Shown piece after piece: positions 1 to 43,212 of a stretch of 43,212 nt of DNA (positions are counted from its first letter, which is position 1; each line of letters begins with the position of its first letter). The DNA lies in the IMG/VR virus record IMGVR_UViG_3300045988_069579, positions 1-43,212 of that record; one strand, 5' to 3'. The notes under the pieces were generated by a model. That model was not told where the DNA came from. It was given only the letters and a program-made list of their open reading frames with translations, and searched no databases. The position numbers and the translations under genes were made by a program. The DNA comes from a virus.

Positions 1-383
1 ACTCCGCGCAGATAGGCAGCTCAGGTGACTACGCGCAGATAGGCAGCTCAGGCGACTCCGCGCAGATAGGCAGCTCAGGTGGCTACGCGCAGATAGGCAG
101 CTCAGGTGGCTACGCGCAGATAGGCAGCTCAGGCGACTTTGCGCAGATAGGCAGCTCAGGCTTCTCCGCGAAGATAGGCAGCTCAGGCTTCTCCGCGAAG
201 ATAGGCAGCTCAGGCGACTCCGCGCAGATAGGCAGCTCAGGCAACTACGCGCAGATAGGCAGCTCAGGCAACTACGCGCAGATAGGCAGCTCAGGTGACT
301 CCGCGAAGATAGGCAGCTCAGGCAACTACGCGCAGATAGGCAGCTCAGGTGACTCCGCGAAGATCGATATTTCGGGCAACACC
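1..383 (+). repeat. 27-nt tandem repeat array, 13 full copies plus 1 degenerate copy, coding
   Basis: gcgcagataggcagctcagg recurs at 6, 33, 60 ... 330, exactly 27 nt apart. Variation is confined to the two codons after GSSG and to Q/K. Confidence 0.95.
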
Positions 384-590
384 AGCGTAGGCGCTGCTAT
401 AGGCATCAACAGCATTATAAAAGGAGCAGTCGGCAACTGGATAACACTTGCGGAGTGGGCATATGACAGCGATAAACAGCGCTGTGCCCCTGTTTGCGTT
501 AAATCAGCACAGATCGACGGCAAAATAATAAAGGCTGATACATGGTATAAGCTTGCGGACGGCGAATTTGTCGAGGTAGCCGATGAATAA
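1..590 (+). CDS. C-terminal part of the wrap-around nonapeptide-repeat protein (DUF7666-like family, tentative)
   Basis: The frame starting at nt 3 is open to TAA 588-590, with no Met start in the window, so it is absent from the ORF track. It continues ORF 42754-43212 once the 35-nt overlap is removed (1014 nt, 337 aa in total). It encodes A-Q/K-I-G-S-S-G-x-x repeats followed by GNWITLAEW...DTWYKLADGEFVEV. Confidence 0.75.
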   Translation, partial: SAQIGSSGDYAQIGSSGDSAQIGSSGGYAQIGSSGGYAQIGSSGDFAQIGSSGFSAKIGSSGFSAKIGSSGDSAQIGSSGNYAQIGSSGNYAQIGSSGDSAKIGSSGNYAQIGSSGDSAKIDISGNTSVGAAIGINSIIKGAVGNWITLAEWAYDSDKQRCAPVCVKSAQIDGKIIKADTWYKLADGEFVEVADE

Positions 591-1101
591 ATACACGATC
601 ATCATAGCCCAGGTGTGCGCGGCGCTGCTGGCGCTGATAGTCATGGTACTGCTTGCCCTTGATAAAGGGGGCAGCAAGGCCGGTGCGGACGGTGTGCCGC
701 CCGAGGTTGATACGCACGGCCTGTGCGTAGTGGAAGTGGCAGAGCCTGAGTACGAGATGTACTTTACCGAGGCCGACGTGATAGCCCTTGCGCAGATGCT
801 TTACGGTGAAGCACGGGGGTGTAGTCTGCTAAATCAGCAGCAGTGCGTATGGTGTGTGCTTAACCGCGTGGACGATGCGCGTTTTCCTGATAGCATAATC
901 GGGGTATTGAAACAACCGCACCAGTTCTACGGATACTCGGACAGTTTCCCAGTTTGGGATGAGCTGTATGCCGTTGCAGAAGATGTACTCACGCGATGGA
1001 GCATGGAAAAGCAGGGCGCGGATGTGGCAAGGGAGCTGCCCGATACATACTGCTGGTTCACCGGCGACGGGGAGACAAATCACTTTAGGGAGGGCTATTA
1101 A
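583..1101 (+). CDS. Membrane-anchored cell wall hydrolase, SleB-like (Hydrolase_2 type)
   Basis: There is an N-terminal hydrophobic helix (IIIAQVCAALLALIVMVLLAL). The motifs LAQMLYGEARG, VWCVLNRV and FPDSI..VLKQPHQF match SleB-type cortex and cell-wall hydrolases. The start forms an ATGA overlap with the upstream ORF. Confidence 0.65.
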   Translation: MNKYTIIIAQVCAALLALIVMVLLALDKGGSKAGADGVPPEVDTHGLCVVEVAEPEYEMYFTEADVIALAQMLYGEARGCSLLNQQQCVWCVLNRVDDARFPDSIIGVLKQPHQFYGYSDSFPVWDELYAVAEDVLTRWSMEKQGADVARELPDTYCWFTGDGETNHFREGY

Positions 1102-1599
1102 ATGTCCAACAAAAAGATACTTGATGTGACGTGTGGATCTCGCACGATATGGTTTAACAAAAATCATCCTAATGCGATTTATTGCGATAAACGGGATGAA
1201 GCATTAACGGGGATATGGAAAAGCACAAACGGGCTTAGTGAAAGAACGAGCTATGTACATCCTGATATTCAGTGCGATTTTACTTGCCTACCCTTCGACG
1301 ATAACAGTTTCTCACTTGTAGTTTTTGATCCGCCGCATTTAATACGCGCCGGGAATAATTCGTGGCTGGTTAAAAAGTACGGCAAGCTCGATCAAGGTTG
1401 GGAACAGACAATTCAAGAAGGTTTCATGGAGTGTATGCGTGTATTAAAACCCGATGGCGTACTGATATTCAAGTGGTCTGAAACACAGATCCCCGCGGAT
1501 AAACTATGGCGAGTAATCGGGCGAAAACCGCTGTTCGGGCATCACAGCGGCAAAAAGTCCAAAACCTTTTGGGGCTGCTTTATGAAGGGAGTTACGTAA
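1102..1599 (+). CDS. SAM-dependent methyltransferase (probable DNA N6-A/N4-C MTase)
   Basis: ILDVTCGS is a motif I-like SAM loop. It is followed by VVFDPPH, a motif IV-like (D/N)PP(Y/F/H) element. The target is not determinable from sequence. Confidence 0.55.
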   Translation: MSNKKILDVTCGSRTIWFNKNHPNAIYCDKRDEALTGIWKSTNGLSERTSYVHPDIQCDFTCLPFDDNSFSLVVFDPPHLIRAGNNSWLVKKYGKLDQGWEQTIQEGFMECMRVLKPDGVLIFKWSETQIPADKLWRVIGRKPLFGHHSGKKSKTFWGCFMKGVT

Positions 1600-1959
1600 A
1601 TGACTGATACTGACCTTTTAATTCAAAACCTAAGGCGTGAAAACGAAGCGCTGAGAGCGGAGCTTGAATGGACGGGCAAAGAGATCATGCGTTTACGAAA
1701 CCAACTTAAAATGCAGTGGATTCCGTGCAGCGAGAAGTTGCCTAAGGAATGGATTGACGATGACAATAACACCTACATCAACTATCTGATTTATATGCCC
1801 TATTTCAAAGCAGCAAGTGTCGGGGTATATAACGATGACGAAGAAAGTTGGCTTTTCAGGGGCGTAGAAGTAAAAGTGAGTCACTGGATGCCGCTGCCGG
1901 ATGCGCCGAAAGGAGTAAACGATGGGAGCCGCGAGTTCTGGATGCAGGAGGTGGAGTGA
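1600..1959 (+). CDS. DUF551-like phage protein
   Basis: It has an N-terminal coiled coil, then WIPCSEKLP ... VSHWMPLPDAP, which is typical of DUF551 domains. Confidence 0.55.
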   Translation: MTDTDLLIQNLRRENEALRAELEWTGKEIMRLRNQLKMQWIPCSEKLPKEWIDDDNNTYINYLIYMPYFKAASVGVYNDDEESWLFRGVEVKVSHWMPLPDAPKGVNDGSREFWMQEVE

Positions 1960-2267
1960 TGGAACGGCTGACGAAACATAACAAGCAAACATCGCACGAA
2001 AACGGTATCTGTTGCACACATTTTTACGGCCCCGAATGCCTCGAAGTTGGCGGGAACTGCGCCATGAATTGCAAGTGGGAAGAAGCGGCGTGGAGCCGCC
2101 TCGCCGCCTACGAGGACACGGGGCTGACGCCGGAACAATGTGAAAACGCAAAGGTCATCATCGAATCTGCCTTTAGCGATGACACGTCAAAGGCGGAGCG
2201 GATTCGCGAGTTACTAAAGGCCGACGGAGAAAGCATTGGAGGCAAGGAAAGATGGCGACAAAACTGA
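1959..2267 (+). CDS. Hypothetical phage protein (Cys-containing, AAYEDTGLTPEQ motif)
   Basis: ATG 1959 overlaps the upstream TGA (TGATG). I prefer it to the track start at 1848, which overlaps the previous gene by 110 nt. Confidence 0.55.
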   Translation: MERLTKHNKQTSHENGICCTHFYGPECLEVGGNCAMNCKWEEAAWSRLAAYEDTGLTPEQCENAKVIIESAFSDDTSKAERIRELLKADGESIGGKERWRQN

Positions 2268-2431
2268 TCTGTGACCGCTGCGGCGCGGAGATAAACCCAA
2301 AGAGTTCCGTGACCTACGCAGGAATGCGGCGGCATAACATGAGCAGAAACGAGACCGACTATGATCTGTGCGTTTCGTGCGCACACAAGCTGCGTGCGTG
2401 GCTTAGCGGAAAGGAGAATGACGATGACTAA
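2252..2431 (+). CDS. Small zinc-ribbon-like protein (59 aa)
   Basis: AAGGAAAG lies upstream of ATG 2252. The sequence has CDRC ... CVSC pairs. It falls below the ORF-track length cutoff. Confidence 0.5.
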   Translation: MATKLICDRCGAEINPKSSVTYAGMRRHNMSRNETDYDLCVSCAHKLRAWLSGKENDDD

Positions 2432-2516
2432 ACCATGCTACGGAAAATGTGACCGCTGTGTGTGGAAATACAACGGCGGCTGTTCGGAATGGAGGATTAG
2501 CAATGTCATTAGTTAA
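2424..2516 (+). CDS. Tiny Cys-rich ORF (30 aa)
   Basis: AAGGAG sits 7 nt upstream of ATG 2424. The product is MTKPCYGKCDRCVWKYNGGCSEW.... It overlaps both neighbouring genes. Confidence 0.4.
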   Translation: MTKPCYGKCDRCVWKYNGGCSEWRISNVIS

Positions 2517-2700
2517 GAGAAAAATTTTCATCTGCGATTACTGCGGAGCAATCAAACTGGCTGAACGATATGATTGCAGCTTTAGCTATACGCTACCGTA
2601 TGGATGGGGTGAATTTGGTCGAAACCATCTGTGCCCGAGTTGCTACACAGCGTGGGGAAACCTGAAAAATCAGGCAGAAAGCGAGGGCGACAATGGCTGA
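2503..2700 (+). CDS. Small zinc-ribbon protein (65 aa)
   Basis: GGAGGA sits 6 nt upstream of ATG 2503. The sequence has CDYC ... CPSC pairs. Confidence 0.55.
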   Translation: MSLVKRKIFICDYCGAIKLAERYDCSFSYTLPYGWGEFGRNHLCPSCYTAWGNLKNQAESEGDNG

Positions 2701-2860
2701 ATACATAGACAGGAACGCTTTCCTTTGGAATTATTGCAAGTATTGTGGAAAACGCATTGAAGTCGGTGAAAAGTGCTACGGTTTGCCGACGGGAGAAAGC
2801 GTTTGTGCAAGTTGTTGCGTTGAAGAAAATGAATTGCGGGAGGAGAATGACAATGGCTGA
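2693..2860 (+). CDS. Small Cys-rich protein starting MAEYIDR (55 aa)
   Basis: The ATG sits in a duplicated 21-nt junction. The sequence has CKYC ... CASCC motifs. It falls below the ORF-track cutoff. Confidence 0.5.
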   Translation: MAEYIDRNAFLWNYCKYCGKRIEVGEKCYGLPTGESVCASCCVEENELREENDNG

Positions 2861-3134
2861 ATACATAGATCGTGAAGCGCTGTTACATGACATCGAGCAA
2901 TCGGTGGTATACACGGTAAGAGAAAAAATAACGAGCGCAGAAATGCGAGGCGCTCACAAAGTTATCGAGCGCATTAAGTGTGCGCCTGCTGTCGAGCCTA
3001 TTTATATTCACGAACCGACAAAAAGCGAGTTTAAGCGCATGGCGGTACAGCAGGGCTATGCGCCGGCGGCGCATGGGCGGTGGGATGACATAGTGGGCAA
3101 GCGCTTGAATGGGAAAAATAAAAAGGAGGACTGA
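2853..3134 (+). CDS. Hypothetical protein starting MAEYIDR (93 aa), N-terminal paralogue of the previous ORF
   Basis: GGAGGAG sits 7 nt upstream of ATG 2853, in the same frame as track ORF 2745-3134. Confidence 0.55.
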   Translation: MAEYIDREALLHDIEQSVVYTVREKITSAEMRGAHKVIERIKCAPAVEPIYIHEPTKSEFKRMAVQQGYAPAAHGRWDDIVGKRLNGKNKKED

Positions 3135-3139
3135 CAAAA

Positions 3140-3694
3140 ATGGGAGCAAGACGAATTTCTAACGCGACGAACGAGAAGATAATTGCGCTTATGTCGATGG
3201 GCAAGACAGGCGAACAGGCGGCGTTTGCGGTCGGCGCGAGCGGGAGCTACTGCAACAAACTGTACACTGTGGTAAAGCACATTGCCAATGAGCGGTGGGA
3301 CGAGTTAATAGAATATTCTCGGTCTGCGACAACCGGCGGGGCGATTGTCTGGGCTTGCGAATACCTCAATACGCAACTGCCGCAAGAAGTCGCGGAGGCT
3401 ATTGAGGCGGTACGGCATCGCAGAGCAACGCCCAAAGCGGCAGAAGCAGCGCCGCAGCCCAAACCGCCAGCAGAGCCGATTGACAACACGGCGACGGCAA
3501 TCATCAAACTGCTTGAAAAGCTCGATGAGGCAGTGAACACCATAACCGAAGCTGCTGACGATATATGCCAGACGATAACGACGGCGCGAAAGCTCAACGA
3601 GGACTGCATAAACGCAAACTTCGATGTGCTGACGGCTACACTCCGTGACGGCGTTGAAAGCGTTAAAACGACGATAAGAAAGGGACAAAAATGA
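3140..3694 (+). CDS. Hypothetical protein, possible N-terminal HTH, Ala/Pro-rich linker
   Basis: A strong SD (AAGGAGG) precedes the start and the ORF is 184 aa. I recognise no family. Confidence 0.6.
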   Translation: MGARRISNATNEKIIALMSMGKTGEQAAFAVGASGSYCNKLYTVVKHIANERWDELIEYSRSATTGGAIVWACEYLNTQLPQEVAEAIEAVRHRRATPKAAEAAPQPKPPAEPIDNTATAIIKLLEKLDEAVNTITEAADDICQTITTARKLNEDCINANFDVLTATLRDGVESVKTTIRKGQK

Positions 3695-3909
3695 CACGCG
3701 GGGAATATATGTGCAAGGCGCGATTGGATGCAGGGTTAAGCATCGTGCGGCTGGCCGAAATATCCGGCATAGCCCAAACCACGATAAGCCTGCTTGAACG
3801 CAAATCACTACGCGGCGGCTGGATAGATACAATAGAAATCCTTGCCGATGCACTCGGACTGAGTATCGACGAATACGTAGGCCATAAGGTGGTGACTAAG
3901 CATGGGTAA
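3691..3909 (+). CDS. XRE-family HTH DNA-binding protein
   Basis: LSIVRLAEISGIAQTTISLLER is a helix-turn-helix pattern. The start forms an ATGA overlap with the upstream gene. Confidence 0.7.
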   Translation: MTRGEYMCKARLDAGLSIVRLAEISGIAQTTISLLERKSLRGGWIDTIEILADALGLSIDEYVGHKVVTKHG

Positions 3910-4225
3910 GCAATCAGCATTTGCAAAGGCCGTGCAGCGCGAAGTAGATATCCAGCTGCGGCTATACGGCAGAAACCGCATGCAGCTTGCCGAAGATGCC
4001 GCGTTTATGGCCGCTAATGAAGTGCTGGGCTTGGGCGCAGGACGCGCCCGGGCGTTTGGCGAGCCGTTTGTTAAATATGCAAACGAAATCGCTGAATTAG
4101 TGGTGGAAGACAGCAAGGCCGATGACAGCATCGAGTATGCGAAGGTCACGCTTGACCGCAGAATCAAAGAAATAGTGGGCGAGGATAACTTCTCGCCATT
4201 CGATGAAAGGTATGGACATGACTGA
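3902..4225 (+). CDS. Hypothetical protein
   Basis: A 107-aa ORF in an operon of tightly overlapping genes. Confidence 0.5.
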   Translation: MGKQSAFAKAVQREVDIQLRLYGRNRMQLAEDAAFMAANEVLGLGAGRARAFGEPFVKYANEIAELVVEDSKADDSIEYAKVTLDRRIKEIVGEDNFSPFDERYGHD

Positions 4226-4856
4226 AGCATTCAACATCGACTGTATGGAATACATGAAAACATTGCCCGACAATGCCTTTGAACTTGCTGTTGTTGACCC
4301 GCCATACGGCGACGGCATGGGATCGTTCAAACGAGCAGGCAAGAGCCGTTTTGGGGGACGATTTGACCGTTACAAGGGGGGGAAAATCATAGCGTGGGAC
4401 ATTGCCCCGAAGGAAGAGTATTTTACAGAACTTTTTCGTGTCTCACGCAACCAAATTATTTGGGGCGGCAATTATTTTGCCCTACCGCCGACAAGGTGCT
4501 TCCTGATACTCCGGAAAACAAACATTCCCGAAAATTTCTCAATGGCAATGTGTGAATACGCATGGACAAGCTTCAACGATAATGCAAAGGTGATTGACAT
4601 CAATATGCAAAATCAAATCGGACGATTTCACCCAACACAGAAGCCCGTGAAGTTATATGAGTGGATATATAGTTGTTACGCAAAAGAGGGTGACAAGATA
4701 CTTGATACGCATATGGGCAGCGGCTCAAGCAGGATAGCCGCTTACAATATGGGCTTTGACTATGTGGGATGTGAAATTGATAAGGATTACTTCGAAAAAG
4801 AGGAAGAACGCTTCAGAGAACACTCCATGCAGATAAATCTATTTTTAGGAGGATGA
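4203..4856 (+). CDS. DNA methyltransferase, beta-class N6-A/N4-C (motif IV before motif I)
   Basis: The motifs occur in the order VVDPPYG, FHPTQKPVKLYEWI, ILDTHMGSGSS. The start is more likely ATG 4212 or 4218 (GAAAGG upstream). A G7 run lies at 4376-4382. Confidence 0.75.
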   Translation: MKGMDMTEAFNIDCMEYMKTLPDNAFELAVVDPPYGDGMGSFKRAGKSRFGGRFDRYKGGKIIAWDIAPKEEYFTELFRVSRNQIIWGGNYFALPPTRCFLILRKTNIPENFSMAMCEYAWTSFNDNAKVIDINMQNQIGRFHPTQKPVKLYEWIYSCYAKEGDKILDTHMGSGSSRIAAYNMGFDYVGCEIDKDYFEKEEERFREHSMQINLFLGG

Positions 4857-4857
4857 A

Positions 4858-5367
4858 ATGCCAAAAAACGTAGGCTGGGAAGCCAAAAGCAACCACGACG
4901 GCAGCTACACTGTCTTTGTAAACGGCAAAGGCTATCACTGTGCCAACACATATGAAGTGCTTCGCTTGTTAGAAGACACCGGAGAAAAATCCGAATATCA
5001 GGCAAAGCAGATATACCAGCAGGCGCTTGAAACCTACGGCGGGCAATTGCAGACGTTCGTATGCATGGAAGAAATGTCGGAGCTGCAAAAGGAACTTTGC
5101 AAGTATGAGCGCGGCGAGGATAATGTTGAACATATTGCGGAGGAAATAGCCGATGTGCGCATTATGCTCGACCAAATGGTTATAATGCACGATTGCGAAA
5201 CGCTTGTAGAAGCCTATAAATCTGCAAAACTGGCTCGACTGAAAGAAAGATTGGACAGCGTCGTTCCGTGTAGCGCAGATGGCATTGATTATGTTATTCC
5301 GAAAGAAATATACGATAATCTTGCAGAAGAAACCGCAAAAATATGTGACAAACTACAGAAACGTTAG
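4858..5367 (+). CDS. MazG-like all-alpha NTP pyrophosphohydrolase domain protein
   Basis: EEMSELQKE ... EEIADVRIMLDQM is an acidic E..E / E..D metal-binding helix pattern. Confidence 0.5.
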   Translation: MPKNVGWEAKSNHDGSYTVFVNGKGYHCANTYEVLRLLEDTGEKSEYQAKQIYQQALETYGGQLQTFVCMEEMSELQKELCKYERGEDNVEHIAEEIADVRIMLDQMVIMHDCETLVEAYKSAKLARLKERLDSVVPCSADGIDYVIPKEIYDNLAEETAKICDKLQKR

Positions 5368-5384
5368 TCGAAAGGATGGTAAAT

Positions 5385-5666
5385 ATGAATTTTGTAAGAG
5401 CAAACGAGGTGTGTTGTGCACCTATGCCAGCCGTTGCGTCCACAGATACTATAAAAAATATTACGGGTACTAATTACAAGGCGGTATGCGAAATTAACGT
5501 TGTGTTAAGTGCTATAGAAGCACAAACATTTGGCATAAACACGGCCGAACCCGATACGCTGGGAGAAGATACGCTTGAAGCTGCGCTTATAGGTACAAAT
5601 AAAATTTTGGATAACATAATGGTTCGATTACACCAGTTTGCCGATCGTATGGGAGTACAGATATGA
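5385..5666 (+). CDS. Hypothetical protein
   Basis: AAAGGA lies about 8 nt upstream of ATG 5385. The track start at 5376 is in the same frame. Confidence 0.5.
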   Translation: MNFVRANEVCCAPMPAVASTDTIKNITGTNYKAVCEINVVLSAIEAQTFGINTAEPDTLGEDTLEAALIGTNKILDNIMVRLHQFADRMGVQI

Positions 5667-5956
5667 AAAGATTACTATATATAATACGCCTATGGCTGTT
5701 AGATGTTCTCGGCGGTGTGCCAAAACCGCATTATGATTATTTGCACGGCCTACTGTGTAGCGAACGCAAAGACTTCGATGCACTGTGCCACGATTACAAT
5801 GAAGAAATAGAAGATTACCGCGTAGCAATCCGTGAAATCTGCCGCCGGAGCGATAACACCTATTACGACTGGTGCTGCGATCAGTGCGATTGCGACTGCG
5901 ATAAGCGTAACGGCTGGTGCGCTGCTTTTGCACCCAAAGAATTTACAAAAAGATGA
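5663..5956 (+). CDS. Hypothetical Cys-rich protein
   Basis: The start forms an ATGA overlap. The C-terminus is WCCDQCDCDCDKRNGWC. Confidence 0.5.
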   Translation: MKRLLYIIRLWLLDVLGGVPKPHYDYLHGLLCSERKDFDALCHDYNEEIEDYRVAIREICRRSDNTYYDWCCDQCDCDCDKRNGWCAAFAPKEFTKR

Positions 5957-6168
5957 CTAACGACTGTAAAGGCTGCACAGTGCGCCGCATAGGCTGCCAC
6001 GCCAATTGCAGCAGCTATCAGGCGTTTTGCGCGGAGAACGATAAACGCAAGGCGGCGGCGCGGAATGAATACCCGGCAAGGGAGCTGCTGGTGACCGGCT
6101 ACATAAAACGCGCAAGGGCGGTAAAGACATTTACAACTAAAAAATGTTGGAGGTATCGCGGAACATGA
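5953..6168 (+). CDS. Hypothetical Cys-rich protein (71 aa)
   Basis: An ATGA overlap at 5953 marks the start. The sequence has CKGC ... CHANC motifs. Confidence 0.5.
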   Translation: MTNDCKGCTVRRIGCHANCSSYQAFCAENDKRKAAARNEYPARELLVTGYIKRARAVKTFTTKKCWRYRGT

Positions 6169-6389
6169 TAATTCAAAGTCAGTGCGAAATGATGCTAAAT
6201 CACATGCGCGAACACGGCAGCATAACAAGCCGAGAGGCCATGTATGACTACGGCATAGGCAGGGCATCCGGGCGCGTGTTTGATCTTCGCAAGCGCGGCT
6301 ATGACGTTGAAACAACGATGGAGACCGGACTTAACCGTTACGGCATCCCGACACGGTACGCGAGGTACACGCTGCATGAGGGGCGCTGA
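6165..6389 (+). CDS. Winged-helix/HTH DNA-binding protein
   Basis: MLNHMREHGSITSREAMYDYGIGRASGRVFDLRKRGY is a pattern common in small phage wHTH proteins. The start forms an ATGA overlap. Confidence 0.55.
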   Translation: MIIQSQCEMMLNHMREHGSITSREAMYDYGIGRASGRVFDLRKRGYDVETTMETGLNRYGIPTRYARYTLHEGR

Positions 6390-6603
6390 CGGATATTATG
6401 ACAGCCGGGCAAAATGCCCGTTTTGGTCAAAAGGCTCGGCGCGTGAGAACAAGATTTTTTGCGAAGGCCCATGCGGTGACGCAAGATTGCAGCTGTGGTT
6501 TAAAGGCGACGAGCAGAAACGCCGGGTGTATGTGTCCAAATACTGCTGCACACAGTACGCACAATGCCCGGTCTACAAGATCACATTAGCGGAAAAATAC
6601 TAA
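6376..6603 (+). CDS. Hypothetical Cys-rich protein (75 aa)
   Basis: An in-frame ATG at 6376 overlaps the end of the previous gene. The protein contains 8 Cys. Confidence 0.45.
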   Translation: MRGADGYYDSRAKCPFWSKGSARENKIFCEGPCGDARLQLWFKGDEQKRRVYVSKYCCTQYAQCPVYKITLAEKY

Positions 6604-6637
6604 AGGGTAGCGCATTAAGCGTTACCCTTGTTTTTTT
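6603..6637 (+). terminator. Rho-independent terminator closing the early/middle operon
   Basis: An 11-bp stem (aagggtagcgc / gcgttaccctt, one G-U pair) with a 5-nt loop is followed by T7. Confidence 0.8.
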
Positions 6638-6674
6638 ATGTGCAGCAAAAAAGTGGGCAAGGTGGGGCTGATTA

Positions 6675-7184
6675 ATGCAGCGCCACCTACATTATTATAA
6701 AGGCATGAGCAAATGGGATGATATCAAAACTGAATATATTACTACCGACATAGGCACAAGGCCGCTTGCCGAGAAACACAACGTTTCTTACAGCACATTG
6801 CGAAAACGTGCTGAGCGTGAAAAATGGGCGCAGAAGCGGACGCAGTATAGCGCGGCCAAGGGCGCAGACCGTATCAAAGCACAGCTGGAAATTGACTATC
6901 AGGAATATAAAAGCCTGTTAGAAGCTGCTGGGCTGCTGTCAAGCAAGCTATGCAGCGCTGTAGCACAGTTAACGGATGCGGATATTATCAAGGATAAACG
7001 CGGCCTGAAAAGCCTTACAGGCGCAATGAAAGACCTTGCGGAAATCCAGGGTGTTAAATCCGATGCCGATAAACGCGAGCAGGAAGCGCGCATTAAAAAC
7101 CTTGAACGCCAGGCAGCAGGAGAAGCACAGCCTGAGCCGGTGCGCGTTATCATTGCCGGTGCCGATGATTTCTGCGGTAAATAA
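6675..7184 (+). CDS. terS: Terminase small subunit (putative)
   Basis: It lies immediately upstream of the large terminase. An HTH-like segment (PLAEKHNVSYSTLRKRAEREKW) is followed by a coiled coil. AAGGTGG sits 9 nt upstream of ATG 6675, and ATG 6705 is an alternative start. Confidence 0.6.
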   Translation: MQRHLHYYKGMSKWDDIKTEYITTDIGTRPLAEKHNVSYSTLRKRAEREKWAQKRTQYSAAKGADRIKAQLEIDYQEYKSLLEAAGLLSSKLCSAVAQLTDADIIKDKRGLKSLTGAMKDLAEIQGVKSDADKREQEARIKNLERQAAGEAQPEPVRVIIAGADDFCGK

Positions 7185-7186
7185 CC

Positions 7187-8644
7187 ATGCCGGAATATAA
7201 AATCGACTACCTAAGCCCTACACAACAGGAATTTTTAAAGGATAGGGCGCATGTTGTGTTTTTCGGCGGCGCACGCGGCGGCGGCAAAAGCTTCGTCGTG
7301 CGCGTCTCGGCGGTGCTGTACTGCTTCAAGTTTCCGGGGATAACATGCATGATCGTGCGTAAAACATACCCGGAATTGCAGGAAAACCACATAGTACCTC
7401 TGACACGCGATCTGCATTGCTATGATGCTGATAAATCACAGCGCATGGCGAGCTATAACGATCAGAAGAAGGTCATTACATTCCCGAACGGCAGCAGAAT
7501 ATTGTTTAGGTACTGCGATACCGACAAGGATGCAGAACGCTTTCAGGGCACAGAAACGGATATTCTGTTTTTGGACGAAGGTACCCACCAAACCGAAGAA
7601 CGGTTTAGGAAGCTCTCGGCCTGCGTGCGTGGCGCGAATGATTTCCCACGGCGGATATATGTTACATGTAACCCCGGCGGTGTGGGTCACAGTTGGGTGA
7701 AACGGCTGGCGATAGACCGCGCCTATACCGATGGGGAGAACCCGGAGGACTATTCATTCATTCAAAGCAAGGTCACGGATAACAAGCCGCTGATGGATGC
7801 AGACCCCGACTATATAAAAAAGCTTGAAGCCCTGCCGCCTAAGCTGCGTAAGGCGTGGTTGGAGGGCGAATGGGATATATTCGACGGCGCATTCTTTGAA
7901 GATTTCAGAACGCGCCCGGATGCGCAACTGTGCGCAAAGGCGGGGATAACGCCGGAAGAAGCTATAGCACAGCGCAGATTTACGCATGTTATACCGGCGT
8001 TTGACCTGAACGAAGGCGCGGCGCGTGGCTGGACGATATACAGGTCATACGACTTCGGCTATAACAAGCCATTCAGCTGCGCATGGTGGGCTATCGACTA
8101 TGACGGCGTACTGTATCGCGTTTTGGAGCTGTACGGCTGCACAGATACGCCTAACGAAGGTGTCAAGTGGACTCCCGACGAGCAGTTTAAGCGCATCCGC
8201 GAGACGGAGCAGACGCACCCATGGTTTAAAGGGCGCAAGATACTTGGTGTTGCTGACCCGTCAATATGGGATGTGTCGCGCGGCGTGTCGGTCGCGGAGA
8301 CCGCCGAGAAATACGGTGTGTACTTCGACCCCGGCGACAACAAGCGGCTTGCAGGCTGGATGCAATGCCATTATCGGCTGCAATTTGACGATAACGGATA
8401 TCCGCGCATGTATGTATTCGACAACTGCAAGGCGTTTATCCGTACTATACCGTTGCTGATGTACGATGAACACAAGCCCGAAGATTTGGACACGTCGATG
8501 GAAGACCACGTAGGCGATGAATGGCGTTATATGTGTATGGCAAGACCGATAAGCCCGATAATACCTCAAAAACCGAAAGTTATATTGTCAGACCCACTGA
8601 ACCAATACAAAAAGGATGGATACAAAGCAAATGGATATCACTAA
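7187..8644 (+). CDS. terL: Terminase large subunit
   Basis: It has a Walker A-like motif (FFGGARGGGKSF), a Walker B-like motif (ILFLDEGTH), and a C-terminal nuclease-type region. It is 485 aa. Confidence 0.9.
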   Translation: MPEYKIDYLSPTQQEFLKDRAHVVFFGGARGGGKSFVVRVSAVLYCFKFPGITCMIVRKTYPELQENHIVPLTRDLHCYDADKSQRMASYNDQKKVITFPNGSRILFRYCDTDKDAERFQGTETDILFLDEGTHQTEERFRKLSACVRGANDFPRRIYVTCNPGGVGHSWVKRLAIDRAYTDGENPEDYSFIQSKVTDNKPLMDADPDYIKKLEALPPKLRKAWLEGEWDIFDGAFFEDFRTRPDAQLCAKAGITPEEAIAQRRFTHVIPAFDLNEGAARGWTIYRSYDFGYNKPFSCAWWAIDYDGVLYRVLELYGCTDTPNEGVKWTPDEQFKRIRETEQTHPWFKGRKILGVADPSIWDVSRGVSVAETAEKYGVYFDPGDNKRLAGWMQCHYRLQFDDNGYPRMYVFDNCKAFIRTIPLLMYDEHKPEDLDTSMEDHVGDEWRYMCMARPISPIIPQKPKVILSDPLNQYKKDGYKANGYH

Positions 8645-10547
8645 GGACACTATACGAGCAGACGGCAGCAAAGCGCCCGAGCTTGGCAGCGTTGAAACTG
8701 CGGCGCAGATGCTTGGCATAAAACCCATTGGGGAACAGCAGATACAGGATTTGATGCAGATACTAAACAAATATCGCGCCGGGAAGAAGTCGGTCGATAG
8801 CCGTATCATCGCATCGGAAAACTGGTGGAAGCTGCGAAACGATGTTGAAGAAGACAAGGACGGCCACGCAAAGCCGGGCTTTCGTAGCAAAAGCGGCTGG
8901 CTGCATAACGTTATCACCAACAAACACGCCGACTCAATGGATGCCTACCCCGAGCCTAACATACTGCCGAGGGAACAGGGCGATAAAGCAGAGGCGGCTA
9001 TGCTGTCTAAAATAATCCCTGTTGTGCTGGAAAAAAACCAGTTTGAGGCCACCTACAGCAAAGTTATGTGGTCGAAGCTAAAGACCGGCACAGGCGTGTA
9101 CAAGGTCATATGGGACAAGAACAAAATGAACGGCTTGGGCGATATCGATGTGCGCAAGTGCAACATCCTTAATTTGTTTTGGGAGCCGGGCGTTGAGGAT
9201 ATACAGCAGTCAAAGTATTTCTTTGAGGTCGATTTTCAGGACGAAACCGAAGTCCGAGCCATGTTCCCGGCTGAGCTGCCGGAGGGCAAGAATATACCGC
9301 ATGATTTTATAACCAGCAAATACAGATACGATGACCATGTAGACACTACGGACAAAGTGCCTGTTATCAGTGCGTACTATCACAAAAACGGCGTGCTGCA
9401 CTACATACTGTTTGTCCCCGGCACTGTGCTTTACGCGACGGAAAATGACCCTGACCGTGCAATGACCGGCTGGTATGACCACAGCAAATACCCGTATGTG
9501 TTTGATACGCTATTTCCCATTGAGGGCAGCCCATGCGGATACGGCTATGTAGACCTGTGCAAAGCGCCGCAGACGGAAATTGACCTGATGAAAACGGCGT
9601 ATGTGGAAAATGCAATGGTCGGCGCAAAACCCAGGTACTTTAAGAAAGCCAACTGCGGCGTAAACGTTGAGCAGTTTACGAACCTGAATGAAACCATCAT
9701 AAACGTCGAAGGCAGCTTAAACGACGATAACCTAAAGCCTGTTACGCACGATAACCTTGACGGTAACTATATCAGCATGCTGCAGCTTAGCATCAACGAA
9801 TTGCGCGAAACCAGCGGCAACACAGAAACCGCAACAGGCACGACAAGCAGCGGAGTAACGGCTGCAAGCGCAATAGCAGCATTGCAGGAAGCCAGCGGCA
9901 AAGGCAGCAGAGACAGCACCAAGGCAAGCTACAGGGCATACAGCGAATTAAACTATCTTGTCATAGAGCTGATAAGGCAGTTTTACGATGCGCCGCGTCA
10001 GTTCCGCATTCTGGGCGACGGCGGCGAGGAATTGTTTTTAAGCTATTCCAACGAGCACATAAAGCCGCAGACACAGATGTTTGCCGGATACGATATCGGG
10101 CAGCGTGTGCCGGAGTTTGATATCAACGTCGTTCCGCAGAAGCGCACGGCATACACCAAGATGTCAAACAATGAATTGGCATTGCAGTTTTATAATCTCG
10201 GCTTTTTCAATCCGCAGCAGACAGACCAGGCGCTTGCATGCCTTACGATGATGGATTTTGACAGCATCGACAACGTTCGAAAGACCATCAAGCAGAACGG
10301 CACACTGTTTGACAGATTTAACACGGTACTGCAAGTCGCGGCACTGCTTGCGGCCAAATGCGGTGATGCGCAGTCGCTTGCGCAGATACAGGCTATAGCA
10401 CAGCAGGCCAACGTGCAGATCAGCACACCGCAGGCGAATATACAGCTTGCAGAAGACCCGGCAAAGCGCGAACATGCGCAGGTGTCTAACGCCCGGGCAA
10501 AGACGCGCGAGGCGGCAATGCCCGATGGAGGACATGCAACGACATGA
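8616..10547 (+). CDS. Portal protein
   Basis: A 643-aa ORF directly after terL, with the size and position typical of a portal. I did not recognise specific portal motifs. Confidence 0.75.
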   Translation: MDTKQMDITKDTIRADGSKAPELGSVETAAQMLGIKPIGEQQIQDLMQILNKYRAGKKSVDSRIIASENWWKLRNDVEEDKDGHAKPGFRSKSGWLHNVITNKHADSMDAYPEPNILPREQGDKAEAAMLSKIIPVVLEKNQFEATYSKVMWSKLKTGTGVYKVIWDKNKMNGLGDIDVRKCNILNLFWEPGVEDIQQSKYFFEVDFQDETEVRAMFPAELPEGKNIPHDFITSKYRYDDHVDTTDKVPVISAYYHKNGVLHYILFVPGTVLYATENDPDRAMTGWYDHSKYPYVFDTLFPIEGSPCGYGYVDLCKAPQTEIDLMKTAYVENAMVGAKPRYFKKANCGVNVEQFTNLNETIINVEGSLNDDNLKPVTHDNLDGNYISMLQLSINELRETSGNTETATGTTSSGVTAASAIAALQEASGKGSRDSTKASYRAYSELNYLVIELIRQFYDAPRQFRILGDGGEELFLSYSNEHIKPQTQMFAGYDIGQRVPEFDINVVPQKRTAYTKMSNNELALQFYNLGFFNPQQTDQALACLTMMDFDSIDNVRKTIKQNGTLFDRFNTVLQVAALLAAKCGDAQSLAQIQAIAQQANVQISTPQANIQLAEDPAKREHAQVSNARAKTREAAMPDGGHATT

Positions 10548-10888
10548 TAAATGTATGCGTAAACAGCACCGGCAGCACGTTTGAATTAAAAATCGAAGGG
10601 CATGCGCAGTCTGCGCCCAAAGGCGAGGATTTGATATGCGCGGCTGCGACAATCCTTGTGCGCACGGCAGCGGCTATTTTGCAGGAAAGTTCCAAAGATA
10701 TCACCGAAGTGGATATATCCGACGGCAAAGCGCGAATAAAGCTGACTGAATATGACCCTGTGGCAGTCGTTGAAATGGCGGTAATAGTCAAGGGCTTTGT
10801 GTTGCTGATGCAGGAATACCCGGAATACATAAAAATTTTCACAGAAACTGAAAAAAATGCGCAAGGTGGGGCTGAAAGCGAAGCATAA
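10544..10888 (+). CDS. prp: Prp-like cysteine protease (ribosomal-processing protease / DUF464 family)
   Basis: EGHAQSAPKGEDLICAAATIL matches the Prp/YsxB signature GHA....G.D.vCAA. It sits between portal and scaffold. Confidence 0.7.
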   Translation: MINVCVNSTGSTFELKIEGHAQSAPKGEDLICAAATILVRTAAAILQESSKDITEVDISDGKARIKLTEYDPVAVVEMAVIVKGFVLLMQEYPEYIKIFTETEKNAQGGAESEA

Positions 10889-10998
10889 GTAAATGCTATG
10901 CTGAAAACGTGGGTTGCATGAGACAGCAAGTTCACCTCCTTTAAGATGTCGCCCTGGCAGGCGGCGGCTGTAATAGTCTGCTACATCTCCTTTCTTAC

Positions 10999-11030
10999 GG
11001 GCGGAGTTCCCCCTTCTCCGCCCCTTTTGT
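10999..11030 (+). terminator. Hairpin plus T-tract, probable intrinsic terminator or attenuator
   Basis: An 8-bp GC stem (gggcggag / ctccgccc) with a 9-nt loop is followed by cttttgt. Confidence 0.55.
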
Positions 11031-11032
11031 AT

Positions 11033-11099
11033 ATCGCCTTAGTTTAACGGTAAAACGCTCGGAGAGATAGAGATGCAGGTTCGAGCCCTGCAGGCGGTA
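11033..11099 (+). ncRNA. tRNA-like element with degenerate anticodon arm (pseudo-tRNA?)
   Basis: There is a 7-bp acceptor stem (11033-39 with 11092-98). The D arm is gttt / aacggta / aaac with GG. The T arm is gcagg / ttcgagc / cctgc. Only 18 nt lie between the D and T arms, with at best a 3-bp stem, and no CCA is encoded. Confidence 0.35.
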
Positions 11100-11144
11100 C
11101 GACGGGCTCGCCCACCTACGGGCAAATAAATAGGAGGCATGTAA

Positions 11145-12158
11145 ATGCACAACAAATTCAGTTGGCTGCAGCTATTCGCGGACGGTACCGGCGATGGCGG
11201 TGCAGCCACTTCGGGCGAAACATCTGCCGCCGCCGGGCAGAACACGGGCGTTAATGTGTCTGTTGCCGCCGAACAGACAGCACCGAAAACCACGGCTGAC
11301 AGGCTCGCTGAGCTTGGAGTGCCTAAGGAAAAACTCGGACGGGCGAAATATGGCAAGGCTGTTAATCAGCCTAAAGCCGATGCGCAGGCCGCCGCTGCGC
11401 CAAAGGAAGCCATAGAGGCAGCAGAGACTAAAGATACAGCAAAGCGGCTTACATGGGATGAAATCATGGCAGACCCCGACTATAACCGGGAGATGCAGAA
11501 AGTAGTCTCGTCGGCAAAGACAAAGTACAAGGCGGACGCCGAGGGGCTTGAGAAGCTTGCTCCGGCGTTGCAGCTGCTATCCAAAAAGTACGGCGTAGAC
11601 TCGGGAGATTATGACGCAATCGCAAAGGCGGTCGCGGATGATGACGAGTATTACGAAGACCGTGCAATGGAGTTGGGTGTATCGACCGAGGTCGCAAAGC
11701 AGCTCGAGCGCTCCGAGGCTGTGGCAAGAGCAGCAGAAGCGCAAAAGCAGCAGTTTATCAACGAGCAGAAGCTTATGGAGCATCTGAGCAAGATGAACGC
11801 GCAGGCCGTTGAGCTTCAAAAAAAATACCCCAACTTTGATTTGCGGAAAGAGCTGGACAACCCTACATTCCGACGCTTGACCGCGCCTGACCTGATGTTC
11901 TCGCTTGAAGATGCATATGAGCTTGTGCATCGTGATGAAATAAAGGAAAGCATACGGCAGGCAGCGCTGAAAGCATCGGTACAGCAGGTGTCCAATGCTG
12001 TGCAGTCGAATAGATCGCGCCCGAGTGAGGGCGGCGTTCCCAAGTCCTCTAACGCTTCCATTCAGACGTTTGATTACAGAAACGCCACGAGGGAACAGAG
12101 AGAGGCGTTGAAAGCCCGGATTAGATCGGGTGAAAAGATATATCCCGGGCAGTTTTAA
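11145..12158 (+). CDS. Scaffolding protein with Prp-type N-terminal leader
   Basis: It sits between the protease and the capsid gene. The product is Ala/Glu/Lys-rich and helical. The N-terminus MHNKFSWLQLFADG resembles the L27 leader cleaved by Prp. Confidence 0.65.
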   Translation: MHNKFSWLQLFADGTGDGGAATSGETSAAAGQNTGVNVSVAAEQTAPKTTADRLAELGVPKEKLGRAKYGKAVNQPKADAQAAAAPKEAIEAAETKDTAKRLTWDEIMADPDYNREMQKVVSSAKTKYKADAEGLEKLAPALQLLSKKYGVDSGDYDAIAKAVADDDEYYEDRAMELGVSTEVAKQLERSEAVARAAEAQKQQFINEQKLMEHLSKMNAQAVELQKKYPNFDLRKELDNPTFRRLTAPDLMFSLEDAYELVHRDEIKESIRQAALKASVQQVSNAVQSNRSRPSEGGVPKSSNASIQTFDYRNATREQREALKARIRSGEKIYPGQF

Positions 12159-12203
12159 GCCTTGAGCGTTTCCGCGTGGCCTATGACCATGAAAGGAAAC
12201 GAT

Positions 12204-13355
12204 ATGATCAATTTTAATTGGATTCAGATTTTCGCAGATGCAGGCACCGTTGTTAACACCCTTGTTAGCAACGGCACCTCCAACTACACCAACGCATACA
12301 CCGGCGAGGCCGTCGCGGCCAGCCCTGCCACTAACACGATGGCGCCCGAACTTAAGACGTTCTATGACACTGAGCTGCTCGAAAATGCCAGAGTTGAGAT
12401 GTTCTATGCGCAGTTTGGCCGCAAGCAGAGACTGCCCAAGAACGGCGGCACCACTGTTGAATGGCGTAAGTTTAACACCTTTGCAAAGGCGACTGAGCTT
12501 AAGGAAGGCGTTATCCCCACCGGTCAGCAGTTTGGCGCAACTAAGCTGACTGCATCTATCACGCAGTATGGCACTTACACCTCTATCACCGATAAGCTCG
12601 AGATGCGCGCATATGACGATGTCATTCTTGCAGCGACCGAGGAAATGGGCGCATCCGCTGCGGCTACTCAGGAAACCCTTATCCGTGATGCGCTGCTTGT
12701 CGGCACTAACGTAATGTACTGCGATAACGTCACCGAGGACGGCACTAAAGTTTCTACTCCTACTTCCCCGGCAACCATGGGCGCAGGCGGCACTACTTCC
12801 AGCAGCGGCAGCTCGACTCCTGACGGCTGGGCACTGCTTACCCCCACCATGGTAAACAAGGCCGTTACTAAGCTCAAGAAAGACCGTGTGCCCAAGATAA
12901 ACGGCAAATACTATGCTGTTATCCATCCCTCTGTTGCATATGACCTGCGCCAGAGCAAGGAATGGATTGAAGTGCATAAGTATGCAGCTACCTCCGAGAT
13001 CTTCAACGGCGAAATCGGCGAGCTGCACGGCTGCCGCTTCATCGAGGATACCTATGCACCTATTCTCGGCGCGAGCTACAAGTATTCCAGTAGCGCTACC
13101 TACAAGAATAAGTCCGATGGCGTTACTTATGCGACTTACTTCTTCGGCAAGGACGGCTTTGGCATTATCGACCCCGAGGGCGGCGGCCTTGAGATGATCG
13201 CTCATGACAAGGACGAAATCGGCGGTCCTCTTAACCAGTTCAGCACCATCGGTTACAAGTTCGAGACCAACGGCGCAACTATCCTTTACCCTGAGCGCGT
13301 ACTCCGCGTGATGTCCGTCAGCTCGTATTCCGCGACTGACGAAGAAAACAAGTAA
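12204..13355 (+). CDS. Major capsid protein with Prp-type N-terminal leader
   Basis: A 383-aa ORF from ATG 12204 (GAAAGGAAAC upstream). The N-terminus is MINFNWIQIFADAG. It follows the scaffold and is followed by a strong hairpin. Confidence 0.8.
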   Translation: MINFNWIQIFADAGTVVNTLVSNGTSNYTNAYTGEAVAASPATNTMAPELKTFYDTELLENARVEMFYAQFGRKQRLPKNGGTTVEWRKFNTFAKATELKEGVIPTGQQFGATKLTASITQYGTYTSITDKLEMRAYDDVILAATEEMGASAAATQETLIRDALLVGTNVMYCDNVTEDGTKVSTPTSPATMGAGGTTSSSGSSTPDGWALLTPTMVNKAVTKLKKDRVPKINGKYYAVIHPSVAYDLRQSKEWIEVHKYAATSEIFNGEIGELHGCRFIEDTYAPILGASYKYSSSATYKNKSDGVTYATYFFGKDGFGIIDPEGGGLEMIAHDKDEIGGPLNQFSTIGYKFETNGATILYPERVLRVMSVSSYSATDEENK

Positions 13356-13363
13356 TTATCCCG

Positions 13364-13389
13364 GGAGGGGCGGAACACTCTGCCCCTCC
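13364..13389 (+). other. GC-rich hairpin after the capsid gene (RNA stabiliser or attenuator, no U-tract)
   Basis: An 8-bp stem (ggaggggc / gcccctcc) with a 10-nt loop. Confidence 0.4.
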
Positions 13390-13407
13390 GCCTGAGAGGA
13401 GCAAAAC

Positions 13408-13632
13408 ATGGCTAAAAAAACAGAAAATGAAAGAGTTGAAATGTTTATACCGAGAGGCGACAGAAACAGTGATCCCGATCTGTTTGTGTCGATAAACGGC
13501 AAAAACTATCTGCTGCCCAAAGGCAAAACAAGCTTCGTCCCCAAAGAAGTGGCGGACGAGATCGAGCGCTCAAACTACGCTCAGCGCATGCTCGACGAAC
13601 ACATCGACGAGATGAAGTTTGCCGCGCACTAA
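13408..13632 (+). CDS. Hypothetical small head-associated protein
   Basis: GAGAGGAG serves as the SD. The ORF is 74 aa and lies between the capsid gene and a terminator. Confidence 0.55.
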   Translation: MAKKTENERVEMFIPRGDRNSDPDLFVSINGKNYLLPKGKTSFVPKEVADEIERSNYAQRMLDEHIDEMKFAAH

Positions 13633-13649
13633 TTAATATCAAAAATAAC

Positions 13650-13675
13650 AGCCGCCTCATGGCGGCTATTTTAAT
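13650..13675 (+). terminator. Rho-independent terminator
   Basis: The stem agccgcc / ggcggct has a tcat loop and is followed by attttaat. Confidence 0.65.
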
Positions 13676-13686
13676 AGGAGAACAAT

Positions 13687-14061
13687 ATGACAATTGCAGA
13701 AGCAATAGAAATTACCGATAAGCTTACGCCTAACGCATACGATGAAACCGAAAAGGTACGATGGCTGCTGACTATTGACCAGATGGTGTATACAGACCTG
13801 ATAGCCACGCACGAGGGCGCGGAGAAGTTTGAAAAGCCTGAGTATGCAGCAGAGGACATAGCGACCGATTTGCTGGTTCCCGAGCCGTATGCAGAAGATA
13901 TCTATGTTAATTACCTACAGGCCAAAATAGCGCAGCAAAACGGCGAGGATGCCAAGTACAATAAGGCCGTTCTGTTTTACAACGACGGTTACACGCGATT
14001 TGCGCAGGCATATGACGCGGCGCACAGACCGCTGCCGAAACTGACGCATTTCAGGTTTTAG
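13687..14061 (+). CDS. Putative head-tail adaptor / head completion protein
   Basis: The call rests on position and size (124 aa). An AGGAGA SD precedes the start. I am not confident of any family. Confidence 0.4.
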   Translation: MTIAEAIEITDKLTPNAYDETEKVRWLLTIDQMVYTDLIATHEGAEKFEKPEYAAEDIATDLLVPEPYAEDIYVNYLQAKIAQQNGEDAKYNKAVLFYNDGYTRFAQAYDAAHRPLPKLTHFRF

Positions 14062-14071
14062 GGAGGACTGC

Positions 14072-16048
14072 ATGCCGACATATATAACTATACCCGAAAG
14101 CAGCACAATCGAGACAGTCGTTGATACCTTCGGCGGCTATAACCACAACTACAAAATCGGCGACGGAGAGTTTTATGATATGAAAAATCTCACGAGCGAT
14201 TACTATCCGCTCATGGGTAATCGCGATGCAAGGAGCATTATAGCTGCCGGGAAATTTACCGCGATATACGGCATGATCGCCGACGTTGACTCAAATCTTT
14301 ACGTTGTCGGCAAGACCGCCGATAGCGGAGTCGGGATTTACAAAATCTATCGCGGCACCGGTACATATACCACAACCAAAAAGGTTTTATTAACGGTAGA
14401 CGGTGTGGTAGATAACTCAATCAGCATATCGGAAAGCACAAAGCAGATGATGTTTTTCTCCAATAAGCTCGTTATTTATCCCGATAAGCTGAGTATTCGA
14501 AGCGAGAGCGGCACGGCAACAGATACAACGGAAAATCACGAGTATGAAAAGCTGTATAAGTCTATCGAGGCGACGGCCACGACGGATACACCGATAAAAT
14601 TTACGGCTTGCACAGAAGACGGCGAAGCAGTGACCTTTACCAAGAGTGCAACAGCGCCGCCCAGCCCTAAAACGGGTGACTTGTGGCTTGACACGTCGAG
14701 CACCGATACCGGCGCGGTGTGGAAAAAGTACATTGCCGGATCATGGGCTAAGACAAGCGACATAAAGGCACGTATCGTTTTGCCGATGGGTACGATGACC
14801 GAAAAGGCAATAAACAAAATCAGCATCGATAGCGGTGACACGATAGAGATATCTTTTACCGACGCGACGTTCTCCGAGGACGATAACTCGGCAAAGTTTG
14901 AAGGGCAGCATACCCCGGCAAAGCGAGTTATCAATAAGACCAACGAGACAACGGCGGCCGATGGCACAAAGTCATACACGGTCGAGCTTATATATGTATT
15001 CGTTGATATCGTAACCGGAGACTTTAACCAGACAGCAGGCAGCATAAAGCTTTATAGGGATGCGCCAGACCTTGATTTTGTTGTGCAGGCGCAAAACCGC
15101 ATTTGGGGATGCAGATATAACTATGAAGCATCCGAGGACGCTGAGAAAACGAATGTAAATGAGATATACGCCTCAAAGTTAGGCGATGAAACCCGATGGT
15201 CAACATACAAGGGCGTTAGCACCGACGCATACCGTGCATCTATAGGCACTCCGGGCGCTTTTACAGGCGTGGCAAACATCGGCGGCAATCTGATTTTCTT
15301 CAAGGAAAACTGTTACCACAAGGTCTATATATCCAGCTCCGGCGCACATCAAATCATAGATAAGACCGTGCAGGGCGTTCAGACGGGGTGCAGCGGTTCG
15401 GTCACTGTGATAGATGATGTTTGCTATTACAAGTCTCGCGGCGGCGTGATGGCGTTTGACGGCACTCAGGCATACGACATCGGCGCGCCTCTCGGCAATG
15501 TGTATTACGTTGCGGCCGAGGGCGGCAGTGCGAACGGCAAGTATTATCTATCCCTCAAAGATACAAGCGGCAAATGGTCGCTGTTTGTGTACGACACAAA
15601 GCGCGGCCTGTGGCACAAGGAAGATGAAAAACACGCGCTTGCATTCTTCTCGATAAACAATGAGACATTCTTCGTTACCGAGGGCAGCAACGGATACGCA
15701 ATAAACCTTATATCCGACTACACGAAAACAGGCAATGAAGAAGCCGCATTTGAGTGGGAAGCCATAACGGGCTTGCAGGGCTATAACTACACCGGTCAGA
15801 AGTACATAAGCCGCTTTAATCTGCGCATGATGCTGCCCAAAGGCTCGGAGATGATGATTTACATTGAATATGACAGTTCCGGCGTTTGGGAAAAGCAAGG
15901 CCGCATAAAAGGGCAGGGCACAACAACATTTATGGTTCCCGTCAAGCCTAAGCGCTGCGACCATTTCAGAATAAAACTCTTGGGTCATGGCACGGTGCGG
16001 CTATACAGCTTCAGCAAACAGTTTGAGGGAGGAACGGATATCAAATGA
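14072..16048 (+). CDS. Tail structural protein (658 aa, beta-rich, possibly propeller-like C-terminal half)
   Basis: It sits in the tail module. The C-terminal half has repeated G/W/Y-rich beta-strand motifs (IWGCRY, LIFFKENCYHKVY, CYYKSRGGVMAFDG, WSLFVYDTKRGLWHKED). Confidence 0.5.
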   Translation: MPTYITIPESSTIETVVDTFGGYNHNYKIGDGEFYDMKNLTSDYYPLMGNRDARSIIAAGKFTAIYGMIADVDSNLYVVGKTADSGVGIYKIYRGTGTYTTTKKVLLTVDGVVDNSISISESTKQMMFFSNKLVIYPDKLSIRSESGTATDTTENHEYEKLYKSIEATATTDTPIKFTACTEDGEAVTFTKSATAPPSPKTGDLWLDTSSTDTGAVWKKYIAGSWAKTSDIKARIVLPMGTMTEKAINKISIDSGDTIEISFTDATFSEDDNSAKFEGQHTPAKRVINKTNETTAADGTKSYTVELIYVFVDIVTGDFNQTAGSIKLYRDAPDLDFVVQAQNRIWGCRYNYEASEDAEKTNVNEIYASKLGDETRWSTYKGVSTDAYRASIGTPGAFTGVANIGGNLIFFKENCYHKVYISSSGAHQIIDKTVQGVQTGCSGSVTVIDDVCYYKSRGGVMAFDGTQAYDIGAPLGNVYYVAAEGGSANGKYYLSLKDTSGKWSLFVYDTKRGLWHKEDEKHALAFFSINNETFFVTEGSNGYAINLISDYTKTGNEEAAFEWEAITGLQGYNYTGQKYISRFNLRMMLPKGSEMMIYIEYDSSGVWEKQGRIKGQGTTTFMVPVKPKRCDHFRIKLLGHGTVRLYSFSKQFEGGTDIK

Positions 16049-16488
16049 TAGTAATACCTCAGCCGCCTCGAATTTTCGGCACATCCGAGGAAAAGGTAAC
16101 TCAGCTGCACCGATATACGGCTCAGCTCGCCGAAAGCCTCTCGGTGTGGCTGAACGTCGAGGGCGCGGCAAGTGACACAAGCAGCCAGACGAGCACGAGC
16201 AGCAGCGTTGTTGTTGCCGAGGTCTCATCCGACAGCAACGTTGCTTACGGCACATTCCAAATGACATACGGCACAGAGAGCGACACGTCGGTGAGCGTGA
16301 GCTTTGGAAGCAAGGCGAAGTTTGCAGACAAGCCCGTTGTTATCTGCTCTCAGCCGTTTTCAGACCGCAATATAACGATAAAATCCGACAACGTTAGCAA
16401 GACCGGCTTTACCGCCTCGCTTCCCAAAGCGGACGAGGCCGGGAGCTGCACGGTGATGTACATAGCAGTCGGAAAAGCACAGGATTAA
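16045..16488 (+). CDS. Tail protein with possible H-type-lectin-like C-terminal domain
   Basis: The start forms an ATGA overlap. VSFGSKAKFADKPVVICSQ...NVSKTGFTASL...VMYIAVG resembles the H_lectin pattern. This call is tentative. Confidence 0.4.
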   Translation: MIVIPQPPRIFGTSEEKVTQLHRYTAQLAESLSVWLNVEGAASDTSSQTSTSSSVVVAEVSSDSNVAYGTFQMTYGTESDTSVSVSFGSKAKFADKPVVICSQPFSDRNITIKSDNVSKTGFTASLPKADEAGSCTVMYIAVGKAQD

Positions 16489-16500
16489 CGGAGGGTTTAT

Positions 16501-18060
16501 ATGCCTACATGGAAAGCATGGAAAGACGAGAATAATAACGTATTTTATTTTGACAATGATCACGACTACCAAGCGGACATAAATGCAGCCGTTGCAAAAG
16601 GCGACACGGCGGCAGCAGCTAAAGCATGGGATTTGAGGCGCGCGAAGGGAGAGGCTAACGGCCTTAATCTTAATATGGGCAATGCAAACCCCTATGGAAC
16701 CACCGGCGGTACCTACAACGGCACAAGCTACAGCAATTCTATAGACTACGGTCTCAGCGCCGATGCAAAGTTTGCTGCCGGAGACATAGAGGGCGCGAGA
16801 GAGGATGAGCGAAAAGGAAACGCAAAAATCCTCGGTAATAACATGAATTTAGAGCTTCGCAACAAATATGGAAGCTACAGCGACACCGGCAAAGACACAC
16901 CATCGACGGATTATAATTCCAAGTATTCCGAAGATTTGGACAAAATCCTTGGTTCAATTACCGATGCAATAACTAATGCTCCGACTATTTCCATGCCGGG
17001 ATATTCTGCACCGACGTACAATCCACAGTATGACGCGCAGATAGACGAGCTTTTGAATAAACTGCTCAACCGTGAGGAATTTAGTTACAACGAAGAGCTT
17101 GACCCCCTGTATCAGCAGTATAAAGACCTATACACCAAGCAAGGACAGCTTGCAATGGAAGATACAATGGGGCAGGCGGCAGCGCTAACAGGCGGCTATA
17201 GCTCAACCTATTCACAGGCCGTAGGACAGCAGATGTACAATGCGTATCTGCAAAAGGTAACGGAGATGCTGCCCGAGTTCTACGACAGAGCATACGGCAA
17301 ATATCGTGATGAAGGGCAGAATATGAAAGACCTCTACGGCATGTACATTGACCGCGATCAGGTCGATTTCCAGCGCTACCAGCAGGAAGTCGCGAATGCC
17401 GAAATGGCGTATCAGGCGGCTGCGGCTGCGGCAAGCATGGCATATCAGCAGCAGCAGGATAACATAAGCAATCTCGGCAACCTGTATGGCCTCGTTTCCG
17501 GCGCGGATGCAACGGATTATGAGCGGTTCCTCAACAACTGGAACATGAACAACACGCTTGATCAGCAGGAATACAACAAGCTTATCGACAAGTGGAATCA
17601 GGACATGCAGCTGAGCGAGAGCAATTACAACAGGCGGCAGGATGCCCAGAAGCTTGCACAGAGCCAGATTGACGCAATCATTGCAGCCGGCGGCACGCCC
17701 TCTCAGGCGCTTATAAGCACGGCAGGCTATGACCCGTCATATATCAACTCCCTCATGAGCTACTATCAGCAGCAGGCGGCGGCGCAGAGTGCAAGCGGCA
17801 GGAGCGGCGGCTCAGGCGGCGGGGGAAATAGGTATCCGAGTGGCAAAGACTTCAAGGTAAACAAAGATGGAAGTATTTCAGTAAAAAAAGTTCGTCAGCT
17901 TAATTTTGACCCTGACGAGGGCATTTTCACATGGAACGGCAAAAACTATAACAGTCTTAATTCGCTTGTCGATGCATGGAATAAAAACTCGAGTTTAACC
18001 GATGATGATATAAATGTTCTCAAACGAAAGCTTAAATCTCAGACAAATATCAGCTTGTAA
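16501..18060 (+). CDS. Virion protein, Q/N/Y-rich (possible internal or ejection protein)
   Basis: A 519-aa ORF with a GGAGGG SD, immediately upstream of the giant virion gene. Confidence 0.45.
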   Translation: MPTWKAWKDENNNVFYFDNDHDYQADINAAVAKGDTAAAAKAWDLRRAKGEANGLNLNMGNANPYGTTGGTYNGTSYSNSIDYGLSADAKFAAGDIEGAREDERKGNAKILGNNMNLELRNKYGSYSDTGKDTPSTDYNSKYSEDLDKILGSITDAITNAPTISMPGYSAPTYNPQYDAQIDELLNKLLNREEFSYNEELDPLYQQYKDLYTKQGQLAMEDTMGQAAALTGGYSSTYSQAVGQQMYNAYLQKVTEMLPEFYDRAYGKYRDEGQNMKDLYGMYIDRDQVDFQRYQQEVANAEMAYQAAAAAASMAYQQQQDNISNLGNLYGLVSGADATDYERFLNNWNMNNTLDQQEYNKLIDKWNQDMQLSESNYNRRQDAQKLAQSQIDAIIAAGGTPSQALISTAGYDPSYINSLMSYYQQQAAAQSASGRSGGSGGGGNRYPSGKDFKVNKDGSISVKKVRQLNFDPDEGIFTWNGKNYNSLNSLVDAWNKNSSLTDDDINVLKRKLKSQTNISL

Positions 18061-18077
18061 GTTCAGCGAGGTTAAAG

Positions 18078-21000
18078 ATGGCGAAGAAAATAAATCTTAC
18101 AAAAGAGCAGATAGAGGCAGCTGCAAAAGCAGGGCGCGAAAAGACCGAAAAAGCCTATGCCCAGAAAGCACAGGCAATCGCCAAGGGTTACGGCACAAAC
18201 AGTGCTAAATCCAAAGTTGGTAAGAATAGAGGACAATTGCCCGGAGTGAGCGAAGTTCTTGCTCGTAACAACCCTGCTTTCGCTGCTTTGCAGCAAGCCG
18301 GGAACGCTAAAAAGCTCACCAAGGGCAGCGACGCTATATCTTACGGCAAAAAAAGCAGCGAGCGCAAGCCGGGACAGATAAGCGCTTTGGGCGCAGGAGA
18401 TTACGGCGCGTCAAAAACAACGAGATTTGACGCTACGGCGAACGCTGCAATATACAGCACGGCAGGCGCATTTTCAAACCTTTTCGGTATGCTGAAAGAA
18501 AAGGACGCGCAGGCAAAAGCGCGAGATGCAGCGGACAGCGCAAGGCTTAAAGCCGGATATGACGCAATGCTCAACGGCGAGGACATAAACACGCGCGAGG
18601 GCGGTCTCAAGAAGCAGCATGAGGACAGCCAAAAGGCCTTTGAGCGCGGTTATGCAGCGCTTGCAGGAGCAGGACAAAAGAATTTTGACACCGCCGATGA
18701 GCTTGCCGCACGCTCGAATGAGTATCAGCAGATAGCAAAAGAGGGCTTAGGCAAGTTCGGACAGGGCGTTGTTGACTTCGGCATTGCAGGCTTGCAGTTT
18801 GCCGGTGACGCGGCTATGAACGCCATTCTCCCCGGCTCAGGTCTTGTGGCAATGGGAATGAGAGCGGCAGGAAGCGGAGCGCAGGAGGCAAGAAACAACG
18901 GCCTTGATATCAATGACCAGTTTACCTCTGGCCTCAAGAGCGCGGCAATCGAAGTGCTTACAGAGAAGCTTTTCGGCGCTGCTTCCAAAGTCGCATACGG
19001 CAAGGGCATTATCAGAAACGAGAGCCTTGTTAACGGTCTTGTAAACCGACTGGCAAAGACGGACAAAGGCCGCACGGCGCTCAAGGTCATTGTCGGCGCG
19101 AACGAAGAAGGCTTAGAGGAAGTCCTCTCGGATATCCTCAACCCTGTTGCAGACCGTGTGCTCAAGCTGGATGACGGCAAGGGCGATTGGTCTGACCTGG
19201 GCGAGGACATGGACGCAGAGCAGATGCTCGAGGACTACATCATCGGCAGCACTCTCGGCCTTTTCGGTGCAGGAACGAACGTTATAAGCGGTCAGTATCG
19301 CGCCGAGAACGCGCAGCAGAGAGCGTATGAAAATTATCAGCGCGAGCTTGTAAACGCCGGGATTGCATCCGAACAGGGTTCTCAGGCACAGTTGACCGCC
19401 GCAGAATATCAGAACATCCTTGACAACAGCGCAAAGAGAGGCAACAGAAACCTGAGCGACAAGGAAACAGCCAACCTTGAACAGCTTATAACGGCTGAGA
19501 GAGACACGCCGGCAGTGCGAAATGCTCTTGAGCGCAGCGGTACGCTTGTTGACGATAACACCGCGACGGTCATTGCCAAGGCTGCAAGCGGTCAAAAACT
19601 GACGAGAGCGGAGCAGAGCATCATAGACAGCAGCCCGGTAATGCAGCAGGCTGTGAATACCATGACCGGGAGCGGCGCTGTTGCTAACATCCGCACAATG
19701 GCGGCAAAGAACAGCGTTGTTAACAGCATGGCAGAGCGATATACGGTCTCCCCGGAGGTTATAAGCAGAACATACGATCTCGCCCCCGTCGAGTCTCCCG
19801 AGGCGTTTGAAATGGCGTTTGATGCTGTGTATCAGATGGGGCAGCAGGGCGCGAACAAAGAGTCGCTTATCAAAGTGCCCGTTCTGAACCGCGCACAGGC
19901 GGAGATAGCCTATAACATGGGTGCATCTACAACTCAGGCGGCGGTTGACAATGCGGCGGCGCAGGGTGATAATGTAAGCACACAGGTAAACAACCAGATA
20001 AACACACAGGAGGTAAACGAGAATGGAGTACGTCTACGCGACAGCGGCCAACGGCTTAACGGTCAGAATACCGAAGGACAAATACCCTCAGTGGAAAGAG
20101 GCACAGTCGAAGCTTACGCCGGAACAGATAGCGGCAGACAAAGCGGTTATAGCGCAGCTCAAGGCAAAACTGGGCAAAAAGTAGTCTATAACGGCGTAGA
20201 GCAGGAGAATGTCTACTACTCCGGCGAGGACACCGAGAGCATGAAAAAAGGCCGTGAGCTTGCAAGAAGCTACGGCTATAACGTCACATATTTCGAGGGC
20301 GGCAATATCAAGGACAGCGGCGGCGAGTTCAGAGGCATGGTCGATACCGAGAGCAAGACCGTTATGGTGCGCTCAGACCATCCCGACATATCCGCAGAGC
20401 AGATAATGCGCCACGAGATGGGGCATGCGGCGATAGCGCAGGGCGATATAAGCCTTGGCGAGCTGCGCAGTGCCATGCTTTCAGACCTCTCGGAGAAGGA
20501 GCTTAGCAGCGCTGTCGAGGTCTACAGGCACGCATACGGCGACACGATAAGCGAGGCTGAGGCGTTTGAGGAAATGTGCTGCGACGCGCTGGGCAAGATA
20601 AACATCTTTGCCGGAACGGAGCACGACAGCGCAAACTACGGCAAGGTACAGGAGAGTTTCCGCAAGCACACCGCCGAGACCGCGAACAAAGGCAGAGCGC
20701 CGCCGAAAGGTGGAGTGAGGTTTAGCCGTGCTCAGCGCGGCCGGAGCGTCGAGATTGAAACCATGGAAAACAACCGTTTTGAGCGGTTGCGACGTTTTGG
20801 TGATAACTTGCCAAAAATATGGTATGCCTATACATCTAAATACTTGTATGTATACGAGAACTACGGTAAGATGGATTATAGCATAAAGCGCCGGATAACG
20901 TTGAACGATAACAATCTCACAAATACGGTAGTGAAGGAGATTAATAATGGAACTTACGGAACTGCAAAGGCTTTTGATACATGGCATGAAAGTCTGCAAA

Positions 21001-24000
21001 CTCGAACAAGACGATATAGTAACCGCCATAATAATGCTGGACACGGAAGAAAAACAGTGGGAAGCGGCAGATTATCTAAAAACAGTGGTACACAATCCGC
21101 CAAAAGCGCCGGAGATATTCAAAGAGATAGCGGAGATAACCATGTAAAGAAAAAATTCTCTATGGAAGCACCCATAGAGGAAAAGAAAAATCTTATAGCG
21201 TTGCACAACCTTGATGAAACAAAGCTTTTGAAAACGCTGAAACTCGGCGGCTTCCCGATGCCGTCAATCGCGATAACAAAGAGCGATATCCCACACACAA
21301 ATTTCGGTAATATTACCATTGTGTTCGGAAAAGAAACAATAGACCCGGAATTTGACCGTCGCAACACGGTATATTCTGCCGATGCGTGGACACCTTTGGT
21401 CCCGCGCGTTGAGTATGAAGCAAATCCAAAAGCTGAAAAAAGAATACGCGATAAGTATTACGAGCTTTTAAGAAAGTACGGTAATGATTTTGCAAGGCCT
21501 CTATACGAGTCGGCAAACTATCTAAGCGATACGCTCACCAAAAACGGCGGTGTTGAAGGTATGGTAGAAAAATTCGCCGATGATACGAGAATGATGCAAG
21601 TATATCTCGCCGACACTGGCAAGAAACCCATTGAAGCTGTAAAAACTGAAACTGTTACGCGGCTTGCAGATAATCAAATCGAAGAGTACGATGCGCTTAT
21701 AAATACTCTCGGGGCGGATGTTCTCAACGAAATGACAGCAAAATCAAATCAGGCTCCATTTGCGGCGAGAAAAGAATGGCTTGCAAAACACGGAGAAGAT
21801 TTGAAATCGGCGTTTGAACAGTATTTAATTAAAAACGGAATAGACGCTGATACGGCAAGGTCTGTGGTTGGAGATATGAAGCCTGCATCACTTCTTAATG
21901 AGGCGATTGCGGCGCGTAAGTATATGAATAACGGAGCAGAAACACGCAGAATCGAGGTTGACACGGATGCTACTAACAAAGCAATAAAGGCTGCGGTTAA
22001 CTCTGATGAGTACATGAAGTGGCTCAAAGACTTGTATGGCAACTCAGTCAAGGATAGCGGCGTTTACAACAACAAGGACTATTATACTCCAAGTGGGAAT
22101 ATGAGAAGCTTTAAGGCTACGCATTTCCCGAATACTCTTGATGGAATAGTCAAGGCCATGACTTCGCAGGGAGACGGTAATTCTCGAAATGTTATGGGAT
22201 TTCACGGAACGAAAAGCCTTAGAGCAACTACGGCGGAGCGTTTTAAAAGTATAGAGGATATGCACAAGCTTGAAGGCCGGTTAAAGCATCTTACAGAGGA
22301 AGAAGCAGCTGAAATAAATGATGCACTTGATAACCGCCTGTCTGAGCTTATGCATAGTGTATATGAACTTGTTCCTCACGATAGCAGCTCCAATGAGTTA
22401 ATCGAACTCGATACTTTAGGCGAAATATTCATAGAAGCAGCGGGACTAAAGTATAAAAGTCCTGCTAATGTTAAATCATTGTTCAAAAAATACAATTATC
22501 CTTTGACTGACAAAATGGCAAACGATATTGTTGCGCTTCTGTATGATATAAACAATATGCCTGTAAACATGTTCGAGGCCAAGCCGGAACGAGCGGTCGG
22601 ATTCGATGAGATACGCAAGGTCATTATTCCTGACACGTCATCGGATACACTGCGCGTGGCGCTTAAAGATGCAGGGATAAATAACGTCGAAGAATACAAA
22701 GCCGGAGACGATGCAGCACGAATGAAGATCGCAAATGACGTGCCGGATGCGCATTTTTCCCGAGAGCCGGAGAGCATTACCGAGCTGCGGCGGCAGAACG
22801 AAACTATGCTTGCTCAGGCGACAAACGAGGACGCGGCAAACGAGAACGAGCGCGGCCTTATAAAGGACTATAAGCGCCAGTATGACAAGGTCAGCGGCAT
22901 TGCCGAAAAGCTTAACACGGCACGTCAGGAAGTGCTAACGGCAGAGAACGGCGGAGACAAAAACGCCATAGCGACAGCCCGAAATCGTTTTACCCTGCTT
23001 AGCAGAAAGTACGCAGAGGAACACAGAAAACTCAGCGATTATGTCAATATCAAGGCTTTGGACAATGTCCTTACGAGGGTAAAGGATAGAACGGCAGAAA
23101 ACCCGCTGCCCGAAGGCATGGGCGCGGCTTCGGCAGAGTTCACGGGCGAGGAAACAAGAGGCGAGCGCTGGGTAACTGAGGCTCAGGGCAAGGGCAACAA
23201 CGCGCTGCATCCGATAAGCCGAGAGCAGGAAGCAAACCTTGCCGAGCAGCAGCACAGAGCGCCGCAGGAGATACCCAAGGAAGATCTGAACGGCAAGCTC
23301 ACGAGCAAGCATGTTTCCACACTCGCAAACAGCGGCGTTACCCCGGCAGAGTTTTCCGACGCACTACGCGAGGACGCGGCACAGGGTAAGTTCTCACACA
23401 TAGCCTATTCCGACGAGGCAGCGCTCAAAAAAGCCGAGATCACGATAGAGGCTAACGGCTGGGAACAGGCGCTTGCCGATTACAAGGCACAGATAAATGC
23501 CGGTAAGGTATCGAAGGACAATACCGTTATGGGCATTGCCCTATACAACAATGCCGTCAACAGCGGAGATTATGCAACCGCGCTGGATATTGCCTCACTT
23601 ATGGTGAAGAACTCAACGAACACGGCGCAGTCTTTGCAGGCGATGCGCATACTCAACAAGCTCTCTCCCGAATGCAAACTGTATCTTGCCGCAAAGTCCG
23701 TTGAGACTATAGAGGAAGACCTTAACGAGAAATACAAGGGCAACAAAGCGGATATACACGTTGACAAGGTGCTGTATGACGAGTACGGTAAAGCACTCAG
23801 AAGCGGCGACGAGTACGGCATAAAGACCGCATGGGCGAAAATCGAGCAGAGCGTAGCACAACAGATAGACGCGACATGGTATGAAAAGCTCAACAATTTC
23901 AGATACCTCGCTATGCTGGGCAATCCTCGTACACATGTCAGAAACATCGTGGGCAACGCATTTTTCGTGCCAGTCAGGGCAGTCAAAAACACCATAGCAT

Positions 24001-25724
24001 ACGGCCTTGAAAATGTCGCCGACAGCAAAGTAAACGGAGGCATAGAGCGCAGCAAAGCCATGCTCAACCGCAATAACGCAAATGACGTGGCACTTATAAA
24101 ATATGCAATGACCGATTATGAAGCGGTGCAGGAGACTATACTCTCGGGCGGCAAGTATGTCGATACATTCCAGGGTATAGACAAGAAAAGGACGATTTAC
24201 AAAACCAAAATCCTTGAGGCGGCACGCAAGGGCAATTCAAACCTGCTTGACGCGGAGGACGCATGGTTTTGTAAACCTGCATACGCCAACGCGCTCGCGA
24301 AATGGTACAAGGCAAACGGCATAACCGCCGAACAGCTCAACACCGGCAAGGTACCCGAAAGCACGATAATAAAAGCTCAGACCGTTGCGATAAAGGAAGC
24401 CCAGAAAGCGACTTACCGCGACACAAACAGATTTTCGGCAATGGTCAGCAGGCTCGGCAAGGTCGATAACAAGATCGCTTCCGCGCTAATAGAGGGCGTT
24501 TTGCCGTTCAAAAAAACACCGGCAAACATACTCGTGAGAGCGGTGGAATACTCGCCCGTAGGGCTTATAAAGTCGCTCGCCGTTGATACAAAGAAAGTCA
24601 AGGCGTATGTAAACGGCGATGTAGAAAACGGAATGTCACCGGCACAGTTTATCGACGACGTTTCCGCCGGGCTGACTGGCACTGCGCTTGTCGGCTTGGG
24701 TGTTCTTCTGGCATCGTGGGGATTATTCAGCGGTAGCCCCGGAGACGACGATAAACAAAACAAGTTTGACGAGCTGGGCGGAAGTCAAAACTATGCGCTT
24801 AACATAGGCGGTCTAAGCATCACGCTTGACTGGCTCGCGCCGGAAAGCATGCCGCTATTCGTGGGCGTTGAACTGTATAATTCGCTCAGCGGCAAAAGCG
24901 AGGATAACGGCTTTGTTCAGAACCTTATGAGTTCCGTCATGAGCCTCAGTACGCCCATGTTTGAAATGTCAATGCTTCAAAGCGTCAACGATCTGTTTGA
25001 TAACCTTGCCTACATAAAGCAAGGACAGGGTTCGTTCAAAATCGTAACGAGCATGGCGACAAACTACATATCACAGTATTTCCCGACGCTGTTCGGGCAG
25101 GCCGAAAGAGCGTTTGGAGAAAATCAGCGAGAAACAACGTATATTGACCGCAACAGCAATGTCGGCTCTGAGCTGCAATATATGTGGGGCAAGATCGCCA
25201 ACAAGATACCGCTTTATGATTTCAGTCAGATACCGTACATTGACGCATGGGGACGTACAGAGGAAACCGGCAACCTGTTTGAGAGGGTGCTCAACAACTT
25301 TGTAAATCCGGCATACGTCAAGAAGGAGCGCAGCACCGAGATAGACGGCGAACTTAAACGGCTTTATGATCTGGGCGAAACCTCCGTATATCCCAGCCGC
25401 GCGAAAACAAACACAAAAATCAACGGCGAATATCTGACGGCTGAGGAATATGTGAAGTATGCAACAGTTAAGGGGCGAACCTCTTATGATCTGGCAACGA
25501 AGATAATAAACAGCAGCACATATTCTCGCGCATCCGATGCCGAAAAGGCATACATGCTCAGTTATGTATACAAGTACGCAGACCATATCGCTAAGTACGA
25601 AGTCAATAACGAGAGCAGCCTTGCGAAATGGGAAGCAGCAGCCTATAAGAGTTCAAACCCGGCGCAGGGGATAATCGACCATGCGCAGGAATATTATAAG
25701 CGCAAAGAGGACGACGAAAGTTAA
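18078..25724 (+). CDS. Giant polyvalent virion protein (2548 aa) with HExxH metallopeptidase motif and C-terminal membrane segment
   Basis: One uninterrupted ORF. HEMGH lies at 20412-20426, and a hydrophobic helix (GLTGTALVGLGVLLASWGLF) lies near 24670-24730. No tape-measure, tube or sheath gene occurs elsewhere. Confidence 0.8.
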   Translation: MAKKINLTKEQIEAAAKAGREKTEKAYAQKAQAIAKGYGTNSAKSKVGKNRGQLPGVSEVLARNNPAFAALQQAGNAKKLTKGSDAISYGKKSSERKPGQISALGAGDYGASKTTRFDATANAAIYSTAGAFSNLFGMLKEKDAQAKARDAADSARLKAGYDAMLNGEDINTREGGLKKQHEDSQKAFERGYAALAGAGQKNFDTADELAARSNEYQQIAKEGLGKFGQGVVDFGIAGLQFAGDAAMNAILPGSGLVAMGMRAAGSGAQEARNNGLDINDQFTSGLKSAAIEVLTEKLFGAASKVAYGKGIIRNESLVNGLVNRLAKTDKGRTALKVIVGANEEGLEEVLSDILNPVADRVLKLDDGKGDWSDLGEDMDAEQMLEDYIIGSTLGLFGAGTNVISGQYRAENAQQRAYENYQRELVNAGIASEQGSQAQLTAAEYQNILDNSAKRGNRNLSDKETANLEQLITAERDTPAVRNALERSGTLVDDNTATVIAKAASGQKLTRAEQSIIDSSPVMQQAVNTMTGSGAVANIRTMAAKNSVVNSMAERYTVSPEVISRTYDLAPVESPEAFEMAFDAVYQMGQQGANKESLIKVPVLNRAQAEIAYNMGASTTQAAVDNAAAQGDNVSTQVNNQINTQEVNENGVRLRDSGQRLNGQNTEGQIPSVERGTVEAYAGTDSGRQSGYSAAQGKTGQKVVYNGVEQENVYYSGEDTESMKKGRELARSYGYNVTYFEGGNIKDSGGEFRGMVDTESKTVMVRSDHPDISAEQIMRHEMGHAAIAQGDISLGELRSAMLSDLSEKELSSAVEVYRHAYGDTISEAEAFEEMCCDALGKINIFAGTEHDSANYGKVQESFRKHTAETANKGRAPPKGGVRFSRAQRGRSVEIETMENNRFERLRRFGDNLPKIWYAYTSKYLYVYENYGKMDYSIKRRITLNDNNLTNTVVKEINNGTYGTAKAFDTWHESLQTRTRRYSNRHNNAGHGRKTVGSGRLSKNSGTQSAKSAGDIQRDSGDNHVKKKFSMEAPIEEKKNLIALHNLDETKLLKTLKLGGFPMPSIAITKSDIPHTNFGNITIVFGKETIDPEFDRRNTVYSADAWTPLVPRVEYEANPKAEKRIRDKYYELLRKYGNDFARPLYESANYLSDTLTKNGGVEGMVEKFADDTRMMQVYLADTGKKPIEAVKTETVTRLADNQIEEYDALINTLGADVLNEMTAKSNQAPFAARKEWLAKHGEDLKSAFEQYLIKNGIDADTARSVVGDMKPASLLNEAIAARKYMNNGAETRRIEVDTDATNKAIKAAVNSDEYMKWLKDLYGNSVKDSGVYNNKDYYTPSGNMRSFKATHFPNTLDGIVKAMTSQGDGNSRNVMGFHGTKSLRATTAERFKSIEDMHKLEGRLKHLTEEEAAEINDALDNRLSELMHSVYELVPHDSSSNELIELDTLGEIFIEAAGLKYKSPANVKSLFKKYNYPLTDKMANDIVALLYDINNMPVNMFEAKPERAVGFDEIRKVIIPDTSSDTLRVALKDAGINNVEEYKAGDDAARMKIANDVPDAHFSREPESITELRRQNETMLAQATNEDAANENERGLIKDYKRQYDKVSGIAEKLNTARQEVLTAENGGDKNAIATARNRFTLLSRKYAEEHRKLSDYVNIKALDNVLTRVKDRTAENPLPEGMGAASAEFTGEETRGERWVTEAQGKGNNALHPISREQEANLAEQQHRAPQEIPKEDLNGKLTSKHVSTLANSGVTPAEFSDALREDAAQGKFSHIAYSDEAALKKAEITIEANGWEQALADYKAQINAGKVSKDNTVMGIALYNNAVNSGDYATALDIASLMVKNSTNTAQSLQAMRILNKLSPECKLYLAAKSVETIEEDLNEKYKGNKADIHVDKVLYDEYGKALRSGDEYGIKTAWAKIEQSVAQQIDATWYEKLNNFRYLAMLGNPRTHVRNIVGNAFFVPVRAVKNTIAYGLENVADSKVNGGIERSKAMLNRNNANDVALIKYAMTDYEAVQETILSGGKYVDTFQGIDKKRTIYKTKILEAARKGNSNLLDAEDAWFCKPAYANALAKWYKANGITAEQLNTGKVPESTIIKAQTVAIKEAQKATYRDTNRFSAMVSRLGKVDNKIASALIEGVLPFKKTPANILVRAVEYSPVGLIKSLAVDTKKVKAYVNGDVENGMSPAQFIDDVSAGLTGTALVGLGVLLASWGLFSGSPGDDDKQNKFDELGGSQNYALNIGGLSITLDWLAPESMPLFVGVELYNSLSGKSEDNGFVQNLMSSVMSLSTPMFEMSMLQSVNDLFDNLAYIKQGQGSFKIVTSMATNYISQYFPTLFGQAERAFGENQRETTYIDRNSNVGSELQYMWGKIANKIPLYDFSQIPYIDAWGRTEETGNLFERVLNNFVNPAYVKKERSTEIDGELKRLYDLGETSVYPSRAKTNTKINGEYLTAEEYVKYATVKGRTSYDLATKIINSSTYSRASDAEKAYMLSYVYKYADHIAKYEVNNESSLAKWEAAAYKSSNPAQGIIDHAQEYYKRKEDDES
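20947..21147 (+). CDS. Nested +1-frame ORF (66 aa) inside the giant gene
   Basis: AAGGAG (20934-39) sits 7 nt upstream of ATG 20947. The product MELTELQRLLIHGMKVCKLEQDDIVTAIIMLDTEEKQWEAADYLK... looks like a folded helical protein. The host frame here is G/S/R/K/T/N-rich low complexity. Confidence 0.45.
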   Translation: MELTELQRLLIHGMKVCKLEQDDIVTAIIMLDTEEKQWEAADYLKTVVHNPPKAPEIFKEIAEITM

Positions 25725-25733
25725 AAAACATGC

Positions 25734-25769
25734 GGAGGTGGGGCTTAATAAGCCCTGCCTCCTTTTGTT
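25734..25769 (+). terminator. Rho-independent terminator after the giant gene
   Basis: A 13-bp stem (ggaggtggggctt / aagccctgcctcc, two G-U pairs) with an aat loop is followed by ttttgtt. Confidence 0.8.
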
Positions 25770-25807
25770 ATGCTTAAATCAAGAAGCGAAAAAGGAGGAA
25801 AAGCCTT

Positions 25808-27202
25808 TTGACAACAATCATGATCGGCAAAGCGCTGGCGACGGTGACGGAGAACGAAACCTTGACCAGCGGCATGATAAATGCAAAGATAAAATTCGAG
25901 TTTTCAGCCGATTGGCATTCGGGAATAAGCAGAACCGCGATATTCACGGCAGGCGACGTTACAAAGGTCGTGCTCGACTCGTATTGGGAAAACAACGTCT
26001 GCTCCATTCCGCAGGAATGCCTTGAGAAAAGCGACGAGATACTCATGGTCGGCGTGTACGGTGCTGACAACGCCAACACGGTCGCGATACCTACGGTGTG
26101 GGCGACGGTCGGCAAGATACGCAAGGGCTATGAGGGCTATGAGGACGTATCGACCGGCACACTGCCCATCTGGGCGCAGGTGCAGTCGGCGGCGGCACAG
26201 TCGGCACAGGCGGCAAAGGACGCGCAGACAGCGGCAGAAACCGCACAGGGCAAAGCCGAGACTGCGCAGAATGCCGCGGAGACGGCACAGGCAGCAGCCG
26301 AGACCGCACAGGGCAAAGCGGAAACCGCGCAGAGCAAGGCAGAGACAGCACGAGATGCCGCAAAAACAGCTCAGGCAGCAGCGCAGGCCGCACAGGGCAA
26401 GGCTGAGACTGCCCAGAGCAAAGCCGAAGATGCGCAGAATGCCGCAGAGGCTTCCGCAACGGCGGCGGCAGAATACGAGAGCGGCGCAAAAAGCGCGGCG
26501 GCAACGGCGACGGCAGGCGGCAACATGGCCAAGAGCTGGGCTGTAGGCGGCACGGGAACGCGCGAGGGCGAGGATACCGACAACGCGAAGTATTGGGCTA
26601 AAGCGGCTCAGGGCGCGGCAGGCGGTGGCGTGACGAGCTTCAACGGGCGCTCGGGCGCTGTCGTACCCAAGAGCGGCGACTACACGGCGGCAATGGTCGG
26701 AGCAGACCCGCAGGGCACGGCAGAGACAAAGGCGGCCGAGGTGCAATCAAACCTCAACGCCCACGCATCGGACACGGTCAAGCACGTCACGGCAGCGGAG
26801 CGGAGCACGTGGAACAGTAAGGAGACCGGCGGCGCGGCAGCTAATGTGCAATCAAACCTCAACGCCCACGCATCGGACACGGTCAAGCATGTTACGGCCG
26901 AGGAACGAGCGGTGTGGAACGCCAAAGTGGCCAAGAGCACTAAGGTCAACACAACGCTGTATGCGTCGAGCTGGAGTACGGCGAAGAAATACACTCTCAG
27001 CAACGCCAACATCACTGCAACATCAGCGGTGGAGCTGCTGCCGAGAGAGAACAACGGCATAACACAGGCGCAGATGGAGGCGCTCAGCGGCGCGATGATC
27101 GTCGGCGGCACACAGGCAGCAGGCAGCATCCAGCTCGTCGCGCTGGGCGATAAGCCGACTATAGATATCCCGGTAACTATTATCATAAGGAGGGATTTAT
27201 AA
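25808..27202 (+). CDS. Tail fibre protein
   Basis: A TTG start sits 9 nt after AAAGGAGG. The sequence has AETAQ-type Ala-rich coiled-coil repeats, the FNGRSGAV..KSGDYT motif common in phage fibres, and a duplicated 35-aa unit (VQSNLNAHASDTVKHVTA.ER..WN.K). Confidence 0.75.
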   Translation: MTTIMIGKALATVTENETLTSGMINAKIKFEFSADWHSGISRTAIFTAGDVTKVVLDSYWENNVCSIPQECLEKSDEILMVGVYGADNANTVAIPTVWATVGKIRKGYEGYEDVSTGTLPIWAQVQSAAAQSAQAAKDAQTAAETAQGKAETAQNAAETAQAAAETAQGKAETAQSKAETARDAAKTAQAAAQAAQGKAETAQSKAEDAQNAAEASATAAAEYESGAKSAAATATAGGNMAKSWAVGGTGTREGEDTDNAKYWAKAAQGAAGGGVTSFNGRSGAVVPKSGDYTAAMVGADPQGTAETKAAEVQSNLNAHASDTVKHVTAAERSTWNSKETGGAAANVQSNLNAHASDTVKHVTAEERAVWNAKVAKSTKVNTTLYASSWSTAKKYTLSNANITATSAVELLPRENNGITQAQMEALSGAMIVGGTQAAGSIQLVALGDKPTIDIPVTIIIRRDL

Positions 27203-28515
27203 TGCCTCTTATCAATCACGCCGGCAGCGGCTCATCGTTTGCCGCTATCATACAGGTTATTTCTAATAAAGGCGCTACGTGCACGTGTTCGAATGGCGGT
27301 ACAACATTGACCGCAGTTGCAACCTCCGGTAATTGCTCATTCAAAGTGACGCGTAAGGGGACGTGGACTGTAACAGCAACACTTGGTGAAAATGTCAAGT
27401 CTGAAAATGTTGATATCTCAACAGATGGCGAATTTAAAAAGGTGGCGGTTTACGCAGTTCAGATATTTGGCATCAGCCGCGATATTACAAAACCATCACC
27501 GGTTTGGGCGAGAACGGATATAGCTGAATCGTTTACGGCTACTGCCTCCATCGGCGTAGTTGCCGGGGCAAGTGATTTTGACGATTATTACCCTTGGAGT
27601 GACATCACACGTGAAACGCTATCAACCGGCGATGTAATGGTAAAAATACCGAAATTTTGGTATAAGCGGTACAGAGAAGGCGATATAGAATACATAAAAA
27701 TTGCTGGGAGCGAACTGGAAGGGTTTACATTGCACCCTGCCTTTAATCACGCAAATAGTCCAAAAGACTGCGTTTATGTTGGTGCTTACAAGACTTCTTC
27801 TGACAAGTTATCTAAAAGCAATGCAGAACCGACTACGCAGCGCAGCCGAGCATCATTTAGGAGCTCTGCGAAAACGAAAGGCACTGGTTGGCAGATCCTC
27901 GATATATCTACATTATCTGCGATTCAAATGTTAATTCTTGTTGAGTTCGCAAATAATGATGTGCAGACATCTATAGGAGCAGGCTATTCCAATTCTCCAA
28001 ATACTAGCAGTTTTTATGATGCGCAACGCACCGGCAGCTGTGACAATGTACCAAACCTTACTGGACGTCCAGCGGGTACTGCTGACCAAGTCGATGTGGT
28101 TTGGCGTGGCCTTGAGGGCCTGTGGGGAAACACGTTTGAAAGTGTAGATGGTGTGAATGCCCATAATAACGCGTATTATGTATGCAATGATCCATCTAAA
28201 TATGCGGATGACACTTCAACAGATTATTCGCTACTTTCTTACGAACATGCGGGTAATTGGAGTGGCGAATTTATTGAACAAGTAGGGCTTGATATCGGCG
28301 ACAATGTACATGTTATGCTGCCCCAAACCCAAGGAGGCAGTTCATCGTCTTTCATGTGCGACTGCTGCTATTCAGCGTCCGGTTGGGTAACTGTTTCAGT
28401 AAGTGGAGGGTGGACTTCAAAAACTGCTTGCGGTTTGTTTACTGCCGCTTTAAATATATCTAGCTCGACATATTCAAATGCGTCCGGCTCGCGCTTAGTC
28501 TATATACCACAATAA
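27202..28515 (+). CDS. Second tail fibre / receptor-binding protein candidate
   Basis: A 437-aa ORF with an AAGGAGGG SD, directly after the fibre gene. It looks visibly more AT-rich than its neighbours. I am not confident of any family. Confidence 0.5.
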   Translation: MPLINHAGSGSSFAAIIQVISNKGATCTCSNGGTTLTAVATSGNCSFKVTRKGTWTVTATLGENVKSENVDISTDGEFKKVAVYAVQIFGISRDITKPSPVWARTDIAESFTATASIGVVAGASDFDDYYPWSDITRETLSTGDVMVKIPKFWYKRYREGDIEYIKIAGSELEGFTLHPAFNHANSPKDCVYVGAYKTSSDKLSKSNAEPTTQRSRASFRSSAKTKGTGWQILDISTLSAIQMLILVEFANNDVQTSIGAGYSNSPNTSSFYDAQRTGSCDNVPNLTGRPAGTADQVDVVWRGLEGLWGNTFESVDGVNAHNNAYYVCNDPSKYADDTSTDYSLLSYEHAGNWSGEFIEQVGLDIGDNVHVMLPQTQGGSSSSFMCDCCYSASGWVTVSVSGGWTSKTACGLFTAALNISSSTYSNASGSRLVYIPQ

Positions 28516-28527
28516 GGAGGCAGCATC

Positions 28528-28878
28528 ATGAGAGTACAAGGCAATGCTTCACCGGCGGCGGTCACGGTAGAAAGCTACTGGCCGATGCCGGGATATGCAG
28601 AAATTCGACTGCATGAAAACATAAAGAATATCACGCCGACAGATGTTGAAAACCCCACGCCGCTGTTTGAATACGACGAATATGTTATCCATGTCAAGGA
28701 AAAGGACGGCTTGCAGGCGAAAATCGAAAGCAATCTTAACGATTGGCTGGCGACGGGTAGAATGCTCGAAGTCAACGAGAACGCAAGTGTTGTACAGGAT
28801 ATGAGAACCGAGCTGAAAAACGCCGTGAGTACCGGCGACCTTGAGGCGGCCTACAGAGAAGGAGTAAACAGCATATGA
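28528..28878 (+). CDS. Hypothetical tail-associated protein
   Basis: A 116-aa ORF with an AAGGAGG SD. Confidence 0.5.
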   Translation: MRVQGNASPAAVTVESYWPMPGYAEIRLHENIKNITPTDVENPTPLFEYDEYVIHVKEKDGLQAKIESNLNDWLATGRMLEVNENASVVQDMRTELKNAVSTGDLEAAYREGVNSI

Positions 28879-29315
28879 CGAAGACAGAGGCCATGACCAA
28901 AATGAAGGAAAAGGGCGCGGACGATGCGCTCAATCTGCGCGGACGCGCAAGCACGATGGACGGCACGGCGATAATCGCGGAGGAAAGCAAAGTGCCGGAC
29001 TTCGACGCGACGAAAGACTATAGCGCATGCCCTGTGGGAACGCCGGTGGCCGACGAGGGTCAGGTGTGGAAGCTTATCCAGCCCTATAACGCGGCAAACT
29101 ACAGCGGCAGACCGTCCACTCTGCGCGCGCTGTGGGGGCTGTGTCACACGACCGACCCGGCCAAGGCTAAAGCATGGGTAGACCCTCTCGGAACGAGCGG
29201 CATGTACATGACCGGCGAATGCTACAAGGCCGCAGACGGCAAGGTGTATCGCTGCAAACAGGATAACTGCGTTTACGACGTGGCCGCGCTGCCAAGCGCG
29301 TGGGAGGAAGCGTAG
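28875..29315 (+). CDS. Hypothetical protein with W/Y/C-rich C-terminus (possible carbohydrate-binding module)
   Basis: The start forms an ATGA overlap. WVDPLGTSGMYMTGECYKAADGKVYRCKQDNCVYDVAALPSAWEE resembles CBM5/12-like motifs. This call is tentative. Confidence 0.45.
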   Translation: MTKTEAMTKMKEKGADDALNLRGRASTMDGTAIIAEESKVPDFDATKDYSACPVGTPVADEGQVWKLIQPYNAANYSGRPSTLRALWGLCHTTDPAKAKAWVDPLGTSGMYMTGECYKAADGKVYRCKQDNCVYDVAALPSAWEEA

Positions 29316-29518
29316 CTTGTGACCGGCATTAATGCCGTTTGCAATACTGCCCCCTGCCGTTCGGGGACTTATAAATAGGCGGCTTGAAAAAAGAAAACTG
29401 CGGCGGCTCAGTTTAGATAGACAGCACAAGCCCCAAAAAAGAATAGCTATCCTTGAAGATTTACAACCGCCACAAATTGAAGAACATCTCGTAGGGCGCG
29501 AGATGGGTAAAATAAAAA

Positions 29519-30256
29519 ATGCCCACCGAGATGATAAAGGACGGTGATTTTTCAACCATGAACATTACCCCAAAACAGGTGCTCACACTTGCGGCAAAGT
29601 ACATAGGCTATAAGGAAAAGGCATCGGACAAGGACTTATACAGCTTTGAAGGCAATGCCGGGCGAGGCAACTTCACGATGTTTCAGGCCGAGCTTGACAA
29701 GGCGAAGTTCTGGAACACGCCAAAGAACGGCTATGAATGGTGCACAAGCTTTATAGCGTGGTGCTTCTGGCGCATTGCCGGGAGCGAGGCAAAGGATATT
29801 CTGTGCCTTACCGGGCCATACGGCGCAAGCTGCGTGAGCTGGGCGAAGTATTACGCAGGACAGGCGAGGCTTTTCACCAAGCCGCAGGTGGGCGACCAGT
29901 ATTTTCAGCGCGACAGCCGCGACGGGCTTCCCTGCCACACGGGCATTGTCGAAAGCGTAAACGGCAACACGTTCGTTACCATAGAGGGCAACTACGGCAA
30001 CGCCGTGCAGCGCGTTACCCGGTATCTCGGCAGCACGGTCTACGGCTTTGGCAGACCGAAATATACAGCAGAAAGCGAGGATGAAGAAATGGTCAGATGG
30101 AACAAAATCGAGGATGTGCCGGAGGGCTTTTACCGCGACACCGTCAGGCAGCTTATGCACGACGGCATAATCAAGGGCAAGGGCGACGGCGTGGTTGACC
30201 TGACCGAGGACATGCTAAGGACGATAATTTTTTGCGAGAGGATAATTAAAAAATAA
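29519..30256 (+). CDS. Endolysin, CHAP-domain peptidoglycan hydrolase
   Basis: GYEWCTSFIAWCF carries the catalytic Cys and CHTGIVESV...TIEGN carries the His, matching the CHAP pattern. The true start may be ATG 29558 (MNITPKQVLTLAAKYIGYKEK). No start has a clear SD. Confidence 0.8.
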   Translation: MPTEMIKDGDFSTMNITPKQVLTLAAKYIGYKEKASDKDLYSFEGNAGRGNFTMFQAELDKAKFWNTPKNGYEWCTSFIAWCFWRIAGSEAKDILCLTGPYGASCVSWAKYYAGQARLFTKPQVGDQYFQRDSRDGLPCHTGIVESVNGNTFVTIEGNYGNAVQRVTRYLGSTVYGFGRPKYTAESEDEEMVRWNKIEDVPEGFYRDTVRQLMHDGIIKGKGDGVVDLTEDMLRTIIFCERIIKK

Positions 30257-30489
30257 TGGTTGAAAGTGTAGTCGTAGCTATCATAACCGGCGTGCTGACG
30301 CTTATCGGCGTTATTATCAGCAATAACAAATCACAGGCGGTCATGGAAGAGCGCGTGGATGAGCTGACACGAGAGGTCAGGGAGCACAACAAGTTTGCAA
30401 AGCGTATGCCTGTGGTAGTGGAACAGATTAAGGTAATCAACCATCGCATAAGCGATCTTGAAAACGACATGAAAAATCATCATCATTAA
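30256..30489 (+). CDS. xhlA: XhlA-like membrane protein (lysis accessory)
   Basis: It has an N-terminal TM helix (VVVAIITGVLTLIGVIIS) followed by a coiled coil. It sits between the endolysin and the holin. Confidence 0.5.
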   Translation: MVESVVVAIITGVLTLIGVIISNNKSQAVMEERVDELTREVREHNKFAKRMPVVVEQIKVINHRISDLENDMKNHHH

Positions 30490-30503
30490 CAGGAGGCACA
30501 TTT

Positions 30504-30767
30504 ATGAAAATCAACTGGACTGTAAGACTTAAAAACAAAACCTTTTGGCTCGCGCTCGTTCCGGCGGTGCTGCTGCTTATTCAGGTAGTGGCGGCTGTGT
30601 TCGGCATCGATCTCAAGCTTGACGCGCTGGGAGATAAGCTGCTGGCCGTTGTAAACGCGCTGTTCGCGGTGCTTACCATTCTCGGCGTAGTCACAGACCC
30701 GACAACCGCCGGAGTGAGCGACAGCAAGCAGGCTATGGAGTACGATAAGCCGAAGTGTGATAAATGA
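30504..30767 (+). CDS. Holin (phi LC3-type)
   Basis: INWTVRLKNKTFWLALVPAVLLLIQ ... GVVTDPTTAGVSDSKQAMEY matches the LC3-family holin signature. There are two TM helices. Confidence 0.75.
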   Translation: MKINWTVRLKNKTFWLALVPAVLLLIQVVAAVFGIDLKLDALGDKLLAVVNALFAVLTILGVVTDPTTAGVSDSKQAMEYDKPKCDK

Positions 30768-31012
30768 CACAGGCGCGATTACGGCTCAGGCCGGACATGG
30801 CAATGCTGCCGCGCGAGAAGTGGGATGAGCTTATATACAGTTCCAACCTCGGGCGCGAGGGCAGCAGGATAGCGGATTTGTATTTCATTCAGCAAATTCC
30901 GCAGATAGACATAGCAGAAGAAATAGGGCTTGACCGAAAAACCGTCGGTAAACGAATAACAACGGCGCGAACAAAGCTCGAGTATAATTACGAGCGGTTT
31001 TTCAAAAGCTGA
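30764..31012 (+). CDS. Sigma-70 region-4-like HTH protein (82 aa)
   Basis: ADLYFIQQIPQIDIAEEIGLDRKTVGKRITTARTKL resembles sigma region 4 / LuxR-type HTH. The start forms an ATGA overlap with the holin gene. Confidence 0.5.
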   Translation: MTQARLRLRPDMAMLPREKWDELIYSSNLGREGSRIADLYFIQQIPQIDIAEEIGLDRKTVGKRITTARTKLEYNYERFFKS

Positions 31013-31038
31013 GAGGAGGCAAGACCTCCTCTTTTTTT
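31011..31038 (+). terminator. Rho-independent terminator ending the late operon
   Basis: The stem gaggagg / cctcctc has a 5-nt loop and is followed by T7. Confidence 0.8.
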
Positions 31039-31124
31039 ACGCCCATTTTCCCCATAACACGGACATTAGTTTCCCCCTTGAAAAACGAAAAAGCATTAAG
31101 CTTTAGGTACAAGGAGGCGGCGAA

Positions 31125-31502
31125 ATGTTCGTGTTTTTTAATCCTAATCCGGGTGCTAAGCGCGTCGGCGATTGCGCAGTGAGAGCAATTGCAAAAGCAA
31201 TGGGAACGGACTGGGAAAAGACCTATCTCGCTTTGTGCGTTGAAGGTCTGAGAGCGCACGACATGCCCTCGGGAAACAGCGTCTGGGGAAGTTACCTCAA
31301 AGCCAACGGCTTTAGACAGCGCATACTGCCGGATGCTTGCCCGGAGTGCTACACAGTCGCCGCCTTCGCCGATGAACATCCGCACGGCGTTTATGTCCTT
31401 GCACTGTCCGGGCACGTCGTGGCCGTCGTAAACGGCGATTACTACGACACGTGGGACAGCGGCGAGGAAGTGCCGGTTTATTACTTTGAAAGAGAGGATT
31501 AA
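31125..31502 (+). CDS. Conserved cargo protein with possible papain-like Cys/His/Asp arrangement
   Basis: An AAGGAGG SD precedes the start. The motifs GDCAVRA ... SGHVVAVV ... DTWDSG suggest this arrangement. The function is unknown. Confidence 0.5.
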   Translation: MFVFFNPNPGAKRVGDCAVRAIAKAMGTDWEKTYLALCVEGLRAHDMPSGNSVWGSYLKANGFRQRILPDACPECYTVAAFADEHPHGVYVLALSGHVVAVVNGDYYDTWDSGEEVPVYYFERED

Positions 31503-31504
31503 TC

Positions 31505-31876
31505 ATGGCTTACGGTTACGGCAACATGTATGGGCAACCATATTATCAGCCGCCTATGATGGACAACCTCGCGCAGATGCGAGCACAGCAGCAGCCTGCA
31601 CAGCAGGGCATGATCTGGGTGCAGGGAGAGGCGGCAGGTAAAGCGTATTTAGTAGCTGCCGGAAACACTGTTCCGCTTTGGGACAGCGAACGGCAAACGA
31701 TCTATCTTAAATCCGTTGACGCGGCAGGCATGCCGACTATGCGCATTCTTGACTACACGGAACGAGCGCAGAGCGCACCGGCTCAGCCGACTGCGGACTA
31801 TGTGACCCGGGCGGAGTATGAGACACTTGTAAAGCAGGTCGCGGCGCTTATGCCGAAGGAGGTAAGCAATGAGTAA
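31505..31876 (+). CDS. Hypothetical protein, Y/G/Q/P-rich N-terminus plus beta-rich domain
   Basis: A 123-aa ORF containing MIWVQGEAAGKAYLVAAGNTVPLWDSERQTIYLKS. Confidence 0.5.
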   Translation: MAYGYGNMYGQPYYQPPMMDNLAQMRAQQQPAQQGMIWVQGEAAGKAYLVAAGNTVPLWDSERQTIYLKSVDAAGMPTMRILDYTERAQSAPAQPTADYVTRAEYETLVKQVAALMPKEVSNE

Positions 31877-32075
31877 TCCTTTGTTTGAAGCTCTCGGCGG
31901 CGGAGTTAATCCGCAGTTTCAGCAGCTCGTGCAGCGCTTTCAGCAATTTAAAAGCACGTTTCAGGGAGACCCACAACAGGAAGTGCAAAAAATGCTTCAA
32001 AGCGGAAAGATAACACAGCAGCAGCTCAATCAGGCGCAGAGCTTTGCGCAACAGTTCCAGGCGCTTATGAAGTAG
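31869..32075 (+). CDS. Hypothetical Gln-rich helical protein (68 aa)
   Basis: An AAGGAGG SD precedes the start, and the ORF overlaps the previous gene. Confidence 0.5.
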   Translation: MSNPLFEALGGGVNPQFQQLVQRFQQFKSTFQGDPQQEVQKMLQSGKITQQQLNQAQSFAQQFQALMK

Positions 32076-32130
32076 GTACATTTTATCCGGCCGGGTATTT
32101 GTAAATACATATCGAAAGGAAAACTAAACA

Positions 32131-32853
32131 ATGGCGATTTCTTCTGATGCGCCGGTAATGACCATGCCGGTTGCACCAACCTCGGCAAACGGTGGCTTCG
32201 GCGGTTTTGGCGGTGATGGATGGTGGATAATCCTCTTTTTCATCGTGCTTTTCGGCTGGGGCGGCAACGGCTGGGGCGGTAACAATGGCGGAGTGATGGA
32301 CGGATACGTTCTGACTTCCGACTTTGCAAACATCGAGCGAAAGCTTGACAACGTTAACAACGGCCTGTGTGACGGCTTCTATGCCATGAACACGGGAATG
32401 CTTAACGGCTTTGCCGGTGTCACTCAGGCGGTCACAAACGGCTTCTACGCTTCCGAGCTGTCGCGCTGCAATCAGCAGGCCGCACTTATGCAGCAGCTGA
32501 ACGCAATGCAGATGCAGGCTCAGGAGTGCTGCTGCGAGAACCGCGCGGCAATTGCTCAGGTGCGTTATGATATGGCAACGCAGGCTTGCGATACTCGCAA
32601 CACTGTGCAGAACGCAACACGCGACATTATCGACAACGCAAACAGCAACAGCAAGGCAATTCTCGATTTCCTCGTCAACAGCAAGATGCAGGATTTGCAG
32701 ACCGAGAACCAGAATCTCAAGCTTGCGGCTTCGCAGGCTGCGCAGAACAATTACCTCGTATCTCAGCTGCGGCCTTGCCCGACTCCGGCTTACATCACAT
32801 GTAACCCTTGGGCTTCGTCTGCACCCTGCGGGGCATGCGGTAGCTGCGCATAA
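32131..32853 (+). CDS. Gly/Trp-rich membrane-anchored protein with Cys-rich C-terminus
   Basis: GGFGGFGGDGWWIILFFIVLFGWGGNGWGG marks the TM anchor. It is followed by a Q/N-rich coiled coil, a CCC motif, and a C-terminal CPTPAYITCNPWASSAPCGACGSCA. Confidence 0.6.
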   Translation: MAISSDAPVMTMPVAPTSANGGFGGFGGDGWWIILFFIVLFGWGGNGWGGNNGGVMDGYVLTSDFANIERKLDNVNNGLCDGFYAMNTGMLNGFAGVTQAVTNGFYASELSRCNQQAALMQQLNAMQMQAQECCCENRAAIAQVRYDMATQACDTRNTVQNATRDIIDNANSNSKAILDFLVNSKMQDLQTENQNLKLAASQAAQNNYLVSQLRPCPTPAYITCNPWASSAPCGACGSCA

Positions 32854-32921
32854 CAAATCTCATAGTTTAGCTTTTTCGTGACTTTACGAAAATGTTCGGC
32901 CTTTACCGATACTAACGATAA

Positions 32922-32953
32922 GCGGTGGGGCGCATAGCCTCACCGCATTTCTT
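32922..32953 (+). terminator. Hairpin with weak T-tract (possible terminator)
   Basis: A 9-bp stem (gcggtgggg / cctcaccgc, one G-U pair) is followed by atttctt. Confidence 0.4.
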
Positions 32954-32970
32954 ATGAAAGGACTGATTAT

Positions 32971-33186
32971 ATGGCAACTTGCAAAGAACTCAAAGAAAAA
33001 TTCATTGACTACCTTATAGATGTAGATCTTGACACGCTCGATGTAAGCGAACTTAACACTTTCGCGTATATCATCAAGACTGTCAACGAAACAGAAAAAG
33101 GCGATTACTTTGAAAACATGATAAAAACCATGTCGCTGTCGATGCCTTTCGGTATCGCCGGAAAGGAGAGCGAAAACGATGGCTGA
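32971..33186 (+). CDS. Hypothetical acidic helical protein (71 aa)
   Basis: A GAAAGGA SD precedes the start, and the ORF is operonic with the next gene. Confidence 0.5.
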   Translation: MATCKELKEKFIDYLIDVDLDTLDVSELNTFAYIIKTVNETEKGDYFENMIKTMSLSMPFGIAGKESENDG

Positions 33187-33601
33187 ATTTACGAACTCAA
33201 ACATCGTGACCGTAGCAGCCGGGCAGAACGTACCTCTTACCGAGACTGCGGTAGCCGGTAATTGCAGCATAGTGCACCGCGAGGGCGCAGGCATTGTTAC
33301 GCTCAGAGGCCTCACAAACCAGTGCAGAGCGCGTTATCGTGTTGCCTTTGGCGCGAATATAGCCATACCTACCGGCGGCACCGTGGAGGCGATCACGGCC
33401 GCTTTAGCGATAAACGGCGAACCGCTTACCAGTGCGACGGCAACGATAACACCGGCTGCGGTTGAGAATTATTTTAATATCTACGTTGCCGCAAATGTAA
33501 ACGTACCGCGCGATTGCTGCCTCACTGTAGCAGCAGAGAACACGAGCGGTCAGGCAGTCAACTTTGCAAATGCAAATCTTATAGTTGACAGAATAGCGTG
33601 A
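33179..33601 (+). CDS. Beta-sandwich protein resembling BclA C-terminal / C1q-TNF-like domains (tentative)
   Basis: A 140-aa ORF with alternating beta-strand pattern (VTVAAGQNVPL, IVTLRG, YRVAFGANIAIP, LAINGEPL, NIYVAANVNV, CCLTVAAENTS, ANLIVDRIA). Confidence 0.45.
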   Translation: MAEFTNSNIVTVAAGQNVPLTETAVAGNCSIVHREGAGIVTLRGLTNQCRARYRVAFGANIAIPTGGTVEAITAALAINGEPLTSATATITPAAVENYFNIYVAANVNVPRDCCLTVAAENTSGQAVNFANANLIVDRIA

Positions 33602-33614
33602 AGGGAGCAATAAC

Positions 33615-33995
33615 ATGAGTATGAGAACACTTGAAAGACTGCGCGATATGCTTTGCGAGGAACTCGACAGCATTGCAGAACAGGGCGAATTAAACGTTGG
33701 CGCGCTTGACATTATCGACAAGCTTGTGCACAGCATCAAGAACATCGACAAGATCTGCATGAGCGACGGATACAGCCGCAGATGGGACGCTGAGGGCTTT
33801 ATGCGAGGCAACAGCTACAAGCGCGACAGCATGGGGCGTTATAGCCGGGATGACGGATATAGCCGCAGAAATTACAGCCGCGCCGATGAGAGCGAGCACG
33901 CTATAGAACAGCTCGAAGAGATGCTAAAAACCGCAGGCGGCGAGAGCGAACACATGGCAATCAAGAAAGCAATAAGCATCCTCAAAAACGCATAA
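33615..33995 (+). CDS. Hypothetical protein with Y/S/R-rich central repeats (GYSRR, YSRD)
   Basis: A 126-aa ORF with a GAAGGGAG SD and helical ends. Confidence 0.5.
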   Translation: MSMRTLERLRDMLCEELDSIAEQGELNVGALDIIDKLVHSIKNIDKICMSDGYSRRWDAEGFMRGNSYKRDSMGRYSRDDGYSRRNYSRADESEHAIEQLEEMLKTAGGESEHMAIKKAISILKNA

Positions 33996-33999
33996 CAAA

Positions 34000-34022
34000 G
34001 TTGTCGTAAATTTTGACGTAAA
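34000..34022 (+). repeat. 23-nt direct repeat, copy 1 (candidate integrase arm site)
   Basis: gttgtcgtaaattttgacgtaaa is identical at 34000-34022 and 34230-34252. Each copy contains CGTAAA twice, 11 nt apart. Confidence 0.8.
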
Positions 34023-34118
34023 ATTGCAAGTTAAAACGTGTATATCTACGTTAATTTTTGTATGATTACGTTAGAAAATATACGGCGCAAAAACGCCGCA
34101 AACCATTGATAAACAAAG

Positions 34119-34159
34119 AAAATCCCGAAGTTTCAACGACTTCGGGATTTTCTCTTTTT
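34119..34159. terminator. Bidirectional intrinsic terminator
   Basis: A 12-bp stem (aaaatcccgaag / cttcgggatttt) is flanked by T-rich tracts on both strands. Confidence 0.75.
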
Positions 34160-34195
34160 GGCACGCCGTAAGGGATTCGAACCTTTGCGGTGGAG
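34159..34195 (-). other. attP core candidate: 3' fragment of a tRNA gene (T arm, acceptor, CCA)
   Basis: The minus strand reads ...aaaggttcgaatcccttacggcgtgcca. That gives a TTCGAAT T-loop, the 7-nt acceptor 3' strand, the discriminator base and CCA. No matching 5' acceptor strand lies upstream. Confidence 0.55.
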
Positions 34196-34229
34196 CGAAA
34201 AAGCATTGATAATGCTGTACTTTTGCGGT

Positions 34230-34252
34230 GTTGTCGTAAATTTTGACGTAAA
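34230..34252 (+). repeat. 23-nt direct repeat, copy 2 (candidate integrase arm site)
   Basis: It is identical to 34000-34022. A third partial copy, ttgtcgtaaaaat, lies at 34274-34286. Confidence 0.8.
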
Positions 34253-34255
34253 CTA

Positions 34256-35371
34256 TCAATCTTGCTTGGGTAAATTGTCGTAAAAATCGCGCATTGCATT
34301 TTCTGCGTGGCCTATGTCCTGTGCAGACAAATGCGTGTAAATTTTACGCATCGTCGCATAGTCTGACCAGCCGCCTATTTGCATTGCGGCCTGTTCGCTC
34401 ATGCGAACATGGTATGCCAACGAAGCAAACGAATGGCGCAAGCCGTGAACGCCAAGCTTCGGCAAGCCGTTAGCAGCGCAAATATCATTGACCCAATCAT
34501 ATACTGTGGAAATGTAGCATGTTACGATCTTGCCGTGCTTATTTTTAACAGCCGTCAAAGCGTCATAAAGCTCCGGTATCATAATAGGTATTGTTCGTGT
34601 CGATGTGGCGTTCTTGTTGGACGGCTTCTCAACAAGTGTCCAATTTTCTCCTGGGACTACTGCACCCGACACTTTTATAGTGCGCTTATCCAAATCAACA
34701 TTTGACCAATCAAGCGCGGCGATCTCTGAGCGCCTGAGCGAATGCAAGCCGAGCAACGCAGCTATCTCGACAGGCGTTCCCTCGACGGCTGCGATAAAGA
34801 CATGTATCTGCTCCGGCGTAAGAAAAACCGGGTCTTTAGGCACAATTTGCGGCAGGGTAAGTCTGGGCAGCTCCACACCGGCGGATTTAATGGCCGGTGA
34901 CACAAGCCCCCATGCGTTCTTAAGCGTCTTAGGGGCGCACACGAGCGCTTCTGCGTTAATCACCGCTTGCCAGTCCTTTATATCAGAAAGCGGTTTTGCC
35001 ATTACGGCCTTAAAGCGGTTCTTTTTCACGGAGCCGTAACCGGCAAGGGTTGACGGTGACAGAACGTTCCGGCGATTTTCAATATAATTATCTATCGCTT
35101 CGGCAAGTGTCAAGTCCGTTTTCTTTTGAGTCTTAACAAACCCGGCTCTTATAGCAATCGCCTTGGCCTTGGCTTCGGCTTCGGTGTCCTCAATGACGGT
35201 TACGCCCTCGCGGCGTAGGTCAACATACCATCTCTGCCCACGCTTGCGCGGCGTGGGTATTTTTATCTCGTCTTTCTTCTTGCGCTCGCGGACAAGGCGC
35301 TCACCGCAGTAGCCGCAGAACGTAAAATGCAGCTCATCGGGCAATTCGGCTTTGCAATTTCGGCACTTCAT
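34256..35371 (-). CDS. int: Tyrosine integrase with N-terminal zinc ribbon
   Basis: HGLRHSFASLAY ... GGWSDYATMRKIYTHL carries the R..H..R..Y catalytic pattern. The N-terminus CRNC...CGYCG is a zinc ribbon. The gene is adjacent to the attP-like region. Confidence 0.9.
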   Translation of the reverse strand: MKCRNCKAELPDELHFTFCGYCGERLVRERKKKDEIKIPTPRKRGQRWYVDLRREGVTVIEDTEAEAKAKAIAIRAGFVKTQKKTDLTLAEAIDNYIENRRNVLSPSTLAGYGSVKKNRFKAVMAKPLSDIKDWQAVINAEALVCAPKTLKNAWGLVSPAIKSAGVELPRLTLPQIVPKDPVFLTPEQIHVFIAAVEGTPVEIAALLGLHSLRRSEIAALDWSNVDLDKRTIKVSGAVVPGENWTLVEKPSNKNATSTRTIPIMIPELYDALTAVKNKHGKIVTCYISTVYDWVNDICAANGLPKLGVHGLRHSFASLAYHVRMSEQAAMQIGGWSDYATMRKIYTHLSAQDIGHAENAMRDFYDNLPKQD

Positions 35372-35432
35372 TATTCGCTTTCCCCCTTTGGATATTCGCC
35401 ATAATAAAATTTAAAGCGAATAACGCCCACGG

Positions 35433-35987
35433 TTAATCCCGCGGGCTTTTTGCGTTTTTGATAATCATCTTAGCTGCGTACGCCATTAGCGCGATTGCCG
35501 CGATAACCACGACAGCCAGCAGGACGGCAAGCGCAGACATTCCGGCAGACTGAAACAAACCGACTCGCGTCATGCGAATGCCTAAAAAGATATAACCTAT
35601 CGTTGCACACAGCAGCAGAGCGCAAACGCCGATCAGGCCAAATATCAGCGGCTTATACACAGCACCGAGAGCCTTATAATGCTCGACAGTGCTTTTTAAT
35701 ATGCCGTTTTCATGCTCGAGCTCGTAAATTTGCTGCTGTTGTTCGCCTGTCAGCACTTCCGGCGCGCGCAAGCCCATCAGCTCATCGAGCGACAGACCGA
35801 GTGCCTTACAGGTTGCGGCGGAGTAAAACAAAAGCGGCTGCTTTGTTGTTCCGGCGTTTACGGAACAAATGCTGTTATAAGGAACTCCGCTGGACTGTGA
35901 CAGCTCAGCCAGCGTAAGACTGCTTGAAGCTCTCGCTTTTCGCAGTGCCTCAGGGTACTCGTCAAAGTAAGATTGCATGTCCTCCAT
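35433..35987 (-). CDS. Membrane-anchored XRE-family HTH regulator
   Basis: LTLAELSQSSGVPYNSICSVNAG is an HTH. It is followed by a coiled coil and two C-terminal TM helices (LIFGLIGVCALLLCATIGYIFL; ALAVLLAVVVIAAIALMAYA). The start is uncertain (35978, 35987, 36005 or 36074). Confidence 0.65.
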   Translation of the reverse strand: MEDMQSYFDEYPEALRKARASSSLTLAELSQSSGVPYNSICSVNAGTTKQPLLFYSAATCKALGLSLDELMGLRAPEVLTGEQQQQIYELEHENGILKSTVEHYKALGAVYKPLIFGLIGVCALLLCATIGYIFLGIRMTRVGLFQSAGMSALAVLLAVVVIAAIALMAYAAKMIIKNAKSPRD

Positions 35988-36027
35988 TTTTGACACATTA
36001 AGCATCTCCCCTATTAAAATTTCTTGA

Positions 36028-36136
36028 AATACACGAGAAATTATTGAATTACACGATGAATTCGGCGAAAACACGAAAAATTCGTGTATTTCCCGAAATC
36101 GATTTCGGTTATTTCTTTAAGGTTTCGGCTATTTCT
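36028..36136. promoter_or_regulatory. Phased operator-like repeat array
   Basis: ACACGA(N3)AATT occurs at 36031, 36051 and 36071, 20 bp apart. The third copy extends to the 17-bp palindrome ACACGAAAAATTCGTGT. A 16-bp palindrome, CCGAAATCGATTTCGG, lies at 36093-36108. TTTCGG(T/C)TATTTCT occurs at 36103 and 36123. Confidence 0.6.
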
Positions 36137-36265
36137 GCATGGACATTTATCAAGACAGGTGCTACGCTATAAGTACAGCAAGCAACATTTTACAAACGCT
36201 GTGTGAAAAAATGCCCTGCCCTGTTGGCGCAGCGGCAGGACGGATTAAATTAAAGAGGTGCAGCA

Positions 36266-36421
36266 ATGAGAAACAACACGAAAAAAACTACGCCCGAACC
36301 TCTAAGGGCCAAGTGGCTTGCGAGAAACAAAACCATTATAATAATAACCGAGGCAAGCGACGAGCGCATACAGGAGCTTCTGAGGCTGTTTGATGACGGT
36401 CATAGACTGCCGGGGTCATAG
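36266..36421 (+). CDS. Small hypothetical protein (51 aa)
   Basis: AAAGAGGTG sits 6 nt upstream of ATG 36266. The ORF falls below the track cutoff and has no recognisable family. Confidence 0.35.
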   Translation: MRNNTKKTTPEPLRAKWLARNKTIIIITEASDERIQELLRLFDDGHRLPGS

Positions 36422-36423
36422 GG

Positions 36424-36861
36424 TCAATTAGTTTTATATCCGTCGGCTATGATATCTGCGTATTTCTCATATTCATATTGTGAATTGCTGAAACGCCTTT
36501 TTATTTCGTCTTTTAGTTTGTCAGCATCAAACTGATTTTTCTTACCGCGCTCGACTCCTGTAAGGCCATCATCATAGCCTGCATCGTAGCCGTCGCCATA
36601 ACCAACATCATAGCCCTCGTCATGGCCTGTTGAATACCCTTCTTTGTTTCCTGCTTTGCGGCCTTCTTCGCGGCCTGTTGAATATCCTTCATCATACCCG
36701 GCAGTGTGGCCGGAGCTCTGACCGATGCTGTAAGCGCCGAAAGAGCAAGCTGCAAGCAGCACGAGGGCGATGAGCGCGGCAATATATTTCGGGGCAGATT
36801 TTTTCTGCTTGCCCTCGATTATATCTTCCATGCGTTGAGCATTTGAGTTAAGATTAGACAT
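36424..36861 (-). CDS. Membrane-anchored protein with GY(D/S)xG repeats (moron, possible exclusion function)
   Basis: A GGAGTG SD sits 7 nt upstream of the start. One TM helix (YIAALIALVLLAACSF) is followed by repeated GYDEGYSTG / GYDVGYGDGYDAGYDDG. Confidence 0.6.
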   Translation of the reverse strand: MSNLNSNAQRMEDIIEGKQKKSAPKYIAALIALVLLAACSFGAYSIGQSSGHTAGYDEGYSTGREEGRKAGNKEGYSTGHDEGYDVGYGDGYDAGYDDGLTGVERGKKNQFDADKLKDEIKRRFSNSQYEYEKYADIIADGYKTN

Positions 36862-37091
36862 TGAAAATCACTCCGCGAAATAAAAACACTTGCAATTTCT
36901 ATACAAATGCACTACTCTCTAAATAAGATAGATAACAATTCTACTATATCCTATTCAGATATACGAATAGGCATATCTCAACTGCTTATACATATAATAG
37001 CACTATTACGCCAAAAAAGATATAAATATTTACATTTTTGGCAGTTTGTCTGAAATTGGAGATGGAAACTGCACAGTTTGCACAAAGTAAA

Positions 37092-37328
37092 TCAGCCAAA
37101 GCACTTTTCGCAAACGGTAAAGCCCTTGTCTATAGCTTCACTGTAGGTCATGACATCATAGTATTTCATGCCGCTGCAATCATTGTAACGATGTATTTTG
37201 CCGCCGCTTTGACTGACATACACAGTTTTATTGTCGCCGGGCACAGTTTCGGCGCTGTCCTTGGCACAAGCGCAAAGCGAGAATACCATACACAAAACAA
37301 GCAGCAAACAAATAAAACGGTTTTTCAT
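37092..37328 (-). CDS. Small lipoprotein
   Basis: It has a signal peptide with a lipobox-like LCAC. The C-terminus is IHRYNDCSGM...CEKC, a Cys motif common in Firmicute lipoproteins. Confidence 0.6.
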   Translation of the reverse strand: MKNRFICLLLVLCMVFSLCACAKDSAETVPGDNKTVYVSQSGGKIHRYNDCSGMKYYDVMTYSEAIDKGFTVCEKCFG

Positions 37329-37376
37329 AAAATCAACTCCGTAAAACTGATTATATAATAAGATGGGAGCGAGAAA

Positions 37377-37589
37377 ATGATACTAAGGGGCAAAACAGCG
37401 GAAGAATTTGCGAAACTGGACGAAGAAATAGACAATTCGCTTGCGAGCTTTGCGGAATGGCAAAAGACAAGACCGCCGCGCGAGAACGTAAGCCGAGAGG
37501 AATTTGCCGAGGCGGTAAAAAAGATACCTGACGAAAAGCTTGAGCTTATAGCCAGGTACATAGATCGCATAGCCGGAGCTACTTTTTAA
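37377..37589 (+). CDS. Hypothetical helical protein (70 aa)
   Basis: GGAG sits 8 nt upstream of ATG 37377, and a TATAAT hexamer lies at 37354-59. The ORF is convergent with the next gene. Confidence 0.4.
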   Translation: MILRGKTAEEFAKLDEEIDNSLASFAEWQKTRPPRENVSREEFAEAVKKIPDEKLELIARYIDRIAGATF

Positions 37590-38058
37590 CCTCGTTGTAG
37601 TCGAATGCGTCATCAAGACTTGAAAGCTCTTCTTCCGATATGTAGTTAAGCAGAGCGCGGCGATATCTGTTAGCAAGCAATTTGCTGTCGCGTAGAGCTT
37701 GAATATACATTGATTTGTAATGCGATCCGAGCGCAATGTTTATAATAAGCAGTGCGAGAACTACTACTAAATCCCAATTGATATAACCAAGCACATAGCG
37801 TGACACGAATATTGGGATATAATACGCCGCCCAGCTTACAAAACGAGCAGAGTCTCCGGCTTCGGGATATTCTTTAGAGGCGATAATACTCATAAAGGCA
37901 GGTATGCCGAAAGCTAAATAAATCGTCTTTACAGCTTCCCAAATATCGTGCGTAATCAATGCGAAAATCGCAGAAATAACTATGAGCACAATATTTGCAA
38001 TTGCGAAACTGCGCCAGTGAGGATGCTTATCAAAAAACGCTTTAATCGTCTTTTTCAT
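37579..38058 (-). CDS. Multi-pass membrane protein co-transcribed with the repressor
   Basis: It has about four hydrophobic helices. It overlaps the 3' end of the repressor gene by 17 nt. Confidence 0.6.
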   Translation of the reverse strand: MKKTIKAFFDKHPHWRSFAIANIVLIVISAIFALITHDIWEAVKTIYLAFGIPAFMSIIASKEYPEAGDSARFVSWAAYYIPIFVSRYVLGYINWDLVVVLALLIINIALGSHYKSMYIQALRDSKLLANRYRRALLNYISEEELSSLDDAFDYNEVKK

Positions 38059-38401
38059 TTTGCATTACCTGAAACTCAATATAGTTCATAATGTTGCTGA
38101 CCTGCTGCAAGCTGAGATCGGGGCATGATCTCAGCACCGCTTCTCGCAGCTCCCACATAGCATCGTTTTTACCAAGCTCTTCATCCTTAGGGATGGAGGG
38201 CTGTTTTTTTATGCCGTTTTTCAGCTCATCGACCGTTATGCCAAAGTAATTGGCGATTTTGAGTGCGGTTGCGTCGGTTGCGCCATTTTTCCGGCGTTTC
38301 CAGTTGCTCACGGTAGCTTTAGATATGCCAAGTTTGAGCGCAACTGCCGACGGTTTTTCACCTACGGAATTACATAATTCAAGAAAGTTGTCATAAAACA
38401 C
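38042..38401 (-). CDS. XRE/CI-like repressor
   Basis: PSAVALKLGISKATVSNWKRRKN is an HTH. The gene is divergent from the early promoter. There is no in-frame ATG, so the start is GTG 38401 or TTG 38455 (the track start). Confidence 0.7.
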   Translation of the reverse strand: MFYDNFLELCNSVGEKPSAVALKLGISKATVSNWKRRKNGATDATALKIANYFGITVDELKNGIKKQPSIPKDEELGKNDAMWELREAVLRSCPDLSLQQVSNIMNYIEFQVMQNEKDD

Positions 38402-38547
38402 AAAAGTACACCGCCGTTTCTGTGCAAAACGCCCAAAGTCAAGAAAGTTAACCAAAATTATTGACTTTCAAGAAAGTAAACGCTATAATCATAAATGTGG
38501 TCGCGAAAGTACACAAAGCTAACGCAAGCAGTCAAGAAAATCAAGAG
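38379..38547. promoter_or_regulatory. Operator-like repeats TCAAGAAA(G/A)T (4 copies)
   Basis: Copies start at 38379, 38439, 38468 and 38532. The 38468 copy is part of the 14-bp palindrome ACTTTCAAGAAAGT (38464-38477), which lies in the promoter spacer. Confidence 0.6.
38461..38489 (+). promoter_or_regulatory. Consensus sigma-A/sigma-70 early promoter
   Basis: TTGACT (38461-66), a 17-nt spacer, then TATAAT (38484-89). It points toward the early operon. Confidence 0.8.
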
Positions 38548-38656
38548 ATTTTGGCTGCTCCGATGTTTGTTCTAATAGTGGCATATTGATAATAACACAG
38601 CTTGTGAACTTTTGCAACTGTTTTGTAAAAAGTTTTCGTAGGAATACGAAAACACC

Positions 38657-39054
38657 TCGCATCTTCGTTTGAAATAGGAGCGCCGCAGGACACGGGCGCA
38701 CGGGCAACATAAAGTTTATTAGTCGTTGAAGAAAACCGGCAATTCGCTCAATCACCGGTTTCCTTCGCTCTTAGCTCTCAGCACAGCGCAGGCGGATCGT
38801 TTCGCACGTTTATTGCTCTGCGGCAAAAGGATAGCGGCTCCCCCACCGCCACTCGGAGCGATCGAGTTGCTTAGCTGTGCCTCAGTGTTTGGACGCACGC
38901 GTCACGTCGGGGTCAGACTCCCGAACGACACACTGAATTATGAGAACGTCGGCAGGGTTTCATGAAGGAGCCGAAAAGACTTTCCATGAAAACACCCCCT
39001 TTCGGCCTGCAAGCAAGATATACCGCGGCGCTCTTATTTTAAACGAAGATGTGA
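38657..39054 (+). ncRNA. 398-nt element closed by a 30-bp helix / inverted repeat (structured RNA, invertible switch or MITE-like insert)
   Basis: 38657-38686 pairs with 39025-39054 at 27 Watson-Crick positions plus 3 G-U pairs (G-U only on the + strand). There is no credible ORF. The interior is about 56% GC and the upstream leader about 36%, both by hand count. Confidence 0.5.
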
Positions 39055-39087
39055 ACAAAATCAACAACTGTGAAAGGAGAAAACAGT

Positions 39088-39309
39088 ATGCGCGAAAAGT
39101 GGACAGGCGATCTGGTCGGAAGAATGCACAACGCCGAGATAAAGAACGTTGACCTTGCGCGAGAGCTGGGAGTCGGCAAAAGCTACATAAGCATGATACT
39201 CAACGGCGAGAAAGCTCCCAAGAACGCAGAGGCAAGACTCAACGCGGCGTTTTATGCGGTGCTCAATCGCAAGCTGGAGGAAGAGAAGCATGCCAAGAAC
39301 AAGGTTTGA
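39088..39309 (+). CDS. Cro-like / XRE HTH protein, first early gene
   Basis: AAAGGAGAAAACAGT precedes ATG 39088. VDLARELGVGKSYISMILNGEK is an HTH. Confidence 0.65.
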   Translation: MREKWTGDLVGRMHNAEIKNVDLARELGVGKSYISMILNGEKAPKNAEARLNAAFYAVLNRKLEEEKHAKNKV

Positions 39310-39532
39310 CAAGGCCGCTCGCGACCCTCTGAAAGAGCTTGTGCTCGGGCGCAAAACGGCTTTGCGGCTGAGCGAGGTAAATCTCGCGGCCAAGATGGGC
39401 ATAAGCACCGGGCGGCTGAGGACGATGTTTTCCGGCTCGTCTGAGCAATGGAAAATCGGCGAGGTGAAAGCGCTGTCAAGGGCGCTGGATGTGCCGATAA
39501 GCGACATGCGAGACTTGATTTGCAAGTCATGA
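39290..39532 (+). CDS. HTH-like small protein (80 aa)
   Basis: GGAGGA sits 8 nt upstream of ATG 39290. LSEVNLAAKMGISTGRLRTMFSG is HTH-like. Confidence 0.55.
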   Translation: MPRTRFDKAARDPLKELVLGRKTALRLSEVNLAAKMGISTGRLRTMFSGSSEQWKIGEVKALSRALDVPISDMRDLICKS

Positions 39533-39544
39533 AAGGGGTTAAAA

Positions 39545-39673
39545 ATGAACATCGGTGTATTTGTGTGGCTGGTCATTGCCGTATTTGGCGTGATCGGCGG
39601 AATATATCAGGCGCTTGTGTGGTTTGCCAACGAAGCAGACCGGCAGTGCGCAAGGAGAAAAATTAATAAATAA
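39545..39673 (+). CDS. Small single-pass membrane peptide (42 aa)
   Basis: A GAAAGGGG SD precedes the start. The product begins MNIGVFVWLVIAVFGVIGGIYQALVWF. The ORF falls below the track cutoff. Confidence 0.45.
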   Translation: MNIGVFVWLVIAVFGVIGGIYQALVWFANEADRQCARRKINK

Positions 39674-39685
39674 GGAGGAGAAACA

Positions 39686-40171
39686 ATGAACCTTTACTGG
39701 GTGGACAACGCAATCTACAAGCTTTATGACGAGTTTGTTGACCCCGAGACAGGGGAGCTTACAGACCCGGACGCATTCGCGGAAAGATACGCAGAGCTTG
39801 AGATCAGCCGCGAAGAGATCATCGAAAACACGCTGCTGCTCTACAAAAACTGCGTGAGCGACGCAGAGGCGATAGCGGCAGAGATAAAGACCCTCAAGGC
39901 GCGACAGGCCGCGCTTGAGAAACGTGCGGACAGGCTCAAGGCCGACGCTTCCGACGCGCTTAACGGCGAGAAATTCCAGACCGCAAAGGTTGCGGTGTCG
40001 TGGCGCAAGAGCACGGCTGCCGAGGTCGATGAGAGCCTGTGCCCGGAGGAATACATCACGACAAAGGTAACGACCGCGCCGGACAAAAAAGCCATTACAG
40101 CGGCGCTCAAAGCCGGTCAGGAGATACCCGGCTGCAAGCTGGTCGAGCGTGTGAACATGAGCGTGAGGTGA
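39686..40171 (+). CDS. Siphovirus Gp157-like protein
   Basis: An AAGGAGGAG SD precedes the start. A coiled coil (EIKTLKARQAALEKRADRLK) is followed by F.TAKVAVSWRKS and APDKKAITAALKAGQEIPG, which is typical of the Gp157 family. Confidence 0.55.
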   Translation: MNLYWVDNAIYKLYDEFVDPETGELTDPDAFAERYAELEISREEIIENTLLLYKNCVSDAEAIAAEIKTLKARQAALEKRADRLKADASDALNGEKFQTAKVAVSWRKSTAAEVDESLCPEEYITTKVTTAPDKKAITAALKAGQEIPGCKLVERVNMSVR

Positions 40172-40175
40172 GAAG

Positions 40176-40835
40176 ATGGACAACCTTAAATACTACAACA
40201 TGGGGCGCAGCGTCCCCGACAGTGCGCTAACGCCGATAAACGCCGGGCGCTTGAAGGGCATGAGCGACATCAACCCAATGTGGCGAATCAAGATGCTGAC
40301 GAAGATGTTCGGACCTGCCGGCGTCGGCTGGTGGTACGAGATCACCGACAAACGCCTTGAGCATGACCCGATAAGCAAGCAGACGGCGGCATTCGTCGAT
40401 ATCAAACTTTACTACGTAGACCCCGAGACCGGCGTGGAAAGCCACGGTATCCCCGGCACTGGCGGTGCAAGCTTTGTAGCGCAGGAACGCAACGGGGCTT
40501 ATATGTCGGATGAGTGCTACAAGATGAGCCTAACCGACGCGATAAGCGTTGCAGCTAAGGCACTGGGCATCGGCGCAGACATTTATTTCAGCCGCGACGA
40601 AACGAAGTACAACGATAAGCCGAAAATTGAGCGCAAGCCGCCGGTCGAGCAGCCTGCAAAGCCGAAAGAAGATTTAGTTTACCGCTGCGAAAAGTGCAAT
40701 CATCCGCTGACTATCTATTTCAGCGCTGACGGCAAGCCTATATCCCTCCGCAAATGGAGCGAGGGAACAAAGAAGAAATTCGGCAAGGTGCTTTGCGATA
40801 AATGCGTAGAGGCTGAGAAAAATGCAGATCAGTAA
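40176..40835 (+). CDS. Single-strand annealing protein (Rad52/Sak- or ERF-type) with C-terminal zinc ribbon
   Basis: The motifs GRLKGMSDINPMWRIKMLTKMFGP.GVGW and KMSLTDAISVAAKALGIGADIY are present. The C-terminus carries CEKC...CDKC. Confidence 0.6.
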   Translation: MDNLKYYNMGRSVPDSALTPINAGRLKGMSDINPMWRIKMLTKMFGPAGVGWWYEITDKRLEHDPISKQTAAFVDIKLYYVDPETGVESHGIPGTGGASFVAQERNGAYMSDECYKMSLTDAISVAAKALGIGADIYFSRDETKYNDKPKIERKPPVEQPAKPKEDLVYRCEKCNHPLTIYFSADGKPISLRKWSEGTKKKFGKVLCDKCVEAEKNADQ

Positions 40836-41325
40836 AGCGGAGCTTACGCCGGATGGGATAAGCCTCACGGTTTCCCGAGACGAGGCGCGGCGCTTCTGCT
40901 ACAGCTTCAAGCCGGGCGAGTACGATATCAAGAAAACGCGCAAAAAGCGCAGTCTGGATGCTAACGCCTATGCATGGAAGCTGATAAACGACATATCGCT
41001 TGCCACGCGTGTAAGCCCGGAAGAAGTTTACCGGAATGCGCTGCTGGATATCCCGACGCTGTATTACATAGCGCTGATACCCGACGAATACACCGATGCT
41101 GCCATGACCGACTGGCAGAAAGGACACATCGGCCGCAAGGCGGAAAAAGAACCGGCATACACGGGTTATTCAAATGTGTTTTTCCACATGGGCAGCTCAG
41201 ACTTCGACACACGGCAGATGTCAATGCTTATCGACAACCTGATACAGGATTGCCGGGCACTGGACATTGAAACAAGGCCACAAGACGAGATCGAGGCGCT
41301 GTTGGAGGCATGGGATGGCAGATGA
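40822..41325 (+). CDS. NinB/Orf-like recombination mediator (tentative)
   Basis: KKRSLDANAYAWKLINDIS and MGSSDFDTRQMSMLIDNLI parallel lambda NinB RSLDQN...W and GQSTS....F..L motifs. Confidence 0.5.
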   Translation: MQISKAELTPDGISLTVSRDEARRFCYSFKPGEYDIKKTRKKRSLDANAYAWKLINDISLATRVSPEEVYRNALLDIPTLYYIALIPDEYTDAAMTDWQKGHIGRKAEKEPAYTGYSNVFFHMGSSDFDTRQMSMLIDNLIQDCRALDIETRPQDEIEALLEAWDGR

Positions 41326-41596
41326 TAGCATCATGCAGAGCCGCCGGGAATGCTACATCACCGGCGACACACAAGGCCTAAACCGGCACCATGTATACGG
41401 CGGAGGACGCAGGCAAGCCGCCGACAAATGGGGCTGCTGGGTGTGGCTGCGCTGGGACTGGCACACCGGCGCAGAATACAGCGTACACCGAAACCGCGAT
41501 TTTGATTTGCGCTTGAAGCGCGAGTGCCAGGAACGATTTGAAGAACTATACGGACACGAAAAGTTCATGGAAGTGTTCGGCAAGTCTTGGATTTGA
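41315..41596 (+). CDS. Conserved small phage protein (CYITG..HHV..GG.R motif; HNH-like?)
   Basis: GGAGG sits 6 nt upstream of ATG 41315. The ORF is 93 aa and its function is unknown. Confidence 0.5.
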   Translation: MADDSIMQSRRECYITGDTQGLNRHHVYGGGRRQAADKWGCWVWLRWDWHTGAEYSVHRNRDFDLRLKRECQERFEELYGHEKFMEVFGKSWI

Positions 41597-41607
41597 AAGG
41601 AGAAACA

Positions 41608-42009
41608 ATGCTTAATCAGATAACCATCATGGGCAGACTGACGAGAACGCCCGAAACGCGATACACGCGGACTAACATCCCGGTTGCGTCATTCACGGTC
41701 GCCTGTCAGCGCGACTATGCCGGAAGCGAGGGCGGCAAGCCCAAGACGGATTTCATAAACTGCGAGGCATGGCGCTCAACGGCTGACTTCGTCGGCAAAT
41801 ACTTCGAGACCGGCAGCATGATAGTTGTGCAGGGCAGGCTTGCAATGGACGAATGGCAGGACAACGACGGCAAACGGAGAGTTACCGCAAAGGTCGTTGC
41901 AGAGCATGTCTATTTCGGTGAGAGCCGCCGCGCTGCTTCCGTGCCCTCGCCCGATATATCCGCAGCAGACTTTGAAGAGCTGCCGGACGATGGTAATTTG
42001 CCGTTCTAA
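41608..42009 (+). CDS. ssb: Single-stranded DNA-binding protein
   Basis: MLNQITIMGRLTRTPETRYT is an OB-fold start, and the acidic tail ends DDGNLPF. GGAGAAACA precedes ATG 41608. Confidence 0.85.
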   Translation: MLNQITIMGRLTRTPETRYTRTNIPVASFTVACQRDYAGSEGGKPKTDFINCEAWRSTADFVGKYFETGSMIVVQGRLAMDEWQDNDGKRRVTAKVVAEHVYFGESRRAASVPSPDISAADFEELPDDGNLPF

Positions 42010-42037
42010 AAGCTACAAGTACATAAGGAGATAAGAA

Positions 42038-42757
42038 ATGCTGCCATACATCAAAGTTTATCCCGATTTTATCAACGTGGTACGGGAGCTTGACAACGGG
42101 GCACGAGGCAGGCTACTCCTTGCTATCATGCAATATGCTAACGGGGAAGAGCCTGACGAGTTAACGGGAGCCGAGCGAATCGCATTCATCGTGATAAAAA
42201 GCCAGATAGACCGCGACGCGGATGCTTACGAGGCTAACGCCAAGAAGCAGAGCGAAAACGGGAAAAAAGGCGGCAGACCTAAAAAACCCACCGCTTTTTC
42301 AGAAAACCCAAAAAACCCACCGCTTTTTTCGGAAACCCACCAAAAGCCAAAAAAACCGGAAAAAGAAAAAGACAAAGAAGAAGAAAAAGAAAAAGACAAA
42401 GACAAAGACAAAAGCGCGCGCACGCGCGATGCTGACGCATTCGCCGCTTTCGCGGCCGGTGATGGCGATTTACTGGCCGTTTTGAAAGACTTTGAAAAAA
42501 TGCGCAGGAGCATAAAAAAGCCCATGACTGGCAGGGCAAAGCAGCTTTTAGTGACAAAGCTTAAAAACGAATTTCCGCCCGAGCAGTGGAAATCGGTGCT
42601 TGAGCAAAGCATCGTTAAGTGCTGGCAGGATATATATCCGCTGAAAGAACGAGAACAGCAGCGCTTAGGCGTTGAGCAGCACAGGGAGAATGTCAGCAGC
42701 GACGAGCTTGAAAACCTAAAAGCAATCTACGCAAAAGTGAAAGGGGAACAACCATGA
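42038..42757 (+). CDS. Replisome organiser / DnaD-like replication initiation protein (DUF6291-like N-terminus)
   Basis: The sequence has GRLLLAIMQY..GEEP ... NGKKGGRPKK, then a K/E/D-rich linker encoded by iteron-like repeats, then a C-terminal helical domain. Confidence 0.5.
   Translation: MLPYIKVYPDFINVVRELDNGARGRLLLAIMQYANGEEPDELTGAERIAFIVIKSQIDRDADAYEANAKKQSENGKKGGRPKKPTAFSENPKNPPLFSETHQKPKKPEKEKDKEEEKEKDKDKDKSARTRDADAFAAFAAGDGDLLAVLKDFEKMRRSIKKPMTGRAKQLLVTKLKNEFPPEQWKSVLEQSIVKCWQDIYPLKEREQQRLGVEQHRENVSSDELENLKAIYAKVKGEQP
42281..42427. promoter_or_regulatory. Candidate replication origin inside the organiser gene
   Basis: AAAAAACCCACCGCTTTTT lies at 42281-42299 and recurs at 42310-42329. 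Two shorter AAACCCA copies are also present. A purine-rich (GAAAAA/GACAAA)n tract of about 70 nt follows, then a GC-rich near-palindrome at 42413-42427. Confidence 0.4.
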
Positions 42758-43212
42758 CAGACAACAAACACGGCTACAAAGCCTATGAGCCCGGCCTTGT
42801 GTGCAGGGGGCATCAGTACGAAGAAGGCAAAATCTACAAGAAAAACGGGCACGGCGTATGCGTCGGCGGGGTTACGCACTACTGCGTTAATCCGTTTGAT
42901 GTGCTGAATCATTACCCGCTTGTGCGTAACGACGGTAAGTTCAGCGAATTTACGACTGTCGAAGCTATCGACGAGCCTGTTACCGATGATAATCAGAAGT
43001 TTGCAACAAGCACTATCAAAATCGGTGTAAAGCTCGGATTTTCCGGTTTCATCAAGGCTTGCGTTGATTTCGCGTGCGAGAAAACGATAAAGAGCATGCC
43101 GAGTAATAAGGTTAATAAAGGCTTCTCCGCGCAGATAGGCAGCTCAGGTGACTACGCGCAGATAGGCAGCTCAGGCGACTCCGCGCAGATAGGCAGCTCA
43201 GGTGACTACGCG
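42754..43212 (+). CDS. N-terminal part of the wrap-around nonapeptide-repeat protein
   Basis: The start forms an ATGA overlap with the upstream gene. MTDNKHGYKAYEPGLVCRGHQYEEGKIYKK...HYCVNPFDVLNHYP resembles the DUF7666-type N-domain (from memory). The ORF runs off the window end in frame into the repeat array. Confidence 0.7.
   Translation, partial: MTDNKHGYKAYEPGLVCRGHQYEEGKIYKKNGHGVCVGGVTHYCVNPFDVLNHYPLVRNDGKFSEFTTVEAIDEPVTDDNQKFATSTIKIGVKLGFSGFIKACVDFACEKTIKSMPSNKVNKGFSAQIGSSGDYAQIGSSGDSAQIGSSGDYA
43123..43212 (+). repeat. 27-nt tandem repeats (3 copies), the same family as 1-383
   Basis: gcgcagatagg occurs at 43129, 43156 and 43183. The last 35 nt equal nt 1-35. Confidence 0.95.

Follow-up and report, generated by a model that had tools for sequence, protein, structure and literature searches.

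A probable small +1-frame gene nested within the giant polyvalent-type virion gene of an IMG/VR virus

Introduction

Can a short out-of-frame reading frame inside a giant virion gene, preceded by a Shine–Dalgarno (SD) sequence of its own, be a gene in its own right, and what would its product do there? The question is raised by a 201-base open reading frame (ORF) in the window, i.e. the whole stretch of 43,212 nucleotides of the IMG/VR record IMGVR_UViG_3300045988_069579 analysed here. An earlier note, made from the sequence of this window, had offered two readings, genuine overprinting or the frame-neutral capture of a small gene by a linker in a polyvalent virion protein. In the following, Y denotes the nested gene and X the host-frame module upstream of it.

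Results

Start signals of the nested frame

The SD, its spacing to the ATG, the +1 frame and the length of Y were all re-read as the earlier note had given them (Table 1), and so was the host-frame peptide over the same bases (aa 957-1023). The nested frame is open for just 4 codons ahead of its ATG, past TGA 20932-34. Out-of-frame ATGs number 84 in the giant gene, and their ORFs have a median length of 12.5 codons; a length of at least 50 codons is reached by five of these ORFs and an SD core is present for four, and the two properties coincide only at 20947 and 20023. Gene finders miss Y. The stretch had been called AT-rich, which is mildly so (GC 0.43 vs 0.50 for the whole gene), and the claim that a host frame staying open through it is unlikely without selection was upheld, as, with the nested protein kept fixed, synonymous resampling left this frame open by chance in 0.6% of cases and codon shuffling in 5.9%.

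Table 1. Positions of the features discussed, in window coordinates
Feature	Position	Strand	Remarks
Host gene, polyvalent-type virion protein	18078..25724	+	frame 0, 2548 aa; ORF translation
Second nested gene	20023..20184	+	+1 frame, 53 aa, MEYVYATAANGLTVRIPKDKYPQWKEAQ...; SD AGGAGG 20008-20013
HEMGH zincin-type motif, in upstream metallopeptidase-like module	20412..20426	+	aa 779-783; read in sequence
Module X	20748..21035	+	aa 891-986; helix, three strands, two helices in AF2 model
SD AAGGAG of nested gene	20934..20939	+	7-nt spacer to ATG
Nested gene Y	20947..21147	+	+1 frame, ATG 20947, TAA 21145-21147; 66 aa, 201 bases
Disordered G/S/R/K/N-rich linker	21039..21194	+	aa 988-1039; AF2 pLDDT <50, query residues 188-239
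Module junction KKKFSME, right-hand X+Y cassette boundary	21147..21167	+	starts at last base of nested stop
PBECR5 RNase-like module	21150..21773	+	Pfam PF18814, E 6.7e-65, aa 1025-1232

The host gene and its frame over the overlap

The host protein matches phrog_22978 (E 5e-92), and genes for terminase (7187-8644), a P22-like portal (8616-10547) and capsid (12162-13355) lie upstream. HEMGH aligns with the HE(V/M)GH of homologues; no model covered this region in a Pfam search, and the module carrying it is called metallopeptidase-like by motif only. The helical C-terminal part of PBECR5 was predicted by AF2 with pLDDT 88-96. PBECR5, HEMGH and the position after the terminase, portal and capsid genes mark the predicted product as a polyvalent-type protein, and the assignment to polyvalent virion proteins in the earlier note is borne out by them.

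An AF2 model of aa 801-1241 resolved X into H91-105, E114-118, E122-128, E134-141, H145-156 and H163-186 (query numbering, pLDDT 70-80). No Pfam model, LPD families included, matches X, which is the upstream neighbour of Y in every lineage but L065 cassette 2. The last helix of X (aa 963-986, motif AKAFDTWHESL) is encoded where the overlap begins, over its first third; the remaining two thirds, together with the junction, encode the linker. The idea that the host stretch is a linker thus stands for aa 988-1039 and fails for the first ~30 host residues over the ORF, which are modelled as a helix of the upstream module with pLDDT dropping from 75 to 55. Across the overlap, the host frame is composed of G/S/R/N/D/T/Q/K/E to 74% (68-82%) with 9% hydrophobic residues; the linker is basic in the window (pI 10.6) and ranges from pI 5.1 to 10.6 across lineages. 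In all lineages examined, a (K/R)(F/Y)S(M/L)(K/E) motif is found 3′ of the nested ORF.

Recurrence in diverged relatives

ORFs of 63-80 aa in the +1 frame occupy the homologous position in 10 or more diverged lineages, and almost all of these ORFs possess an SD and an ATG; they were found in L005, L004, L006, L025, L051, L032, L020/21, L073 (two copies), L076, L079 and L080, and their products share 19-39% aa identity with the Y of the window. Purine-rich SD cores (AGGAGG, AGGAG, GGAGG, GAGGAG or GGAGGG, 6-9 nt 5′ of the nested ATG) were seen in L005, L004, L006/L025, L051, L032, L020, L079 and L080, and a stop 1-14 codons before the conserved ATG closes the nested frame in almost every lineage. 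Over the instances of Y the host frame is open in 15 of 16 and the third frame in none of 16; with the nested protein fixed, the host frame would be open by chance with a probability of 0.1-4.2% per lineage. Y is present in only ~6 of 50 IMG/VR loci with PBECR5, and modules other than PBECR5 follow it in L032, L073 copy 2, L079 and L080. The window sequence itself also occurs in IMG/VR UViG_3300045988_086657 and ERZ791794 NODE-269.

Selection on the two frames

Omega was determined by NG86 for both frames (Table 2); the values of overlapping frames are not independent of each other, and several comparisons pair phage with chromosomal copies. Both L025 and L076 have Y embedded in a long host ORF and in a phage-type context. 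Of the 8 changes between L032 and L065c1, every one alters the host protein and 7 are silent in Y. In the closest pair, window and L001, 8 of 9 changes are nonsynonymous in Y, all of them conservative. Protein similarity over the same DNA gave a mean z of 9.3 for the nested and 2.8 for the host frame, with nested z above host z in 26 of 28 pairs. These comparisons show that purifying selection in the overlap acts on the nested frame, the host frame being essentially only kept open there although it is constrained in the flanks (0.07-0.2). Constraint over these bases, on which the earlier note had let its claim depend, is therefore present, and it lies in the nested frame (omega ~0.2, against 1.1-1.8 for the host).

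Table 2. Omega (NG86) of the two overlapping frames, whose values are not mutually independent
Pair	Nested	Host	Host-only flanks
L025 vs L076	0.23	1.13	0.21, 0.07
Window vs L073	0.20	1.83	
L006 vs L069b	0.23	1.34	
L032 vs L065c1	0.035	not defined	

Predicted fold and family of Y

The suggestion that the nested product is a small helical protein agrees with AF2, which predicted a domain of four helices from 58 sequences (pLDDT 96.2, pTM 0.82). Its pI is 4.7 in the window, and the family has a median pI of 5.0 and a net charge of -4. Homologues are called as small genes in 58 cases, where the host gene is broken, and exhaustive phmmer adds 13; the 66-aa sequence, for which the existence of homologues had been held decisive, therefore has them both in the +1 frame of relatives and as small genes. 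Y gave no match among Pfam, PHROG, NCBIfam, PADLOC or PDB entries, and neither its sequence nor its fold links it to a known family of immunity proteins, antitoxins or chaperones. Y is thus predicted to be a conserved, folded protein of an unnamed family.

Cassette behaviour and chromosomal copies

A single chromosomal locus is occupied by window-type X+Y in L001 and by A-type X+Y in L005/58/59/78, with flanks that are 100% identical and a highly diverged centre. This comparison shows, at the sequence level, the X core and Y moving as a single cassette between conserved junctions. Moreover, the type of Y does not go with a given PBECR5 variant, as at this one locus an identical downstream flank adjoins different Y.

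Gut bacteria keep Y as well: it is found intact in truncated host fragments in Clostridia chromosomes, at no fewer than four sites (>=4), singly or in tandem arrays. Array members start at 6001, 6474 and 6947 in L065 and at 6742, 7001 and 7254 in L069, where Barstar and a fragment of PBECR5 lie next to them. Y remains a stand-alone ORF with the host frame broken in L058, L070 and L069; in L070 it is intact and the host frame is closed. The chromosomal A-type cluster comprises 27 variants, together on hundreds of contigs, with 72 aa in 15 of the 15 listed. Each called copy of Y that was examined lies within a polyvalent-gene fragment, and an ordinary intergenic Y was never seen.

A second nested gene

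The other ORF with an SD sits in another G/S/Q/R-rich stretch of the host. It is kept with its +1 frame, SD and ATG in L011/L019 and L022, in host frames of >1800 codons; the frame is also open and conserved in L023/24 and L031, SD and ATG being resolved only for L011/L019 and L022. Its product shows 31-79% aa identity across all five, and the window and L011 differ with an omega of 0.07 in the nested and 2.0 in the host frame. No Pfam or PHROG family matched it. As read from its sequence, this gene is unrelated to Y and shows the same behaviour in the same host gene.

Discussion

We consider bases 20947-21147 to be dual coding and Y to be a genuine gene with a probability of about 0.85. Recurrence, selection on the nested frame, the predicted fold and the small-gene homologues all lend support to the reading as overprinting or gene capture with which the earlier note had left this locus. 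Translation from ATG 20947 is what we infer: ribosomes would initiate at AAGGAG-N7-ATG within the late mRNA and terminate at TAA 21145, and the +1 product would be a free 66-aa acidic four-helix protein, while frame 0 would yield the last helix of X, the disordered linker, the KKFSME junction and then the PBECR5 module. As to origin, a small gene was probably absorbed as the module genes next to it became joined by way of its alternative frame; very early overprinting of the linker would be the alternative. The captured-gene variant is favoured by a globular nested product set against a host stretch rich in polar and small residues.

Three explanations would deny Y the status of a separate gene. 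That the ORF is a chance, untranslated frame whose conservation is a by-product of the host frame would be in keeping with the mostly nonsynonymous changes between window and L001; this is very improbable given the z of 9.3 against 2.8 over the same DNA, the omega of ~0.2 against 1 or higher, a pLDDT of 96 for Y, and an ATG, SD and stop conserved across lineages at 19-39% identity. A programmed +1 frameshift with AAGGAG as stimulator would give a truncated polyprotein ending in Y, and the nested frame is indeed +1 and stop-terminated, and SD sequences within genes are able to promote such shifts, prfB being an example. However, the stop shortly before the conserved ATG in almost every lineage, the SD at start-codon spacing, the lack of a visible slippery or stop-codon shift site at 20935-20946, and the stand-alone Y kept where the host frame is broken leave little room for it. 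The giant ORF might also be an assembly or sequencing artefact of really three genes (upstream modules, Y and PBECR5), since related genes are split differently between contigs and P0012 forms a 472-aa gene of its own in L006 and lies inside a frame of >2110 codons in L025; but the same sequence recurs in two other assemblies, and among 16 instances drawn from many assemblies the host frame continues across Y in 15, with the chance of 0.1-4.2% each, so that this explanation is barely credible.

What Y does is a more tentative matter. Our leading guess, put forward with less than even confidence, is that Y partners the polyvalent protein in an immunity-like or neutralising role: it would be made in cis in the producer cell, where it would bind and neutralise a module of the same polyprotein, more likely X than PBECR5, both being only putative toxic modules, and chromosomal copies might serve as orphan immunity against injected effectors. 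The low frequency of Y at PBECR5 loci, the varied downstream modules, a Y type that does not follow the PBECR5 variant and the lack of a family match were counted against this role. It is possible, though we doubt it, that Y is a real and expressed but unrelated passenger (moron-like, anti-defence or regulatory) in a linker that tolerates open hydrophilic sequence, its link with X being purely physical through the overlap. The lack of detectable kinship to immunity or antitoxin families, the varying downstream neighbour, a linker free to change (host-frame omega ~1 or higher) and a second unrelated small gene in another linker, as if linkers were safe harbours, all suit a passenger; against it, Y adjoins X-type modules (except in L065 cassette 2) and not ordinary intergenic DNA, X core and Y co-vary as a cassette between conserved flanks, and the tandem arrays of diverged paralogues by Barstar resemble immunity-type loci. 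An assembly or packaging chaperone, which would bind the basic linker or X and aid capsid loading, is unlikely: an acidic helical Y (median pI 5.0) facing a basic linker in the window, and encoded in cis in the late structural operon so as to be co-made with its client, would fit, but the linker charge is not conserved, most related polyvalent genes are without Y, and a chaperone gives bacteria no reason to keep copies and arrays without the rest of the phage.

Comparison with known systems

In the spanin genes of phage lambda, Rz1 lies wholly within Rz in the +1 frame; the two are of comparable size, and their products are known interacting partners in lysis. Y shares with Rz1 the same-strand +1 overlap, complete embedding and start signals of its own, and a second product, used there, is here predicted from sequence. 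Unlike Rz/Rz1, the host of Y is a 2548-aa multi-module virion polyprotein with the overlap on a module end plus linker, Y bears almost all selective constraint in the overlap, and its family also has orphan copies in bacterial chromosomes. In type II toxin–antitoxin operons with BECR/RelE-fold toxins, the antitoxin gene lies immediately upstream of the toxin gene. Similarly, the ~65-aa helical acidic Y ends 3 nt before the BECR-fold PBECR5 module in the window; in contrast to these operons, Y is without a recognisable DNA-binding antitoxin fold, most PBECR5 modules are without Y, and Y also precedes other modules.

The host gene resembles polyvalent proteins (Iyer et al. 2017, PMC5512222) in its giant multi-module form, virion block, zincin-type motif, PBECR family and mosaic module shuffling. 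Cassette-like small ORFs near some polyvalent loci were noted there; nested out-of-frame linker genes are absent from that text, in which 'overlapping' does not occur and 'frame' occurs once, in an unrelated sense. Polymorphic toxin systems (Zhang et al. 2012, PMC3482391) contain toxin-CT/immunity cassettes as well as orphan or polyimmunity arrays. Like these cassettes, X+Y is a variable unit whose conserved flanks permit swapping, with a small acidic protein encoded at the 3′ end of the variable module; as in orphan arrays, truncated fragments keep the small gene, in tandem diverged paralogues with Barstar adjoining. Unlike there, where the immunity gene is separate and follows the end of the toxin gene, Y lies inside a continuing polyprotein gene in another frame, and it matches no described immunity family.

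In small viruses, overprinting lets one DNA stretch encode two proteins, as with gene B within A and E within D of phiX174, and usually it is the long host gene that is ancestral, the short ORF nested in it being novel and disordered (PMC8227390, PMC3494269). As in overprinted genes, one product here is globular in composition and the other biased and disordered, a contrast that commonly marks an ancestral frame alongside a novel one. The roles are nevertheless reversed, since the short nested ORF is the folded and conserved one and the segment of the long gene is biased and freely evolving, and this reversal suggests capture of a pre-existing small gene and not birth de novo.

A small gene with its own start signals lies within the giant virion gene

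The earlier note had pointed out, inside the host gene and on the same strand, a second ORF in the +1 frame relative to the host frame (frame 0), and the Shine–Dalgarno (SD) sequence, start codon and stop codon that it gave were all confirmed, as listed in the table below. The product of this nested ORF, MELTELQRLLIHGMKVCKLEQDDIVTAIIMLDTEEKQWEAADYLKTVVHNPPKAPEIFKEIAEITM (66 aa), is here called Y. The nested frame opens only four codons upstream of its ATG, and the start signals are its own: AAGGAG-N7-ATG in the window, and SD cores 6–9 nt upstream of a conserved ATG in >10 lineages. Among the 84 out-of-frame ATGs of the giant gene, for which the median ORF length is 12.5 codons, an SD core and an ORF of at least 50 codons are combined at only two, those of Y and of a second nested ORF. 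No sigma-70-like promoter was found upstream of Y in the window, thus a separate Y transcript is not indicated. Just downstream of the nested stop codon there is a hairpin with a 9-bp stem, CTCTATGG-AAGCAC-CCATAGAG, which spans the host codon ATG 21162, is preserved by a wobble change in L001 (a bacterial chromosomal contig) and has a terminator-like score on the minus strand.

Positions of the nested genes and associated features (aa, residues of the 2548-aa host protein)
Feature	Locus	Position	Description
Host gene	window	18078-25724 (+)	2548-aa polyvalent-type virion protein
Y gene	window	20947-21147 (+)	+1 frame; ATG 20947, TAA 21145-21147
SD of Y	window	20934-20939	AAGGAG, 7-nt spacer
Stop codon before Y frame	window	20932-34	TGA
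Hairpin	window	21158-21179	9-bp stem
Second nested ORF	window	20023-20184 (+)	53 aa, +1 frame, MEYVYATAANGLTVRIPKDKYPQWKEAQSKLTPEQIAADKAVIAQLKAKLGKK; SD AGGAGG 20008-20013, ATG 20023
Boundary motif	window	20718-20729	RFSR
Boundary motif	window	21153-21164	KFSM
Boundary motif	window	22752-22763	HFSR
HEMGH motif	window	aa 779-783	
Module X	window	aa 891-986	helix, three strands, two helices; pLDDT 70-80
Disordered segment	window	aa 988-1039	pLDDT <50
PBECR5 match	window	aa 1025-1232	PF18814, E 6.7e-65
Module replacing X+Y	L009-L019	~3300-3800	~200 aa
Reverse-transcriptase gene	L006	922-2013	Pfam RVT_1
Insertion	L058	~5450-5680	~210 nt
Tandem duplication	L065	6213-7147	473 bp, 2.0 copies, 99% identical
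Further +1-frame ORF	L065	7903-8121	70-72 aa
Further +1-frame ORF	L067	2333-2545	70-72 aa; preceded by SD GGAGG
Barstar/PBECR5 region	L069	7672-8452 (-)	
Barstar gene	L069	7672-7995 (-)	
Truncated linker and PBECR5 N-terminal fragment	L069	8016-8381 (-)	
+1-frame ORF of the PBECR5 fragment	L069	8240-8452 (-)	70 aa
Promoter-like sequence	L069	6518-6546 (+)	TTGGCA-17-TAAAAT

Terminase, P22-like portal and capsid genes lie upstream of the host gene on the same strand, and this place among virion and packaging genes implies that its protein would be delivered with the DNA. The RNase-like module PBECR5 begins three bases past the nested stop codon, and further upstream a zincin-type HEMGH motif aligns with HE(V/M)GH of homologues; no Pfam peptidase model matched the host protein, the HEMGH region included. 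Relatives of the host protein carry ART-PolyVal, LPD3, PBECR3 and MuF_C-type Pfam domains. PBECR domains, typical of the ‘polyvalent proteins’ packaged and injected by phages, are predicted to be RNases (PMC5512222), and the combination of several effector-type domains, PBECR among them, in one 2548-aa protein places the host gene in this class. The same sequence is also present in one IMG/VR contig and in one metagenome contig of 42,977 nt.

In an AF2 model of host residues 801-1241, a small module, X, which matched nothing in the databases searched, is followed by a disordered segment, and the helical C-terminal part of PBECR5 is well modelled (pLDDT 88–96). From this layout, in the host frame the overlap would encode the last helix of X, with the motif ExF(D/N)xW in most lineages, and then a linker. 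The earlier suggestion that the host frame is a linker over the nested ORF thus holds for the later part, which is modelled as disordered and consists to 74% of G/S/R/N/D/T/Q/K/E, and fails for the start, which is modelled as part of X. Modelled from a 58-sequence alignment, Y is a four-helix domain (helices 5-16, 21-30, 34-47 and 54-65; mean pLDDT 96.2, pTM 0.82), and its family is acidic with a median pI of 5.0. With a folded model for Y and a disordered, biased linker in the host frame, the nested gene resembles one for an ordinary globular protein and the segment of the giant gene resembles the overprinted one, so that the usual polarity appears reversed.

In the giant protein and in its relatives, a short motif (K/R/H)(F/Y)S(M/L/R)(K/E) is found repeatedly, precisely at module boundaries; it also stands after every Y in L004, L025, L032, L065, L069, L073 and L079, and recombination junctions fall at the same places. 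It may mark a processing site cleaved by the putative embedded metallopeptidase, or just a cassette seam.

Relatives of Y are annotated only where the host frame is broken

With Y as the query, a word-indexed search returned only two called proteins, near-identical. One of them, P0001 (88% identical, a called 66-aa gene), was rejected as a free-standing homologue, for its contig L001 is a decayed giant-gene fragment in a bacterial chromosome; the fragment still has an open host frame, thus this match alone proves nothing, and since both called proteins sit in decayed fragments of the same giant gene they provide no independent evidence. The decisive step was to fetch the DNA of distant homologues of the host segment and then inspect the +1 frame. 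At the homologous site, L005, L004, L006/L025, L051, L032 and L020/21 each have a +1-frame ORF of 65–80 aa with an SD core 6–9 nt upstream of the nested ATG, and the nested products align with Y at 19–39% identity. The ATG comes soon after the frame opens except in L032, where the nested frame is open for ~68 codons upstream. The same arrangement is present in L073 (two copies), L076, L079 and L080.

Whether the 66-aa sequence has homologues, as asked at the outset, was answered by profile and phmmer searches. With a profile built from eight nested products, 58 called proteins of 43–78 aa were recovered (64–78 aa in all but one truncated copy), none of which carries a Pfam domain or a name, and exhaustive phmmer against 1.84 billion representatives gave 13 further small proteins; matches P0181 and P0189 are long repeat proteins and were discarded as spurious. 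These relatives are called only where the host ORF is broken by mutation, deletion or masked bases, so the family is invisible to standard annotation. Gene finders forbid fully nested genes on the same strand, and thus the exact window Y is not found in a collection of 15 billion predicted proteins.

Y had no significant match in Pfam, PHROGs, NCBIfam, PADLOC, PDB sequences or PDB folds, and the sole match at E <1 in BFVD was an uncharacterised 64-aa gut-phage protein (TM 0.85). Searches of INPHARED phages and PLSDB plasmids by blastn and tblastn with the region, three Y types and the second nested protein gave no match, and with the window Y as query, IMG/VR, JGI metagenomes and GTDB genomes yielded only the same phage. 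The Y family is without a name in every library searched.

Both frames are maintained and the nested frame carries the constraint

The host frame is open across the nested ORF in 15 of 16 instances and the third frame in none of the 16. Upon synonymous resampling given each nested protein, the host frame stayed open in only 0.1–4.2% of trials (0.6% for the window). Selection ratios (omega, NG86) are non-independent in overlapping frames and were therefore used as contrasts rather than estimates: nested and host omega were 0.23 and 1.13 for L025 versus L076, both in long host ORFs of phage-type contexts and with host-only flanks at 0.21 and 0.07; 0.20 and 1.83 for the window versus L073; 0.23 and 1.34 for L006 versus L069b; and 0.035 and not defined for L032 versus L065 cassette 1, where 7 of 8 substitutions leave the nested protein unaltered and all 8 change a residue of the host protein. 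Moreover, pairwise protein similarity over the same DNA in eight lineages gave a mean z of 9.3 for the nested and 2.8 for the host frame, the former being higher in 26 of 28 pairs.

The window and L001 form an awkward pair, with 8 of 9 changes nonsynonymous in both frames. All nonsynonymous changes of the nested frame are conservative (V/I, T/A, I/L, I/M, A/V), those of the host frame include H>L, D>G and D>V, and 13 of 17 changes in the upstream flank fall at host third positions. Nested omega of 0.04–0.23 with its high z, and open host frames against an expectation of 0.1–4%, indicate that both frames are kept by selection. Judged from these comparisons, the constraint within the overlap sits on the nested frame, host omega being ~1 or higher apart from staying open.

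The second nested ORF overlies another G/S/Q/R-rich low-complexity host stretch, just upstream of the HEMGH module. Its +1 frame, SD and ATG are conserved in L011/L019 and L022, within host frames of >1800 codons; the frame is open and conserved in L023/24 and L031 too, the conservation of SD and ATG resting on the former. Across the five, amino acid identity of the product is 31–79%, nested and host omega for the window versus L011 are 0.07 and 2.0, and no known family was matched. With two conserved nested genes in one host gene, small genes nested in linkers may be a recurrent feature of these giant genes.

Y varies together with module X as a cassette

The constant neighbour of Y is X, which lies upstream and is absent only in cassette 2 of L065. 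PBECR5 is not constant: only ~6 of 50 IMG/VR loci with PBECR5 carry Y, and other modules follow Y in L032, L073 copy 2, L079 and L080. A junction motif (K/R)(F/Y)S(M/L)(K/E) stands after every Y examined. Y starts at the end of X, and the X core and Y vary together between flanks of 100% identity; X matches no toxin family. At one chromosomal locus, after a gene with an SLH domain, L001 carries the window-type variant of X+Y and L005/58/59/78 carry the A-type; the centre is highly diverged and the flanks (...RGRSVEIETMENNRFERL and VKKKFSMEVPVEEKKNLIALHNLDET) are identical, a pattern which we interpret as cassette replacement by recombination at conserved junctions.

In close IMG/VR relatives from the same sample (3300045988; L009-L019), an unrelated module (KDLTNYKKVAAYIA...KYGVYRYSTAFAFPVK...) replaces X+Y between the same metallopeptidase-like end and PBECR5 start, which shows that modules are replaced within one phage population. 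Their giant genes reach 84% amino acid identity to that of the window in the best-aligned segment. In L006, a phage-like contig with B-type Y, a reverse-transcriptase gene precedes the polyvalent genes at a distance of a few genes and may be part of a diversity-generating retroelement.

Orphan copies and arrays of Y in bacterial chromosomes

Intact Y genes also occur at several sites in chromosomes of gut Clostridia, within truncated polyvalent genes; the named hosts are Clostridiales UBA7273, Ca. Heteroscillospira and Ca. Aphodoplasma. After the SLH gene (L058-63), the host frame is closed in L058 by a TAG just upstream of the SD and Y is intact, as it is next to ftsH (L070), where the host frame is also closed. 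After rpsB-tsf (L064-68), Y is present in one to three copies, an exact 473-bp tandem duplication among them, and at the L069 site three tandem diverged paralogues, each +1-shifted versus the preceding one, lie beside a Barstar gene and an N-terminal fragment of PBECR5. These orphan copies and arrays occur in genomes without the full gene. The chromosomal A-type cluster comprises 27 sequence variants, which occur together on hundreds of contigs with lengths up to 416 kb; all 15 variants among the matches listed are 72 aa long.

The duplicated cassette of L065 holds one Y gene, and its copy number varies between samples (L064, L065, L066, L067). In L069 the Barstar gene is directly downstream of the truncated linker and PBECR5 fragment; the +1-frame ORF of this fragment was not matched by the Y family HMM, and on the plus strand a promoter-like sequence precedes the three-gene Y array. 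The further +1-frame ORFs of L065 and L067 (MVTAKDETERRLLQKMDN...LALRDEPGQTPHMESLLDKGATTREMV...), in the linker before PBECR5 of a P0014-type gene, look like a very divergent Y member below the HMM threshold. In the chromosomal copies L058, L059, L078 and L001, the reading frame of the host gene is broken between ‘CDALGKI’ and ‘NIFAGTE’ by an insertion with terminal inverted repeats (GCTGACAAGAGTCGAACAC ... GTGTTCGACTCTCGTCAGC; alignment A11, columns ~107-330). Neither the window nor L005 has this insertion, which resembles a MITE or a structured-RNA element.

Discussion

Same-strand nested genes are known in phages, e.g. lambda Rz/Rz1 and phiX174; no description of out-of-frame genes inside polyvalent protein genes was found in the literature searched. 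Here, containment in another frame, conserved start signals of the nested gene and maintenance of both frames are found together, and as far as comparison can establish it, we consider the region a dual-coding gene with a probability of about 0.85. Internal initiation at AAGGAG-N7-ATG on late mRNA would yield the free 66-aa protein, and frame-0 ribosomes would read through the region to make the polyprotein. A frameshift fusion of the two frames was rejected, as in almost every lineage the nested frame is closed just upstream of the conserved ATG and the SD stands at start spacing, and Y survives alone where the host frame is broken. An assembly artefact was also rejected, as the open host frame recurs across many independent assemblies.

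For the function of Y, its position directly upstream of a BECR-fold module made a cognate antitoxin of PBECR5 worth considering. This reading was downgraded because most PBECR5 modules are without Y, Y also precedes other modules, and two Y types stand before an identical PBECR5 start at one locus. The cassette behaviour, the 3′ position, the orphans and arrays and the Barstar neighbour lead us to favour, tentatively and at less than even odds, a neutralising partner of a polyprotein module. Counted against it are the lack of homology to known immunity families, nothing that indicates X to be toxic, and the missing tie to PBECR5. Y might also be an unrelated passenger gene sheltered in the permissive linker, which we regard as only slightly less likely, and a role as an assembly chaperone is improbable.

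If Y is a neutralising partner, a wider scheme can be proposed, speculative as it is: in polyvalent genes of gut Clostridia phages, the +1 frame of inter-module linkers would hold overprinted genes for neutralisation or immunity, so that each effector module would travel with its own antidote as a single recombination cassette. Bacteria would capture such cassettes, lose all but the nested antidote and keep it, as a lone orphan or in tandem arrays, to disarm effectors injected by incoming phages. With the second nested gene as a further example, nested antidotes would be a general rule in the design of these giant genes. Phage polyvalent effectors would then be linked to bacterial orphan-immunity arrays, an undescribed layer of counter-defence and counter-counter-defence.

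New here are a family of proteins that annotation misses, overprinting with inverted polarity, a mechanism based on cassettes and this possible link to bacterial orphan arrays. Despite the blindness of annotation, the family is conserved, has a confident fold prediction and is common among phages and chromosomes of human-gut Clostridia. The small nested gene appears to hold the constraint and the giant gene to pass over it by a disordered linker, and the overlap offers a concrete model for the assembly of multi-module polyvalent proteins, whose cassettes would be fused across small genes.

Compared with type II antitoxins, which have RHH, HTH, AbrB or Phd/YefM folds, Y differs in that its four-helix model matched no PDB fold at E < 1, most PBECR5 modules are without Y, and Y also occurs without adjacent PBECR5. 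From the immunity proteins of polymorphic toxin systems it differs in showing no homology to described families in Pfam, NCBIfam, PADLOC, PHROG and PDB sequence and fold searches. In organisation, however, it resembles these systems (PMC3482391): Y behaves like effector/immunity cassettes, is encoded at the 3′ end of a variable module, has orphan copies and paralogue arrays reminiscent of orphan immunity arrays, and in one such array is neighboured by a Barstar gene.

Follow-up and report, generated by a model that had tools for sequence, protein, structure and literature searches.

The element described here lies in the genetic switch of a temperate siphovirus of the human gut, whose relatives are contigs from human-gut viromes and metagenomes and which itself recurs in such contigs at 93–99% identity. 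Within the window, i.e., the complete 43,212-nt stretch of phage DNA that was analysed, a tyrosine integrase is encoded on the minus strand at 34256–35371, 3 kb from the element, and a CI-like helix-turn-helix (HTH) repressor on the same strand at 38042–38455. A rightward, P_R-like early promoter (TTGACT-17-TATAAT, plus strand, 38461–38489) is present exactly as originally claimed, with an 11/12 match, and equivalent promoters matching at 11–12 of 12 positions are found in four related lineages (L103, L106, L138 and L141). It starts the leader that holds the element, and this leader, estimated at first as some 600 nt, measures 592 nt up to the Cro-like gene. The ATG at 39088, preceded by AAGGAG, does open the first early gene, which encodes a 73-aa XRE/Cro-like HTH protein (HTH_3, plus strand, 39088–39309); a second HTH gene comes next, then a Gp157 gene. 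Facing the rightward promoter is a minus-strand promoter-like box with a TG before its −10 hexamer (TTGCAA-17-TATTAT, TGtTATTAT, 38589–38617), which, to judge from its sequence, probably drives the repressor in the lysogenic state. Read on the minus strand, the −35 of this site together with its spacer coincides with a conserved box, TTGTGAACTTTTGCAAC (38603–38619), that marks the left border of a site occupied by different cargoes in different relatives; the conserved block as a whole starts at about 38586, regardless of which of two immunity (operator) types lies upstream. A search with the terminase for a possible host returned only records of uncultured human-faecal phages, at identities of up to 58%.

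Inside the leader, a left arm at 38657–38686 and a right arm at 39025–39054 form a 30-bp inverted repeat that encloses 338 nt. The repeat is as first reported: the arms are complementary at 27 of 30 positions and constitute a single-copy pair in the window, where the number of other matches expected by chance is zero. Read from right to left, the same DNA has the layout of a transcription unit. A minus-strand promoter, which we call P_as (TTGATT-17-TAAAAT, 39036–39064), has a predicted start near 39029, and about 30–35 nt into the RNA that this start would give stands a very strong Shine-Dalgarno-like (SD) sequence, AAAGGGGGTG (minus strand, 38993–39002). After a 5-nt spacer, an ATG at 38987–38985 opens a 24-codon ORF (MESLFGSFMKPCRRSHNSVCRSGV, minus strand, 38913–38987), so that the initial statement that no ORF in the leader has an SD fails on this strand. 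At the far end, 38728–38766 forms a hairpin with a perfect 17-bp stem and a pentaloop, followed on the minus strand by UUUUCUUC. The minus strand folds here with −24.0 kcal/mol (z = −5.4), the plus strand with −13.8, and in the diverged homolog L098, where five stem positions have changed, the corresponding values are −25.5 and −14.5 kcal/mol, the stem being preserved by compensatory and wobble changes. The greater stability on the minus strand, together with the UUUUCUUC tail, marks this hairpin as a predicted intrinsic terminator of the leftward RNA, and equivalent minus-strand terminators are present in L138, L141 and L106. The unit thus has, on consensus and energy evidence, its own promoter and its own terminator on one strand. 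The hairpin noticed earlier at 38633–38652 also exists; in our analysis it is a 9-bp hairpin with a GGAA loop on the plus strand, followed by TTTTT on the minus strand (38627–38653, −9.4 kcal/mol), and it lies outside the left arm. Together with its TTTTT, the hairpin at 38653–38632 is predicted to be a second, weaker minus-strand terminator-like site, a candidate back-up to the first. It is absent in L098, and in L172 a 68-aa plus-strand ORF takes its place.

The leftward signals recur in other lineages. A single scanning tool called a sigma-70-type leftward promoter in five lineages, the window's included, with TTGACA-17-TAAAAT in L103, TTGACT-17-TACAAT in L106, TTGACT-17-TATTCT in L138 and TTGACT-17-TATGCT in L141 as the counterparts of P_as. 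In all five the −35 starts 24–28 nt upstream of the Cro-like ATG (24 nt in the window); the −10 hexamers differ, all fit TAnnnT at 17-nt spacing, and three carry an extended −10 TG. The strong SD is likewise kept in L098, L103, L106, L138/142 and L141 despite unrelated bodies (that of L098 being homologous), either as AAAGGGGGTG or, in L141, as AAGGAGGTG, and an ATG or TTG follows 4–7 nt downstream in every lineage. The peptide behind the SD varies between lineages in both length and sequence (18–36 aa in the others). A hand count on the aligned sequences of the window and L098 gives 3 synonymous and 7 non-synonymous changes in the 24-codon ORF, followed by a frameshift, and in a shorter form of the element, described below, the SD-linked frame reads on through the terminator and the next promoter. 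On the plus strand, an ORF at 38726–38965 is disrupted by a 1-nt indel in a C run. No conserved protein-coding ORF was found in the unit, and as the peptide is not conserved the SD is more likely, by analogy with known 5′ stabilisers (STAB-SD), to serve as a stabiliser or ribosome-loading site.

The element is optional in the relatives: besides the long form, we observed three distinct forms with deletions inside the element, sites with other cargo and sites that are empty. The long form is that of the window, L001, L030 and L174. A short form (L004–L006, L033, L034, L173 and L175–L177) lacks exactly 38730–38953, a dispensable central domain of 224 nt whose removal leaves the junction AGTCGTTG/AGGGTTTC and which is missing from many otherwise near-identical phages, while a third form (L172) lacks approximately 38766–38879. 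In L003 and L170/171/178 there is no element and other cargo occupies the site beside a Cro-like gene that is 99% identical; L008/L009 carry other genes after the TTGTGAACTTTTGCAAC box; and in the empty leaders of L017/L102, L011/L163, L104 and L140 this box stands directly before the ribosome-binding site. Further lineages carry other non-coding inserts of 250–400 nt, namely L103, the L106 group (about 30 contigs), L138/142/144/145 and L141. A diverged form, L098, was found by tblastx and is about 80% identical across the body; the outer hairpin is missing there, as are 38687–38727 and, in the left arm, the outer 18 bp. Since the 224-nt segment is included in L098, the long form is probably ancestral and the short forms are deletions. 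The frequency of deletion forms could mean decay rather than function. An nhmmer profile of the window body recovered only the SD and start region, at 0.6 bits, when run against the bodies of L106, L138 and L141, which therefore appear to be analogous cassettes and not members of one RNA family. Six diverged lineages nevertheless share a single minus-strand layout of promoter, SD and start codon, folded body and terminator, with arms that bracket the whole.

Comparison of the arms across these lineages shows that it is their pairing that is kept. Compensatory changes (GC/UA, GC/CG and CG/GC) maintain it between lineages, and within the L106 population one arm pair is T:A nine times and C:G nine times, with T:G, C:A and A:G as intermediates. 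The arms of L098, which retain only the inner 12 bp (TGAGGATGCCGC/GCGGCATTCTCA), differ from those of the window through complementary changes, and the arms of the sister lineages are 10–16 bp long, giving a range of 10–30 bp with the window included. The observation that all three mismatches place G opposite T on the plus strand holds for the window and for L001; it does not hold as a general rule, since in the left arm, where 38675 and 38677 are variable, seven relatives have a C at 38675, which gives C-A on the plus strand and G-U on the minus strand. Taken together, the wobble pairs of the arms lean weakly to the plus strand (about 6–7 events versus 2–3). In the window the right arm overlaps P_as from its spacer through the −10 to the start region, with the left arm placed past the main terminator, an arrangement common to the window, L098 and L106; in the sister inserts the right arm overlaps the promoter spacer and the left arm adjoins the terminator. 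With one arm inside the leftward promoter and the other beyond the main terminator, the rightward leader is the only predicted transcript to contain both. L108 and L144 have unrelated DNA to the left of the arm, which makes the arms coincide with a module boundary, and L117 and L164 are deletion derivatives in which the left arm and terminator alone remain.

The interior was described at the outset as GC-rich. At 54% GC it is so in comparison with the AT-rich switch region (34–39% in the upstream leader) and not in comparison with the neighbouring genes (52–60%). For the complete element, the z-score of folding is −6.4 on the plus strand and −6.0 on the minus strand, values attributable to the repeat and the flanking hairpin, because without the arms the interior gives −0.08 and −1.2, respectively, and its stability is not unusual. 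When a structure was predicted from the plus strand of the window alone and the 59 substitutions of L098 were mapped onto this fold, 8 compensatory pairs were found against 1.7 expected, a number that none of 2000 permutations reached, and 13 pairs were broken against 20.9 expected (P = 0.002). Seven of the doubly changed pairs (38776/38945, 38779/38942, 38780/38941, 38796/38862, 38814/38825, 38815/38824 and 38886/38932) define a folded body at 38767–38953, for which the covariation is that between the window and one diverged homolog, L098; the eighth, 38742/38752, sits in the terminator stem. The excess of compensatory changes and the deficit of broken pairs together argue that the interior is a genuinely constrained fold, though thermodynamically unexceptional. 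A comparison with related phages, in the spirit of the covariation check that had been proposed, shows base pairs kept beyond chance, in the arms across lineages and in the body against L098. Three helices originally proposed in the interior (38733–38739 with 38755–38761, 38781–38787 with 38874–38880, and 38882–38888 with 38930–38936) all appear in the minimum-free-energy fold, and the compensatory or wobble changes of the homolog fall in or beside them. The suggested pseudoknot fared worse: its second helix (38970–38976 with 39000–39006) is disrupted in L098 and, on the plus strand, weaker in L001. As to the strand on which the body folds, the minimum-free-energy fold of the minus strand carries 3 compensatory pairs versus 8 for that of the plus strand, wobble changes in the body divide evenly enough to give no decision (7 fit the plus strand only, 8 the minus strand only), the consensus fold has −108 kcal/mol on the minus strand versus −86 on the plus strand, and single-sequence folding favours the minus strand in 4 of 5 lineages.

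Searches for known families and for other copies placed the element at this locus only. With the covariance models of Rfam 15 at the gathering threshold, a 6A RNA and a tRNA-like match were the only findings in the whole window, both elsewhere, and between 38400 and 39200 a permissive search (E up to 10) returned four chance-level matches of 13.8–16 bits; at neither threshold was there a match to ROOL, GOLLD, raiA or HEARO, the families that had been suggested for comparison. The leader gave no blastn match in the GenBank phage collection, and exact-pattern scans with arm and body motifs, through which diverged copies could escape, detected this locus in this phage group alone among viral contigs, metagenomes and GTDB genomes, single-arm matches elsewhere being due to chance and showing no further similarity. 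A search for trans targets within the phage produced short, chance-level matches only, and a literature search for a described equivalent retrieved nothing specific beyond work on the convergent promoters of phage 186. Several other identities were considered and set aside. For a remnant of a gene, tblastx against all fetched loci found nucleotide-level homologs (L098) only, with matches in all frames. A diversity-generating retroelement or a retron would call for a second, variable repeat copy or an adjacent reverse transcriptase; nothing in the element recurs within the window, and the neighbours are HTH proteins, Gp157 and the integrase, with no reverse transcriptase. For a type I toxin–antitoxin system, which should encode a short hydrophobic membrane peptide as its toxin, the ORF peptides (e.g., MESLFGSFMKPCRRSHNSVCRSGV) are neither conserved nor hydrophobic helices.

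We propose, as the most likely reading and one to which we give about an even chance of being correct, that the region at about 38631–39071 is an accessory cassette encoding a leftward, structured RNA antisense to the early leader. The cassette sits between the face-to-face promoters of the switch and the ribosome-binding site of the Cro-like gene. Its leftward unit would consist of the promoter at 39064–39036, the SD-like 5′ element, a folded non-coding body and the terminator at 38766–38728, giving a predicted product of some 300 nt that runs from about 39029 to about 38728 and is fully antisense to the rightward early leader. Convergent transcription and antisense pairing may then damp or time early lytic expression, and the strong SD would act as a 5′ stabiliser or ribosome-loading site and not for a functional peptide. 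In the rightward leader, pairing of the arms over a long distance would leave the whole insert as a loop; by analogy with known long helices, the resulting helix could serve for RNase III-type processing or as an insulating helix in the early leader, which is the least secure step of the proposal. What the comparisons show directly is the anatomy of the element, its conservation, its covariation and its optional presence; transcription of the cassette, the strand used in vivo and any regulatory effect are deduced from sequence. Some observations sit less comfortably with this antisense reading. Formation of the arm helix is impossible in the leftward RNA as predicted, so that its role needs a second, separate assumption; the window body is thermodynamically ordinary, with its wobble changes divided 7 to 8 between the strands; and the 8 compensatory pairs are on the plus-strand fold, against 3 on that of the minus strand.

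The main competing explanation is that the element is a plus-strand cis-regulatory domain of the leader, closed by the 30-bp helix, which controls stability, RNase III processing or read-through into the Cro-like gene; the signals on the minus strand (promoter, SD and terminator) would then be incidental. The rightward transcript alone holds both arms, these are kept by compensatory changes with wobbles that are mostly G-U on the plus strand, and the plus-strand fold has both the compensatory pairs and the shortage of broken ones. We nonetheless consider it rather unlikely. The hairpin at 38728–38766 is about 10 kcal/mol weaker on the plus strand in both homologs, the plus-strand body has no unusual stability, and the positions of the minus-strand promoter, SD and terminator are conserved across lineages whose bodies are unrelated; moreover, the body can be deleted and is missing in sister phages with the same early genes, and an Rfam match is absent. 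The suggestion of a large structured RNA in the original prediction is accordingly upheld as far as the closing helix and several interior helices are concerned, which compensatory changes have kept, and is weakened by the lack of an Rfam match, the deletable interior, the non-homologous bodies of the sister inserts and the strand signals, the clearest of which are on the minus strand. Since an antisense RNA and its target would fold as mirror images, a leader domain and an antisense cassette are not fully exclusive of one another. The strong SD and the properly spaced start codon in all lineages could also mean that the leftward unit is a small-protein moron, made for the short ORF (24 aa here). 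In L103, where the ORF encodes a 36-aa basic peptide (MAETCKPKRREPMTVKVKRYQRNGKPAKAHRRHTPR) and ends just before a hairpin, such a role is possible. For the window it is unlikely, and as a general explanation we think it quite improbable, given the variable peptides, the substitution pattern and frameshift relative to L098, the short-form frame that passes through the terminator and next promoter, and the fact that most of the RNA is past the stop codon and contains covarying helices.

Two further possibilities treat the inverted repeats as DNA signals. A mobile element, MITE-like or cassette-like, would use them as recombination or transposition ends, in keeping with their match to module boundaries in L108 and L144, the presence or absence of the element among close relatives, and a candidate GIY-YIG-like ORF, assigned from its sequence, that adjoins the left arm in L108. 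This idea, raised in the original prediction for a MITE, now looks very improbable: the viral, metagenome and GTDB exact-pattern scans found no copy in another context, and comparison with the empty sites of L017/L102 and L011, where a few bases are replaced, gives no target-site duplication. A 7-nt direct repeat, CAACTGT, at 38615–38621 and 39066–39072 does not fit the empty-site sequence. In addition, the arms diverge between lineages yet stay complementary, a pattern more in line with selection on pairing than with recognition by a single transposase. An invertible switch of the cwpV or fimS type, in which orientation would gate early-gene expression, draws on the inverted repeats that flank a segment with part of a promoter and a terminator in a 5′ leader, and on the tyrosine integrase 3 kb away at 34256–35371. 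It is the explanation to which we attach hardly any probability. All 54 of the gene-oriented loci that carry the body have it, in the assemblies, in one orientation, and all other copies are colinear with their flanks; the placement of the terminator relative to the arm varies, with the main terminator inside the arms in the window, L106 and L098 and an extra terminator-like hairpin outside the left arm in the window.

A more far-reaching version of the antisense-cassette reading is that such inserts make up a class, so far undescribed, of ‘self-insulating’ cassettes for antisense RNAs within the switches of gut Firmicute phages, which we put forward as a speculative and, on balance, unlikely extension. 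Each cassette would have its own leftward promoter and terminator, a structured RNA stabilised at the 5′ end by an SD, and co-evolving inverted repeats around the whole, and the repeat helix in the early transcript would loop out or excise the insert, much as in rRNA intervening sequences. With the insert looped out or excised, unrelated RNA cargoes could be swapped in one slot, tuning the choice between lysis and lysogeny while early-gene expression stays intact. Control by phage cis-antisense RNAs and convergent promoters is already known as a type; the sequence family and its repeat-bounded modular design are not described in Rfam or in the literature searched. To our knowledge, hardly any work has addressed how phages of the dominant Firmicutes of the human gut decide between lysis and lysogeny. 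If the antisense RNA is made, the repressor/Cro switch would gain an exchangeable layer of RNA control, and there would be a concrete, testable reason why near-identical prophages could differ in ease of induction. Co-evolving terminal repeats around sequence-unrelated cargoes are in themselves an unusual modular design, and such repeats could account for the tolerance of non-coding ‘morons’ within a leader that is essential. The long, short and empty variants found in nature amount to a ready-made deletion series.

The cassette displays individual features of several known systems. Like ROOL, GOLLD and HEARO/raiA, it is non-coding, prophage-encoded, folded and a few hundred nucleotides long. 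However, it has no covariance-model match even at E up to 10, and its body is smaller, partly dispensable and not conserved in the sister lineages. The near-perfect SD (AAAGGGGGTG, or AAGGAGGTG in L141) near the 5′ end of the RNA, with a downstream ORF that is not conserved, is reminiscent of STAB-SD elements, the cryIIIA-type 5′ mRNA stabilisers of Gram-positive bacteria. It differs from them in that a start codon is properly spaced in every lineage, so translation of a short ORF may be real. Long helices of the kind that RNase III cuts occur in 23S rRNA intervening sequences, the early sites of T7 and the sib region of lambda. As in the rRNA intervening sequences, the ends of the insert pair into a long helix in the host transcript, and the 30-bp arms are long enough to be a substrate. 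The 10–16-bp arms of the sister lineages are, however, short for RNase III, and the insert here carries its own predicted antisense transcription unit.

There are also parallels with the control circuits of other temperate phages. In coliphage P2, the lytic and lysogenic promoters stand face to face and are subject to transcriptional interference. The same arrangement, with interference, has been described for coliphage 186 (PMC5001618). Here, the P_R-like promoter at 38461–38489 converges with the leftward promoters at 38617–38589 and 39064–39036, and by analogy convergence within a switch makes interference between converging RNA polymerases plausible. In contrast to 186 and P2, there is a third predicted promoter, about 570 bp downstream of P_R, and since its leftward unit has its own terminator it would be a separate module and not a repressor promoter. 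The cis-antisense RNAs of phage switches, lambda OOP (directed against cII) and P22 sar (against ant), are roughly 70 nt long, and we know of no sequence relationship between either of them and the RNA of the cassette. The likeness lies in the design, in which a short RNA, read leftward from a promoter of its own to an intrinsic terminator of its own, is encoded within an early rightward transcript of a temperate phage and is complementary to it over its full length, and by this analogy the cassette RNA would be expected to lower the expression of its target, with RNase III acting on the duplex. Relative to OOP and sar, the RNA predicted here is longer, at about 300 nt, and internally folded, and it overlaps only an untranslated leader, with no coding region or ribosome-binding site, and its cassette is optional and bounded by inverted repeats.

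Around the rightward promoter of the switch region, at 38381-38541, an operator-like motif, TCAAGAAA(G/A)T, occurs four times, with starts near 38381, 38439, 38468 and 38532. This set is common to the window and L006, a related phage carrying the short form of the element, while the related contigs L002, L004 and L005 possess a different set of operator-like motifs upstream of the same element. The difference between the two motif sets upstream of one element indicates that two immunity types have been joined to one early module, with the junction at ~38586.

The leader site itself carries varied cargo among the relatives. A 68-aa ORF with a hydrophobic C-terminus, MSDKKLKEALDEM…, recurs there as alternative cargo in L003, L009, L170 and L172, the last of which holds the ORF at 1964-2170 (+), adjoining a copy of the element that has lost part of its sequence. 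In the analogous cassette of the more distant L103/L007 phage, the inverted repeat takes in promoter-like -35/-10 sequences at each end, and a very basic ORF of 36 aa with a good SD, MAETCKPKRREPMTVKVKRYQRNGKPAKAHRRHTPR, is found in the stretch L007 2769-2900 (-). L108 carries the cassette type of another distant group, that of L106, and the DNA beside its left arm, upstream of ~1618, is occupied not by the switch region but by an ORF resembling a GIY-YIG nuclease C-terminus (…EYNTTDPRYGYNIRDEH…). A link to homing-endonuclease-driven module exchange is possible. In the window, a 7-nt direct repeat, CAACTGT, is present on both sides of the whole insert (38615-38621 and 39066-39072); as a target-site duplication it proved a misfit on comparison with empty sites, and it may be a chance occurrence.

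Several further features were observed outside the early leader. A tandem repeat occupies window positions 1-364 (27-nt unit ACTCCGCGCAGATAGGCAGCTCAGGCG, 13.5 copies, 90% match) and also matches, in several registers, the terminal part of L001, a related contig; it could represent iterons or an in-frame 9-aa repeat. The tail region contains a single, unusually long ORF of 2548 aa at 18078-25724 (+). The Rfam 6A RNA motif is matched over its full length at 29481-29531 (+), within the late/lysis part of the phage, scoring 50.9 bits against a gathering score of 41.2. The Rfam tRNA model matches 11033-11099 (+) with 45.9 bits (gathering score 29), and ARAGORN reported zero tRNAs over the entire window, this segment included; the matched segment, which lies between structural genes, may be a degenerate tRNA or a structure resembling a tRNA.

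Within the switch region, a minus-strand promoter-like site at 38589-38617 (-), with the box TTGTGAACTTTTGCAAC, is kept across phages whose repressors differ. It is oriented face-to-face with the promoter-like site at 38461-38489 (+), with ~100 bp between them, and the same face-to-face arrangement is found in P2 and 186.
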